Assembly (NCBI GenBank): GCA_038245905.1
Contig: JBBRRY010000003.1
Coordinates: 32,001-96,000 of the forward strand
DNA length: 64,000 nucleotides
Direction: 5' to 3'
Source of the DNA: Thermoanaerobaculia bacterium
GTDB taxonomy: Bacteria; Acidobacteriota; Thermoanaerobaculia; UBA5066
In this document: piece by piece, positions 1-64,000 of the stretch
How positions within the stretch are numbered: the first letter of the stretch is position 1
How the letters are laid out: each line of letters opens with the position of its first letter
The notes under the pieces: generated by a model
Told to the model about the DNA's origin: nothing
Databases searched by the model: none
The model's input: the letters and a program-made list of their open reading frames with translations, nothing else
Program-made: the position numbers and the translations under genes

Positions 1-363
1 GAGGTCCGTGAGCCGCACGACCGCAGAATCCAGCTGCCGGCCGTAGGCGTTCCGGACGACGGTCATCGGGAGGAGGCCGAAGCCCCGCGCCCGCGGCCCC
101 TCCACGTCCCGGGCCATGAGAATCGCGCCCGCGCAGGTGCCGAGGATCGGATCACCGCGGCTCGCGAGGACGCGGATCGCGTCCTCGATCCCGGTCCCTT
201 CCATGAGCAGGCGCAGCGTCGTCGACTCGCCGCCGGGAAGCACGAGTCCCGTCGACGCGAGGATTTCGTCCCTCGAACGCACGTCGCGCGCTTCGGCTCC
301 CGCGCGCTGGAGCGCGTTCCGGTGGGCTGCGAAGTCGCCCTGAAGGGCGAGGACGCCGATCAA
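1..363 (-). CDS. pdxT: PLP synthase glutaminase subunit PdxT (3' end runs off the window)
   Basis: Not in the ORF track. Manual minus-strand translation from TTG at 363 gives IGVLALQGDF...LVLPGGESTT...ILGTCAGAILMA...RNAYGRQ, the PdxT/SNO motifs. Lies directly downstream of pdxS. Confidence 0.93.
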   Translation of the reverse strand, partial: MIGVLALQGDFAAHRNALQRAGAEARDVRSRDEILASTGLVLPGGESTTLRLLMEGTGIEDAIRVLASRGDPILGTCAGAILMARDVEGPRARGFGLLPMTVVRNAYGRQLDSAVVRLTDL

Positions 364-367
364 GAAC

Positions 368-1285
368 CTACCAACCGCGGGTCTGGAGAAGCTCGGCCTC
401 GCTCAGCTTCGCGGCCTCGATGCCCTTCATGCCCTCGCCGAGACCCTCCGAAGCCTTCGCGATCCGCGCCGGATCCTGGAAATGCGTCGTCGCTTCCACG
501 ATCGCGCGCGCGCGCTTGGCCGGGTCCGACGACTTGAAGATGCCGGAGCCGACGAAGACCGCCTCGGCCCCGAGCATGCGGCAGAGGGCCGCGTCGGCGG
601 GCGTCGCGACGCCTCCCGCGGCGAAGTTCGGGACCGGGAGGCGGCCGTTCTCCGCGACCCAGACGACGAGCTCGAACGGGGCTCCGAGGTTCTTGGCGGC
701 GGTCATCCACTCGTCTTTCGTCAGGAGAGTCAGCGCCTTCATCTGCCGCGTGACCTCGCGCAGGTGCCGGACCGCGTGGACGATGTCGCCCGTGCCCGCC
801 TCGCCTTTCGTGCGGATCATCGCGGCCCCTTCGCCGATTCGACGGAGCGCCTCGCCGAGGTTGCGGCAGCCGCACACGAAAGGCACCTTGAAGTCGTGCT
901 TGTAGACGTGGTTCTCCTCGTCGGCGGGGGTCAGCACTTCCGATTCGTCGATGAAGTCCACCGCGAGCGCCTCCAGGATCCGCGCCTCCGCGAGGTGGCC
1001 GATGCGGCACTTCGCCATCACGGGGATCGACACGGCCGCCTGGATCTCGTGGATCTTCGAGACCGGCGACATGCGCGCAACGCCACCGTCCCGGCGGATG
1101 TCCGACGGCACACGCTCGAGCGCCATGACGGCGACGGCGCCGGCGTCCTCGGCGATCTTCGCCTGGTCGGCGTCGACGACGTCCATGATGACGCCGCCCT
1201 TGAGCATTTCGGCGAGTCCGACTTTCACGCGGAAGGCGTCCGTCGTGAACGGTGAAGAGAATCCAGGGTCGTTCGGTGTCGTCAT
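368..1285 (-). CDS. pdxS: PLP synthase lyase subunit PdxS
   Basis: [40 protein letters not shown] and [13 protein letters not shown] motifs. Confidence 0.98.
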
Positions 1286-1331
1286 GTTGAGAGCCTTTCG
1301 GGGATTTCAGTATCCCCTCCCGAAGAATCAT

Positions 1332-2843
1332 CTAAATTTGGATCAGCGCGGCCTCGGCCGCATCCCGGATTCCCTTCGCCGGAGTCCTCCGCCGCCGGGC
1401 AGCCTGCCGGGCCAGGTCCCGCGCCACCGCGCCCGCGATCTCGAGGGCCTTCTCGAGGTCCGACGCGGACCCGCGCGCGACGGAAATCCGGATCGCGGGA
1501 ACGTCCGCCTGATCGGGCTGGAAGTCGGCGCCCGCCGAGAGGAGCACTCCCTTCTCCCGCGCGGCCGCCACGAGAGCGCGGCCCGAGACGCCGGGAGGAA
1601 GCTCCGCCCAGAGGACGTACCCGCCGGAGGGCCGCTCGACGCGCGTTCCGATCGGAAAGCGGCTCAGGATCGTGCGATGCGCGAGGGCGAGGCGGTTCTT
1701 CAACCGGCTCCGCATGCGCACGAGATGCCGTTCGTAGTCTCCTCGGACGAGGAAGAGGTTCAGGGCCGCCTGCAGAACGGGCGGAGAGGTCAGCTCACCG
1801 ACGCGCTTGAGCGCCGCGAGCCGGTGCACGAATTCCCTTGGCCCTGCGATCCAGCCGACGCGCACGCCCGGGAAGAGCGCCTTCGAAATCGTGCCGAGGT
1901 GAATCACGTGCTCCGGCGCGAGAGCCGCGAACGGCGGGGGTAGCTCGCCTTCGACGAGGAGGTCTGCGTCAAACGCGTCCTCGACGAGAAGGACGCCCGC
2001 CGCCGCCGCGATCCGCGCAATTTCCGCCCGGCGCGACGGGGAAGACAGGAGCCCCGTCGGATTCTGGAAGTCGGGAATCGTGTAGACAAACTTGGGCCTC
2101 TCGAGGAGCGCACGCTCGAGGGCTGCGGGCACGATGCCGTCGCCGTCGAGCGGCACGCCGAAGAGCCGCGCCCGATGCGCGCGCAGGAGTGAGAGCGCCC
2201 CCGCGTACGACGGCGTCTCGACAACGACGACATCGCCCGGGTCCACGAGGGCCCGGGTGATGAGGTCGAGGCCCTGCTGCGCCCCGTTCACGATGAGAAG
2301 CGCATCCGGGTCGGCCGGGATCCCGCGCTTCACGAGGCGCCCGGCGAGCGTCTCGCGGAGAGGCCGGTAGCCGAAGGGGGACCCGTACGCGAGAAGCGAT
2401 CCGTCGCGCGCCACGTCCGCGAGGAGCGCTGCGAACGCCGCGGCCGGAAAGTCCCGCTCGTCCGGCGCGAGGCGCGAGAGGTCGTACGGCACAGAGGCGG
2501 GCTCGAGGGCCGGGGGCTCGGCGAGGATGCGCGAGAGGAGCGCCGACGCGATCCGGTCCCACGCGGGTGCGGGGCCGAGGACGGGCCCGGTGCTCGAACG
2601 GCGCGCCACGCGCGTGCCTCCGCCCTTGTTCGTCTCGATCCAACCCTCGCGCTTCAGGATCTGGAGGGCCTGATGAACGGTGGCCCGGTTCACCTCCAGC
2701 ACCCGGGCGAGGTCGCGCGACGCGGGCAGCCGCTCTCCCTCGACGTGCCGGCCCCGGCGGATGTCGCGAATGATCGCGTCCGCGATCGTGCGATAGAGCG
2801 GCACGCGGGACGGCGCCCGGGGCTCGGGAGCGTTTGTCGACAT
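1332..2843 (-). CDS. MocR/PdxR-type GntR regulator with PLP-dependent aminotransferase domain
   Basis: N-terminal wHTH (LYRTIAD...RLPASRDLARVLEVNRATV), plus NGAQQGL, PDFQNPTG and GTISKALFPGVRVGW. Adjacent to pdxST. Start is 2843 or 2852. Confidence 0.92.
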   Translation of the reverse strand: MSTNAPEPRAPSRVPLYRTIADAIIRDIRRGRHVEGERLPASRDLARVLEVNRATVHQALQILKREGWIETNKGGGTRVARRSSTGPVLGPAPAWDRIASALLSRILAEPPALEPASVPYDLSRLAPDERDFPAAAFAALLADVARDGSLLAYGSPFGYRPLRETLAGRLVKRGIPADPDALLIVNGAQQGLDLITRALVDPGDVVVVETPSYAGALSLLRAHRARLFGVPLDGDGIVPAALERALLERPKFVYTIPDFQNPTGLLSSPSRRAEIARIAAAAGVLLVEDAFDADLLVEGELPPPFAALAPEHVIHLGTISKALFPGVRVGWIAGPREFVHRLAALKRVGELTSPPVLQAALNLFLVRGDYERHLVRMRSRLKNRLALAHRTILSRFPIGTRVERPSGGYVLWAELPPGVSGRALVAAAREKGVLLSAGADFQPDQADVPAIRISVARGSASDLEKALEIAGAVARDLARQAARRRRTPAKGIRDAAEAALIQI

Positions 2844-2850
2844 CCCGGTC

Positions 2851-2907
2851 ATATTCGGCCTTGGCCTAGACCAACGTCAACGCTGATGGGTCCAACGCCC
2901 AACCAAG
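2851..2907 (-). promoter_or_regulatory. Putative promoter (TTGACG-18 nt-GAATAT) with candidate MocR operator
   Basis: -35-like hexamer at 2875-2880 and -10-like hexamer at 2851-2856. Imperfect palindrome TTGGCCTAGACCAA at 2861-2874. CCAACG direct repeats at 2871-2876 and 2892-2897. Confidence 0.5.
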
Positions 2908-2956
2908 CGATCGCCGACTCCGACCGCGCTTCGTCGGGTCGGCGCCGACACCGCCT

Positions 2957-3238
2957 CTATTCGCCGTGCGACACGAGGGTCGCGTAGGCGCGCTCCATCT
3001 CCTCGGCGTAGAGGAGATCCCATTCGCGCGACCCCTCGACGACGCGGCGTGCTTTGCCGAGGAGCTTCTTCTCAGTCTCTTTCGCGAGGCGCTCATTCTC
3101 CTTGTCCCACGCGAGAAGCGCTTGGAGCACCCGGTTGCGGACGAACTCGCGCTCGCCAGCGAGCGCGACCCCCGGCGTTCTTTGGAGCCGCTCGACCATG
3201 CGGTGGGAGATGTCGACGGCGCGCTCGCGCGAGATCAA
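2957..3238 (-). CDS. DUF507-like small protein
   Basis: TTG start after GAGGCGG gives MISRERAVDISHRMVERL...VEGSREWDLLYAEEMER, resembling DUF507. The 190-aa ORF in the track is over-extended. Confidence 0.7.
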   Translation of the reverse strand: MISRERAVDISHRMVERLQRTPGVALAGEREFVRNRVLQALLAWDKENERLAKETEKKLLGKARRVVEGSREWDLLYAEEMERAYATLVSHGE

Positions 3239-3248
3239 CTTAACCGCC

Positions 3249-3902
3249 TCAATGGATTCTCCGCGGGCCGTCCGACGGCCCGCTCCTAAGCGCGGCGACG
3301 CCCCGCGCCGTGAGGGGATGATCGAATAGTCTATCCAGCACGGCGAATGGGAGCGTCGCGACATCCGCTCCAAGGGCCGCCGCATCCAGGACGTGAATGG
3401 GGTTCTGGATTCCCTGCACAGAGATCTGGGTCTCGAGGCCGTAGTTGTCGAAGACGCGCACGATGGATTCGACGACGTCCATGCCGATCTGGCCGGCGTC
3501 GTCGAGCTCGCCGACGGACGGCGAGACATAGGCGCTGCCCGAACGCGCGGCGAGAAGGGCCTGCGTCGCCGTGAAAACGAGCCCCACGTCCGTGGAAATT
3601 TGCTCGTCGCCCAGGAGACGCACGACGCGGAGCCCCTCCCGGGTCATCGGGACGCGCAGGACGACGTTCTTGCCGTGTTTGTGAAGTTCGCGGGCCTCTT
3701 TGTACATGGCCTTCGGGTCGCCGGCCGCGAGCGTCGCGACGACTGGACCGTCTCCCACCTGCGCGAGATCCGCGAGGACGCGGCGCGCGTCGCGGCCCTT
3801 CATCTCCGCGGACTCGGGCCTGAGCAGGATCCCGTCCAGAAGGCCCCAGTCGCGGACTCGGCGAGCCTCTTCGGGGTCGGCGGTGTCGAGAAAAAAACGC
3901 AT
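3249..3902 (-). CDS. Transaldolase/fructose-6-phosphate aldolase-fold protein, predicted catalytically inactive
   Basis: Scaffold motifs MRFFLDTA, QALLAA, AYVSP, LDD and HPLT are kept. The Schiff-base motif VVKIP reads VLRVP and TTNP reads LLRP. Confidence 0.88.
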   Translation of the reverse strand: MRFFLDTADPEEARRVRDWGLLDGILLRPESAEMKGRDARRVLADLAQVGDGPVVATLAAGDPKAMYKEARELHKHGKNVVLRVPMTREGLRVVRLLGDEQISTDVGLVFTATQALLAARSGSAYVSPSVGELDDAGQIGMDVVESIVRVFDNYGLETQISVQGIQNPIHVLDAAALGADVATLPFAVLDRLFDHPLTARGVAALRSGPSDGPRRIH

Positions 3903-3915
3903 TGGACCGCGGAGT

Positions 3916-6513
3916 CTACTCGCCTGCTCCGGCCGAACCGGGCGCATCGCCCTCGGGCTCCTCGTCCTTGTCCCCGATGTTCGCGAGCTTGGCGACCGCG
4001 ACCACGCGGTCTCCGTCCGCGAGGTCGATGAGTTTGACGCCCATCGCCGCGCGACCCGTTTCCCTTACGTCCGCGACCGCGAGGCGAATGATGATTCCCT
4101 GTTCCGTGATCACGAGAAGATGATCGGTCTCCGTCACGGACGAGATCCCGACGACCGGGCCGTTCTTCTCGCTGACGCGCACGTTGATGACACCGGACCC
4201 GCCCCGCGTCTGGTGGCGGTATTCGGCGACATCCGTCCGCTTGCCGTATCCCTTCTCGGTGACCGCGAGGAGCGTTCCCGTCTCTTCGACTAGGTCCATC
4301 TCGACGACGACATCATCGCCCTTGAGCTCGATGCCCTTGACCCCCGTCGTGTCGCGGCCCATCGCTCGCGTGTCCGTCTCGGAGAACTTGATTCCCATCC
4401 CGAGGCGCGTGCCGAGAAAGACCTGCCGGGTCCCGTCCGTGATCTGCGCCGAGAGCAGCTCGTCTCCGTCCTCGAGCTTGATCGCGATGATGCCCTTCTC
4501 GCGCGGATTTCCGTACGCCGAGAGCACCGTCTTCTTGACGAGTCCGCGCTTCGTCGCGAACAGGAGGTATCGGTCGTCGGGGAACGTCCGCGTCGTCGTC
4601 ATCGCGGCCATGCGCTCGCCGTCCTCGAGCGCGAGAAGGTTCACGAGCGCCTTCCCGCGCGTCGCGGGCCCGCCGGAGGGCACGTCGTAGAGCTTCACCC
4701 AGTGGGCGCGGCCCTTGTTCGTGAAGGCGAGGAGGTAGTCGTGCGTCGACCCGACGAAAAGGTGCTCGACGACGTCCTCCTCTTTCGTCTGGGCTCCCAT
4801 GCGCCCCTTGCCTCCCCGCTTCTGCGCGCGGTAGACGGCGAGCGGAGTCGTCTTTGCGTAGCCCCCCCGGCTGATCGTCAGCACGACCTCCTCTTCGGCG
4901 ATGAGGTCCTCGTCGGCGAGGTCGTTAGCCGCCGCGACGATCTCGGTGCGACGCGGGCGCCCGAACGTCTCCTGGATCGCGGTGAGCTCGCCGCGGATGA
5001 TCGTGGTGACGCGCTCGCTCTTCGCGAGGATGTCCTTCAAGTCGGCAATCGTCGCGAGGACCTCCCTGTATTCCGCCACGATCTTGTCGCGCTCGAGGCC
5101 CGTCAGGCGCTGGAGGCGCATGTCGAGAATCGCCTGTGCCTGCACGGCGTCGAGTCGCAGGAGTCCGTCCTCGGTGCGCGCGGAGGCGGACACGTCGAGG
5201 GTCGCGACGCCGAGAAACTTCTCGAGCGCGGCCTTCTCGACGGTCACCTCGGCCGACAGCCGGTTCCTGGCCTCCTCGGCGTCCTTGCTGCCGCGGATGA
5301 TCGCGAGGACTCGGTCCAGGTTCGAGAGGGCGATCGCGAGCCCGAGGAGCAGGTGCGCGCGCTCCTCGGCCTTCCGGAGGTCGAAAATCGTACGGCGCAC
5401 GACGACCTGGCGGCGGTGATCGAGGAAGTGGCGGAAGAGCTCCTTGAGCGGGAGGACCCGCGGCTGCCCGTCCACGATCGCGAGCGCGTTGATCCCGAAG
5501 GAAGACTGGAGCGGGGTCGCCGAGAGGATCTGGTTCAGGACGACCTGGGCGATCGCGTCGCGCTTGACGTCCACGACCATCCGCATGCCGTCGCGGTCGG
5601 ACTCGTCGCGGATCGCCGAGATACCGTCGATCTTCTTGTCGTTGACGAGTCCGGCGATCTGCTCGATGAGCCGGGCCTTGTTGACCTGGAAGGGAAGCTC
5701 GGTCACGACGATCGACTCGCGGTCGCCTTTCTTGTTCTTCTCGATTTCCGCGCGCCCGCGCACCTGCAGGATGCCGCGGCCCGTCTTGTAGGCGTCCACG
5801 ATGCCCTGCCGGCCCAGGATGATGCCGCCCGTCGGGAAGTCCGGCCCCGGCATGACCGCGAGAAGCGCTCCCAGGTCCGCGCCGGCGTCGTCGAGGAGGA
5901 CGATCGCCGCCGCGCAGGCCTCGGCGAGGTTGTGCGGCGCGATCTTCGTCGCCATGCCGACAGCGATGCCCTCGGCTCCGTTCACGATCAGGTTCGGAAA
6001 TTTGGCGGGGAGGACCGTCGGCTCCTGCAGGGAGCCGTCGTAGTTCAGCGTCCAGTCGACCGTTTCCTTGTCGATGTCGTCGCCGAGCAGTTCTTCGGCG
6101 AGGCGCGTGAGGCGGATCTCCGTGTAGCGCATCGCGGCCGCCGAGTCGCCGTCGACCGAGCCGAAATTGCCCTGCCCGTCCACCAGGGGCTCGCTCATCG
6201 AGAAGTCTTGCGCCATCCGCACGATCGTGTCGTAGATCGCGGCGTCGCCGTGCGGGTGGTACTTGCCCATGATGTCGCCGACGAGCCGCGCCGACTTCTT
6301 GTAGGGCCGGTTGTGCCGGTTCGACTGCTCCCACATCCCGAAGAGAACCCGTCGGTGCACTGGCTTCAGTCCGTCGCGCACATCGGGCAGGGCCCGCCCG
6401 ACGATGACGGACATCGCATAGTCGAGATAGCTCCGCTTGATCTCCTCCTCGATGGAGACCGGGATTTTCTCCGTCGGGTCGATCGTGGGCGGCTTTTCGG
6501 GAGTGCTGGTCAT
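3916..6513 (-). CDS. gyrA: DNA gyrase subunit A
   Basis: [35 protein letters not shown] (catalytic Tyr), GyrA-box QKRGGKG and C-terminal beta-pinwheel repeats. Confidence 0.98.
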
Positions 6514-6514
6514 G

Positions 6515-10232
<3,718 letters not shown>

Positions 10233-10233
<1 letters not shown>

Positions 10234-11357
10234 TACATCCTCATCGGCATCACGACGTAGAGGTAGCTGCGGATGCCGCCCAGCGGCTCGGCCGGGCGTC
10301 CCTGACACTGCGCCTGCTCGTCCTTCACGAAGAGGTGGACGTCCTTCGTCTCGGCCGCTTCGAGAAACTGCTCGAGATAGCGCGCGTTGAGCCGCAGCGT
10401 CACGGCGGCGTTGTCGTATGCGATGGCGATTTCCTGAGAGCCGTCGCCGACCTCCTGGCTCTCGGAGGAAACGACGAGCGCGTCCTTCTGGAAGGCGAGA
10501 CTCACGGCCTTCATCCGGTCGCCGGAGAGGAGAGAGATCCTTCTAACGGCACCGAGAAGCTCTTCGCGCGGCACGACCGCTTTCTTGTCGTTTTCCTTGC
10601 TGATGACCTTTTCGTAGTCCGGGAAACGGCGCTCGTCGAGCTTCGAGAAGAGCCTTCGGCTCCCCACCGAGAAGCCAATGTGGTTCGTTCCGCGCATGAT
10701 CGTGACGGGCGCGTCGTCGGCCGCGTCGAGCTTGCCGAGCTCGTCGAGAATCTTCTTGGAAACGAGAACGGGTTCGAACCCGGCTTCCGCCTTTGCCCCT
10801 TCGACTTCGACGAGCGCCAGCCGGTGCCCGTCCGTCGCCACCATCTCGACCGTGCCGCCCTTCGTCTTGAGGAGGGCGCCCTGAAGCTGGAGGCGCATCT
10901 CTTCGGTGGAGACGGCGAATCGCACCTTGTCGACCATCCGGCGCAAGGCCCCGAACGAAAGCGTGAGCGTGGGTCCGCCGGCCGGTTCGGGGCGCGTTGG
11001 ATAGTCTCCCGCTGGCAGTCCGTTCAGCCTGATCCTGAGCTTCGGCTCCTTGCACTCGAGGGAAACATGGTTGTTCTCGAGCACCTTGAGCCTGATTTCC
11101 GCATTTGGCGGCAATTCCCGCACGACGTCATAGAGCCGGCGTGCGGGGGCGGTGACCGCGCCCGCGCTCTTCAACGTGACCGGAGATATTTCGGACACGA
11201 GGGTCGTGTCGAGATCCGTTGCCGTGAGAGTAAGTACCCCGCCCTTGGCCTCGAGCAGGACATTCGTGAGGATTTGATGCGTTGTCCGCTTTTCGACGAC
11301 GCCCTGAATCAGGCTCAGTTCACGAGCCAGTATCGAAGCCGGAAGTGTCAGCTCCAC
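10233..11357 (-). CDS. dnaN: DNA polymerase III beta sliding clamp
   Basis: LTATDLD, VATDGHRLA, FPDYEKVI and terminal VVMPMRM. SD AAGGAG upstream. Confidence 0.97.
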
Positions 11358-11603
11358 GACGTCTCCTTTATCTCTTGAATCTTATCATTTACAGGTATTC
11401 AAAAGAAGTAGAAGTAGTAGGGAGAACAAAAAAGTGCGATAGGAGATAAATAACTCATAAACAATCATTTAGAGCCAGCACCAAGTTGTGGAACTCTCTC
11501 CGGCGATCTGTGAAAAGGAGGGCGGCCCGTCGGGACGTAAGGCGACTTTTCCTACGGTGGCGGCGAAGGCTTTCCCGGTTGGGCGGAAAAGGGGTGGAAA
11601 ACG
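11358..11603. other. Chromosomal replication origin oriC (dnaA-dnaN intergenic)
   Basis: Conspicuous AT-rich tract at about 11365-11475. Six DnaA-trios at 11403-11420. DnaA-box-like 9-mers at 11487-11495, 11509-11517, 11582-11590 and 11593-11601. IHF-like site at 11459-11471. Confidence 0.88.
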
Positions 11604-12917
11604 TCACCGAAACTGGGCCAGAAAGCCCGCCAGGAGCCGGTCGAGGACCGGGTCTTCCTCCCGCAACGCCGCGATTTTCCGGATGGCGTGGAGAGCCGTC
11701 GTGTGGTGTTTGTCGGAGAACAGGCGGCCAATTTCAGGAAGGGACAGCCCCGTGGCCTCTTTGAGGACGTACATCGTGACCTGCCGCGCGAAGACGATGG
11801 GACCTCTCTTCGTGCGCGCCCGAAGCTCTGCGGGCTTGAGACCATAGTGCGCACCGACGAGTTTCAGGATCTCGGCGGGAGACGTGGCGTGTTCCTCGGC
11901 GCGAAAGACGTCTCGGAGGGCCTCCCGCCCGAGGTCGAGCGAGATCGGCTCGCCCTTTAGGGAGGCGAACGCGACGACGCGGTTGAAATACCCCTCCAGC
12001 TCCCGGATCGACGACTTGATCTTCCCCGCCAGGAAGAACGCGACGTCGTCCTCGAGGACGACCTGGTTGGCCTCGGCTTTCTGCCTCAGGATCGCGACCT
12101 TCGTCTCGAAGTCGGGCAGCTGGACGTCCACGATGAGGCCGCCCTCGAACCGGCTCTTAAGACGATCCGTGAGGCCCGGGATCTCGCGGGGCGGGACGTC
12201 GGAGGAGAAGACGATCTGGTTCCCCTCGTCATACAGCGCGTTGAACGTATGGAAGAGCTCGTTCTCCGATGCCTCCTTCCCGACGACGAACTGCACGTCG
12301 TCGAGGAGCAGGATGTCCGCGGCACGGAAGCGCTGCCGCAGGCTTTCCATCTTGTTAAACCGCACGCCGAGGACAACCTCGTTGACGAAGTTCTCGGAGG
12401 TCAGGTAGACGACTTTCTCGCCAGGCCGGCGCGAGAGCCGGCGGTGGCCGATCGCCTGCATGAGGTGCGTCTTGCCGAGGCCGGTCCCACCGCAGACGAA
12501 AAGCGGGTTGTACTGTCGGGAGGTCTGGTCCGCAACGCGGAGCGCCGCCGCGTGCGCGAGGCGGTTGGACTCGCCGGTCACGAAGTGCTCGAACGTGTAC
12601 GCGGGATTCAGCCCACCGGCCCGCCGGCGCGGCTCGGCGGGCACCTTCTGGGGGTTTACGGCGGAGCGGTAGTCTCCGTCGGCGCCGAATCGGATCTCCC
12701 GGTTACCTGCGCCAGCGAGGCGAGCCGCTTCGGCGATCTGCACGGCGTAGGCTTCGGGGATGTAGTCGACGAAGAGGGGAGTCCGGACCTGCACGAAAAT
12801 GGCATCGGGGGTCTCGGACTTCTGCCGCGAATCCCGGAACCAGGAGTCGAACTCGCGCTCGTCCACCCGCGTTTTCAGGTGCTCCAGAATCTTGGCCCAA
12901 GTCGATGTCTTTTCCAC
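11604..12917 (-). CDS. dnaA: Chromosomal replication initiator DnaA
   Basis: LNPAYTFEHFV, YNPLF, Walker A GGTGLGKTHL, LLLDDVQF and a domain IV helix. GTG start at 12917 with GGAG SD; the 573-aa ORF is over-extended. Confidence 0.97.
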   Translation of the reverse strand: MEKTSTWAKILEHLKTRVDEREFDSWFRDSRQKSETPDAIFVQVRTPLFVDYIPEAYAVQIAEAARLAGAGNREIRFGADGDYRSAVNPQKVPAEPRRRAGGLNPAYTFEHFVTGESNRLAHAAALRVADQTSRQYNPLFVCGGTGLGKTHLMQAIGHRRLSRRPGEKVVYLTSENFVNEVVLGVRFNKMESLRQRFRAADILLLDDVQFVVGKEASENELFHTFNALYDEGNQIVFSSDVPPREIPGLTDRLKSRFEGGLIVDVQLPDFETKVAILRQKAEANQVVLEDDVAFFLAGKIKSSIRELEGYFNRVVAFASLKGEPISLDLGREALRDVFRAEEHATSPAEILKLVGAHYGLKPAELRARTKRGPIVFARQVTMYVLKEATGLSLPEIGRLFSDKHHTTALHAIRKIAALREEDPVLDRLLAGFLAQFR

Positions 12918-12972
12918 AGGATCTCCACCGCTGTGCATATCGGGCGTTACGGAGGGGAGGCCGATGGTATCA
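12910..12972 (-). promoter_or_regulatory. dnaA promoter region with DnaA boxes
   Basis: TTTTCCACA (12910-12918) overlaps the start codon. TGTGCATAT at 12932-12940 has one mismatch. Extended -10 TGATACCAT on the minus strand at 12964-12972. Confidence 0.6.
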
Positions 12973-13002
12973 GCGCGCCTTCGGGGCGGGAAGGGGGCGC
13001 GG

Positions 13003-13031
13003 TTGACAGGAAGAGCTTGACCCCCGAGAAT
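13003..13031 (+). promoter_or_regulatory. sigma70-type promoter for the rpmH operon
   Basis: TTGACA-17 nt-GAGAAT upstream of the GGAGG SD and rpmH. Confidence 0.6.
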
Positions 13032-13060
13032 CCCCGTCCCCCTCGGAGGGATTGCGCACC

Positions 13061-13204
13061 ATGTCCAAGACAAAACGCACGTTTCAGCCCAACAACCGTC
13101 ACCGAAGCAGGACCCACGGGTTCCTGGTCCGGATGAGATCCAAGTCGGGTCGTGCCGTCCTGGCCCGCCGCCGGGCGAAAGGGCGCAAGCGCATCTCCGC
13201 CTGA
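13061..13204 (+). CDS. rpmH: 50S ribosomal protein L34
   Basis: Not in the ORF track (47 aa): [54 protein letters not shown]. Confidence 0.97.
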
Positions 13205-13257
13205 GCGGGGAGGCGTCACCGGATTCGCCGCCAACACCGCGGCTTCCGGCCGGTTCC

Positions 13258-13698
13258 ATGCACGAACGGGACATCACCGCGCCCGCTCCGCCGGGGAGCG
13301 AGGCCTTCCCGCGGGCCAGCCGCATCGGGGCCCGCCGGGATTTTCGCGAGGCTTACGAAAACGGCGCGAAACAGCACGGCCGCCTCGTGGCCGTCTTCGC
13401 GCGACCTCGGCCCGAGGGGGGGCTCCGGCTCGGCATCACGGCCACCCGCAAATCGGGCGGCGCCGTCCTGCGCAATCGGGCCCGGCGTCGGGTGCGCGAG
13501 ATCTTTCGAAGGTGGCGGGCGGCCGCGCCCGACAAGGCCGCCATGGACCTCGTCGTGAACATCTCCGCGCGCGCCACCCGAGCGCCCTACGTCGCGCTAC
13601 GGGCAGAGGTCGCGGGACTTCTGGGGCGCGCGACGACGGCGGGGTCGAAAGCAGCTCTCTCGAAAGCAGCCCAATCGCGAACGGCCGAAACGAAATGA
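13258..13698 (+). CDS. rnpA: Ribonuclease P protein component
   Basis: [28 protein letters not shown] (RNR motif). Canonical position after rpmH. Confidence 0.93.
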
Positions 13699-13931
13699 GC
13701 GCGGCCCCGATCGCTCCGGGCTCCGCCCGCGTCGTCGCCGGAGTCTTCGACGCCTACAAACGGTTCGTCTCTCCCCTCTTGCCGCCGGCGTGCCGGTTTA
13801 CGCCCACGTGCTCGGAGTATGCGCGCGAAGCCGTCACTCGCCACGGCGTCGGTCGGGGACTCTCGCTCGCCGCGAGGCGGCTCGCGCGGTGCCACCCGTT
13901 CCACGCGGGCGGCTCCGACCCCGTTCCCTGA
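13695..13931 (+). CDS. yidD: Membrane protein insertion efficiency factor YidD
   Basis: [22 protein letters not shown]...[18 protein letters not shown] overlap with rnpA. Confidence 0.95.
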
Positions 13932-13949
13932 TTCGCCAGAGGAGATCCC

Positions 13950-15656
13950 TTGGAAACCAAGCGTCTCGTCATCGCCTTCGCCCTGTCGGCCGCCGTTCTG
14001 ATCGGCTGGACGATCGTTTTCCCGCCCGCGAAGCCGCCGCAACCCGCGGCCCGGCCTGTCCAGCCGGCCGCGGCAAGCGCCACGACGAACGCGCCGACGA
14101 GTGCCGCGACGAGCACCTCGGGGGTGCCCGGGGCCTCCGCGCTGGCGGCGGCCCCGGGCGTCGCCACGAGCCCGGCCGTGTCGCCCGGGCCCGTGTCGCC
14201 CGTTTCTGCGGGGGCGGAGGAAATCGTCGAGGTCCGGAGCCCGCTCTACACGGCGCGCCTCTCGAACGAGGGCGGCGTCCTGAAGTCGTTCGTCCTCACG
14301 CAGCACCGTGATGGCGCGGGGAAGGCGCTCGACCTCGTCCGCCAGGGAGCGCCGTTTCCGGGTGCGACCCTCGCGCTAGATCCCGCGGACGCGTTTCTCT
14401 CGCGGGCCGCAAAGGCCCGGTTTGCGGTCGAAAAGGAGAGCGGAAACGGCGTCACCACGGTCCGTTTCCAATACCGCGAGTCGAGCGGAGACGGCGTTCG
14501 GCGCACGTACGTATTCCGCGATTCCTATGTCATCGCCGTCAAGGCCGAGCGCGAGGGCGCCGCGGGCCCGGTGGGTCTCGTCCTCGGACCCGGCCTGGGA
14601 AATCCATCCGGCGAGGAGCTCGCAAGCCGCTACACGAAGCCGGGCGCCACGATCACGCTCAGCGCGACGGCCTCGGTCGACCGCAAGGCGAAGGACGGGC
14701 TGAAGGAAGCCGAGGCCAGGGGCGCCGGTCTCATCGCCGCCGGGCTCGAGGACAACTATTTCCTGACCGCGTTCCTTCCGTCCGGGAGCGCCGCCGTGAC
14801 GCTGCGGCCCGTGACCCTTTCGGCGGGGCCCGCCGGACCCGATGGCAAGCCTACGGCGCCCGACGCCGAGAGCGAGGTCGTCCTGTCGGCGCCGGGCGTC
14901 GTCGCGACGGACGTCTTTTTCGGCCCGAAGGAGCTCGCCGTCCTCGAGAAGACGCGGCCCGGCATGGACCGCCTCATCGACTACGGGTGGTACGCCATCC
15001 TCGTGAAACCTCTGCTGTGGGGCCTCAAGGCGATTCACAAGGTCGTCGGAAACTGGGGCGTCGCCATTCTCCTCATCACGGTCGTCATCAAGGTCCTGCT
15101 GTATCCGCTCACGCACAAGCAGCTGGTCTCGATGAAGAAGATGAGCGTGCTCCAGCCGAAGGTCGAGACGATCCGCCAGAAGTGGTCGGGAAAGGTCAAA
15201 CAGGATCCGCAGGCCCGCGTCAAGATGAACGAGGAGATGATGGCCCTCTACAAGCAGGAGGGCGTCAATCCAGCGGGCGGGTGCCTGCCGCTCCTCCTGC
15301 AGATGCCCATTCTCGTGGCGTTCTACAACCTCCTCGCGCACTCGATCGAGCTCCGACACGCGCCCTTCATGCTCTGGATCACGGACCTTTCTTCGAAGGA
15401 CCCTTACTACGTCACCCCGATCCTGATGACCGCCACGATGTGGCTCCAGCAGCAGATGACGCCGACCGGCGGCGATCCGACGATGCGGCGCGTGCAGAAC
15501 ATCATGCCGCTCGTCATGGGGTTCCTCTTCAAGGACGTCCCGTCCGGCCTCGTCCTCTACTGGCTGATGCAGAACATTCTCACGATCGGACAGCAGATGC
15601 TCCTCAACAAATTCACCGACCTCGGCCCGGCCTCGATGAAGCCGAAGGCCACCTGA
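13950..15656 (+). CDS. yidC: Membrane protein insertase YidC
   Basis: DYGW, GNWGVAILLIT, NPAGGCLPLLLQMPI, WITDLSSKDPYY and PSGLVLYW. Confidence 0.96.
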   Translation: METKRLVIAFALSAAVLIGWTIVFPPAKPPQPAARPVQPAAASATTNAPTSAATSTSGVPGASALAAAPGVATSPAVSPGPVSPVSAGAEEIVEVRSPLYTARLSNEGGVLKSFVLTQHRDGAGKALDLVRQGAPFPGATLALDPADAFLSRAAKARFAVEKESGNGVTTVRFQYRESSGDGVRRTYVFRDSYVIAVKAEREGAAGPVGLVLGPGLGNPSGEELASRYTKPGATITLSATASVDRKAKDGLKEAEARGAGLIAAGLEDNYFLTAFLPSGSAAVTLRPVTLSAGPAGPDGKPTAPDAESEVVLSAPGVVATDVFFGPKELAVLEKTRPGMDRLIDYGWYAILVKPLLWGLKAIHKVVGNWGVAILLITVVIKVLLYPLTHKQLVSMKKMSVLQPKVETIRQKWSGKVKQDPQARVKMNEEMMALYKQEGVNPAGGCLPLLLQMPILVAFYNLLAHSIELRHAPFMLWITDLSSKDPYYVTPILMTATMWLQQQMTPTGGDPTMRRVQNIMPLVMGFLFKDVPSGLVLYWLMQNILTIGQQMLLNKFTDLGPASMKPKAT

Positions 15657-15681
15657 CGTCCCGCGGGGCGGGCAATCCGCA

Positions 15682-17121
15682 ATGGCACCGCTCGTGGCGG
15701 ACCCGGACCGCGAGGGCGACGTGCTCGTCGCCCCCGCGACGCCTTCGGGCACCTCGGCGCTCGCCGTCGTCCGCCTGACGGGCCCCGCGGGCGAGACGCG
15801 CCGGGTCGCGCGGCAAATCGCGCGACGTTTCCCCGAGGACCCACGCCCGCGCGAGGCGGCGCTGCATCTCCTCGTTGGGGAGGATGGCAAGCCTCTCGAC
15901 CGCGCGCTCGTTCTCTTTTTCCCGGCCCCGCACTCTTCGACCGGAGAAGAAGTGGTCGAGTTCATCTGCCATGGGTCTCCCGCGATCGTGGCGGGACTTC
16001 TCGCGGCGGCGCGCGCCGCGGGCGCGCGGCCGGCTGCGCGGGGAGAGTTCACGCGCCGCGCCCTCCTGAACGGCAAGCTGGATCTGGCCGAAGCGGAAGG
16101 AGTCGCCGCGCTCGCGGCGGCGGAGAGCCGGGGGGCGGCGCGGCGCGCCCTCTCTCTCGTGGAGGGGGACCTGTCCCGCCGCGTTGGCGCGGTCCGGGGG
16201 TCGATCCTGGACGTCCTCGCCGGTCTCGAGGCCGCGCTGGACTTCGCCGAGGACGTCCCGGCCGCGGACCTCAACGCGGCCGGCGAAGCGCTTGCGGCGG
16301 CCGCCCGCGAAGTGGAGGCCCTGGCGAGGACGGCGGCCCGCGGGGGCGAGCGTGATCGCCGCAAGACGATCGCGATTCTCGGCCGGCCGAACGCGGGGAA
16401 GTCGACGCTCTTCAACGCCCTCGTCGGGCGCGACCGCGCCATCGTCACGGCGGTGCCCGGGACGACGCGCGACGCCATCGCTGAATCCTGTGAGATCGGC
16501 GGCGAGACGGTGACGCTCCTCGACACGGCCGGGCTCCGGGCGACGGAAGACGAAGTCGAAAAGATCGGCGTCGCGGTGGCCGAAAGAGCGGGCGCGAGCG
16601 CGGACCTCGTCCTCTACGCGATCGACGCCGCGCGAGGGACGTCCGAAGAGGACGGGGAATTTCTGAGAAAGGGAAGAGGGGCGGGGATTATCGTCGTGAA
16701 GACAAAGGGGGATCTTGTCGGCGCCCACGCCGCGTCGCCCGCGCATGCCGAAGCGGCGCCTCCGGTAATCCCTTTCAAAGAAAATCTCTCTTCCTCTTCC
16801 TCGCCCTCTTTCTGCGAACTCTCCGTATCCGCCCTCACCGGCGCCGGAGTCGAGGCGCTGCGTGCGGAGATGGCCGCGCGCCTCTCTCTCGTCGAGGCGG
16901 ACGGAGAGCTGCTCGTCCTCGAACGGCATCGCGAGGCGCTCTTGTCCGCGGCGGCGCTCCTCCAGGAGGCGGCGGAGCTCGCACGGCGCGCGCCCGCCGA
17001 ACCCGAGCTCGTCGCGGCGCGCGTCCGCGAGGCGCTCGCGGCGCTGGGGGCGATCACGGGCGAAACGGCGACCGAAGAGCTCCTGGATCGCATCTTCGCG
17101 GTGTTCTGCGTGGGCAAGTAA
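15682..17121 (+). CDS. mnmE: tRNA modification GTPase MnmE (TrmE)
   Basis: GEFTRRALLNGKLDL, GRPNAGKSTL, PGTTRD, DTAGLR and terminal FCVGK. Confidence 0.96.
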   Translation: MAPLVADPDREGDVLVAPATPSGTSALAVVRLTGPAGETRRVARQIARRFPEDPRPREAALHLLVGEDGKPLDRALVLFFPAPHSSTGEEVVEFICHGSPAIVAGLLAAARAAGARPAARGEFTRRALLNGKLDLAEAEGVAALAAAESRGAARRALSLVEGDLSRRVGAVRGSILDVLAGLEAALDFAEDVPAADLNAAGEALAAAAREVEALARTAARGGERDRRKTIAILGRPNAGKSTLFNALVGRDRAIVTAVPGTTRDAIAESCEIGGETVTLLDTAGLRATEDEVEKIGVAVAERAGASADLVLYAIDAARGTSEEDGEFLRKGRGAGIIVVKTKGDLVGAHAASPAHAEAAPPVIPFKENLSSSSSPSFCELSVSALTGAGVEALRAEMAARLSLVEADGELLVLERHREALLSAAALLQEAAELARRAPAEPELVAARVREALAALGAITGETATEELLDRIFAVFCVGK

Positions 17122-17131
17122 AGTGGCGGGG

Positions 17132-19039
17132 ATGGAGACCCGGTGGGATGTCGTCGTGGTCGGAGGCGGACACGCGGGCGCAGAGGCCGCGCTGGCGGCG
17201 GCACGCCTCGGAAGAAAGACCCTTCTCCTGACACGCGAGCTGGCCACGATCGGACGCATGAGCTGCAACCCGGCGATCGGCGGCCTGGCGAAGGGGCAGG
17301 TCGTCCGCGAGATCGACGCCCTCGGGGGAGCCATGGGGCTCGTCGCGGACCGGACGGCGATCCAGTTCAAGGTGCTCAACGGGTCGCGTGGAACCGCCGT
17401 GCGCGGCCCAAGGTGTCAATCAGACAAGGCACTCTACGCAGCAGAGTTGTCGCGAGTGCTCGGCGCGGCCAAGAACGTCACGCTCGGAGAGGGCGTGGTC
17501 GCCGGGTTCCTCGTTCGGGACGGGCGGCTCTGCGGGCTGACGCTGGAGGACGGTTCGACGCTCGCCTGCGGCGCCGCGGTCGTGACGACAGGGACGTTTC
17601 TTCGCGGCCTCGTGCACGTGGGAGACGTGCGGCGGGAGGCCGGGCGGTGGAACGAGCCGCCGGCGCGCGCGTTGTCTCTCGCCTTCTCCCGCCTCGGTCT
17701 CCGCCTCGGCCGAATGAAGACGGGAACGCCGCCGCGCGTGCGCGCGGGCACGGCCGACCTCACGAAGATGACGCGTGCGCCGGGCGACGAGAAACCGGTC
17801 GCCTTCTCGTTCCGGTCGCGCCAGGAGACGTTCCCGCGGCAAAGGCAGGTGGACTGCTGGCTCACGCACACGGACGAGGCCGTGCACGACCTGATCCGCG
17901 AAAGCCTGCACCTCTCGCCCCTCTACTCCGGCCGGATCGTGGGCCGCGGGCCACGCTACTGCCCTTCGATCGAGGACAAGGTCGTCCGCTTCCGGGACAA
18001 GCCGAGGCATCAGATTTTCGTCGAGCCGGAGGGCCTCACGACCGACTGGCTCTACCTCAACGGTCTGTCGATGTCGCTGCCGGAGAAGACCCAGGAGTCG
18101 ATCGTGAGGATGATCCCCGGCCTCGAGCGGGCCGAGATCCTCCGGCCGGCGTACGCCGTCGAGTACGACATGGTCTTTCCCGAGCAGCTCGACGTTTCGC
18201 TCGAGACGCGTGCCCTTCCGGGGCTCTTCCTCGCGGGACAGATCAACGGCACGTCCGGATACGAGGAGGCGGCGGGGCAGGGCCTCGTCGCGGGCACGAA
18301 CGCGGCGCGGGCCGTGACGGGCGACGCGCCGCTCCACCTCGGCAGGCACGAGGCCTATATCGGCGTCATGCTCGACGACCTCGTCACGCTCGGCCTCGAC
18401 GAGCCCTATCGCCTCCTGACCTCCCGCGCCGAACATCGCCTGCTTCTCGGGGCGGATACTGCCTATGCGCGGCTCACCGGGATCGCGCTCGACTTCGGCC
18501 TCGTGAGCGAGCGCGAGGCCGCACCGGTGCTCGAGGCGGAGGCGCGGGTCGCGCGTGTAAGTGGTGCCCTGAATGCCGCGCGCGTGAGGCCGGACCGCAC
18601 CACGAAGGAGCGGCTCGCCGCGCGCGGGGTGAGTCTCGTGGAAGAGACGACGCTCGGGGGGCTTCTGCGCCGGCCCGGCGCCACACTCGAAGCGATCGAG
18701 GAGCTCTCTGCCGAGATGCTCGACGACGGAGCCTCGAGAGACCTCGCCGCGCTCAGGCCCGAGGAGCTGGACCGGCTCGTCGCGGACCTCCGTTACGAGG
18801 GCTTCATCCAGCGCGAGCGCGACGCGGTGGCCCGCGTCACGCGCTCCCTGGGGCGTGTCTTTCCGGACGGTTTCGTGTTCGCGGGGCTTCCCGGGTTGTC
18901 CGTCGAGGCGGCGGAGAAGCTCGAACGGCACCGTCCGCGCACGCTCGGACAGGCGTCGCGCCTCGCCGGCGTGACACCTGCCGCCGTGACGCTTCTGCTC
19001 GCGAGGCTCGTCGCCGCGGGGCGAAAGGCTGCCGCGTGA
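17132..19039 (+). CDS. mnmG: tRNA uridine 5-carboxymethylaminomethyl modification enzyme MnmG (GidA)
   Basis: VVGGGHAGAEAA, MSCNPAIGG, GPRYCPSIEDK and AGQINGTSGYEEAAGQG. Confidence 0.97.
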   Translation: METRWDVVVVGGGHAGAEAALAAARLGRKTLLLTRELATIGRMSCNPAIGGLAKGQVVREIDALGGAMGLVADRTAIQFKVLNGSRGTAVRGPRCQSDKALYAAELSRVLGAAKNVTLGEGVVAGFLVRDGRLCGLTLEDGSTLACGAAVVTTGTFLRGLVHVGDVRREAGRWNEPPARALSLAFSRLGLRLGRMKTGTPPRVRAGTADLTKMTRAPGDEKPVAFSFRSRQETFPRQRQVDCWLTHTDEAVHDLIRESLHLSPLYSGRIVGRGPRYCPSIEDKVVRFRDKPRHQIFVEPEGLTTDWLYLNGLSMSLPEKTQESIVRMIPGLERAEILRPAYAVEYDMVFPEQLDVSLETRALPGLFLAGQINGTSGYEEAAGQGLVAGTNAARAVTGDAPLHLGRHEAYIGVMLDDLVTLGLDEPYRLLTSRAEHRLLLGADTAYARLTGIALDFGLVSEREAAPVLEAEARVARVSGALNAARVRPDRTTKERLAARGVSLVEETTLGGLLRRPGATLEAIEELSAEMLDDGASRDLAALRPEELDRLVADLRYEGFIQRERDAVARVTRSLGRVFPDGFVFAGLPGLSVEAAEKLERHRPRTLGQASRLAGVTPAAVTLLLARLVAAGRKAAA

Positions 19040-19704
19040 GCGGCCTGACGGGCGCCGGGCTCGACGACCGCGTCCACGCCGTTATCCATCGGGTTCCCGA
19101 GGAGGAGCGCGCGGCAGTTGCGAACGCCGCCGACCGCCTCGCGGAGTTTCTTTCGATCCTGCTCGAGAAGAACGAGACGATGAACCTCGTTTCCGCGCGT
19201 TCCGCGGACCCCGGAGTTCTCGTGGAGACGCATCTCTTCGATGCGCTGCTCGGCCTCGCGCTGCTGCCGAGGCCGCACGGCGGCGTCGTTCGTCTTCTCG
19301 ATCTCGGCTCCGGAGGAGGATTTCCCGCGATTCCGCTCTTGATCGTCCGGCCCGATCTCGTGGGAACTCTCGTCGAATCGTCCCGCAAGAAGGCGGCGTA
19401 TCTCGACGGAGCGCTCGACCGGCTCGCGTTGACCGCCCGGTCCGTGAACGCTAGATTCCCGGATTCGTTTCCCATGGAGGAAGCCAGGCGGTTCGACGTG
19501 CTGACGACCCGCGCCGTGGGCTCGGCGGGGAAGCTCGTCAACGCCGCGCGGCCCATCCTCGCTCCCGGCGCGCGTGCCCTTCTCTGGACGACGCGGCCGC
19601 TCTCGGACGAGGCGCGCGAAGCGAGCCGGGCGAAGAAACAGGCGTTCCACCCCGCCCCCGGGGCGGACCTCCGCGGCATCCTCTCACTCGAGTGTTTCAC
19701 GTGA
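19036..19704 (+). CDS. rsmG: 16S rRNA m7G527 methyltransferase RsmG (GidB)
   Basis: N...NLVS, H..DAL, LDLGSGGGFPAIPL, ESSRKK and TTRAV. GTGA overlap with mnmG. Confidence 0.93.
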   Translation: MSGLTGAGLDDRVHAVIHRVPEEERAAVANAADRLAEFLSILLEKNETMNLVSARSADPGVLVETHLFDALLGLALLPRPHGGVVRLLDLGSGGGFPAIPLLIVRPDLVGTLVESSRKKAAYLDGALDRLALTARSVNARFPDSFPMEEARRFDVLTTRAVGSAGKLVNAARPILAPGARALLWTTRPLSDEAREASRAKKQAFHPAPGADLRGILSLECFT

Positions 19705-19708
19705 AACA
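19693..19708. promoter_or_regulatory. parS centromere site
   Basis: Perfect 16-bp palindrome TGTTTCACGTGAAACA, the canonical chromosomal parS consensus, at the head of parAB and about 8 kb from oriC. Confidence 0.95.
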
Positions 19709-20483
19709 TTCCCGCGGGAGAGCCCGCGTTCTCGCCATCGCGAACCAGAAGGGCGGGGTCGGCAAGACGACGACGGCGATCAGTCTGGCGGCGGCGCTCG
19801 CGGTCCTGGAACGACCGGTTCTGCTCGTGGATTTCGACCCGCAGGGGAACGCCACGTCAGGCCTCGGGGTGGACAAGACCACCCTCTCCCGCACCGTCTA
19901 CGATTGGATCGGCGGGGAAGCGGCGTTTGAAGAAGTCGCCCGCGATACCGACCTCGGGCACCTGACGCTCGTTCCGTCCAACCGTGAGCTCGTCGGTGCC
20001 GAGGTGGAGCTCGTGAACCAGGAGAACCGCGAGCACCGGCTCGCGGGGAAGATCGAACCCTTGTGCGACCGTTTCGAATACATCCTCATCGACTGCCCGC
20101 CCTCGCTCTCTCTCCTCACCGTGAACGCGCTCGTCGCCGCGGACGGCGTCCTCGTCCCGATCCAGTGCGAATACTTCGCGCTCGAGGGCGTCACCGAGAT
20201 CCTCGCGACGATCGAACGCGTGAAGGAGAGCCTCAACCCGCGCCTCGCGCTTGCGGGCGTCGTCGCCACGATGTGGGACGAAAGGACGAATCTCTCCCGC
20301 CAGGTTCTTGAGGAAATCCGGAAGCACTTCGGGAAGCTGGTCTTCCAGAACGTCGTGCCGCGAAACGTGCGGCTCGGCGAGGCGCCTTCCTTCGGCAAGC
20401 CCATCCTCCTCTACGACGTGAAGTCGAAGGGAGCCGAGGCGTATCTCGGAATCGCACGGGAGCTTCTGAAGCGCGACGCGTGA
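19701..20483 (+). CDS. parA: Chromosome partitioning ATPase ParA/Soj
   Basis: NQKGGVGKTTT, DFDPQGNATSGLG, IDCPPSL, QCEYFALEG and PRNVRLGEAPSFG. Start is GTG 19701 (or 19692). Confidence 0.96.
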   Translation: MKHSRGRARVLAIANQKGGVGKTTTAISLAAALAVLERPVLLVDFDPQGNATSGLGVDKTTLSRTVYDWIGGEAAFEEVARDTDLGHLTLVPSNRELVGAEVELVNQENREHRLAGKIEPLCDRFEYILIDCPPSLSLLTVNALVAADGVLVPIQCEYFALEGVTEILATIERVKESLNPRLALAGVVATMWDERTNLSRQVLEEIRKHFGKLVFQNVVPRNVRLGEAPSFGKPILLYDVKSKGAEAYLGIARELLKRDA

Positions 20484-20506
20484 GGCCGGCTGCTAGGATC
20501 GTCCCC

Positions 20507-21370
20507 ATGGCGGCCTCCCGAAAAACGGCCCTCGGCAAGGGACTCTCGGCGCTCATTCCTTCGGCGCGGGCCGAAGGCGCGGGCCCGGGCCTGAAAATGG
20601 TCGGGCTCGATCTTCTCGACGCGAACAAGCGTCAGCCGCGGCACCGTTTCGACGACGCGGGCCTCGAAGAGCTCTCGAGGTCGATCCGTCGGACGGGAAT
20701 CCTGCAGCCCGTGCTCGTCACCAGGGAGGCCGGACGCTTCCGGATCGTCGCGGGCGAACGGCGCGTGCGCGCCGCGCGTCTCGCGGGGCTTTCCGAGGTG
20801 CCGGTGATCGTGCGCGAGGGCGTGACGGACCGCGACCATCTGCTCCTCGCGCTCGTCGAGAACGTCCAGCGCAAGGACCTCACGATCCTCGAAGAAGCGG
20901 AGGCATACCGGCACCTGAAGGACGACTTCGGCCTCACGCAGGAGGACGTCGCCGAGCGTGTGGGCAAGGATCGTGCGACGGTCGCGAACGCGCTCAGGCT
21001 GCTCAAGCTCGCCTTGCCGGTCCGTGAGCTCCTCGAGTCCGGCGGGCTCACGGCGGGACACGCGCGCGCCCTTCTCGGGCTGCCGTCGGCGGCGGACCAG
21101 GAGCAGCTCGCGAAAGAAGTCGTGCGGCGGGGACTCTCCGTCCGGGCCACCGAAACGCGCGTGAATGATCTTCAGAAGGGGAGCGCGAAGAAGAAGAAAG
21201 CCCGCGCGGTGGACGCCGACACGCGCGACGCGGAGCTCCGGCTCTCTCGCGCCCTTGGAACGCGAGTCGTCATCCAGAGGAAACGGCGCGGCGGCGAGGT
21301 CCGCATCTCGTTCTTCTCCGAGGAGGAGCTGATCGGCCTTTTCGAACGGATCTCCGGAGGCGCGCGATGA
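20507..21370 (+). CDS. parB: Chromosome partitioning CTPase ParB/Spo0J
   Basis: RKTALGKGLSALI, QPR, GILQP, AGERR, ENVQRKDL and an HTH. Confidence 0.96.
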   Translation: MAASRKTALGKGLSALIPSARAEGAGPGLKMVGLDLLDANKRQPRHRFDDAGLEELSRSIRRTGILQPVLVTREAGRFRIVAGERRVRAARLAGLSEVPVIVREGVTDRDHLLLALVENVQRKDLTILEEAEAYRHLKDDFGLTQEDVAERVGKDRATVANALRLLKLALPVRELLESGGLTAGHARALLGLPSAADQEQLAKEVVRRGLSVRATETRVNDLQKGSAKKKKARAVDADTRDAELRLSRALGTRVVIQRKRRGGEVRISFFSEEELIGLFERISGGAR

Positions 21371-21744
21371 GCGAAAAGAAAGGCGGAGGCTCGTTGAACG
21401 GGTTCCTCGACCGGGGTGCGCGGCTGGAGGGCACGCTCTCCTTCGACGACGTCTTCCGGATCGACGGCCAGTTCAAGGGCACGATCACGTCCGATGCCGA
21501 GCTCGTGATCGGAGAAGGCGGAGTCGTGGAGGGCGACGTCAACGTGGCGCGCCTCGCCGTCTCGGGCACGATCAAGGGAAGCGTGCACGCCAAGGAACGC
21601 GTCGAGCTCCACGCGGGCGCGCGTGTTTTCGCCGACATTCACGCCCCGATCCTCGTCGTCGAAGAGGGCGCGGTGATCCAAGGGCCGGTCGAGAGCGGTC
21701 CCCCGCGCGGCGAGGACTCCCCGCGCCGCGCGCCGGCTTCCTAA
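21367..21744 (+). CDS. Bactofilin (polymer-forming cytoskeletal protein)
   Basis: Beta-helical repeats (LEGTLSFDDVFRIDGQFKGTI...VIGEGGVVEGDV...VEEGAVIQG). ATGA overlap with parB. Confidence 0.9.
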   Translation: MSEKKGGGSLNGFLDRGARLEGTLSFDDVFRIDGQFKGTITSDAELVIGEGGVVEGDVNVARLAVSGTIKGSVHAKERVELHAGARVFADIHAPILVVEEGAVIQGPVESGPPRGEDSPRRAPAS

Positions 21745-21759
21745 CGCGCTGCGCTTTCA

Positions 21760-22416
21760 TCAAGGCGTGGCGAATGCCGTTCCCGAGAGGGCGTATGCGA
21801 CCGTGGTCGCCGCACCCGAGGGAAGCCCCGCGACTCGCGCGAGCTCGGCGCGCCGCTGATCGCCTACGAGGAGGGGCGCGATATCCACCGCCGTTTCGAG
21901 CGTGTGCGCGGGCGTCGCATCCGCGAGGTTCAAGGGGCACGCGGGGTGCACGACCGCTTGGTCCTCCCGCCAGGCGAGGCCGTAAGTCCTGCAGGTGACG
22001 GGACGCGCCGCATAAACCGCACAGCGCCCCGAGGGAAGCTCCAGGAGGGGGCAGGCGACGTGTTCGAGCGGGTCGAAAAACGCCGCATCCTCGTCCTCCG
22101 AGCGGCCGGGGTCGAGGACACCGGCAACCGGGTCTCCCGGAAACGAAGCAGCGCTGCGGGCCACGAGAAGCGCCGCTCGCTCCCTCGCACGCGTCCGTCG
22201 CGACTCGGGGAGCGCCGACACCGCTTCCCTGAGGACGAGCGCCTCGGGAAGGGAGATTTCGAACGAACCCAGGCAGCAGCCGAAGCAACCTTCACGGCAG
22301 AGGAGGTCGCCGGAGCGGGTCTGGGCCGCGGCCTTCTCCCATTCGAAATCAGCAGAGCCGAGGCTCTCTGTTAATCGATCGATGAAATTAGTCTCTGGAC
22401 CTGGTTCCTCTGCCAC
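21760..22416 (-). CDS. YkgJ-family cysteine-cluster (CxxxCxxCC) protein
   Basis: CREGCFGCC...CPLL...CAVYAARPVTCRTY. Start (GTG 22416) is uncertain. Confidence 0.82.
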   Translation of the reverse strand: MAEEPGPETNFIDRLTESLGSADFEWEKAAAQTRSGDLLCREGCFGCCLGSFEISLPEALVLREAVSALPESRRTRARERAALLVARSAASFPGDPVAGVLDPGRSEDEDAAFFDPLEHVACPLLELPSGRCAVYAARPVTCRTYGLAWREDQAVVHPACPLNLADATPAHTLETAVDIAPLLVGDQRRAELARVAGLPSGAATTVAYALSGTAFATP

Positions 22417-22590
22417 GGGAGCATTTTGACTCCCGCCTGCTCCGCAGGCGAGGGGCAGGACAGACGGCGTGTTTGACCCACCGCCGCCGCTGTGAGATAA
22501 CGCCGCGGCCTGCGCACATCCGGGGTCCACGGCGTCGTTCTGGTGTTTCGGCGTCTGGTTTCGGGGCAACGCAGGTATCGCCGAGGGCGC

Positions 22591-23019
22591 ATGCAGCTAC
22601 CCGATCTCTCCCTGCTCCTCGTCATGGTGATCTTCTGGGCGACGTATGTCGTCCTTAAGGTTTTCGTGCTCAAACCGCTTGGCTCGATCCTCGAGGACCG
22701 CGAGCGCACGGTCGCAGGAGCCACGGCCGCGCTCTCGGCGGCGCTCGACGAGGAGAAGGAAACGCTCCTCGGAATCGACCGGCGCCTCACGGAAGCGCGG
22801 CGCGAAGCGCTCGCCGCCCGCCACGCGGCGCGGGCCGACGCGAACGCGAAACGGCAGGCGATGCTCGAGGACGCGCGCGCAAAGGCGCAGGCCGCGGTGA
22901 AAGAGGCCCAGGCGAAGCTCGACGGGGAGGTCGGCGTGGCGCGCGCCGACCTCGCAAAGAACGCACGGGCCACCGCGGCGGAGATCGCCTCTCTCGCCCT
23001 CGGTCGGAGGATCGCGTGA
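22591..23019 (+). CDS. atpF2: ATP synthase F0 subunit b'
   Basis: N-terminal TM helix, KPLGSILEDRE and a coiled coil. First of two b-like genes. Confidence 0.85.
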   Translation: MQLPDLSLLLVMVIFWATYVVLKVFVLKPLGSILEDRERTVAGATAALSAALDEEKETLLGIDRRLTEARREALAARHAARADANAKRQAMLEDARAKAQAAVKEAQAKLDGEVGVARADLAKNARATAAEIASLALGRRIA

Positions 23020-23567
23020 CACCTTCGGCCGTATCCGTCTTCCTCTTTTCCGAAGAAGGCCACGAAACCGCTCGCGGATTTCTCGGCGTGCCGAGCCTCG
23101 CCTGGCAGATCCTCAACCTCGGCTGCTTCGTCGCGCTGCTGTGGTTTCTCCTCCGAAAGCCGGCTGCGGCGTTTTTCGGGAACAGGAGGACGGCGGTTGC
23201 GACGGCGCTCTTGAAGGCCGACGACGACCGCCGCCGCGCCGAGGCGCTCGCGAAGGAGCTCGCCACCCGACTCGAGAGCATCCAGACGGAGCTCGTCAAC
23301 CTGAAGTCCGCGGTGCGTCACGACGCCGAGGCCGAACACGCGGCGCTCCTCGTGAAAAGCCAGGCGGATGCGGACCAGATTCTTGCGCGCACCCGGGCGG
23401 ATCTCGACAACCGCGTGCGCTCCGCGCGCGCCGAGCTCACGGCCTACGCGGGAGACCTCGCGGTCGAGCTTGCCCGCGAGCTTCTGAAACAGAGCGTCAC
23501 CCCAGGCGACGAAAAGCGGCTGCTCGACGAAGGCATCGCCGGCCTGAGCGGCGCGGCAAGGGTTTGA
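23016..23567 (+). CDS. atpF: ATP synthase F0 subunit b
   Basis: WQILNL...LRKPAAAFFGNR followed by a coiled coil. Confidence 0.88.
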   Translation: MTPSAVSVFLFSEEGHETARGFLGVPSLAWQILNLGCFVALLWFLLRKPAAAFFGNRRTAVATALLKADDDRRRAEALAKELATRLESIQTELVNLKSAVRHDAEAEHAALLVKSQADADQILARTRADLDNRVRSARAELTAYAGDLAVELARELLKQSVTPGDEKRLLDEGIAGLSGAARV

Positions 23568-23578
23568 GGCGGAAACGG

Positions 23579-24118
23579 ATGAGCTCAAAGTTCACGCGGC
23601 CCTATGTCGACGCGTTCTTCGCGGTTGCGAAAAACCCAGCCGCTGAGCTCGCGGCGCTCGAGGAGTTCCGGATGGCGTACGACGAGGCACCCGAGCTCGA
23701 AAAGGTCCTCTCCAACCCCGGCCTCGAGCGGGGAAAGCGCGAAGCGCTCCTCGCCGCGGTGTCCGCGCGCGTCGGCGTGCCCGAGGTCGCCGGCCGCCTC
23801 CTGAAAATCCTCCTCGACAACGGGCGTCTCCCGGCTCTCGGCGAGCTGCTCGCCGCCATCCGCGCGCATCTGGATCGCGACACGCGCGCCGTCGAGGCGC
23901 GCGTCGTGACGGCTCAGCCCGCCGACGCCGCCGTCCTCGAGGCGCTTCGCGCTCTCGTGGCGTCACGGACGAAGAAGACCGTTCGGATCGTGGCGACGGT
24001 CGATCCAGCCCTCCTCGGCGGCTTCGTCGTGTCGGTCGGCAGCGCGCGGCTCGACGCCTCGCTGGCCCGGCGTCTCGAGAAAGCCCGCGCGGCTTTGCAC
24101 GCACTCGCCCCGGCCTGA
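23579..24118 (+). CDS. atpH: ATP synthase F1 subunit delta
   Basis: [31 protein letters not shown]. Confidence 0.92.
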
Positions 24119-24143
24119 CGAAGACGGAGAAAGAAGCACGAAC

Positions 24144-25679
24144 ATGGCGGAAATCAGCGCACACGAAATCACCCAGCTCATCAAGGCCCAGCTCGCCGGC
24201 ATCACGCAGGGCGTGGATGTCGACGAAGTGGGCACCGTCGTGTCGGTCGGAGACGGCATCGCGCTCGCCTACGGCCTGGACAAAGTCATGGCGGGCGAGC
24301 TCGTCGAGTTCCCGAACGGCGTTTACGGCCTCGCGCTCAACCTCGAGGAGGGCCACGTCGGCTGCGTCCTCATGGGCGAGACGAGCCTCGTCAAGGAAGG
24401 CGACACCGTCAAGCGTACGAAGCGGATCATCTCGGTTCCCGTGGGCGAGGCCCTCGTCGGCCGCGTCGTGAACCCGCTCGGGCAGCCGCTCGACGGCAAG
24501 GGTCCGATCGCTTCTTCGGAGTTCTACCCGGTCGAGCGCATCGCCCCGGGCGTCGTCGATCGCATGCCAGTCCGGGAATCCATGCAAACCGGCATCAAGG
24601 CGATCGACGCGATGATCCCGATCGGCCGCGGCCAGCGCGAGCTCATCATCGGGGACCGCCAGACGGGGAAGACCGCGATCGCCCTCGACGCGATCATCAA
24701 CCAGAAGGGCAAGGGCGTCTTCTGTGTGTACGTCGCGATCGGGCAGAAGAACTCGACGGTCGCCCAGGTGGTCCAGACGCTCGAGGCTCACGGCGCGATG
24801 GAGCACACGATCGTCGTCGCCGCGTCCGCGGCCGACCCGGCTCCGCTCCAGTACATCGCCGCTTATGCCGGTTGTGCCATGGGCGAGTACTTCATGTACA
24901 ACGGCAAGCACGCGCTCGTCGTGTACGACGACCTCTCGAAGCAGGCAGCATCCTACCGGGAGGTCTCGCTCCTTCTCCGGCGCCCGCCGGGCCGCGAGGC
25001 ATACCCGGGCGATGTCTTCTATCTCCACAGCCGCCTTCTCGAGCGGGCCTCGAAGCTGAATAAAGAGAAAGGCGGCGGATCGCTCACGGCCCTCCCGATC
25101 ATCGAGACGCAGGCCGGCGACGTCTCTGCGTATATCCCGACGAACGTCATTTCGATCACGGATGGGCAGATCTTCCTCGAGTCAGACCTGTTTTTCTCCG
25201 GCCAGCGTCCGGCGGTGAACGTCGGCATTTCCGTGTCGCGCGTCGGCGGCTCGGCACAGATCAAGGTCATGCGTGCCATCTCCGGCACGCTCCGCCTCGA
25301 CCTCGCGCAGTACCGCGAGCTCGCGGCGTTCGCGCAGTTCGGATCCGATCTCGACAAGACGACGCAGTCGCAGCTGAATCGCGGCCGCCGCCTCGTCGAG
25401 ATTCTCAAGCAGAACCAGTACGTGCCGATGGACGTCGCGCTCCAGATCGCCTCCGTCTTCGCGGGCACGAAGGGCCATCTCGACGAGCTCCGCGTCGAGG
25501 CCGTCCTCCCCTTCGAGACCGCCCTCCACGAGTACCTGACGAATCAGCACCAGCCGCTCCTCAAGGAGATCCGCGACGCGGCGAAGCTCACGAAGGAGAT
25601 CGAGGCCGCGCTCACCGCGGCGGTCGTCGAAGCGAAGAAGGTCTTTCTTTCCTCGACTCCCGAGGCGAAACAGGCTTAG
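24144..25679 (+). CDS. atpA: ATP synthase F1 subunit alpha
   Basis: [31 protein letters not shown] and [13 protein letters not shown]. Confidence 0.99.
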
Positions 25680-25720
25680 GGCAGGGAAGAGACGGGACAG
25701 GCGCGGTCGAGACAGACAAC

Positions 25721-26599
25721 ATGGCAAACCTCATCGACATCCGGCGGCGGATCCGGAGCGTGAAGAACACGCAGCAGATCACGAAGGCGGTCAAGATGGT
25801 GGCCGCGTCGAAGCTACGCCGCTCGCAGGACCGGGCGATTGCCACCCGGCCTTACGCGTCTACGCTTGAGGCGACCATCCGTGCCGTCGCCGCGCGCATC
25901 GCCCCGCGGGAGGACGGTGCGCCGCTACACCCGCTTCTGGCCACGAGGGACGAGAAGAACGTCGTCCTCGTCGTCGTCTCCGGCGACAAGGGCCTCGCCG
26001 GCGGTTTCAACACGAACGTGAACCGCGTGGCCGCGGCGTTCCTCAGGGAGGCGCCGGATCGCGGCATCGCGAACGTGGGCCTCGTGGCGCTCGGGAAGAA
26101 GGCGAACGACTTCTGGAGGCGCCGCCCCGTCGAGATCCTGCACGCGCAGGCCGGCCTCGCCTCGCTCGGCGCGGCGCCGGCCGCCGAGATTGCCCGGACC
26201 CTCGCCTCCCGGTTCGTCTCCGGCGAGACGGACGCCGTGTACATCGTCTCGAACGAGTTCAAGAGCGCGATCTCGCAGGTCGTAAGGACAAAGCGCCTCC
26301 TTCCGATCACCCTCGAGAGCGTCGCCGGGGATGCGGGCGGAGTCGACTACCTGTACGAGCCCTCGCCCGAGGAAATTCTCGGGACGCTTCTCCCGCGTTT
26401 CCTCGAGTTCCAGATGTACCGCGTGATCCTGGAGTCGCAAGCGGCGTTCTTCGCGGCCCAAATGACCGCGATGGACAGCGCCACGAAGAACGCGGGCGAC
26501 ATGATCGACTCCCTCACGCTCACCTACAACCGTGCGCGACAAGCGCGCATCACGAAAGAGCTCATCGAGATCGTCTCGGGCGCGGCTGCTCTGGAATGA
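25721..26599 (+). CDS. atpG: ATP synthase F1 subunit gamma
   Basis: RRRIRSVKNTQQITKA, DKGLAGGFN and NRARQARITKELIEIVSGA. Confidence 0.98.
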   Translation: MANLIDIRRRIRSVKNTQQITKAVKMVAASKLRRSQDRAIATRPYASTLEATIRAVAARIAPREDGAPLHPLLATRDEKNVVLVVVSGDKGLAGGFNTNVNRVAAAFLREAPDRGIANVGLVALGKKANDFWRRRPVEILHAQAGLASLGAAPAAEIARTLASRFVSGETDAVYIVSNEFKSAISQVVRTKRLLPITLESVAGDAGGVDYLYEPSPEEILGTLLPRFLEFQMYRVILESQAAFFAAQMTAMDSATKNAGDMIDSLTLTYNRARQARITKELIEIVSGAAALE

Positions 26600-28078
<1,479 letters not shown>

Positions 28079-28079
28079 G

Positions 28080-28496
28080 TTGGACGGACGCCTCACGCTG
28101 ACCGTCGTCACGCCCGAGCGCGCCGTGCTCCAGGCCGTTCCGTGCGACGAAGTGACGCTCCCTGCACAGAAGGGCGAGATCGGGATTCTGCCGGGACACA
28201 CGCCCCTGATCGCGCTCCTCGGAATCGGCGTCGTGGGGTATCGCGACGGGGCGCGCCGCGCGACCGTTGCCGTGCGCGGAGGCTTCGTGGAGATCGCGGG
28301 CGACGCCGTGCGCGTTCTGGCCGACACCGCAGCGGGGCCGGACGCCATTGACGCGGCCGCGGTCTCCGCCGAGAAGCAGGCAGCCGAGGGCCGCCGTGAC
28401 CAGGCCGCCGGGGACGAGGAGCTGGACGCGGCGGACGCGGACGCGCGTTTCGCGGAAGCGCGCCTCGCCACGGCCGCCATGGCACGGCCAGGCTGA
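28080..28496 (+). CDS. atpC: ATP synthase F1 subunit epsilon
   Basis: LTVVTPER, GEIGILPGHTPL and GGFVEI. Confidence 0.95.
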   Translation: MDGRLTLTVVTPERAVLQAVPCDEVTLPAQKGEIGILPGHTPLIALLGIGVVGYRDGARRATVAVRGGFVEIAGDAVRVLADTAAGPDAIDAAAVSAEKQAAEGRRDQAAGDEELDAADADARFAEARLATAAMARPG

Positions 28497-28533
28497 GCCG
28501 GAAAAAGGCGAGGAGAGGCAAGGCATGATGTCT

Positions 28534-28669
28534 CCGCGCGGGGCCGGTTGCCCCGGCATGGGGCTTGCGATGGTGGTGAGCAGGCCCGGTCGGCGCCGAA
28601 AGGGCGCGCCGGATCGACACGACACCTCCTGCCTCCTACCAGGGCTCCGCGCGGCGGAGCCCTCTTTTT
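28534..28669 (+). ncRNA. Candidate structured RNA (cis-regulatory leader or sRNA), family unassigned
   Basis: 12-bp stem 28534-28545/28643-28654 enclosing two hairpins, one GAAA-capped. -10-like CATGAT at 28524-28529. Overlaps the terminator. Confidence 0.45.
28641..28669 (+). terminator. Intrinsic terminator
   Basis: AGGGCTCCGC-gcg-GCGGAGCCCT followed by CTTTTT. Confidence 0.8.
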
Positions 28670-28715
28670 CTTCCTCGCGTCCCGGGCCGCGGCTGTCCGC
28701 GCCAGGAAACAGGCG

Positions 28716-29504
28716 ATGACGGCCGTGCGCGACCCGTGGTACGCGGAGTGGTTCGGAGAGGAGTACCTCGCCCTCTATCCGGAACGCGACGACCGGGAAG
28801 CCCGCCAGCAGGCCCTCTTCGTGCGGGAGCTGCTCTCTCCATATGCGCGGCTCGGCCGGCTCCGATTTCTCGATCTCGCGTGCGGAACGGGGCGACACGC
28901 GGTCGCGCTTCACGAGGGCCAGGGGGGCGTGGTGGGGCTCGATCTTTCGGCACATCTCCTCTTCCAGGCGCGGCAGCGGCAGGGACCGGCCCGCCCGTCC
29001 TGGGTCCGTTCCGACATGAGGCGGCTTCCTTTCCGCGGGGGCTCGTTCGGGGCTGTCGTGAATTTCTTCACGTCGTTCGGCTACTTCGACGATCTCGCCG
29101 ATGACGCGCGCGTCGTCCGGGAAGTCACGCGCCTCCTCGCGCCCGGAGGCGCCTTCCTCTCGGATGTCTTCAACGCGGAACGCGTGATCGGGACGCTCGC
29201 GGTGCGCGAAGAAAAGACCGTGGCGGGAGCCCGCGTGAGCATCCGCCGACGGTACGATCCGGCGAGCCGGCGGGTGGAGAAGGAGATCGAGATGGGCTCC
29301 GGCGAGGACAAGCGCGTATTCAAGGAATGCGTTCGCGCCTACACGGAGCACGAGCTGCGCACGCTGCATCGGGCGGCCGGCCTGACGGTGCGAGCGGCCT
29401 ACGGGAACTTCGACGGAACGCCGTTCGACCGCGGCAAGTCGCCGCGCCTGATCCTTCTCGCGACGAAATCGACGGCACGCACCTCCGGCGAGGGTGCGCG
29501 ATGA
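28716..29504 (+). CDS. Class I SAM-dependent methyltransferase, candidate bacillithiol N-methyltransferase (NmbA-like)
   Basis: LDLACGTGRH, GLDLS, DMRRLP and FFTSFGYF. ATGA overlap with bshC. Confidence 0.85.
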   Translation: MTAVRDPWYAEWFGEEYLALYPERDDREARQQALFVRELLSPYARLGRLRFLDLACGTGRHAVALHEGQGGVVGLDLSAHLLFQARQRQGPARPSWVRSDMRRLPFRGGSFGAVVNFFTSFGYFDDLADDARVVREVTRLLAPGGAFLSDVFNAERVIGTLAVREEKTVAGARVSIRRRYDPASRRVEKEIEMGSGEDKRVFKECVRAYTEHELRTLHRAAGLTVRAAYGNFDGTPFDRGKSPRLILLATKSTARTSGEGAR

Positions 29505-31078
29505 GGACGATCCCACTCGCGCGGGTTCCGGGGATTCCGGCGCTCGCCCGCGGCCTCGCGACGGGCGAGCCCGACGTCCGGGCCTTCCTTCCGGATCGTC
29601 CGGATCTCGCGACGATCCGCGGGCGAGCAAGGAAAGCTCGTGCCGCCTTCGTTCCGCGCACGGAGACCGGAGCAAACCTCGCGCTTTCGTCCCTTGCCCG
29701 GGGCGAGCGTGCGGTCGTGCTCACGGGACAGCAGGCGGGGCTCTTCGGCGGCCCGCTCCTGACGCTCGTCAAGGCTCTCGCGGCGGAGAAGCTCGCGGCG
29801 GAGCTCGAGGATGCCGAATCGCCCGCAAGCGCGGCGTTCTGGTGCGCGTCCGAGGACCATGACCTCGTGGAGGTCACGAGGCTCGTCCTGCCGACCCCGG
29901 AGGGCCCAAAAGACTTCGGTCCCGAGGCCGGCCCTCTTGCGGAGAATCATCGGCCCGTGGGTGTGCTCCCGGTCGGAGTCGACGCCGAAGCGCTCGTCGC
30001 GGCGGCCGCGGCCGGCCTCGCAGCGCCTCCGGACGAGGAAGCGGTCGCGGCCCTGACCGCCGCGCATCGGGGGACGAACTTTCTCGGCGCGTTCTCCGCC
30101 ACGCTCGCCTGGCTTCTTGGCGGCGATGGGTCGGAAGCGATGCCCGTCGTGGATGCGGCCAGCGCCGCCGACAAGCCGTTCCTCGTACCTCTCGCCTCCC
30201 GAATCGTGCGGGAACGCACGGAGGTGAAGCGGATTCTCGAAGAACGCGGAGCCGCGCTCGAGGCCGCGGGCCACCGTCTTCAAGTCACGACGGACCCGGC
30301 CGCCCTGCCGCTTTTCGCGCGTGTCGGCGAGGACCGCCTTCTCCTCGTCGAGAAGGGCGGGAGGCTCGCGCTCAAGGGTCGCGACGGGTCATTCGAAGCG
30401 GAGGAAGTCGTGGCGCGATTCGCAAGCGGAGACTGGCTCCCGTCTTTCTCGGCCCTCACGCGTCCGCTCGCGGCGTCGACGCTCTTTCCCGTGGCCGCGA
30501 CGATCTTGGGACCAGCCGAGATCGCGTACTGGGCCCAGGCCTGGCCCCTCTTCGCGTGGGCCGGAATCGTTCCACCCGTAATCGTCCCGCGTCCTCTCGT
30601 GGCGTTGCTGTCACCCTCGGCCAGGAGGGGGCTCGAGAAGCTCGGCCTCTCCGTCGACGACGTCCTCGAGGGACCGGAGGCCATGCTCCGGAAGAGGGGT
30701 GCGGGAGAGGCTGGGGCGCTTCTCGCGCGTCTCCGCGCGGTCGGCGCGGGCGCGGTGAGGGATCTCGTCTCGCTGAAGCCGGCCCTTCTCGGCGTCGATC
30801 CGTCGCTCGAGAAGGCGGTCGAGACGACGCGCGAGAAGACGGAGTTCGCCTTCGAGAAGCTGGTCGAAAAGACTGCGGGCGCCGCGGGGCGCGTCGATGA
30901 ACGCGCGGCGGCGCAGGTGGCGCGCCTCGCGGAAGAGTTGCTTCCCCGAGGGACTCTGGCCGAACGCGTGTATTCGGCGCTGCCGTATGCCTTGCGATTC
31001 GGGCGCGACACACTCGTGGGAACTTTGCGGCGGGAGCTGAAATGGAACGAGGCGGGCCTTCAGGTGGTCGAACTATGA
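29501..31078 (+). CDS. bshC: Bacillithiol cysteine-adding enzyme BshC
   Basis: TGQQAGLFGGPL, FWCASEDHD, LTRP, GPAEIAYWAQ and PRGTLAER. Confidence 0.92.
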   Translation: MRTIPLARVPGIPALARGLATGEPDVRAFLPDRPDLATIRGRARKARAAFVPRTETGANLALSSLARGERAVVLTGQQAGLFGGPLLTLVKALAAEKLAAELEDAESPASAAFWCASEDHDLVEVTRLVLPTPEGPKDFGPEAGPLAENHRPVGVLPVGVDAEALVAAAAAGLAAPPDEEAVAALTAAHRGTNFLGAFSATLAWLLGGDGSEAMPVVDAASAADKPFLVPLASRIVRERTEVKRILEERGAALEAAGHRLQVTTDPAALPLFARVGEDRLLLVEKGGRLALKGRDGSFEAEEVVARFASGDWLPSFSALTRPLAASTLFPVAATILGPAEIAYWAQAWPLFAWAGIVPPVIVPRPLVALLSPSARRGLEKLGLSVDDVLEGPEAMLRKRGAGEAGALLARLRAVGAGAVRDLVSLKPALLGVDPSLEKAVETTREKTEFAFEKLVEKTAGAAGRVDERAAAQVARLAEELLPRGTLAERVYSALPYALRFGRDTLVGTLRRELKWNEAGLQVVEL

Positions 31079-31830
31079 CGACGACGAACGTCGAGCTCGT
31101 CGAGCCGGTCGAGATTCTCGCCTTCTCTCCGCATCCGGACGACGTCGAGCTGGGCTGCGGCGGGACCCTCGCGACTCTCGCGCGGCGCGGGGCGAGCTTC
31201 GGCATCGTGGACCTGACTCGCGGCGAGATGGGGACGCGCGGCACGCCCGAGCTTCGCGCGCGGGAAGCCGCGGAGGCCGCCCGGATTCTGGGTGCTCGTT
31301 TCCGCGCGAACCTGGATCTCGGCGACGGCGCCCTCAGGACGGACCGGGCTGCCGAGAGCCTCGTCGTGGACGTCATACGCCGCGCGCGCCCGCGGCTCGT
31401 CCTCGCCCCCCTCGTCCTCGATCGCCATCCGGATCACGTTCGCGCGAGCCGCCTCGTCACCGACGCGGCCTGGTACGCCGGGCTCGCGAAACTCGAGACG
31501 GGCCTCCCGTCGCACCGGCCGGACCAGGTCGTCTTCTATGCCGCGTACGTGCTCGTGCCCCCCACGTTCCTCGTGGACGTGTCGGCCGCGTTTGCGACGA
31601 AGATCGCGGCTCTCCACGCGTATCGGAGCCAGTTTCACGACGAAAACTCGAGCGAGCCCGAGACGTACGTCTCCTCGAAGGGCTTTTTCGACGGGATCGA
31701 GGCACGGGCCCGCTCGCTCGGGAGGATCGCAAACGTGGAATACGCGGAAGGCTTCATCGCGAACGTGCCGCCCACGCTGATGGATCCCGTCGCCGCTTTC
31801 GCGGGCTACGAGGGCGGGAGAAAAGCATGA
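31075..31830 (+). CDS. bshB1: Bacillithiol biosynthesis deacetylase BshB1
   Basis: HPDDVELGCGG, DLTRGEMGTRGT, RHPDH and YAEGF. Confidence 0.95.
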   Translation: MTTTNVELVEPVEILAFSPHPDDVELGCGGTLATLARRGASFGIVDLTRGEMGTRGTPELRAREAAEAARILGARFRANLDLGDGALRTDRAAESLVVDVIRRARPRLVLAPLVLDRHPDHVRASRLVTDAAWYAGLAKLETGLPSHRPDQVVFYAAYVLVPPTFLVDVSAAFATKIAALHAYRSQFHDENSSEPETYVSSKGFFDGIEARARSLGRIANVEYAEGFIANVPPTLMDPVAAFAGYEGGRKA

Positions 31831-32948
31831 AGATCGGCATCACGTGCTACCCGACTTTCGGAGGCTCGGGAGTCGTCGCCACGGAGCTCGGGCACGAGCT
31901 CGCGCGGAGAGGGCACGACGTTCATTTCATCACGTATGCGATGCCGTCACGCCTGAACGTCTTCGCCGAGCGCGTCACCTACCACGAGGTGTCGGTCCCC
32001 TCGTATCCGCTCTTCCAGTACGCCCCGTACGATCTCGCGCTCGCGACGCGCATGGGGGACGTGGCGACGCACGTGGGCCTCGACCTCATCCACGTCCACT
32101 ACGCTCTTCCACACGCCATTTCGGCCCATCTCGCGCGCGAGATGCTCGCCCCGCGCCGGCTCGGACTCGTCACGACGCTGCACGGGACGGACGTGACGAT
32201 CGTCGGGCAGGATCGCTCCTACCTTCCGATCACGCGCTTCGGCATCGAGAAGTCGGACGCCGTGACCGCCGTGTCCGAGCACCTCAAGAGAGTCACGATC
32301 GACGTCTTCCAACCCAAGCGTGAGATCGAGGTCGTGCCTAACTTCATCGACCCCAGGCGCTGGACGCCGGAGTCGCCCGAGCGGGCGTGCCGGCTCGGCC
32401 CCGCGGGCCGGAAAGTCCTCCTCCACGTCTCGAACTTCCGGCCCGTGAAGCGTGTGCTGGACGTCGTCGAGATTTTCGACCGCGTGAGGCAGCGTGTTCC
32501 CGCGACACTCGTCATGATCGGGGACGGGCCCGACCGGCCAGCCGCCGAGGCGCTCTGCCGCGAGAAGGGGATCGCGCATCTGGTGTCGTTCCTCGGGAAC
32601 ATGTCAGCGCTCGAGACCGTGATGCCCGCCGCGGACCTCTATCTCCTGCCCTCGGACTCGGAGTCGTTCGGGCTCTCCGCGCTCGAGGCGCAGGCATGTG
32701 GCGTCCCGGTTCTGGGCTATGCCGTCGGGGGCCTGCCCGAGGTCGTTGCCGACGGGGAGACGGGCTTCCTCTGCGCCGTGGGCGACGTCGCGAGGCTGGC
32801 GGAAGACGGAGCCTCGCTGCTTCTGGATCCGCCCCGGTACGAGGCGATGGCGCACGCGTCGCGGGAACGCGCGATCCGGCTCTTCGACGCGGACGCGATT
32901 GTCTCGCGCTACGTCGCTCTGTACGAGCGCGTCCTCGCCGCGGCCTGA
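31827..32948 (+). CDS. bshA: N-acetyl-alpha-D-glucosaminyl L-malate synthase BshA
   Basis: MKIGITCYPTFGGSGVVATELG, HVHYALPHA, TTLHGTD, SNFRPVKR and ESFGLSALEA. Confidence 0.97.
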   Translation: MKIGITCYPTFGGSGVVATELGHELARRGHDVHFITYAMPSRLNVFAERVTYHEVSVPSYPLFQYAPYDLALATRMGDVATHVGLDLIHVHYALPHAISAHLAREMLAPRRLGLVTTLHGTDVTIVGQDRSYLPITRFGIEKSDAVTAVSEHLKRVTIDVFQPKREIEVVPNFIDPRRWTPESPERACRLGPAGRKVLLHVSNFRPVKRVLDVVEIFDRVRQRVPATLVMIGDGPDRPAAEALCREKGIAHLVSFLGNMSALETVMPAADLYLLPSDSESFGLSALEAQACGVPVLGYAVGGLPEVVADGETGFLCAVGDVARLAEDGASLLLDPPRYEAMAHASRERAIRLFDADAIVSRYVALYERVLAAA

Positions 32949-33904
32949 CGGGCAACCGCCGCGCAGCGAGAGAGCTCGGACCCCGTCGCTCCCCACGAGG
33001 CGGCGCGCCGGAACTCCCCGAAGAGCGTCGTGCCGAAGACTCCGGGGTCGTCCGTCGAGAGCGTCACCGGCACGCCCGCGCGGAGCATGCAGAGGAGCGG
33101 GTGCTCGGCGCCGATTGGGACGGCTCCCGTCCGGAGGTTCGACGTCGGGCACACGTCGCAGACGATGCCTCTCCTCGCGAGCTCCTTCAGAAGCGAGGGA
33201 TCCTCGGCGGCGCGGATCCCGTGCGCGATTCTCACGGGCTTAAGGAAGCGTAGGGCCTCCGCGACGGAATCCGGCCCCCCCCACTCGCCCGCGTGCACGA
33301 CCGGCAGGAGGCCCGCCCTTCGTCCGCGGCGGAACGCTTCGGCGAAATCCGGCGCGGCAAAGGCGGTCTCGTCTCCACCGAGACCGAAGCCGACGACGCG
33401 CGGCCATGGGTGCTCGATCTGGAGATCGAGAACGCGCGAAGCCGCGGCGGGCCCCCAATGCCTGACGAAATCGAGGAGGACGCGCACGCGTCCCTTGCCC
33501 TTCGCCTCGTACTCCGAGAAGACGCGCTCGAGGGCCTCCCTCACGTCGAACCAGTCGAGCCCGATCCTCTCCACGACAGCGGGCGAGACGTAGACCTCGG
33601 CCCAGCGAATGTTTTCCCGCGCGAGGCGCACCACGAGGCCTCGCGCCGCGAGGGCGTAGTCGGCGGGGCTCCCGAGCTGCCGACAGATGTCGCGATAAAA
33701 GGCGAAGAAGGCCTCCGGCGACCCGAGGGCCCTCTGGCGCGCGCGCACGGAGGCGACATCGGGGAAGATGGGTGTAGGCGAGCGGGACGAAAGGCGGACG
33801 AGGGTCGCCGCCGGGATCGCTCCCTCGAGGTGCAGGTGAAGTTCGATCTTCGACGCAAGAGCGAAGCGACGAAGGAAGGTCCGGGCGTCTCGTCGGGCGG
33901 TCAC
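32909..33904 (-). CDS. Adenosine/adenine deaminase family protein
   Basis: KIELHLHLEG, HAGE, RIAHG, CPTSN and STDDP. Start is uncertain. Confidence 0.9.
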   Translation of the reverse strand: MTARRDARTFLRRFALASKIELHLHLEGAIPAATLVRLSSRSPTPIFPDVASVRARQRALGSPEAFFAFYRDICRQLGSPADYALAARGLVVRLARENIRWAEVYVSPAVVERIGLDWFDVREALERVFSEYEAKGKGRVRVLLDFVRHWGPAAASRVLDLQIEHPWPRVVGFGLGGDETAFAAPDFAEAFRRGRRAGLLPVVHAGEWGGPDSVAEALRFLKPVRIAHGIRAAEDPSLLKELARRGIVCDVCPTSNLRTGAVPIGAEHPLLCMLRAGVPVTLSTDDPGVFGTTLFGEFRRAASWGATGSELSRCAAVARQAAARTRSYRAT

Positions 33905-34369
33905 GTGCGCCCATCGTACGAGAGGCCGTTCGAAACCGGTCCGGTTCCTCTCGGGACGCCGCCGCGCGCGCGGCTCTGGATGCGCGCCGCGGCCTTCGGG
34001 ATCGACCTCATCCTCGTCGCGGGCGTGCCCCTTTTGCTGGCCTCCGCGATCGTCCTCGGAGTCCACGCGGCTGCGCTGGCTTCCCCGGCTCCGGCGGGCC
34101 TCGACGCCGGTTTCCGCGCCGCCCAGGCCGTCGCCGTGTGTCTTTTCCTCCTGCGCGACACCGACGGCGGAAGCCCCGGCAAGCGGCTCTTCGGACTGCG
34201 CGTCATCCGCAGGGGGGGCGCCCGGGCGGGTGCCCTTCAATCGCTCCTCCGGAACGTCCCGCTTCTGATTCCGGGATGGAATCTCATTGAGTTGGTGTCA
34301 CTTATACGTCGTGAGGACGGTCGACGGCCAGGCGACCAGGTGGCGGGGACCGCTCTTGTCGAGGCCTGA
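33905..34369 (+). CDS. RDD family membrane protein
   Basis: RAAAFGID, SPGKRLFGLRV, LLRN and RRPGDQVAGT. Start is uncertain. Confidence 0.82.
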   Translation: MRPSYERPFETGPVPLGTPPRARLWMRAAAFGIDLILVAGVPLLLASAIVLGVHAAALASPAPAGLDAGFRAAQAVAVCLFLLRDTDGGSPGKRLFGLRVIRRGGARAGALQSLLRNVPLLIPGWNLIELVSLIRREDGRRPGDQVAGTALVEA

Positions 34370-34480
34370 TCACCCGCCGCTCCGAAACTTTCCAGCACGG
34401 TTCGCCGTTCTCTCTATACAGGGAGCTTTGAAATGTTCGAGAGCCCGTCCGTTACCCGCGCAAACGACAAACGGCGTCGC

Positions 34481-35284
34481 ATGAGCCCGGTCGTGGCCGC
34501 CCTTTCGGTGGCTCTCCTCGCGGCATCTTCTTCCTTGTTGAAGGCCGAGGACGCAACGCAGGAGCGATTCGAGAAGAAGTACGACCTCGCCGGCGTCCGC
34601 AAGGTGAGGGTCCAGAACGTGAACGGAGTCATTCAGATCGAATCGGGAGGCGACCAGATGCAGGTTGTCGCGGTCAAGAAGGTGAAGTCCTCCTCCGACG
34701 CCGACGTTCTCAAGGAAACCGAAATCCGGGTGACGAAGGCCGGAAGCACGATCGAAGTAGAGACGATCCTGCCCAAGCGCGGGCGGTTCTTCCAGTGGTC
34801 TTTCTTCGGTCGGACCGGGTCGGCGGACGTGGCGTACCTGATCACGCTTCCGCCGTCGGTCGCGCTGGAGGCCGAGACCGTAAACGGGCGAATCACGGCC
34901 GCGAACCGCTCCGGCGACCTGGTCCTGTCGACCGTGAACGGCGGGGTCCGCGTCGACGGGCACGATGGGCCCCTCAAGGTGAACACGGTGAACGGTTCGG
35001 TCGAGGTGTCCTTCGCCGGCCCCATGCGGCAGGCGAGTCTCGAAACGGTCAACGGCTCGGTCACCGTGACCTGCGCGCGCGAGTCGTCGATTCGCTGCAC
35101 GCTCCAGACGACGAATGGCCGTATCCAGTCGCAGTTTCCGGAGGTCACGGTCGAGGGCAAGTGGGGCCCGAAGGAGGCCCGCGGCGCGATCAACGGCGGG
35201 CGGGAGAGCCTCGCCGTCGAGACCGTGAACGGCGACGTCCGCCTTTTCGTCGCGGACGCGGCGGGGGTCCCGACCCGCAAGTAG
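34481..35284 (+). CDS. Secreted DUF4097-type beta-strand repeat protein
   Basis: Signal peptide followed by repeated TVNGxV motifs. Start is 34433 or 34481. Confidence 0.85.
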   Translation: MSPVVAALSVALLAASSSLLKAEDATQERFEKKYDLAGVRKVRVQNVNGVIQIESGGDQMQVVAVKKVKSSSDADVLKETEIRVTKAGSTIEVETILPKRGRFFQWSFFGRTGSADVAYLITLPPSVALEAETVNGRITAANRSGDLVLSTVNGGVRVDGHDGPLKVNTVNGSVEVSFAGPMRQASLETVNGSVTVTCARESSIRCTLQTTNGRIQSQFPEVTVEGKWGPKEARGAINGGRESLAVETVNGDVRLFVADAAGVPTRK

Positions 35285-35287
35285 AAA

Positions 35288-35372
<85 letters not shown>

Positions 35373-35421
35373 ACGGGGAACGCGAGGGAAGGGGATTCTA
35401 GCCGAAAACTATTTGCCGAAA

Positions 35422-35760
35422 CTATTTCGCGGACGTCGCCGGTGCCGCAGGAACGGGTGCCGGAGCCGGAGCCGGAACGGCGGCCTTCGCGGGCACGCCC
35501 GCCTTCGCCCTCGCGAGGACCGAAGACCGAGGCCTTGCCTGGATGAGCGAGATCGTGACGGCGAGGACGGAGAAGGCCACGAAGGACCACGTCGTGATCC
35601 TTTCGAGGAGCGTCGTGGCTCCGCGGGCGCCGAACGTCGTCTGAGAGGATGAAGCGCCGAAGGCGGCCGAAACGTCCGCGCCCTTTCCCTGCTGCAGAAG
35701 GACGACAAGGATGAGGAAGACGCAGACGACGACGTAAACGGGAACAAGTACGTAAATCAT
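35422..35760 (-). CDS. secG: Preprotein translocase subunit SecG
   Basis: LILVVLLQQGKGADVSAAFG...FGARGATTLLERIT, two TM helices. Confidence 0.95.
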   Translation of the reverse strand: MIYVLVPVYVVVCVFLILVVLLQQGKGADVSAAFGASSSQTTFGARGATTLLERITTWSFVAFSVLAVTISLIQARPRSSVLARAKAGVPAKAAVPAPAPAPVPAAPATSAK

Positions 35761-35825
35761 GTTCGGTGGTGCTCCGGACCCTCGGGCGAAGGCCCGGGGG
35801 CCGAAGATGATAGCGGAATCGCCCG

Positions 35826-36605
35826 TCAGGCGCGAGCGGCGCGAGTAGCGGAGGCTGCTGCGGCGGCAAGAAGGGCCGTGACGTCTTTCACCACGAGGGA
35901 GGCGCCCCCCACGAGGCCGCCGTCCACCTCCGCCTCCTGGAAGAGGCCGGGGGCGCTCGCGGGCGACACAGAGCCCCCGTAGAGGATCCGGATCGAAGCG
36001 GCGGCCCCCGTGCCGAACCGGGCCGCGATTTCGGCTCGCAGCCGCGCGTGGACCTCGGCGGCCATCCGGGGCGTGGCGGGGAGCCCGGTCCCGATCGCCC
36101 AGACCGGTTCGTAGGCAAGGACGAGTCCGGGCGGCGGTGCGGAGAACCCGTCCAGAGCGGCGAGCTGGTTCCGGAGGACGTCGGCCGTGCGGCCGGCGTC
36201 GCGCTCGGCGCGTCTCTCGCCAACGCAGTAGACGGGAGCGAGACCCTGCTCGGCGAGCCGCTCCATCTTTCGGGCGAACTCGGGCTCGCGTTCGCCCCGG
36301 AAGAGGCGGCGCTCGCTGTGGCCTACGAGGACGAGGGCGACCCCGGCGTCCTTGAGCATCGAGGCGGACACTTCGCCGGTGAACGCCCCCTCCTTCTCGA
36401 CATACACATCCTGCGCCCCCAGCGCGATGCCCGTTCCGGAGAGCGCGGCGCGGACGCGGTCGAGAGCCGGGAACGACGGCGCGATTGCGAAGTCGACCTC
36501 TCGAGGCCGGGAAATTGCTACGAGCACGCGCGCGAGCTCCGCGGCGGCCGACGGCGTCTGCGTCATCTTCCAGTTCGCGACGAGGAGGCGGCGCCGGATG
36601 CTCAA
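35826..36605 (-). CDS. tpiA: Triosephosphate isomerase
   Basis: [30 protein letters not shown] and YGGSV. Confidence 0.97.
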
Positions 36606-37801
36606 CGCAAGGCTTCCACGCCGGGAAGCTTCTCGCCCGCCACGAGGTCGAGCGAGGCGCCGCCGCCAGTGGACACGTGCGAGATCTTCGCGGCGAGGCC
36701 CGCCTCTTTCAGGGCCTCGACGCTCTCGCCGCCGCCGACGACGGTGAAAGCCGAGGAGTCCGCCAGAATCTGCGCGACGGCACGCGTGCCGGCGTCGAAC
36801 GGCTTCGTCTCGAAGACGCCCATGGGCCCGTTCCAGAAAATCGTCTTGGCATCCCGGGTCATCCGCCGGAACATCTCGATCGTCTTCGTCCCGATGTCGA
36901 ATGCGGCGGTGTTCTCGGGGATCGCGTTCATGGCGACCGTCTTGACGGCATTCGGTTCGCTTGCTCTCTCGAGCGAAGGCGCCACCACGAAGTCCGAGGG
37001 CAGGACGAGCTGAACGCCGCGCTCCTTGCAGCGGTCGATGATCTGCCGGGCGACGGGGACGCCCTCCTTCTCGAGCAGGGAGCCGCCCACCGGAAGGCCG
37101 AGCGCCGCGATGAAATGGTTTGCCATCCCCCCGCCCACGAGGACGACGTCCGCTTTCTCGACGAGGGCCTTGAGGGCCGCGAGCTTTCCCATGATCTTCG
37201 CGCCGCCGAGGATGGCGGCGAACGGCCGGTCGATCTCGGTGACGACTCTCGCGAGCGCCGTCAGCTCCCGCTCCATGAGCAGGCCCATCCCGCGCCTGTC
37301 CTTCGGGAAAAGAGCCGCCATCCCGGCGGTCGAGGCATGAGCGCGATGGGCCGTGCCGAACGCGTCGTCGACGTAGACCTCGGCGAGGGCGGCGAGCTCG
37401 CGGCAGAACGCCGGGTCGTTTCCCTCTTCGCCGGGGTGAAACCGCAGGTTCTCGAGGAGGAGGACACCGCCTGGCTTCAGGGTAGCCACGGCTTTCTCCG
37501 TCTCGGGGCCGACACAGTCGGACGCGAAGGCCACGGGCACGCCGAGGCGCGCCTCGAGCGTGCGTGCGACAGGGGCCAACGAGTACTTCGGGTCCTTTGC
37601 ACCCTTCGCCTTCCCGAGGTGCGACGCGAGGACGAGACGGGCGCCCCTCTCCCTCGCGAGGTGGAGGGTGGGGAGCGCCTCGACGACGCGCGTGTCGTCG
37701 CGCACGACGCCGTCCTTGAGCGGCACGTTGAAGTCCACGCGCACGAAGACACGCTTGCCGTCGAGGTCGAGGTCCCGGATCGAACGCGGAAGGCCGGACA
37801 T
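36602..37801 (-). CDS. pgk: Phosphoglycerate kinase
   Basis: [35 protein letters not shown] and [10 protein letters not shown]. Confidence 0.98.
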
Positions 37802-37847
37802 GAGTCCTCCTCTTTCGGAAGGTCGATCATCCGATCTTATGCGCCCC

Positions 37848-38966
37848 ATGGCCTCTATAGTCTCGTCCGTGACGAAAGGCTCCGTTCCCGCTACAAGGGT
37901 CAGCCCATACTCCTATAAGGCCGGACGGCTGCGGCTCCTGGACCAGCGTCGCCTCCCGCACGAGGAGGTGTTCCTCGACTGCGAAAGCGCCGCCCAGACC
38001 GCCGAGGCCATCCGCGGGCTTGCTGTACGCGGCGCCCCGCTGATCGGCGTCGCCGCGGCCTACGGTCTCTGCGCGGAGGCGCACCGCGTGGCCGAGCGTG
38101 TCCCCGAAGACCTCGACGTCGCGCTTGCGCTCGGTGCCGAGAGGCTCGTTTCGTCACGGCCCACCGCCGTGAATCTCGCCTGGGCGGTCGGCCGGATGCG
38201 CACGGTGGTCGAGGCGTCATCGGGCGGCGCCGCGGGAGAGCGGATCTTTCTCCTCGAGGCCGAGGCCGACCGCATCGCCGAGGAGGATCGCCTAGCCTGC
38301 CTCGCGATCGGCCGCCTCGGCGCGGCGTGGCTCTCGGCCCACTGGTCCCTGACCTCCGGGATTCCGACAGTGCTCACGCATTGCAACGCGGGGGCTCTCG
38401 CAACCGCGGGGATCGGCACCGCGCTCGGAATCGTCCGGGCGCTCGCGGCCGAGGGTCCGGTCGCGATTCTCGCGGACGAGACGCGGCCTTTCCTGCAGGG
38501 CGCGCGCCTGACGGCATGGGAGCTGCGCGAGGACGGGCTCGACGTCACGCTCCTCCCGGACGTCGCGGCGGCCTCGCTGATCGCTCGTGGCCGGGTGCAT
38601 GGCGTCGTCGTCGGCGCGGACCGCATCGCGGCGAACGGGGACGTGGCCAACAAAGTCGGGACGTACGGTCTCGCGCTTGCGTGCCGCGCGCACGGCGTGC
38701 CGTTCGTTGTGGCGGCGCCGACGTCGACGGTCGACCTCGCGACGCCAGATGGCGCGTCGATCCCGATCGAGGAGCGCGACGGGAGAGAGGTGCTCGCGCT
38801 GCCTCTTCCGGGGGGTGGCACGGCGTACCTCGCGCCCGCGGGAGTCGGCGCCCTCTATCCCGCCTTCGACGTGACGCCGGCCGTCCTAGTCGACGCGATT
38901 GTCACGGAGCGCGGAGTTTCCGAGCCTCCGCACGTCCGGGAGCTCGCGCGATTTGTTTCGCGATGA
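37848..38966 (+). CDS. mtnA: S-methyl-5-thioribose-1-phosphate isomerase
   Basis: [45 protein letters not shown] and ANKVGT. Confidence 0.95.
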
Positions 38967-40045
38967 CGAAGAACGGCCCCGTCGTCCTCGCGCTCGAGAC
39001 GTCCTGCGACGAGACTGCCGTGGCGCTCGTCGACGGCGCGGGGCGCGTCCTTTCGTCCCGCATCGCATCGCAGGAAGACGCGCATCGCCTCTTTGGCGGC
39101 GTCGTTCCGGAGATTGCGGCCCGCGCGCACCTCGAGAACCTGCCTCCGCTCCTCGACGCAGTGCTCCTGGACGCCGGAGCGGCGCTCACGGACGTCTCCG
39201 TCGTCGCGGCCACGGCTGGGCCGGGCCTCGTCGGAGCGCTTCTCGTCGGCCTCTCGGAGGCCAAGGGGCTCGCGCTCGGCCTCGGAGTTCCCTTCGTTCC
39301 CGTCCACCACATCGAGGGACATGCTCTCTCCCCGTTTTTACCGACGGACGGAGGCGCGGCGGCCGCGGTGCCGGATGAGTTCTCGGCGCTCGTCGTTTCG
39401 GGCGGCCACACGCACGTCTTCGCATTCTCGGGCGTCCGGATCGAGCGCCTCGCGCGGACGCGCGACGACGCGGCGGGGGAAGCCTTCGACAAGGTCGCCA
39501 AGATGGCGGGGCTCGGCTACCCGGGCGGGCCGGCCGTGGACCGGCTGGCGCGGCGCGGCGTGGCGAGACGCCCTTTCGCGGTCGCGCACTTTAAGGACGG
39601 CTCTTCGGATTTCAGCTTCTCGGGCCTGAAGACGGCGGTCAAAGAGCGGCTATTGGAGCTCGGCCGCGCGCCGACGGCTGGAATTCCAAAGGGTCCGGAG
39701 CTTCGCGAGGGAGACGCGCCGCAGGGGCTTTGCGATCTGATGGCGGATGTGGAGGAGGCGATCGTCGCGCAGCTCCTCGACCGTCTCTCCCGGCTTCACG
39801 AGGTTCGACGGCTGGGTGTTCTCTCCGTGTCGGGCGGAGTCGCGGCGAACACGCTCGTGAGAGAGCGCATCCCGGCGTGGGGGCGGTCGCGCGGGGTGGA
39901 CGTGAGGGTGGCCCCGCGACCTCTCACCGGCGACAATGCCGTGATGATCGCGTTCGCGGGGCTGAGAAGGCTCGCCCAGGGGCGCTTCGGGGAGGGGCTC
40001 GGCGCGGTGGCGCGCTCGCGCTGGCCGCTCGAAACGATAGAATAG
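38963..40045 (+). CDS. tsaD: tRNA N6-threonylcarbamoyltransferase TsaD
   Basis: [40 protein letters not shown] and DNAVMIA. Confidence 0.96.
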
Positions 40046-40106
40046 AGGGCTCGCGAGCGGCCGGCCGGTCGCGCGTCACCTTCATCACCATTCATCACCA
40101 AAGGCT

Positions 40107-41905
<1,799 letters not shown>

Positions 41906-41906
<1 letters not shown>

Positions 41907-42586
41907 TGACCCCGGTGGCCCGCCTCGTGGACACGGCGGAGGCCGTCCTCGTGGCCGCGGCGCTCGCCCTCGCCTTCAAGGGGTTCGTCTTCCAGATCTA
42001 CCATGTGCCGAGCGCCTCGATGGAAGACACGGTCGTGGCGGGCGATTACGTCCTCGTGAACAAGTTTGCCTACGGCGTCCATGATGGTCCCTGGAAACGG
42101 GTTCTCCCGTACCGCGACCTGACGCGCGGAGACGTCGTCGTCTTCCGATATCCGCCCGAGCCGGAGCGCGATTTCGTGAAGCGCGTCGCCGGCCTGCCGC
42201 GAGACAGGGTGGCGATCGACGAGAAGACGCTCCGCGTGAACGGCGCGGTCGTGACCGAGCCCTACGTCGTGCATCGCGACGCGGGGACGTTCGGAGCCGG
42301 CGCGCCGCCGACCCTGAAGCGTCGCGACAACCTCGGACCGATCGAGGTCGAGGAGCGCCGATTTTTCGCGCTGGGAGACAACCGGGACGAGTCGCAGGAT
42401 TCGCGGTTCTGGGGCTCCGTGCCCCTGGCGCATCTCGAGGGCCGCGCCGCCGTTGTCCTGTGGTCCGTCCGCGAGGGTTCACGGTCTTTTTCGGGTCGCG
42501 GAGCGGCGTTACGCCGTTTGATCGATACCGCGCTACACTTTTTGTCGCGGACTCGCTGGGAGAGAAGCTTTCACGCCATTCACTAG
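41906..42586 (+). CDS. lepB: Signal peptidase I
   Basis: VPSASME (catalytic Ser), FVKRV (catalytic Lys) and GDNRDESQDSRFWG. Confidence 0.95.
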
Positions 42587-42618
42587 AGCGGGCTCGAACG
42601 CGCCGGAAGGAGAACAAC

Positions 42619-42987
42619 ATGAGGCAAGCTGCCAGGGAGTCCCGCCGGGGGGAAGGCGCTTTCGGGCTCGTCGTCGGGCTGGCGATCCTGTTCGTCGTCG
42701 TCGTCGGTCTCGTTCGGATCGTTCCGCTCCACATCCGCGGGAACGAGGTCCTGGATTCGCTGAACGAAGCCGCCAACTTCGGCGGCCTGAAGACGCCCGA
42801 GAAGCTTCAGATGGACGTCTACCTGCGCGCACAGGACTCGAAGGTGCCGCTCAAGCTGGAAGCGATCCGCGTGGAGCGCAGCGGCACGTACATCGCCATT
42901 TCGGCCAAGTATGAGCAGATGGTCGACGTCTTCGGTTACAAGTACGTATACCGATTCGACAAGCGGGTCGAGAAACCCGTCTTCTGA
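42619..42987 (+). CDS. Small pilin-like membrane-anchored protein (DUF4845-like)
   Basis: Basic leader RRGEG, then a hydrophobic helix and small alpha/beta domain. AAGGAG SD. Follows lepB. Confidence 0.6.
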   Translation: MRQAARESRRGEGAFGLVVGLAILFVVVVGLVRIVPLHIRGNEVLDSLNEAANFGGLKTPEKLQMDVYLRAQDSKVPLKLEAIRVERSGTYIAISAKYEQMVDVFGYKYVYRFDKRVEKPVF

Positions 42988-43043
42988 TCCGGGATCGGCG
43001 GAACCGGTCCCGCGGGAACGATGACCCGCCGCCGCTCGCCGAG

Positions 43044-43415
43044 GTGCGTCTCGACGTGTGGCTGGACGTCTCGTGCCTCTTTCCGACGCGGTCGCAGGCG
43101 GCTGCGGCATGCACGGGCGGTAAGGTGCATCTGAACGGTCACGGTGCCGCGGCGCACCGGCCGCTGCGCGTTCACGACCGGCTCGAAATCACGTTCAAAC
43201 GTGATCGACGGACGTTCCTCGTGAAGGGCCTCGCGGAGAGAAGCATTCCGAAGTCCCAGGCTCGCCTTCTCTACGAAGAAACGACACCGCCCCTCGCCCC
43301 CGAGATTCTCGAGGCGCGGCGGCTCGAGCGACTGCTCGCGCCGCGGCGGGACGAAAAGGGCGGCAAGCTCTCCAAGAAAGAGCGCCGCGACCGGGACAAG
43401 GCGCGTGGATGGTGA
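43044..43415 (+). CDS. hslR: S4-domain RNA-binding protein (Hsp15/HslR-like)
   Basis: RLDVWL...TRSQA...GGKVHLNG...ARLLYEE...KKERR. Confidence 0.85.
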   Translation: MRLDVWLDVSCLFPTRSQAAAACTGGKVHLNGHGAAAHRPLRVHDRLEITFKRDRRTFLVKGLAERSIPKSQARLLYEETTPPLAPEILEARRLERLLAPRRDEKGGKLSKKERRDRDKARGW

Positions 43416-44413
43416 CGACGGGGGGCGCCCGGATGGCCCGCGGCCAGGTTTGGCGCCTTCGGCTCTACGAGGTCGTCGTACTCGCCGATTTCGTCGTCGT
43501 CGCGTGGCTCATACGCCACCGGGCCCGGCTCGATCTGGACCTGTCGCGGACGCTCCGCGATCTTCCCGCCTTCGCGCTTTACGCGGCAAGCTTTCTTCTC
43601 GCCGGCCTCGTCCTGAGAAGCTTCTTCGTCGGGCGGCGCTCCGGCCGGCGGGCCTGGGTTCGGTTTCGAGCAGCGTTCCGGCCCGGTTCTCTCGTCGACC
43701 TCGCGCGCTTCCTCGTCATCGTCAGCCTCACGTCCTATGTCTACAGCTGGCTCAAGGCGACGCTGCCGCTTCTCCGACCAGACGTCCTCTTCGACGACGC
43801 TCTTTTTCGCGTCGAGACCGCGCTCCACTTCGGGGTGAACCCCGGACGTCTCCTGCAGGGGCTGTTCCCGTACGCCGCACTCTGGAAGGGGCTCGACGGC
43901 TGGTACGCGTTCTTCATCTATACGGTCATGGCGGGCCTCGGGTGGTTCGCGTCCGTCCTCTCGCGCCGGGACAGGGCCCGCTTTTCGACGGGCTTCGCTC
44001 TCCTCTGGGTCCTCGGCTCGTGGTGGTACTTCGCGATGCCGTCCCTCGGCCCGTGCTACGTCCTCCAGGACGATTACGCCGAGGTGCGGGCCTCGATGCC
44101 GATGCAGTCCGCGACCATGGATGTCCTCTTCGCGCAATACGGCCGCATCCGGGCCTTCCGCCGGCACCCGGAAGGCCTCGACGTCTCTCCGTATCTCGGC
44201 ATCGCAGCGATGCCGTCTCTTCACGTGGCGGCGCAGGCCTTTCTCGCGTTCTTCGCGCGGCGGCGGTCGCGGACGCTGTTCCTCCTCTATTCCGCGGCGA
44301 CGGCCCTCACGATATTCGCGGCCGTGGTCAGCGGGTGGCACTACGCCATCGACGTCTACGCCGGGCTTCTCCTCGCATGGGGATGCGTCCGTCTCGGCGA
44401 GCGCTTCGGCTGA
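43409..44413 (+). CDS. PAP2-superfamily membrane phosphotransferase (AUR1/IPC-synthase-like)
   Basis: Multiple TM helices with PSLGP, AAMPSLHVA and GWHYAID motifs. Confidence 0.8.
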   Translation: MVTTGGARMARGQVWRLRLYEVVVLADFVVVAWLIRHRARLDLDLSRTLRDLPAFALYAASFLLAGLVLRSFFVGRRSGRRAWVRFRAAFRPGSLVDLARFLVIVSLTSYVYSWLKATLPLLRPDVLFDDALFRVETALHFGVNPGRLLQGLFPYAALWKGLDGWYAFFIYTVMAGLGWFASVLSRRDRARFSTGFALLWVLGSWWYFAMPSLGPCYVLQDDYAEVRASMPMQSATMDVLFAQYGRIRAFRRHPEGLDVSPYLGIAAMPSLHVAAQAFLAFFARRRSRTLFLLYSAATALTIFAAVVSGWHYAIDVYAGLLLAWGCVRLGERFG

Positions 44414-44433
44414 GCGCGTAACATCGATTCTCG

Positions 44434-45627
44434 ATGCGCATCATCCTTTTCACGGGCAAGGGCGGGGTCGGCAAGACGACCGTCGCGGCCGCGACGGGAC
44501 TCGACCTGGCGGCGCGCGGCTTCAAGACGCTCGTCATGTCCGTGGACGCGGCCCACTCCCTCGCGGACGCATTCGACCGCGACGTCGCCCTCACCGACCA
44601 CGGGCACGGGACGCCCATCGCCGTCTCCGAGAACCTCTGGATCCAGGAGGTCGACGTCACCGAGGAGATCGGCCGCCACTGGAAGGACATCTCGGGGTAC
44701 ATCACGACGCTCCTCGCGGTCACGGGTGTCGAGGAAGTGCTCGCCGAGGAGCTCGCGATCTTCCCCGGGATGGAGGAAGTGTCGGCGCTTCTCTACGTTA
44801 ACCAGTACGCGCGCGAGAAGGCGTTCGACGTTCTCATCCTCGACTGCGCGCCCACGGGGGAGTCTCTCCGGTTCGTCTCCCTTCCGCCGACGCTCGACTG
44901 GTACATGAAGAAGCTCTTCCGGCTCGAGCGGTCGATCCTCAAGGTCGCGCGTCCCGTCGCGAAAAAGATGACCGACCTCCCGCTCCCGCCCGACCGCTAC
45001 TTCGACAACGTCCAGTCGCTCGCACAGAAGCTCGAAGGGGTGGACGCGCTCCTCAAGGACCCGAAGACGACGACCGTACGCCTCGTGACGAACGCGGAGA
45101 AGATCGTCATCAAGGAGACGCAGCGCGCCTTCATGTACTTCGGCCTGTACGGGTTCACGGTGGACGCCGTCATCGTGAACCGGCTCTTGCCGGAGGGGGT
45201 CCACGATCCGTTTTTCGACAAATGGCGGAAGACCCAGGCGCAGTTTCTCGAGGAGGCGCGCGGCTACTTCGATCCCGTGCCGATCTTCACCCTGCCCTTG
45301 AGGGACGACCAGGTGCTCGGCTCCGCGGCGCTCATCGCCCTCGGACGGGATCTCTGGGACACGAAGAACCCCGTTGAGTCCTTCCGCTCGGACCCGCCCT
45401 ACCGCTACACAAAGAAGAACGGGAGGTACGTTCTCACGCTCGACCTCCCGTTCGTCGACAAGAACGAAGTCGACCTCGCGATGGCCTCGGGAGATCTCGT
45501 CGTCCGGATCGGGAACGTGCGCCACCACATTCCCGTGCCGCGCATGCTCGCGGGCTTCTCGCCTGCCGGCGCGAAGGTCGAGAATGGACGGCTCACGGTA
45601 CGCTTCACAAGCCCGGAGGCACGCTGA
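44434..45627 (+). CDS. ArsA/Get3-family ATPase with C-terminal HSP20-like domain
   Basis: GKGGVGKTT, SVDAAHSLAD and DCAPTG. C-terminal beta-sandwich YVLTLDLPF...LVVRIG...AKVENGRLTVRF. Confidence 0.9.
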   Translation: MRIILFTGKGGVGKTTVAAATGLDLAARGFKTLVMSVDAAHSLADAFDRDVALTDHGHGTPIAVSENLWIQEVDVTEEIGRHWKDISGYITTLLAVTGVEEVLAEELAIFPGMEEVSALLYVNQYAREKAFDVLILDCAPTGESLRFVSLPPTLDWYMKKLFRLERSILKVARPVAKKMTDLPLPPDRYFDNVQSLAQKLEGVDALLKDPKTTTVRLVTNAEKIVIKETQRAFMYFGLYGFTVDAVIVNRLLPEGVHDPFFDKWRKTQAQFLEEARGYFDPVPIFTLPLRDDQVLGSAALIALGRDLWDTKNPVESFRSDPPYRYTKKNGRYVLTLDLPFVDKNEVDLAMASGDLVVRIGNVRHHIPVPRMLAGFSPAGAKVENGRLTVRFTSPEAR

Positions 45628-45947
45628 TGGCGAGAAAAACGAAAGAGAAGGATCCGCTCGAGAACGACTTCGGCCCCGGCGTGGCCTCGCGCGCGACCTC
45701 GGGTCCGATTCCAGGCCTCGCCTGCGCGGGCGATGGCTGCCTCTTCAAGCCCGCGGCCGACCTCGTGGCAAAATTCTCCTTGCGCCTCGCGCGGGGGCAC
45801 GGGAGCTCTCTCTCCCGCGCGGCGACCTCGGGCATCGAGTTCATGAAGGCCCTCCGCGATTTCCTCGACGAGGAGATCGCCCTCGCCGAGCGCGCCGCGG
45901 GGGCCGGCGGAAGGCCTCCCCGCTACGAGAAAATCAAGGTGGATTGA
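45627..45947 (+). CDS. Hypothetical protein ending in EKIKVD
   Basis: TGATG overlap with the ATPase gene and GGAGG upstream. Amphipathic helix IEFMKALRDFLDEEIA. Confidence 0.7.
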   Translation: MARKTKEKDPLENDFGPGVASRATSGPIPGLACAGDGCLFKPAADLVAKFSLRLARGHGSSLSRAATSGIEFMKALRDFLDEEIALAERAAGAGGRPPRYEKIKVD

Positions 45948-45997
45948 TGCGCCCGCTTACCCGCCGATCGCCGACGGCCGCACGCCCGCCCTGACGT

Positions 45998-46750
45998 TCA
46001 GTGTGCCGTCGGGGCGGAAATCGCCGTCGCAATCTCGGCGACGACGGCCCGCGCGGCGGCGGCCGGGTCGGGTGCGCCCGTGATCGGGCGGCCCACGACG
46101 AGGAGATCCGCGCCCGCACGGATCGCGTCGCCTGGTGTCGCCACGCGTTTCTGGTCGCCGCGGGGGGCACCCGCCGGGCGCACGCCGGGGACGACGAGGA
46201 AGAAGTCCCTCCCGCAGGCGGCGCGGATCGAGGCAATCTCGTCTGGCGAGCAAACGACTCCGTCGAGGCCCGCGCGGCGCGCGAGCACTGCGAGGCGAAG
46301 CGCGGCCTCGCGCGGAGACCCGGCGAATCCGACCGCGTGAACAGAGGCTGCGTCGAGAGACGTCAGAACCGTCACCGCGATGAGCTTCGGCGCGGGCAGG
46401 CCCGCCTTCGCGGCGGCGGCGCGGCCCTCTTCGGCGAACGCCTTCATCATTTCGGTCCCGCCCGCGGCGTGGCAGTTCACGATCGCGGCGCCGGTGCGGG
46501 CCGCTGCGGCGGCCGCGCGACCCACGGTGTTCGGGATGTCATGGAGCTTCAGGTCGAGGAACACGTCCGCGCCCGCGGCCACGACCTCGCGTACGAGGGC
46601 GGGACCCTCCGCGACGAACGCCTCGAGGCCGAGCTTGAGGACGCCGGCCTCCGGCGCGACGCGGCGGGCCATCGCGAGGAGCTGGGCGCGATCGGGCAGG
46701 TCCAGCGCGACCGCTAGCCTTCCGCGCGGCGTCTCGTCGATCCGGCTCAT
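45998..46750 (-). CDS. pyrF: Orotidine-5'-phosphate decarboxylase
   Basis: [30 protein letters not shown] and VVGRPI. Confidence 0.96.
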
Positions 46751-47691
46751 GAGAAAAAATGGTCGGGCCGGGGCCGCGTTTTCAGGGTCCCGACGAGATC
46801 GGAGACACGCGAGACGCCGTGATTCGAGCACCACACCGAGAGCTCCTTCACGAGACGGCCCGCGAGGGAAGGATCGCGGAAGTTCGCGGTTCCGATCTGG
46901 ACCGCGTTCGCGCCGGCGATGAGGAACTCGACGACGTGCCCGACGGTCTCGATTCCTCCCATCCCGAAGATCGGCACCTTCGGCAGCGCCTTCCGGACTT
47001 CCCACACCATGCGGAGCGCGATGGGTCGGATCGCGGGTCCCGAGAGGCCGCCGGTCGTGAACCCGATCTTCGGCGTGCGCGTCTCGAGGTCGATCGCGAG
47101 GCCGACGAGCGTGTTGATCAGAGAGAGAGCATCCGCTCCGGCGTCCACGGCGGCCCGCGCGGACGCCACGATGTCCGTCACGTTTGGCGAGAGCTTGACG
47201 ATGAGCGGATGGCCCGTCGCCGCGCGGATTCTCTTCACGAGGCCGGCGAGCGCGTCGGGGTTGTTCCCGAATATCATTCCTCCCTTGACCACGTTCGGGC
47301 AGGAGACGTTCATCTCGATGGCGGCGATGCGGCGATCGGTCCCGATCCTTTCGACGACCGCCACGTAGTCGTCCTCGGTGTCTCCCCAGACGTTCGCGAT
47401 CACGGTCGCGCCGAGGCGCGCGAGTTCGGGAAGCTTGCCTTCGAGGAACGCATCCACCCCCACGTTTTGCAGCCCGATCGCGTTCAACATTCCGGCGTCC
47501 GTCTCGCAGATGCGCGGCGGCGGATTGCCGTGGCACGGGCGGCGCGAGAGCCCCTTGACCGAGATGGCACCGAGCTCCGCGAGGTCGAGGTATTCCGCGA
47601 ACTCGAGGCCGTAGCCGAACGTGCCCGAGGCCGTTCCGATCGGGTTCCGGAGGCGCAGCCGGCCGAAGGCCGTGGAAAGGTCGACGTTCAT
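46747..47691 (-). CDS. pyrD: Dihydroorotate dehydrogenase B, catalytic subunit
   Basis: [30 protein letters not shown] and GGLSG. Confidence 0.96.
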
Positions 47692-47704
47692 GACGTCACG
47701 AGCC

Positions 47705-48511
47705 TCAAAGCCGGGCCCAGTCGATGAGAGTGGGCGGGACGCACGGGCCCTCCTTGCAGATCGTCCCGAAGCGCCCGTCCGTCATCGGAACCACGCAGCC
47801 GAGGCAGACGCCGAAGCCGCAGGCCATCTCGGACTCCATCGCGAAGGAGCCTTCGAGCTCCGCATCCGCGAGGAGCCGGGCGAGCGCGCGGAACATCGGG
47901 AGGGGGCCGCAGGCATAGGCGCGGCGGTAGCGCGCGCCACCCGCGAGCGCGTGGGTGAAGAGGTCGGTGACGAGGCCACGCCGCCCGAGCGAGCCGTCGT
48001 CCGTCGCATAGCGGCACCGGTGGGAGCCGAGAAACCGCTCGAACTCGGCGCGCTTCAGGATGTCGTTCTCGTTGCGTCCGCCGTAGAAAAGATCGGCGGC
48101 GATCCCGTGCGCGGCGAGCGTCCGCGCGAGCAGCACGAGGGGGGCCAGGCCGATCCCGCCCGCCACCAGGGCGACGCGGTCCGTCGGGAGGAGGTCGCGG
48201 ATCGGAAACGGGACGCCGAGCGGGCCGAGGACCGGGAGCGGCGTCCCTTCGGCGAAGCGGGCGAGCGCCGCCGTCCCGACGCCGACGATCTTGACGACGA
48301 ACTCCAGCGCGGGAACGCCCGCCACCGTTGTGACGTCCGCGATGGAAAACGCGCGCCGGAGATAGGGGCGCAACCCCTCGCCGGCCTGAATCATCGCGAA
48401 ATGCCCGGCCTCCGTCAGTGGCCCAATCGATCCCGCCGACAGAAACAGCGAATAGTGCTGCTCGTCGTAGTGAGTCGTCCTGAGGACGCGGAGGGACTCG
48501 TTGACGGCCAT
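47705..48511 (-). CDS. pyrK: Dihydroorotate dehydrogenase electron transfer subunit
   Basis: LRRAFSI, GPLG, AGGIGLAP, ACGP and the [2Fe-2S] motif MACGFGVCLGC...C. Confidence 0.93.
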   Translation of the reverse strand: MAVNESLRVLRTTHYDEQHYSLFLSAGSIGPLTEAGHFAMIQAGEGLRPYLRRAFSIADVTTVAGVPALEFVVKIVGVGTAALARFAEGTPLPVLGPLGVPFPIRDLLPTDRVALVAGGIGLAPLVLLARTLAAHGIAADLFYGGRNENDILKRAEFERFLGSHRCRYATDDGSLGRRGLVTDLFTHALAGGARYRRAYACGPLPMFRALARLLADAELEGSFAMESEMACGFGVCLGCVVPMTDGRFGTICKEGPCVPPTLIDWARL

Positions 48512-48544
48512 CGGGAAGAAGGCGAGACTCGCCGGGCGCGGATT

Positions 48545-50212
48545 ATGAGCGAGGGCCGACCGGCGTACCACCTTCCTCTCGGAGGAGCGCTCTTCGGCCT
48601 CGCGGCGGGCGACCTCCTGCTGGGCCTGAATTCGGAACTGCTGCGCTTCCTTCCTGCCGCGCGCCTTCTGCTGGTCGCGGCCGCATCGGGAGCGCTCCTC
48701 GCCGCGCCGCTGGCACTCTGGACACGCTGGACACGCGCGCGACGCCCTTCGCGTGCCGGCACGGCCTGGAGCGCCTCACTGTTCGCGGCGTTTGGCGTGT
48801 TCGTCGAGTTCCAGCGGCAGGCTCTCCACGACTTCGTTCCCGCAGGGGCCCGACGCGTCCTGGTCGCGACGGCGCTCGCGGCATTTCTCTCGGCGGCCGT
48901 TCTCGCGGCCCGCGCCCTTCGCAGCGGGCCCAACGCCGGAACGCTCCCTATTCTGATCGCCCTCTTCCTGCTCGCGCCCGCCCTCGGCAGGCGCGAGCCA
49001 GAGCGCCCTTCGCTCGGGGTCACGAACGTGCCGCGCCGCGCACCGCGGCGGAATCTCCTCGTCGTCGGCCTAGAGGGGGCTTCGTGGGACCTTCTCACCG
49101 CCTATGCCTCGGAGGGGGTGATGCCGGTCGTCGCGCGGCTCCTGCGCGAGGGGGCGGCCGGACCGCTCGCTCCGCTCTCTCCCTACGACAGAGCCGCTCT
49201 CTGGACCACGGCCGCGACGGGCAAACGTCCGCTCAAGCACGGCGTCGTGTCGTCGCGCTGCTACGAGACGCCCGGTGGAACGCTTCGTCTCCTCCCCGTC
49301 CTGCCCGGCGGGGCCGTTCCGGGCGGCGCGCGCCCGGCGGCGGACGCGGCGGCGGCGCGCCGCAGCCTGACGTTCTGGGAAATCCTCGCCTCTCGCGGCC
49401 ACGAAGCGGCCGTCCTCGGCTGGCCCGCGTCGTCGCCGGCGCGGGAGGGACTCGTCCTCTGGGCGAGCGACGCCTTCTTCGACGGAGGCTCGGGCGAGAA
49501 CACGGCGCTCCCCGCCGGGGCCGCGGCGCGGGCGCGTCTCTTCCGCGTTTCCGCAGACGGTCTCGACCGTCCGCTCGCGCGCTCGCTCGTTCCGGACGGG
49601 CTCGCCACGGGCGAGGCCCGGCGCTCTCCTCTTCGGGGAGCCGCGCGTGATCTCACGGTCATCGGGGCGGCACTCGCGGCGCTGCCGGGCGGGCCGCGAA
49701 ACGTCTCGGCCGTCGTTCTCGCGGGCCTCGTGGAGGTGAGCGGCCTCTTCGGAGCCGCGGGCGATGCGCGGTACTGGGGGCTCTCCGTTCCGGAGGCGGA
49801 GGCGCGGGCCGCCGCGCTCAGGGCCTATTACAGATTTCTCGACGACCTGCTCGGGGAGACTCTGGAACGCGAAGGCCAGGATCGCACGATCTGCTTTTTC
49901 GCTCCCGTCTCATGGGGCCCCCCGCCGACGCTCGAAGCCGTCTCGCGGTTCCTCCGCGGAAAGACGCCCGCGGCGAGCCCCGATGCCGCGCGGGACGGCT
50001 TCGTGCTCTTCGCAGGAGCCGGCGTGAGGTCGGGCGTGCGCCTCACGTCCGCGAACGTCCTCGATCTTGCGCCGACGCTGCTCGTCCTCGCGGGCGAGCC
50101 CATCGCGCGGGACATGGACGGACGCGTCCTCGCCGAGGTGTTCGACGAGAGGTTCACCGAGTCCGCGAGCGTTCCGATCGTGTCGACGTTCGAGGCGGCG
50201 GGACCGCAATGA
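48545..50212 (+). CDS. Membrane-anchored alkaline phosphatase/NPP-superfamily protein with degenerate active site
   Basis: About 5 N-terminal TM helices, then VVGLEGASW, WTTAATGKRPLKHGV and DLAPTLL...MDGRVL. Confidence 0.8.
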   Translation: MSEGRPAYHLPLGGALFGLAAGDLLLGLNSELLRFLPAARLLLVAAASGALLAAPLALWTRWTRARRPSRAGTAWSASLFAAFGVFVEFQRQALHDFVPAGARRVLVATALAAFLSAAVLAARALRSGPNAGTLPILIALFLLAPALGRREPERPSLGVTNVPRRAPRRNLLVVGLEGASWDLLTAYASEGVMPVVARLLREGAAGPLAPLSPYDRAALWTTAATGKRPLKHGVVSSRCYETPGGTLRLLPVLPGGAVPGGARPAADAAAARRSLTFWEILASRGHEAAVLGWPASSPAREGLVLWASDAFFDGGSGENTALPAGAAARARLFRVSADGLDRPLARSLVPDGLATGEARRSPLRGAARDLTVIGAALAALPGGPRNVSAVVLAGLVEVSGLFGAAGDARYWGLSVPEAEARAAALRAYYRFLDDLLGETLEREGQDRTICFFAPVSWGPPPTLEAVSRFLRGKTPAASPDAARDGFVLFAGAGVRSGVRLTSANVLDLAPTLLVLAGEPIARDMDGRVLAEVFDERFTESASVPIVSTFEAAGPQ

Positions 50213-52065
50213 ACGGAGCGGGGAAAGGAACGCGCGCGGCTCTCGTCCTCGCTCTTGGTGCGCTCGGCGTCTTTCTGCGTGTGGTCAAGGCCGGAGACTG
50301 GCCGGCGGGACCATGGCTCGACGAGCTCTACTTCCTCCGTGCCGCGCGGCTTTCGGCCGTCGAAGGCTTCTGGTCCCTCTTTGGCACGACGCCGATGCAC
50401 CCACCGGATTTTCTTTTCTCGAACGGGTGGCGTTACTATCCGAGCGGCCTCTTTCTCTGGCCGCTCGCGGCCGCCGACCGGCTCGCGGGCGGGGGCATGT
50501 CCTCGGTTCGGCTCATTGCTCTCGGCTCCGGCGTCCTCCTGTTTCTCGCGTCGCTCGCGCTCGCGACTGAAGCCACGCGCGAACGACCGCGCGCGCTTCT
50601 GCCGGCGGCCGTCCTCCTCGCGACGTCACTCTGGCTTCTGACGCAGGCGAGGTGGGCGTGCGACGTGGTCTTGACGTCGGCGGTCGTGACCGCCGGCGCC
50701 GCGGCAGGCCTTAGGGCCTGGAGGCGCTCTTCTCCCGCGTGGGCGATCGCGTCCGGAGCCCTGTTCGGACTTGGCGCCGCGGGATACGCCTCGGGACGCC
50801 TCGCTCTCGCGCTGCCGGCGGCCGTCCTCGCAGCTGCCTGGGCCTCAGGACATCGCGCCCTGCGCCGCATGGCGCTCATCGCGCTTCTCGCGGAGGTTGT
50901 CGTCATCGCCCCGCTCGCGCTCACATACGTGCGGCATCCGGAACGCCTGACGGCGCACGTTCGTGATCTCTCGATTCTCGCCCGGCCTGCACCCGATGCG
51001 GGGCGGGCCTTTTTCGCGAACGTCCGCGACTACGCGGCGCTGTTTTTCGTGCATGGGGATGCGATCGCCCGGCACGGCGACCCGGACCGTCCCGTCGTCC
51101 TCGCAGGCGTGGGTGCCCTCCTCGTGGCAGGCGCTGCGGTCGGCATCGTGCGCGCCGGCGTCGAACGCCTTTTCCTCCTCCCCATCGCGGTCTTCCTCGC
51201 GGGTGGACTCCTCGCGCGCGATACGGAAAGCGCGAACGCGAGCCGAATCTCGCTTGCGGCCCCTTTCGTTCTCACGCTCGCGGCGCTCGGGGGCGCCGCT
51301 CTCGTGGAGTCGCTTCCAGCGCGCGACCGGCGTGCCGGGGGAGCGTCCCTTCTCGGTCTCGTGCTCGTGACGGCCCTTCTAGACGTATCGGGCTTCGTTC
51401 GCTGGATTGCCGCGCCACATGTGGGGAACAGCTTCGGCGTCGCGGAGCGCCGCCTCAGCGAGGCGATCGAGACGGAGCGGCGCCGCTCTCCGTCCGAGAT
51501 CCTCGTGCACCCGGTTCGCGCCGCCCGAAACGTGTACGTCGTCGACGTTCTTCTGGGCCGGCCGGACGATGGCGGACGCCATGCCGTGAGCATCGGGACG
51601 GCGGGCGTCGAGACGGCCTGGACGCGCGTTCCCGAGGGCGACGTGCTCTTTGCGGCGGACGGATCTCCCGAGGTCCGAAGGACGGTGGCGAGCCTGGACG
51701 GCACCCTCGTCGCGCATGCGGATCCGGAGGATGGCGGGTTGCCGTGGGCGCTCTACCGGATTCCGCATGAGGCGGCCGCGTCTGCTGCTCTGCGCGCCCT
51801 CGGCGGGCTCGCCCGAGTGTCCGCGCCGGGCGGAAATTTCTTCGCGTCCGAAGATGGTGTTTACGTCTTTACGACGCAAGGCGCCATGAGGGTCGCGCTT
51901 GATGACCACGTGCTTTTCGACGGGAACGCCGGCGGTCACGTCGCGCTGCGCCTCGCGAAGGGCCGGCATCTACTCGAAGCAGAACGGCGCCGACCCTCGG
52001 CCGGCCTCCTCGTCGTGGCGCCGGACGGTTTCGCCCTCCCGATGGGAGACCTGGATCCGCCTTAG
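50209..52065 (+). CDS. GT-C/ArnT-like membrane glycosyltransferase with extracellular C-terminal domain
   Basis: DE motif after TM1 (PWLDEL), about 11-12 hydrophobic segments and a C-terminal beta-rich tail. ATGA overlap with the upstream gene. Confidence 0.68.
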   Translation: MNGAGKGTRAALVLALGALGVFLRVVKAGDWPAGPWLDELYFLRAARLSAVEGFWSLFGTTPMHPPDFLFSNGWRYYPSGLFLWPLAAADRLAGGGMSSVRLIALGSGVLLFLASLALATEATRERPRALLPAAVLLATSLWLLTQARWACDVVLTSAVVTAGAAAGLRAWRRSSPAWAIASGALFGLGAAGYASGRLALALPAAVLAAAWASGHRALRRMALIALLAEVVVIAPLALTYVRHPERLTAHVRDLSILARPAPDAGRAFFANVRDYAALFFVHGDAIARHGDPDRPVVLAGVGALLVAGAAVGIVRAGVERLFLLPIAVFLAGGLLARDTESANASRISLAAPFVLTLAALGGAALVESLPARDRRAGGASLLGLVLVTALLDVSGFVRWIAAPHVGNSFGVAERRLSEAIETERRRSPSEILVHPVRAARNVYVVDVLLGRPDDGGRHAVSIGTAGVETAWTRVPEGDVLFAADGSPEVRRTVASLDGTLVAHADPEDGGLPWALYRIPHEAAASAALRALGGLARVSAPGGNFFASEDGVYVFTTQGAMRVALDDHVLFDGNAGGHVALRLAKGRHLLEAERRRPSAGLLVVAPDGFALPMGDLDPP

Positions 52066-52075
52066 CGCTCTGCCA

Positions 52076-53005
52076 TCAGGGCGCCAGGGCACGCGCGAGC
52101 GCCGCGTGGAACGCAGCGGGTGTCTCGAGTGGACCGTCGTGGCCGGCGCCCGCGAGGACGACGAGGCTCGCCCCGCGCATCTTCGAGGCGGCCTGGCGAG
52201 CGCCGGCGAGAGGGAAGAGTGTGTCCCTCTCGCCCCAGATGAGCGTCGTCTGTGCCGGCAGGTCGGGGAGGCGCGGGAGGAGGCCGTCGGCTTCGGCGAG
52301 GCGCGCGACCGTGAGGGCCGCCGTGCCCGAACCATAGTTCCTACCGAATGCGTCGAGGATGAATCCGAGGGAAGGCGCTGGCTTTCGGAAGAAAAGAAGG
52401 CCGAAGATCCGCCGGGCGCCCGCGCGGTCCCGCGGAAGAACGCGCGCGCGTTCGACCTCCGCGTCCTCGGGAAGCGTCAAGCCCGCCGCGTCCACGAGGA
52501 CGAGGCGGCCGACCATCCAGGGAAACTCCAGCGCGTACCAGCCGGCCGTCCAGCCGCCTAAGGAGTGGCCGACGAAGTCGAACTTCTCGAGCGCGAGAGC
52601 GCGTGCAAGCGCGTCCATTGCGGCCACGCGGCCCCGAAGTCCGAAGCCGGCGGGTACGCGCGGCGGCGCGCTGTGGCCGGAGCCCGGCGCGTCGGGAAGG
52701 ATCACGGTGCGGCCGTGCCGGGCGAGGAAGCGCGCCGCATCCGTCCAGTAGGTTGCGTCGGCTCCGAGGCCGTGCAGGAGGACGACGGGCCGTTCCGCCG
52801 AGAGCGGTCCGAGGACGAAGGTCGAAAGCGATGTTCCGTCGTCTGCGGCGAAGACCTCTCTCCGCGCGCCCGAGAGGAAGAGGCGTTTCTCCTGAATCGC
52901 GCGGTAGACGGGGAGCGGATCGACGGCAAGCGCACCGAGAAAGAACGAGCCGACGAAGGTGAGCGCGGCGAGAGCCCATGGCAGGAGCGGAACCTGCCTC
53001 CGCAT
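52076..53005 (-). CDS. Alpha/beta hydrolase with N-terminal TM anchor
   Basis: LLHGLG, PGSGHS, GHSLGG nucleophile elbow, WGERD and GAGH. Confidence 0.9.
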   Translation of the reverse strand: MRRQVPLLPWALAALTFVGSFFLGALAVDPLPVYRAIQEKRLFLSGARREVFAADDGTSLSTFVLGPLSAERPVVLLHGLGADATYWTDAARFLARHGRTVILPDAPGSGHSAPPRVPAGFGLRGRVAAMDALARALALEKFDFVGHSLGGWTAGWYALEFPWMVGRLVLVDAAGLTLPEDAEVERARVLPRDRAGARRIFGLLFFRKPAPSLGFILDAFGRNYGSGTAALTVARLAEADGLLPRLPDLPAQTTLIWGERDTLFPLAGARQAASKMRGASLVVLAGAGHDGPLETPAAFHAALARALAP

Positions 53006-53012
53006 CGGCCTC

Positions 53013-55157
53013 TCAGTACGCGACGAGCGACCGCAGCGCCGCGAGGATGTCCTCGCTCTGCGGAAGCGTGGCGCTCTCCAGCTGCGGAGCGTAACCGCAG
53101 AACACGTCCTTCGCCGCCACGCGCCTCACGGGCGCGTCGAGCCATGGGAAGAGCTCGTCCGCGGCGCGCGCGGCGATCTCGGCCCCGAAGCCGTGCGTCT
53201 GCCAGTCTTCGTGCACGACGAGGAGGCGGTTCGTCCGCTTCACGCTCTCGGCGATCGCCTCGAAATCATAGGGCGCGAGTGAGCGCAGGTCGATGATCTC
53301 GGCGTCCCGGCCGTCTTCCTCCGCCAGGCGGGCCGCCGCGACCACGCTCCGGAACACCGTGGCTCCATAGGTCACGATCGTGGCGTCGGTCCCGGGCCGC
53401 ACGGTCTTCGCCTTGCCGAAGGGGACCATGAAATCCGGGCCCGGGTAGCGGCCCTTGTTATGCGTCTGCCGGTACAGGTGCTTGTGCTCGAGGAAGAGCA
53501 CGGGGTCGTCGCAGCGGATCGCCGTGCGGAGGAGGCCGTTCGCGTCGAGAGCGTTGGACGGCATGACGACGCGAAGCCCCGGGATGTGCGCGAAGGTCAC
53601 CTCGCCCGACTGCGAGTGGTAGGGGCCGCCGCCGGTCAGATAGCCGCCGATGGCGACCCGGATGACGACCGGCGCGCGGAAAGACCCGCCCGAGCGCCAG
53701 CGTGTCGTCGCGAGCTCATCGCGAATCTGAAGCATAGCGGGCCAGATGTAGTCGAAGAACTGGATCTCGACGACGGGCTTGAGTCCGCGCGCGGCCCACC
53801 CGATCGCGCGCCCGACGATGCCCGCCTCCGCGAGGGGCGAATTGAAGACGCGCGCGGGCCCGAACGCCTTCTGGAGGCCGGCCGTAACCTTGAAGACGCC
53901 GCCCTTCCCCTTGCACTCTTCGAGCACGTCGGCGCGGCTCGCGTCCGCAACGTCCTCGCCCCAGATCGCGATGCGTTGGTCGCGCGCCATTTCGTCGCGA
54001 AGCGCGGCATTGATGAGATCGACCATCGTCGTCGGTTCGCCCGCGAACGCCGGCGAGTCCTCCGTGTCGAAAGCGGCAGACGCCGGGTCGACATCTTGGG
54101 ACACGATGTTGAGGGAGACGGCTTCGGGGCCAGGCTGCGGGTGGGCGAGGGCCTCGTCCGCGGCGGCGTTCACGACGGTATGGACCTCCTCGCCGAGCGC
54201 GATGAGCTCGTCGGCGGTCGCGAGACTCTCCTTCACGAGAAAGGCTGCGAAGACCTCGAGCGGGTCGCGGGCCAGGTCCTTCTTTCGTTCCGCCTCGGAG
54301 CGGTAGAGCCTCTCGTCGTCCGAGAGGGAATGCGAATACGTGCGGACGACGTGCGCGTGGACGAGGGACGGCCCCTTCCTCTCTCGCGCGTACGCAAACG
54401 CGTACCGAATCGCGTCGAACGAAGCGAGGAAGTCGCAGCCGTCCGTCTCGGCGACGAAGAGAGCGGGATAGGAGCGCACGAGCTTCGAGATGGAGCCGCC
54501 GGGGGTGTTCACTTCGACGGGCACCGAGATCGCATAGCCGTTGTCTTCGACGACGAAGACGACCGGGAGCTTCGAGACGCACGCCGAGTTCAGCGCTTCC
54601 CAGAATTCTCCTTCCGCCGTCGCTCCCTCGCCGATCGTCACGACGACAATCTCGTCCGCCGCCGCGCTTTGGACGGCGCCGAGGAGGCCGGCCGCGCCGG
54701 ACGCACCCTCGCGCTGGAGATACCGGCCGGCTTCGGCCGCGCCGACGCCCGGCAGGCACTCGGTGGCGGTCGGCGAGGAGGTCGTGAAGATGCGGAGCCC
54801 GGCGGAGCCCCAGTGCGAGGGCATCTGTCGCCCGGCGGACGCCGGGTCGACGGCGGCTCCGACGGCCTGCAGGAACATGTCTTTAGGGCTCACGCCGAGG
54901 CCGAGGCAGAGCGCGCGGTCGCGGTAGTACGGGAAGAGCCAGTCCGAGCCCTTCCGCATCTGGAAGGCAATCGCCGTCTGGACGGCCTCGTGCCCGGCTC
55001 CCGAGATCTGGAAGAAGATGCGGTTCTGGCGCTTGAGCTGGATCTCCTTGTCGTCGATCCGGCGGGACGTGACCATGTTCCGGTACGCCCGGAGCAGGTC
55101 CTCGCGCGACAGGCCTTCGTACTGGTCCGCCTGGGGCGGCGCGATTTCCGTCGCCAT
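53013..55157 (-). CDS. Fused 2-oxoacid dehydrogenase E1 alpha/beta (BCKDH-like)
   Basis: GAGHEA, PYYRD, TPP motif GEGAT...[31 protein letters not shown] and FLEHK. Confidence 0.93.
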
Positions 55158-55167
55158 CGCGCGGAGA

Positions 55168-56133
55168 TTACCGGAAAACGGCGTGCCAGTCCGAATGCGG
55201 CACGCGATTCTCGACGATCCAGCCGCGCAGGAGCTCCCTGTAGGTACGCGGCGCGATGCCCTCCTGCGTGAAGAAGGGCTCAAGGGAGGCGTTCAGGGCG
55301 GGGAGGCGGTAGAAAGGAACAGCCGGAAAGTAATGATGCTCGAGGTGGAGATTCGACCAGAGGTAGACGAACTCCCAGAGCGGCGCGCGTGCCATCCGCG
55401 TGCCCCACTTCGCGGGCTCCGCGGGCACGATGTCGTAGTGCTGCCCGAGGCGGTTGAGAGCGAAGGCGGGCGGGAAGACGAGAAAGACCGGCACGAGGTA
55501 GAGCCAGACGAGCCGCGCGGCACCGCCGAAGAAGAAGATCGCGGCCGCGGCGGCAAGGTGCAGCCCGATCGCCGCGAGGCGCTCGCCCCTGATCCTTTGC
55601 TGGAGCGTCTCCGGATAAGTGGCGGTCTCCTTTCCGGCCGCGCGGAAGTAGATCGGGAAGAGCGCCGGTGTCGCGTAGAGCAGCTTCAGCCAGCGCACGT
55701 TCTTCTTCGGAGAGAGGTGCGCGCGCTTCGGGTCGTCCGTGAAAGAGCCGAGCTCGGCGTGGTGGTCGAGGTGCCAGCGCGTGAACTGCGCCGGTGAGAT
55801 GCCGGAGGGGAGCGCGTAGAGGAGGCCGAGGATGCGGTAGGCGCGCGGGCGGTCGCCGTCGTAAACCGTCTTATGGACGACCTCGTGAAGAAGAACGGTC
55901 CCGTCGAAGACGACGAAGCCGAGGACGAGCGCGCAAGGGATCCGTACGAGCAGGCTCTCGAAGTGCCAACCGAGCGCGAACGCGCCGGCGAAGAGGACGA
56001 GCTGGCGCAGCACCACCGCGAAGTGCCGGGTGGGGCTCTTCCGGTGGAGCTCCTTCAGGACCTCGTTCGGCACGGCAGCCGCGAGCCGCTTCCGGAGGTC
56101 CCCGATCGCGCTGTTGTAGTACCCGGACTTCAT
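55168..56133 (-). CDS. Membrane di-iron fatty acid desaturase family protein
   Basis: Three His boxes: HEVVH, HLDHH and HLEHH. Confidence 0.9.
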
Positions 56134-57119
56134 TGCCCCAAGGTTACGTCAACGTCCGGCGCGGTCGACGTATTCCCCGGGGTGTCCTGGGACCCTCCGA
56201 CTTCTTCCGCGACGAGATAGAGCGGGCGCCCCTTCACCTCGTCGTAGATCCTTCCGAGATACTCCCCGAGGACGCCGATCATGAGGAGCTGCACGCCGCC
56301 GAGGAGGAGGATCCAGCCCATGAGGGTCGTCCAGCCGCGCTCGTTGATCCCGAGCACCTTGAGCGCGACGACGACGACGATGTAGAGGAACGCGAAGAAA
56401 GACACGGCAAAACCGAGCCACGTCGCGAGCTGAAGAGGAACGTGGCTGAACGACGTGAGGCCGTCGAGCGCGAACCGCAGCATCTTGCGAAGGGGAAACT
56501 TCGTCTCCCCCCGTGTCCGGGGCGGCCGCACGTACAGAACGCCCGTCTGGCGGAATCCCACCCACGCCGTCATGCCGCGGATGAAGCGGTGCCGCTCGCG
56601 CAGGCGCCGGAACGCGGCGACGGCCCGGGGGCCCATGAGGCGGAAGTCGCCGACGTCGACGGGGATGTCGACGTTCGTCCAGCGCTTGAGAAGCCGGTAG
56701 AAGACGTGCGCGGTCCAGAGCTTGAAAGCGCTCTCGCCCTCCCGCTTGCTGCGTTGCGCATAGACGACCTCGTACCCCTCGTCGACCTTCTTCAGCATCT
56801 CGGAGAGAAGCTCGGGCGGGTCCTGCAGGTCCGCGTCCATCACGGCGACGACTCGGCCGCGCGCGGCGTCGACCCCCGCGGTGAGCGCCATCTGGTGGCC
56901 GAAATTGCGGGAGAACCGAAGCGCCCGGACGCGTGGGTCCCGGCGCGCGAAGACGGCCATCTTCTCGAACGACGCGTCGCTCGAGCCGTCGTCCACGTAG
57001 ACGATCTCCCACGTGCGAGACGTGGCCGTGAGGGCGCGTTGGAGCCGGTCGTTCAGCTCGTCGAGGTTCTCGACCTCGTTGAAAACGGGCAGCGCGACAG
57101 AGATGTCCGGACGGTTCAC
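56130..57119 (-). CDS. GT2 polyprenyl-phosphate glycosyltransferase (GtrB-like)
   Basis: PVFNE, VDDGSSD, SRNFGHQ, MDADLQDPP, GDFRL and two C-terminal TM helices ending GEYLGRIY. Confidence 0.93.
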   Translation of the reverse strand: MNRPDISVALPVFNEVENLDELNDRLQRALTATSRTWEIVYVDDGSSDASFEKMAVFARRDPRVRALRFSRNFGHQMALTAGVDAARGRVVAVMDADLQDPPELLSEMLKKVDEGYEVVYAQRSKREGESAFKLWTAHVFYRLLKRWTNVDIPVDVGDFRLMGPRAVAAFRRLRERHRFIRGMTAWVGFRQTGVLYVRPPRTRGETKFPLRKMLRFALDGLTSFSHVPLQLATWLGFAVSFFAFLYIVVVVALKVLGINERGWTTLMGWILLLGGVQLLMIGVLGEYLGRIYDEVKGRPLYLVAEEVGGSQDTPGNTSTAPDVDVTLGQ

Positions 57120-58840
57120 GAGGGGCTCTTCGCTTCCGAGGGTGCGTCCACGGTGGACGCAGGCGCGGGCGGCGGGGGCGGCGCCGTGGCCGGACCCGTC
57201 CGCCGGAAGACCGTTACCCAGACGGAGCCGATCGGATTGTTGCCGTCGGCGCGGTCCCAGGTCTCCCGCGTGAAGACGTAGAGGAGAAGCTGTTTGAGGT
57301 TCGGCCGGAGCGGCGAGAGCGACGTGTCGGGAATCCACCAGGCGCGGAACGGCACCCGATCGCGCTTGTAGGCCGGCCCGAGGATCTCGGCCTGCTTGTC
57401 GGCATCGACCTCGTCGCACAGGACGATCGGCGGACGCAGATCGCCTTTCGGGGCCTGCCAGTTCACCGGGGCCCTGCGGACGTACCAGCTCATCGGCCAA
57501 CCCGCTTCTCCCGAGACGATGGCGGCGGGCACCTCACCGACCTTTCCGTACGCGAGGATTTCGTCCACGATCGCCAGCAGCTCCGGACAGGTCTGGACCT
57601 GAATCGTCGATTCCGCCTTGCGTGAATTGGGCGTGAGGACGGGATAGACGAAGGAGAGGGTCACCGCGGTCAGGAGGGACGCGGCCGCCACCGCCGCGCC
57701 GCCGAGGCGCGCGCGCGAACCCTTCTCCGCGAGGAGAGCCCACGCGGCGCCGGCGAGCGGCAGGAAGGGGAGCACCTGGTGGACGATGAGCCAGCCCGCC
57801 TTCTCGCCGAGGTAGGCGTACATCGCGACGGACGAGAGCGACCAGCCCGCGAGGAAGCGCTCGGCGAACGTGAACCGGGACCAGCGCGTCGCGATGAGTG
57901 CGAGCGCCGGAAGAACGATCGCGAACTCGTACTGCAGGAGACGGGGCAGGTAGAACGTCTTCGGGCCGCCGACGCGCTCCATCTTGTGCTGGCCCCACCA
58001 GTAGGAGATGGCGTCGAAGACGGGATTTCCCGATTCGGGGTGGACGAGGAAGAAGGTGTAAAGAACCTCCGACACGCAGAAGAATAGGAGGAGGGCGCCG
58101 AGGAGCGGCACGGTGTGCGCTTCGAGCCAGTCGATGAGGCGGCGAAGCCGGTTCCACACGTCAAGCCCGCGTCCGGGCTCGGCCCACGCGGCCGCGACCG
58201 AGGGCACCATGAGCGCGAGTAGGACGTAGAAGTTCTCCTTCGACGCGAAAGCGACCGAAGCCGAAAGGGAGGCGAAACAAAGATCGCGCAGGCGCCCGCG
58301 CGCGAGGTACTGGTCGAGCCAGAGGAAGAGTCCGGCCGTGCCGACAAGACTCCAGACGTCATCGCGGCAGAAGCGCGTGTAATAGAGGAGGTTTGGCGAA
58401 AATGCGGCGAGGGCGCCCGTGGCAAATGCCGTTCCGGAGCCGAAGCGCCTTCGCAGGAGCAGCGCCATCGCCGACAAGGCGACGCCCGCGAGCGCCGGAG
58501 CGAGGCGGGCCGTGAAGTCGGACGTTCCGTCCCACGTCCTGGCGGCCGCGAATCCCGTCAGGAAGCCGACCGCCTTACCGACGACGGAAGAGACGGCGAA
58601 GGCAGCCGAGACCGCGAGGTACTGTACCGGTCCGTGGTAGACGGGGTCGTACTTGTACGTGCCGTCCTGCAGGAGGTGCAGCGCGGCCCAGGCGTGGATG
58701 GCCTCGTCGTGGTGGAGCGCGTGCGATCCGAGCTGCACGAGGTGGAGAAGCATCGAGAGCGCGAAAAGCGCAATCCAGGCCTTTTTCTCGAGTTCCGAGA
58801 ACGGCGGTTCGGCGGCGGAGCGGAGGCCGGCTTCGTTCAT
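57116..58840 (-). CDS. GT-C-like membrane protein (TIGR03663/Agl23-like)
   Basis: HHDEAIH, YKYDPVYHGP, YYTRFCRDD, SKEN, YLGEK..W and WPMSWY. Confidence 0.8.
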   Translation of the reverse strand: MNEAGLRSAAEPPFSELEKKAWIALFALSMLLHLVQLGSHALHHDEAIHAWAALHLLQDGTYKYDPVYHGPVQYLAVSAAFAVSSVVGKAVGFLTGFAAARTWDGTSDFTARLAPALAGVALSAMALLLRRRFGSGTAFATGALAAFSPNLLYYTRFCRDDVWSLVGTAGLFLWLDQYLARGRLRDLCFASLSASVAFASKENFYVLLALMVPSVAAAWAEPGRGLDVWNRLRRLIDWLEAHTVPLLGALLLFFCVSEVLYTFFLVHPESGNPVFDAISYWWGQHKMERVGGPKTFYLPRLLQYEFAIVLPALALIATRWSRFTFAERFLAGWSLSSVAMYAYLGEKAGWLIVHQVLPFLPLAGAAWALLAEKGSRARLGGAAVAAASLLTAVTLSFVYPVLTPNSRKAESTIQVQTCPELLAIVDEILAYGKVGEVPAAIVSGEAGWPMSWYVRRAPVNWQAPKGDLRPPIVLCDEVDADKQAEILGPAYKRDRVPFRAWWIPDTSLSPLRPNLKQLLLYVFTRETWDRADGNNPIGSVWVTVFRRTGPATAPPPPPAPASTVDAPSEAKSPS

Positions 58841-60924
58841 TTCAGGATCTCGTAGACCGCGGCGTCGCCGGCCGCGAACGCGCGATGGAAGTTGGCGCGC
58901 ATCGGGAATGCGCTCGGGCCGAAGTCACGCTTCTCGAGGGCGCCGACGAAGACGTAGCGCACCTTATAGCGATGCAGGAGGTTGAACACGGCCTCGGAGT
59001 CTTCGGAGGAGTAGATCGTCCGGAGGGCGTCCTTGCGGGCCGTCGTCTCGGCGAGAAAACGGCCGCCGCGCCACAGGCCTTCGTGGTTCTCCCAGCCGAG
59101 GACGATCGGAATTCCCGTGGCGGCCCCGATGCGCCCGTAATCCGTGTAGGCGTTGCCGGTCGCCTCCGCGAGGACCGCGCCGTCCACGGCGTGGGAGCGG
59201 AGCCAGAAAATTGTGTCGCGGTCACCGGGCGCCTCGCGCTTCATCCAGCCGAGTCCGTCCAGCCCGTCGAGGGGGCCGGTCCACTTCGCGCGGAAGACGA
59301 TCGCCGCGAGCGGGTGGGCGAGGGCGCCGACGAGGGCAACGGAGACGGCGATGCGAACGAAGACGCGCGCGTGTCTCGTGGCGAGCGCGAGCGGCAGGAG
59401 AAGCGCTCCGCCGATCACGAGAAGAGGCCAGGCTCCCATGAAACACTTGAAGACGGTGTTCATGCGGCGCATCTGCTCGCCGTAGGTGTCGGAGACGAGG
59501 ACGACGTCCGGCACGGCCGCGAGGACTGCGCCCGATGCGGCCAGGAGAAGCCCGGCCCGGATCGCCCCGGCAGGCGGCGCGGGATCTCCGGGCGACGTCT
59601 CCTTGAGAAGCAGCCAGAGCACGCCGGCGGCGAAGCCAGCCGCAAGAGAAAAGACTGGCTTTTTCGTGAGAACGGTGAGCGCGAGAGCCAGCGCGGGAAA
59701 CACGCACGCGGCGACGAGCGCCCGGTCGGCGCGCGCCTGGCTGCGGACGAGGGCGATCCCGAACGCGAGGGCCGGAATCACCGCAAGGACGCCGAAATGA
59801 AGGAAGGCGTCCGCGGACCCCGTCCCCTCCTTCCACCACGAGAGGCCGTTGAACGCGGGGCGCGGGGAAAGCGCGAAGGGCACGAGAAAGAAGGCGGCGG
59901 GAACCAGCGTCGCGAGGCTGCGGATGAACGCGGGCCTGAAGTCCCTCTCGGCGAAGTTGCCCGCACCCAGGACGAGGAGGGACGCGGGAAGGTCCCAGGG
60001 GTTCGCCGAGACGACGGCCGCGAGGAGCAGGGCGTCGAGCATGGTCCCGCCCACGCGGGAGATCCGGCCTGCGAGGCCGAGAAACGTCACTAAAAACGGG
60101 AAGATGACCGCATGCGGGTGCAGGTCTCCGAGGCGGAATGTGAAAAAGGGCCACTCCGTGATCGCGTTCTCGACCCGCCGCGAGGAGACCCACCAGACGT
60201 CGACGCCGGCGAGCGGCTTGTCGCCAAGGATCTGTCGCGCCCCGTCGAACGTGCCGCCGAGGACTAGAAGGAGGCTGCCGAAGACCGCGATCCCGCTCCC
60301 GCCGCGGCGAGCGCGGACCGCGCCGAAACCCGCGAGCGCCGCGAGGGCCGGCAGGAGGGCTGCGATCAGGTTGTAGGCGTACTCCGAGGGGACGCGGGCC
60401 ACACGGGCAGGGAGGGCGAACAGATACGTCCCGAAGTGGTAGTACGGAAACCGCTCGCCGGAAAGCCACGGATCCGGCAACGGGAGGCGCGCGGTCGTCA
60501 TGAGGCCCGACAGGACGGCGAAGTCCATCGGCTTCTCCGTATTGCGAATCTCGGCGATGCTCCATCGGATATACAGGAAGACGAGAAAGACGCCGAAGAA
60601 GACGAGAAGGGGCAGGAAGCGCGCGCGAGAACGGGGAAGAACTCCCGGAAGGTCGGCACCGCCCCAGACGAGCCCGGCCGCCAGGGCGAGAAGCGCGAGC
60701 GGCAGCGCGAGCCGGTCGATCGGGACATAGAAGATCGACGACAACAGCCAGCCCGGCAGGGCGGCCACGACGAGGCCCACGGGCAGGGCGAAGGAGAGAA
60801 CAGAATCGGCGCGGGAGCCGGGGTCCGCTTCGTCGCCCCTGAAAAGACGGGCGAGCACGGCCGCGCCCGACGCTGCCGCCAGGAGAAGAACGAAGGCGAA
60901 AAGAAGCGCCGTCGGGACCGTCAC
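58837..60924 (-). CDS. DUF2298 / YYY-motif membrane protein
   Basis: EKPMD, PDPWLSG...YYHFG, ITEWPFFTF..GDLHPH, NPWD, RMNTVFK, LDGL.W and LGWENHE.LWRG. Confidence 0.85.
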   Translation of the reverse strand: MTVPTALLFAFVLLLAAASGAAVLARLFRGDEADPGSRADSVLSFALPVGLVVAALPGWLLSSIFYVPIDRLALPLALLALAAGLVWGGADLPGVLPRSRARFLPLLVFFGVFLVFLYIRWSIAEIRNTEKPMDFAVLSGLMTTARLPLPDPWLSGERFPYYHFGTYLFALPARVARVPSEYAYNLIAALLPALAALAGFGAVRARRGGSGIAVFGSLLLVLGGTFDGARQILGDKPLAGVDVWWVSSRRVENAITEWPFFTFRLGDLHPHAVIFPFLVTFLGLAGRISRVGGTMLDALLLAAVVSANPWDLPASLLVLGAGNFAERDFRPAFIRSLATLVPAAFFLVPFALSPRPAFNGLSWWKEGTGSADAFLHFGVLAVIPALAFGIALVRSQARADRALVAACVFPALALALTVLTKKPVFSLAAGFAAGVLWLLLKETSPGDPAPPAGAIRAGLLLAASGAVLAAVPDVVLVSDTYGEQMRRMNTVFKCFMGAWPLLVIGGALLLPLALATRHARVFVRIAVSVALVGALAHPLAAIVFRAKWTGPLDGLDGLGWMKREAPGDRDTIFWLRSHAVDGAVLAEATGNAYTDYGRIGAATGIPIVLGWENHEGLWRGGRFLAETTARKDALRTIYSSEDSEAVFNLLHRYKVRYVFVGALEKRDFGPSAFPMRANFHRAFAAGDAAVYEILK

Positions 60925-60977
60925 AGGAGGGTTTCAAGGTAGCACAACAGCCCGCCGGCCGGCTTACACTCTTCGGG

Positions 60978-62303
60978 ATGAAGAGCGCGCCCCCCCGCGT
61001 CGCCGTGATCGGCGGTGGTCTCGCCGGCCTCGTCGCGGCCGATCGCCTGCTGGGGGCAGGCCTGTCCGTCACGATCTTCGAGAAGTTTCCCGAAGCCGGC
61101 GGCCTCGTGGGCGTCGTGAACGTGGGCGGAACGCCGCTCGAAAGGTACTACCACCACCTCTTCACGAGCGACGTCGACTACGTCTCGTTCGCGAAGGAGT
61201 TCGGCCTCGAGAAGGATCTCGTCTGGTTGAAGTCACGGATGGGATTCCTGTCCGGCGGCAAGCTATACGATTTCGGCACGCCCGCTTCGCTCCTCTCGTT
61301 CACGCCGCTCGGCATCCGGGGACGGCTCGAGTTCGTTCTCTCGACCCTGAAGCTCCGCAGCGACGCGGATTGGAAGAGTCTCGAAGGCGAGACCGCGATG
61401 GGCTGGATGCGCCGGAAGGGTTACGGCCGCGCGCTCGACGCCGTCTGGGGGCCGCTCCTCCGGCAGAAGTACGGCCGCCGCGCGGAAGACGTGGGCCTCG
61501 TGTGGCTGTGGGGAAAGATCTCGCTCCGAACGCGCTCGCGGGACAAGACGGGTCTCGGCGAGCGTCTCGGCTATCTGAGGGGCTCCTTCGGGCGCGGCGT
61601 CGCGGCGGTCCTCGCGCGCGTCGTGGACCGTGGCGGCGACGTCAGGACCTCTCGCCCCGTCCGGATCGTAAAGCGTTCGGGCACCGGTTTCGACGTGACC
61701 TCTCTGGGAAGCGCGGGGGGCACGGAGTCGTTCGACCTCGTTCTGTCGACGGTCGCGATCCCGGAGCTCCTGAGACTCGCGCCGGACCTTCCGGAAGAAA
61801 CGCGGAAAGCCTGGGCGGCGATTTCCTATTGCCACGCCCTCTGCCCGATTCTCGAGCTCGACCGCTCGCTCTCGCCTTACTACTGGCTGAACGTCGGCGA
61901 CGACTCCATGCCGTTCGGCGGCGTCATCGAGCACACGAACTTCCTCTCCCCCGAGGATTACGGCGGGCGCCACGTCGTTTACATTTCGAACTACGTGCTG
62001 CCCGACGATCCGAAGTGGAAAATGCGCGACGAAGACCTGTGGGCGGAATACCTCCCCGCGCTTAAAGTGATCAACCCGGCCTTCGACGAGAGCTGGATCC
62101 TCGCGAAGCAGATCGGGCGCGCGGAGTACGCGCAACCGATCGTCGTCCCCCACTACTCGAAGCTTCTCCCGCCGCTTCAGACCCCCGTCGAGGGACTCTG
62201 GTCCGCGTGCATGGCGCAGACATACCCGGAGGACCGCGGCCAGAATTACGCGATCCGGATCGGGCGCGACGCGGCGGACGCGATCCTGAAGTCTGTGCGG
62301 TAA
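60978..62303 (+). CDS. FAD-dependent oxidoreductase (protoporphyrinogen/amine oxidase-like)
   Basis: VIGGGLAGL Rossmann motif, ERYYHHLF, LGYLRGSF and YPEDRGQN. Confidence 0.88.
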   Translation: MKSAPPRVAVIGGGLAGLVAADRLLGAGLSVTIFEKFPEAGGLVGVVNVGGTPLERYYHHLFTSDVDYVSFAKEFGLEKDLVWLKSRMGFLSGGKLYDFGTPASLLSFTPLGIRGRLEFVLSTLKLRSDADWKSLEGETAMGWMRRKGYGRALDAVWGPLLRQKYGRRAEDVGLVWLWGKISLRTRSRDKTGLGERLGYLRGSFGRGVAAVLARVVDRGGDVRTSRPVRIVKRSGTGFDVTSLGSAGGTESFDLVLSTVAIPELLRLAPDLPEETRKAWAAISYCHALCPILELDRSLSPYYWLNVGDDSMPFGGVIEHTNFLSPEDYGGRHVVYISNYVLPDDPKWKMRDEDLWAEYLPALKVINPAFDESWILAKQIGRAEYAQPIVVPHYSKLLPPLQTPVEGLWSACMAQTYPEDRGQNYAIRIGRDAADAILKSVR

Positions 62304-62331
62304 GAGTGGCCGTTCGCTAGACTCCCTGATC

Positions 62332-62667
62332 ATGCGAAACGTCGATTTCTACTACCACCGCAACGGTTGAACGAGCTGCGGCCGCACCCGTGAGGTGCTG
62401 GACGCCCGGAAAATCAACGTCAAGACGACGCGCAAGGCGAAGTCGGAGCCCCTCTCGGAAAAGGACGTTCGCGCCCTCCTGAAGGAGGTCGACGAGGTCG
62501 TCGTCGCGAAGGGAAAATCCGCGCGGACCGTGTCGGCGCACGACGCGACCCTCGACGATCTCCGCGGACCTACAGGCAACTTTCGCGCGCCGATGATGCG
62601 GATCGGGCGGCGCCTCCTTGTCGGTTTCCACGAGGAATCGCTCCTCAAAGAGCTCGGCACGCGCTGA
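62332..62667 (+). CDS. ArsC/Spx-like thioredoxin-fold selenoprotein (UGA = Sec at codon 13)
   Basis: ATG 62332 gives MRNVDFYYHRNG-(TGA 62368-62370)-TSCGRTREVL, in frame with the 62395-62667 ORF (GPTGNFRAP...LLVGF). UxxC motif with a hairpin directly downstream. Confidence 0.85.
62378..62405 (+). promoter_or_regulatory. Candidate bacterial SECIS element
   Basis: GCG-G-CC-GCACC[CGTGA]GGTGC-T-GG-A-CGC. The apical loop starts 18 nt after the UGA and has G then U at loop positions 2-3. Confidence 0.7.
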
Positions 62668-62670
62668 ACC

Positions 62671-63765
62671 TCAGGACTCGGGGACGAGCGGAAGCTGCGG
62701 GTCGAGGGGGGTCGCCCGCGCGAGCTCCTCGGGAGTGAGGAGGCCGTGGACGCCGACGCCGAGGAGGCGCACGGGGCGCGTCGCCGCGTCGGTCCGCTCG
62801 AGAAGCGCGACGGCGCGTGCGGCCAGCTCGTCCGCGTCCCGCGTCGGACGCCGCGTGTCGCTCCGCGTCACGGTCGTGAAGTCGCCGTAACGCACCTTCA
62901 GGACGACGGTGCGCGCGAAGAGATCGCGCCGCGCGAGCCACGAGGCATCGCGGCGCGCCATGGCGTCGATCTCCTCGCGCATCCCGGCGAGCTCGGTCAG
63001 GTCCCGCGCGTAGGTGTCTTCGGTGCTGCACGACTTCGCGCGCTGGTCGGGCACCACGCGGCGGAGATCCTCTCCATGGGCGAGCCTGAGAAGGGAGTCG
63101 GCCCAGCTCCCGACGACGCGCCGGAGCGCATCTGCGGGGATCTGCCGCACGTCCACGAGACGCACACAACCGATCGCGAGCAGCTTCTCCGCCGTCTTCG
63201 GCCCGACACCCCAGAGCGCGTCGACCGGCAGCTTCTCGAGAAAACGTTCGACTCTTTCGGGCGCGATGACGGTCAGGCCGTCCGGCTTCTTCCACCCGGA
63301 GGCGATCTTCGCGAGAAACTTGTTCGGCGCGACGCCCGCCGAGACGGTGAGGGAGGTCGCCTCGAGGACTGCCGCCTTCAGGCGCCGCGCGACCGACATG
63401 CCGAGCGGCTCGTTCCACGCGTTCTCCGTGACGTCGAGATACGCCTCGTCGAGAGAGAGCGGCTCGACGAGAGGCGTCACCGCGCGGTAGAGATCGAAGA
63501 TCTGCTTCGAGACGGCGGCGTAGCGCTTGAAGTCGGGCCGCACGATCGCTAGAGCGGGGCAGAGGCGCACGGCGCGCGCCATCGGAATCGCCGAGCGCAC
63601 GCCGAACTTTCGGGCCTCGTAGCTCGCGGCCGCGACGACGCCGCGGCCCTTCGGATCCCCGCCGACGGCAACGGGCCTTCCCCGGAGAGAGGCATCGTCG
63701 CGCTGCTCGACGGAAGTGTAGAAGGCGTCCATGTCGAGGTGGAGGATTCTGCGGGGGGCGCTCAT
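62671..63765 (-). CDS. dinB: DNA polymerase IV
   Basis: ILHLDMDAFYTSVE, AASYEARKFGV, SLDEAYLD, NKFLAKIAS..KKPDG and GVG. Confidence 0.96.
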   Translation of the reverse strand: MSAPRRILHLDMDAFYTSVEQRDDASLRGRPVAVGGDPKGRGVVAAASYEARKFGVRSAIPMARAVRLCPALAIVRPDFKRYAAVSKQIFDLYRAVTPLVEPLSLDEAYLDVTENAWNEPLGMSVARRLKAAVLEATSLTVSAGVAPNKFLAKIASGWKKPDGLTVIAPERVERFLEKLPVDALWGVGPKTAEKLLAIGCVRLVDVRQIPADALRRVVGSWADSLLRLAHGEDLRRVVPDQRAKSCSTEDTYARDLTELAGMREEIDAMARRDASWLARRDLFARTVVLKVRYGDFTTVTRSDTRRPTRDADELAARAVALLERTDAATRPVRLLGVGVHGLLTPEELARATPLDPQLPLVPES

Positions 63766-64000
63766 GACGCGGGCCCGGGGAGAGCCCGTTCGAGTACCCA
63801 CGTGACGAAAAGCGCTGTCACGAGAGCCGGCAGCGTTCCTCCTATTCCGCCCGCTCCGCCCACAGATCCGGCGAGAAAGTACGCCGTGGCGCCCGCTGCC
63901 CAGCCGCACATTCCCGGGATCGCGAAGCCTCCGTGGCGGCTCTTTGGCCCGACTCCGGCGTAGAGGTCCGCGACTGCGACGGGCTTCCTCAAGAGGAAAA
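63762..64000 (-). CDS. C-terminus of a membrane protein, possibly an NCS1 nucleobase permease (5' end outside the window)
   Basis: Open frame to the window edge with two hydrophobic helices (FLLRKPVAVADLYAG...GWAAGATAYF). Stop overlaps the dinB start. Confidence 0.45.
   Translation of the reverse strand, partial: FLLRKPVAVADLYAGVGPKSRHGGFAIPGMCGWAAGATAYFLAGSVGGAGGIGGTLPALVTALFVTWVLERALPGPAS

Follow-up and report, generated by a model that had tools for sequence, protein, structure and literature searches.

A small RNA (sRNA) driven by sigma-54 and carrying an anti-Shine-Dalgarno-like seed is of a kind already known in other organisms. GlmY and GlmZ of the Enterobacteriaceae, whose activator is GlrR, are described as short non-coding genes with a -24/-12 promoter and a terminator of their own (PMC3844500), and the paper on the Desulfovibrio vulgaris sigma-54 regulome describes four non-coding RNAs with dedicated activators, likewise with a -24/-12 promoter and a terminator (PMC4641369). 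The locus that we describe here resembles both in these respects and, as far as those texts go, the hosts of both sets encode many enhancer-binding proteins, as does the genome of our window (the whole stretch of 64,000 nucleotides that was analysed). No sequence or Rfam relation links the RNA of the window to GlmY, GlmZ or the D. vulgaris RNAs. GlmY and GlmZ act through protein sequestration and activation of glmS, and are not known to use an anti-Shine-Dalgarno seed.

Seeds of that type are found in the CuKoo/ar14-type sRNAs of Alphaproteobacteria (NfeR1; also AbcR1/2), which carry the anti-Shine-Dalgarno motif CCUCCUCCC, use conserved CCUCC-type tracts as redundant seeds against ribosome-binding sites and occur as sibling copies within a genome (bioRxiv 10.1101/2025.11.14.688489). 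The likeness extends to the local paralogs of the RNA described here, which read UUCCUCCUCC and CCUCUCCUCCC. In that account the CuKoo tracts lie in three hairpins, whereas the tract of the window is linear and sits between a hairpin and the terminator (at the 5' end in the paralogs); the phylum is another, no Rfam model matched and the promoter type is apparently different. Convergence is the likely source of the resemblance. Another sRNA nested at the 3' end of a coding unit, with a common terminator and an alternative sigma factor, is MicL, located within or after cutC (PMC4102768). Its sigma-E promoter lies inside the coding sequence, whereas the box in the window lies just past a stop codon and is predicted to be of the sigma-54 type.

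Text searches of the literature returned no report of sRNAs in Thermoanaerobaculia, nor of sigma-54-dependent ones in Acidobacteria, and the terms 'Acidobacteri' and 'sRNA' are both absent from the text of a comparative sigma-54 regulon paper. Acidobacteriota rank with the most common bacteria of soil, and to our knowledge almost no regulatory RNAs are known for them. The table of a 2022 review gives four distinct annotated sRNA families for the phylum (PMC9029176). Here we describe a real, conserved and uncatalogued element in the gap between atpC and a methyltransferase gene, and we argue, at a probability of about 0.6, that this gap contains a self-contained sigma-54-dependent sRNA gene with its own promoter, an anti-Shine-Dalgarno-like tract and a terminator.

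A conserved non-coding element behind atpC

The preliminary description of this DNA gave a gap of 219 bp between atpC and the methyltransferase gene, which is borne out by an atpC stop codon (TGA) at 28494-96, 28 nt 5' of the conserved element, and a methyltransferase ATG at 28716. The flanking genes are also as it had named them, with Pfam matches giving atpD and atpC upstream of the gap and a SAM-type methyltransferase, a BshC-domain protein, a PIG-L deacetylase and a GT4 glycosyltransferase downstream. The methyltransferase stop codon overlaps the likely bshC start as ATGA at 29501-29504, and ATG 29501 is the more likely bshC start than that of a longer reading frame from 29327. All the strings it had quoted are in place (CATGAT at 28524-29, CCGCGCGGGGCC at 28534-45, GGCTCCGCGCGG at 28643-54), as are the letters of a hairpin at 28550-64, a GAAAG-capped hairpin (core 28585-28612) and a pyrimidine tract at 28627-37. 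The features of the locus, each with its basis, are as follows.

28080 to 28496, + strand: atpC (F-ATPase epsilon), upstream gene; Pfam ATP-synt_DE_N (79.3 bits) and sequence
28497 to 28523, + strand: variable spacer 3' of the atpC stop; mean pairwise identity 0.47 (12 loci) in the alignment
28524 to 28549, + strand: conserved block 5' of the putative promoter, with a GC-rich palindrome or hairpin at 28530-28545 (GTCTCCGCGCGGGGCC); alignments A1 and A2
28555 to 28568, + strand: putative sigma-54-type promoter box GGCATG-GGGC-TTGC; invariant GGCA and TGC columns, strict form in 59 of 63 loci
28569 to 28579, + strand: predicted promoter-to-start spacer, purine-rich, the most variable stretch of the element; A2 columns 53-66
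28580 to 28672, + strand: predicted sRNA of about 92 nt; conservation resuming at about 28581-83, and fold
28585 to 28612, + strand: predicted 5' hairpin capped by GAAAG; RNAalifold consensus
28622 to 28640, + strand: pyrimidine-rich, anti-Shine-Dalgarno-like tract ACACCUCCUGCCUCCUACC, the proposed seed; unpaired in consensus folds
28641 to 28672, + strand: intrinsic terminator, with a stem-loop at 28641-28663 and a U-tract at 28664-28672; terminator scan
28716 to 29504, + strand: SAM-type methyltransferase gene, downstream neighbour; Pfam Methyltransf_25 and sequence

When 60 relatives were searched by BLAST with the gap, strong matches (E <= 1.5e-33, 82-91% identity) were found in 15 of the 28 other genomes of the genus, and other genera gave short and weak matches only (best E about 1e-4). 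The strong matches span from just 3' of the atpC stop to the T-tail of the terminator, and then end. Mean pairwise identity over the 12 loci with full synteny follows the same limits:

Element, 28524-28640: 0.82
Terminator: 0.88
Spacer after atpC: 0.47
Stretch 3' of the terminator: 0.36
Third codon positions: 0.64-0.80

A further 13 loci from genomes and 20 from metagenomes came out of exact-pattern scans, although two of the metagenome loci are chance matches. The resulting alignment, A2, comprises 29 sequences, collected partly by the CCTCCTACC motif itself. Within the element codon periodicity is absent (phases 0.833/0.829/0.834) and one-base indels occur in A2. These scores and indels, together with the lost ATG of a 64-codon reading frame to which we return below, show that 28524-28672 is a non-coding element under purifying selection.

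A putative sigma-54 promoter

The CATGAT at 28524-29 had been described as -10-like. A consensus scan of 28000-29200 found no sigma-70-like promoter, and we prefer the sigma-54-type box at 28555-28568, with a -24 GG at 28555-56 and a -12 TGC at 28566-68. In A4, an alignment of 21 sequences from both locus types (behind atpC and behind rng, see below) and three genera, the sole invariant columns of the 5' half are GGCA and then, seven columns on, TGC; this GGCA-N7-TGC contains GG-N10-GC, the core of a sigma-54 promoter at its exact spacing. In a scripted search GGCAYG-N4-NTGC with a CU tract and a T-run behind it turned up at 59 of 63 loci (three exact duplicates included); of the remaining four, L063 and L089 are variants by one letter, and L087 and L118 carry the box with a run of only T4. 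The letters between the half-sites (N4) vary freely. The 11-14 nt 3' of the TGC are the least conserved, with a mean purine content of 0.72 in the spacer (56 loci) versus 0.51 at other boxes in the genome, and conservation returns at about 28581-83, at the predicted +1. Counted as 12 nt 3' of the -12 C, transcription would start near 28580.

One paper gives GG and TGC at -24 and -12 as essential features of sigma-54 promoters, includes TGGCACGCCGCTTGCTCT and the sites of the glmY and glmZ sRNA genes among the sigma-54 sites of Salmonella, and puts the usual enhancer 70-150 bp upstream (PMC3844500). The genome of the window encodes one sigma-54 (rpoN; Sigma54_DBD, 214.8 bits), has 28 Sigma54_activat matches, 22 of them at E <= 1e-48, and encodes Hfq (63 bits). 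Genome-wide, GGCAYG-N4-TTGC is not enriched at N4 (17 matches versus 5-17 at other spacers), so the promoter call rests on invariance across homologues, which are kin and not independent samples. The base before GG is C, and not the usual T, in most copies of the genus. No binding site for a cognate activator was identified upstream of the box: the palindrome at 28530-45 lies nearer to the promoter than 70-150 bp, the usual position would fall inside atpC, and the palindromes about 10 nt 5' of the box differ between the locus types and recur nowhere else in the genome. A genome-wide search for the 28530-45 palindrome as an enhancer found no other copy beside a box, and the reading frames downstream of the other 16 boxes in the genome held nothing telling by eye. 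Beside the largest activator gene of the genome, a frame of 1323 aa, no RNA of this architecture was seen to a distance of about 8 kb (C4:46000-62000).

The promoter call bears on how the upstream letters are read. The hairpin proposed at 28550-64 can be written from the letters present, but it coincides with the putative -24 promoter element. More broadly, four G/C runs at 28530-28563 can form hairpins 1-2 and 3-4, or a nested arrangement of 2-3 and 1-4; in both pairings 92-95% of cells pair with 2-3 compensated pairs, and the two are inseparable. These runs are probably upstream of the RNA start. Helix 1, in the block at 28524-28549, has 95.9% of cells paired and one compensated pair, and the block could be a 3' hairpin of the atp mRNA or a protein-binding site. 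It is missing from the copies of a sister genus, in which 8-14 nt separate the atpC stop codon and the box.

The predicted RNA and its terminator

A stand-alone RNA of about 130 nt had been offered as one possibility for this gap. We too favour a small RNA, but one of about 92 nt from about 28580 and not from 28534. The predicted transcript, 28580-28672, has a minimum free energy of -44.4 kcal/mol (z = -2.07). The loop and inner stem of its GAAAG hairpin are invariant in 29 sequences, and this hairpin is missing from the short paralog described below. CCTCCTACC is likewise invariant in the 29 aligned sequences, a set partly gathered by that motif. In the single-sequence fold the first five bases of the RNA are paired to the 5' half of the seed, at its initial CCUGC. 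The ACACCUCCUGCCUCCUACC tract resembles what we take to be the 3' end of 16S rRNA; the 16S 3' end was not found in the assembly.

The intrinsic terminator, previously placed at 28641-28669, is recovered by the terminator scan as a stem-loop at 28641-28663 with the tail CTTTTTCTTC, the stem being of 10 bp and the loop of 3 nt. In the stem 98.7% of cells pair, and 8 of the 10 pairs are changed on both sides in an alignment that was fitted to the model, varying between U-A, U-G and C-G and between G-C and C-G across loci. CCTCC occurs within 30 nt upstream of 7 of 120 terminators (5.8%) versus a background of 5.5%, so the CU tract is no general trait of terminators in this genome.

A second locus and the spread of the predicted RNA

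A covariance model built from A2 (R1) matches 22 of the 29 genomes of the genus. Six of its matches are weak and lie away from atpC, in a slot between RNase E/G and MFS transporter genes, with the RNase E/G gene upstream in five of the six; the window's own genome has such an rng-type copy on contig C34. This short element 3' of RNase E/G (rng), with a predicted RNA of about 50 nt (44-53 nt), is a paralog of the atpC element and has the box of the latter, followed by a CU-rich 5' end and a terminator. In the folds of the short paralogs the CU-rich 5' end is free or nearly free and is accompanied by the terminator. The tracts read ACACCUCCUGCCUCCUACC in the window, GCGCAC(A/U)UCCAACCUCCUGCC in the rng copies of the genus and GCGCACACUCCAGCCUCUCCUCCC in other genera.

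A second model (R2), built from 39 aligned matches, hits 55 of 63 genomes at E <= 0.01 when run over the taxonomic family. By tblastn, RNase E/G is upstream at 10 of 13 places in the genus, that in the genome of the window among them, and at 12 of 12 in five other genera, and the rng copy of other genera lies about 100 nt past the stop codon. Three loci have the full architecture behind other genes (L115, L116, L119), three further copies also stand behind genes other than atpC or rng (L083, L100, L101), and the box is absent from four of the 20 fetched loci (L117, L120-L122). A search of the order with R2 gave weak matches in 31 of 81 genomes of one other family and in 3 of 7 of another; all 14 of the inspected matches outside the family were plain terminators after genes, without the sequence of box, seed and terminator, and we treat them as false positives. 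The tallies of the gap BLAST and of the order search include the unpublished genomes G037 and G042, which contribute no sequence and on which only the counts for the two other families rest. By these searches the RNA is predicted in most searched genomes of one Thermoanaerobaculia family, often in two copies: the atpC copy in 16 of 29 genomes of the genus (the window's own among them) and in at least 5 of 8 of the sister genus, and the shorter copy behind RNase E/G in most genomes of the family.

Proposed mechanism

Taken as a self-contained sRNA gene, the module would work as follows. Sigma-54 RNA polymerase would bind the GG at 28555-56 and the TGC at 28566-68 and, once fired by an enhancer-binding activator, would start near 28580 and stop at the terminator at 28641-28672, yielding a product of about 92 nt. 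This RNA would consist of the 5' hairpin at 28585-28612, the largely unpaired ACACCUCCUGCCUCCUACC and, last, the terminator hairpin followed by a U tail. Because of the likeness of the tract to the 3' end of 16S rRNA, the tract would pair with the purine-rich ribosome-binding sites of target mRNAs and lessen their translation, probably with Hfq. The atp transcripts, which have no terminator of their own, probably continue into the module and finish at its terminator. In this account the conservation and non-coding character, the terminator, the promoter-like box with its spacing, the paralog and the presence of sigma-54, activators and Hfq are shown; that the promoter is active, where it starts, which activator serves it, that the RNA works in trans and which mRNAs it meets are inferred. 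A target scan gave no excess over shuffled seeds: 419 sites reached 9 nt or more of complementarity, versus a mean of 403 for the shuffles.

Contigs from RNA libraries and the view of a 3' untranslated region

Alternatively, the atp operon may simply end in a conserved 3' untranslated region, as may the RNase E/G mRNA at the paralog, with the box serving as an RNA or protein-binding motif and not as a promoter. An sRNA may then be cut out of this region by a ribonuclease, or the region may act in cis by stabilising or tuning the upstream mRNA. That both locus types start 0-30 nt from the stop of a co-oriented gene fits this view, as do the lack of a visible sigma-70-like promoter, the lack of another terminator for the atp operon and the conservation of the block at 28524-28549, 5' of the box.

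It is also consistent with RNA libraries. We compared four metatranscriptome runs from two studies over 27800-29300 at 85% likeness, in all cases as assembled contigs, from which neither ends nor strand can be read and which may include DNA. Contigs of three of the four runs, from both studies, cover the element; two of them (X1 records 5 and 6) bridge atpC and the element, two continue past the terminator, and one starts at 28581 and runs to 28741 across the terminator. They give a weak indication of presence in RNA libraries and fit read-through from atp and a local start alike. In run X1 depth is higher over the element than past the terminator; contig depth cannot rank regions.

What this view leaves unexplained is that the invariant letters are exactly those of GG-N10-GC(TGC), that the letters between the half-sites vary freely, and that the 11-14 nt after the TGC are the least conserved, with conservation back at the expected +1. 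It also sits uneasily with the six copies behind genes other than atpC or rng (L115, L116, L119, L083, L100, L101) and with the rng copies that lie about 100 nt past the stop codon in other genera. We regard it as unlikely and continue to prefer an sRNA gene with its own promoter.

Folding and the downstream operon

The preliminary description had also put forward a junction-fold riboswitch or attenuator that controls the methyltransferase-bshC-bshB-bshA operon, as a fold that by eye matched none of the known RNA motifs it named. The latter point stands, as Rfam 15 gave 0 matches at gathering thresholds in the whole window. In a permissive Rfam scan of 28400-28800 four matches came up, each well short of its gathering score; by E-value Ms1 ranked first (13 bits versus a gathering threshold of 162). 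Folding energy is no better than that of shuffles, with z = -0.74 for the 220-nt gap and z = -1.39 for 28524-28669 (146 nt).

The junction fold itself does not survive comparison. Its 12-bp closing stem does pair in the sequence of the window but is not kept in 29 homologues: stem and GGT/ACC extension together pair in 74.3% of cells, a level reached by 231 of 500 shuffles, and of the six outer pairs of the stem five are broken in 8-22 of the 29 sequences and the outermost in two. The extension fares no better, with its pairs broken in 3, 14 and 27 of the 29. The closing stem is unconserved and is thus a property of the one sequence of the window; with pairing at shuffle level and outer pairs often broken, we reject it as an antiterminator. 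The RNAalifold consensus consists of separate hairpins and the terminator, with no junction, a covariation check found only slight covariation among the 29 close homologues, and the top pairs of a mutual-information scan of A2 mirror clade structure and not helices. What is clearly above chance is conservation, not the junction fold.

The arrangement of the downstream genes tells against the riboswitch as well. The gene 3' of the module differs between loci and may be that of the methyltransferase, bshC itself, that of an MFS transporter or another; three species that retain the RNA lack the methyltransferase gene, and five genomes of a sister genus have the element with atpC on one side and bshC on the other. 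Among same-genus species without the module, five of the five examined keep a CCTATCATCG box before the methyltransferase, in a gap of only about 55 nt that holds CCGCCTATCATCG, and in many species with the module CCCCTATCAT(C/G) follows directly 3' of the T-tail. To judge from these alignments, the element behaves as a cassette inserted between atpC and the promoter-like box of the downstream operon. The variable downstream genes and the TATCAT box in relatives that lack the RNA make a bacillithiol riboswitch unlikely.

The same idea can be put as a cis-acting leader: most transcripts, whether begun at the sigma-54 promoter or at atp, would halt at the terminator, and regulated read-through would feed methyltransferase-bshC-bshB-bshA, possibly in the subclade of the window only. 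There the TATCAT box is lost (L001-L007 and close metagenome copies), nothing promoter-like was found in the 43 nt before the methyltransferase ATG, and in L003 this ATG abuts the T-tract. In this subclade the operon may depend on read-through to some extent. The contig that crosses the terminator (28581-28741) fits a leader, and GGGGCC at 28540-45 could pair with GGCUCC of the 5' arm of the terminator in all sequences. Yet the antiterminator stem is no better than shuffles, with 74% of cells paired, and with a start near 28580 its 5' strand would lie upstream of the start and be no part of the RNA; the terminator, besides being strong, is invariant; the module also stands before bshC without the methyltransferase, before an MFS transporter and before unrelated genes; all five of the examined species without the module keep the operon with a TATCAT box of its own; and no Rfam riboswitch matched. 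A leader is in our judgement improbable, and a free-standing sRNA remains the reading we prefer.

Discussion

The sRNA-gene reading can be extended to a device with two inputs and two outputs, which we offer as a speculation with long odds against it. RNA reading through from atp or rng would include the purine-rich spacer, which would be able to mask the CU tract, and RNA started by sigma-54 would omit the spacer and leave the anti-Shine-Dalgarno seed free. In the subclade of the window, where the TATCAT box is lost, mRNA for the methyltransferase and the bacillithiol operon would also come chiefly from leakage past the sRNA terminator. The purine bias of the spacer is real, but in a calculation of seed masking its duplex (-8.3 kcal/mol) was no better than shuffles of the same letters (-8.6 kcal/mol).

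Finally, a 64-codon small protein can be read from ATG 28525 to TGA 28719. Its frame stays open in this sequence, the Shine-Dalgarno-like GGAGAGG 6 nt 5' of the ATG looks good and the end overlaps the methyltransferase start as ATGA. The protein is ruled out for practical purposes by conservation without codon periodicity, by loss of the ATG in L011, L013 and L016 and by one-base indels and length changes that break the frame, and it is further opposed by sequence 3' of the terminator that cannot be aligned between species and by the intrinsic terminator inside the frame.

The riboswitch call beside bacillithiol genes was plausible but wrong, and it is now corrected; a -24/-12 promoter in GC-rich DNA may mimic an RNA hairpin. 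If the two-input device were true, one sigma-54 signal would set both a translational brake and thiol synthesis. In any case, uncultured soil Acidobacteriota gain a concrete, widely conserved sRNA candidate with a promoter that can be read, whose cognate activator, signal and targets are open to comparative genomics and to soil metatranscriptomes.

A second copy of the predicted sRNA family in the same genome

The predicted sigma-54-dependent sRNA cassette between atpC and the methyltransferase gene is accompanied, in the window's own genome (G000), by a shorter relative:

G000 contig C34, ~28960-29040 (locus L096:2971-3077), outside the window: short second copy of the sRNA family

This copy lies immediately downstream of an RNase E/G gene and is followed by an MFS-transporter-like ORF, and it has its own box (GGCATGCGGCGTGC), CU tract (UUCCUCCUCC) and terminator. 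Among such rng copies in other genera (L104-L114), additional GGCAC motifs recur ahead of the promoter box, at distances of about 20 and 70 nt: AAATGGCAC lies ~19 nt upstream of it and GGGGCAC farther out. These could be activator half-sites or leftovers of duplicated boxes. Two diverged copies of the longer, atpC-type form are found on separate contigs of the related MAG G005 (loci L006/L032 and L039). Because the estimated contamination of this MAG is 7%, two strains in one bin are a more likely source of the pair than duplication.

The spacer that separates the -12 element from the predicted start (window 28569-28579 and the equivalent position in 55 related loci) is variable in sequence and purine-rich, with a mean purine content of 0.72 versus 0.51 at other boxes of G000. 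Where transcription reads through from upstream, this spacer might base-pair with the CU tract; the predicted spacer/CU-tract duplexes are no better than those of shuffled sequences.

Further sites were seen in G000 outside the window:

C3:~107585-107607 (+): terminator with CCTCCT ahead of it
C3:~137936 (-): GGCATG-N4-TTGC box with a CU motif and a T-run downstream
C1:32159 (-) and C1:32171 (+): two sigma-54-type boxes, back to back on opposite strands

The two C3 sites have no other resemblance to the sRNA family. Each C1 box precedes an ORF that, judged by eye, starts with a hydrophobic stretch, and the arrangement resembles two divergent sigma-54 promoters.

Upstream regions and starts of the methyltransferase and bshC genes

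In most relatives, a conserved -10-like box (TATCAT or TATGAT) with the sequence C(C)CCTATCAT(C/G) lies upstream of the methyltransferase gene or of the bacillithiol gene bshC (loci L008-L016, L087-L095, L118 and L125-L129), and it occurs both with and without the sRNA cassette. It was not found at window 28673-28715, and the window's own subclade (L001-L007 and close metagenome copies) is without it; in L003, the methyltransferase ATG directly abuts the terminator T-tract.

The bshC reading frame is longest when started at ATG 29327, which would place 178 nt of it (window 29327-29504) inside the methyltransferase gene. Similarity to relatives begins near 29500, and the methyltransferase stop codon shares bases with an ATG at 29501 (ATGA). 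The true bshC start is probably 29501, and bshC is probably translationally coupled to the methyltransferase gene.
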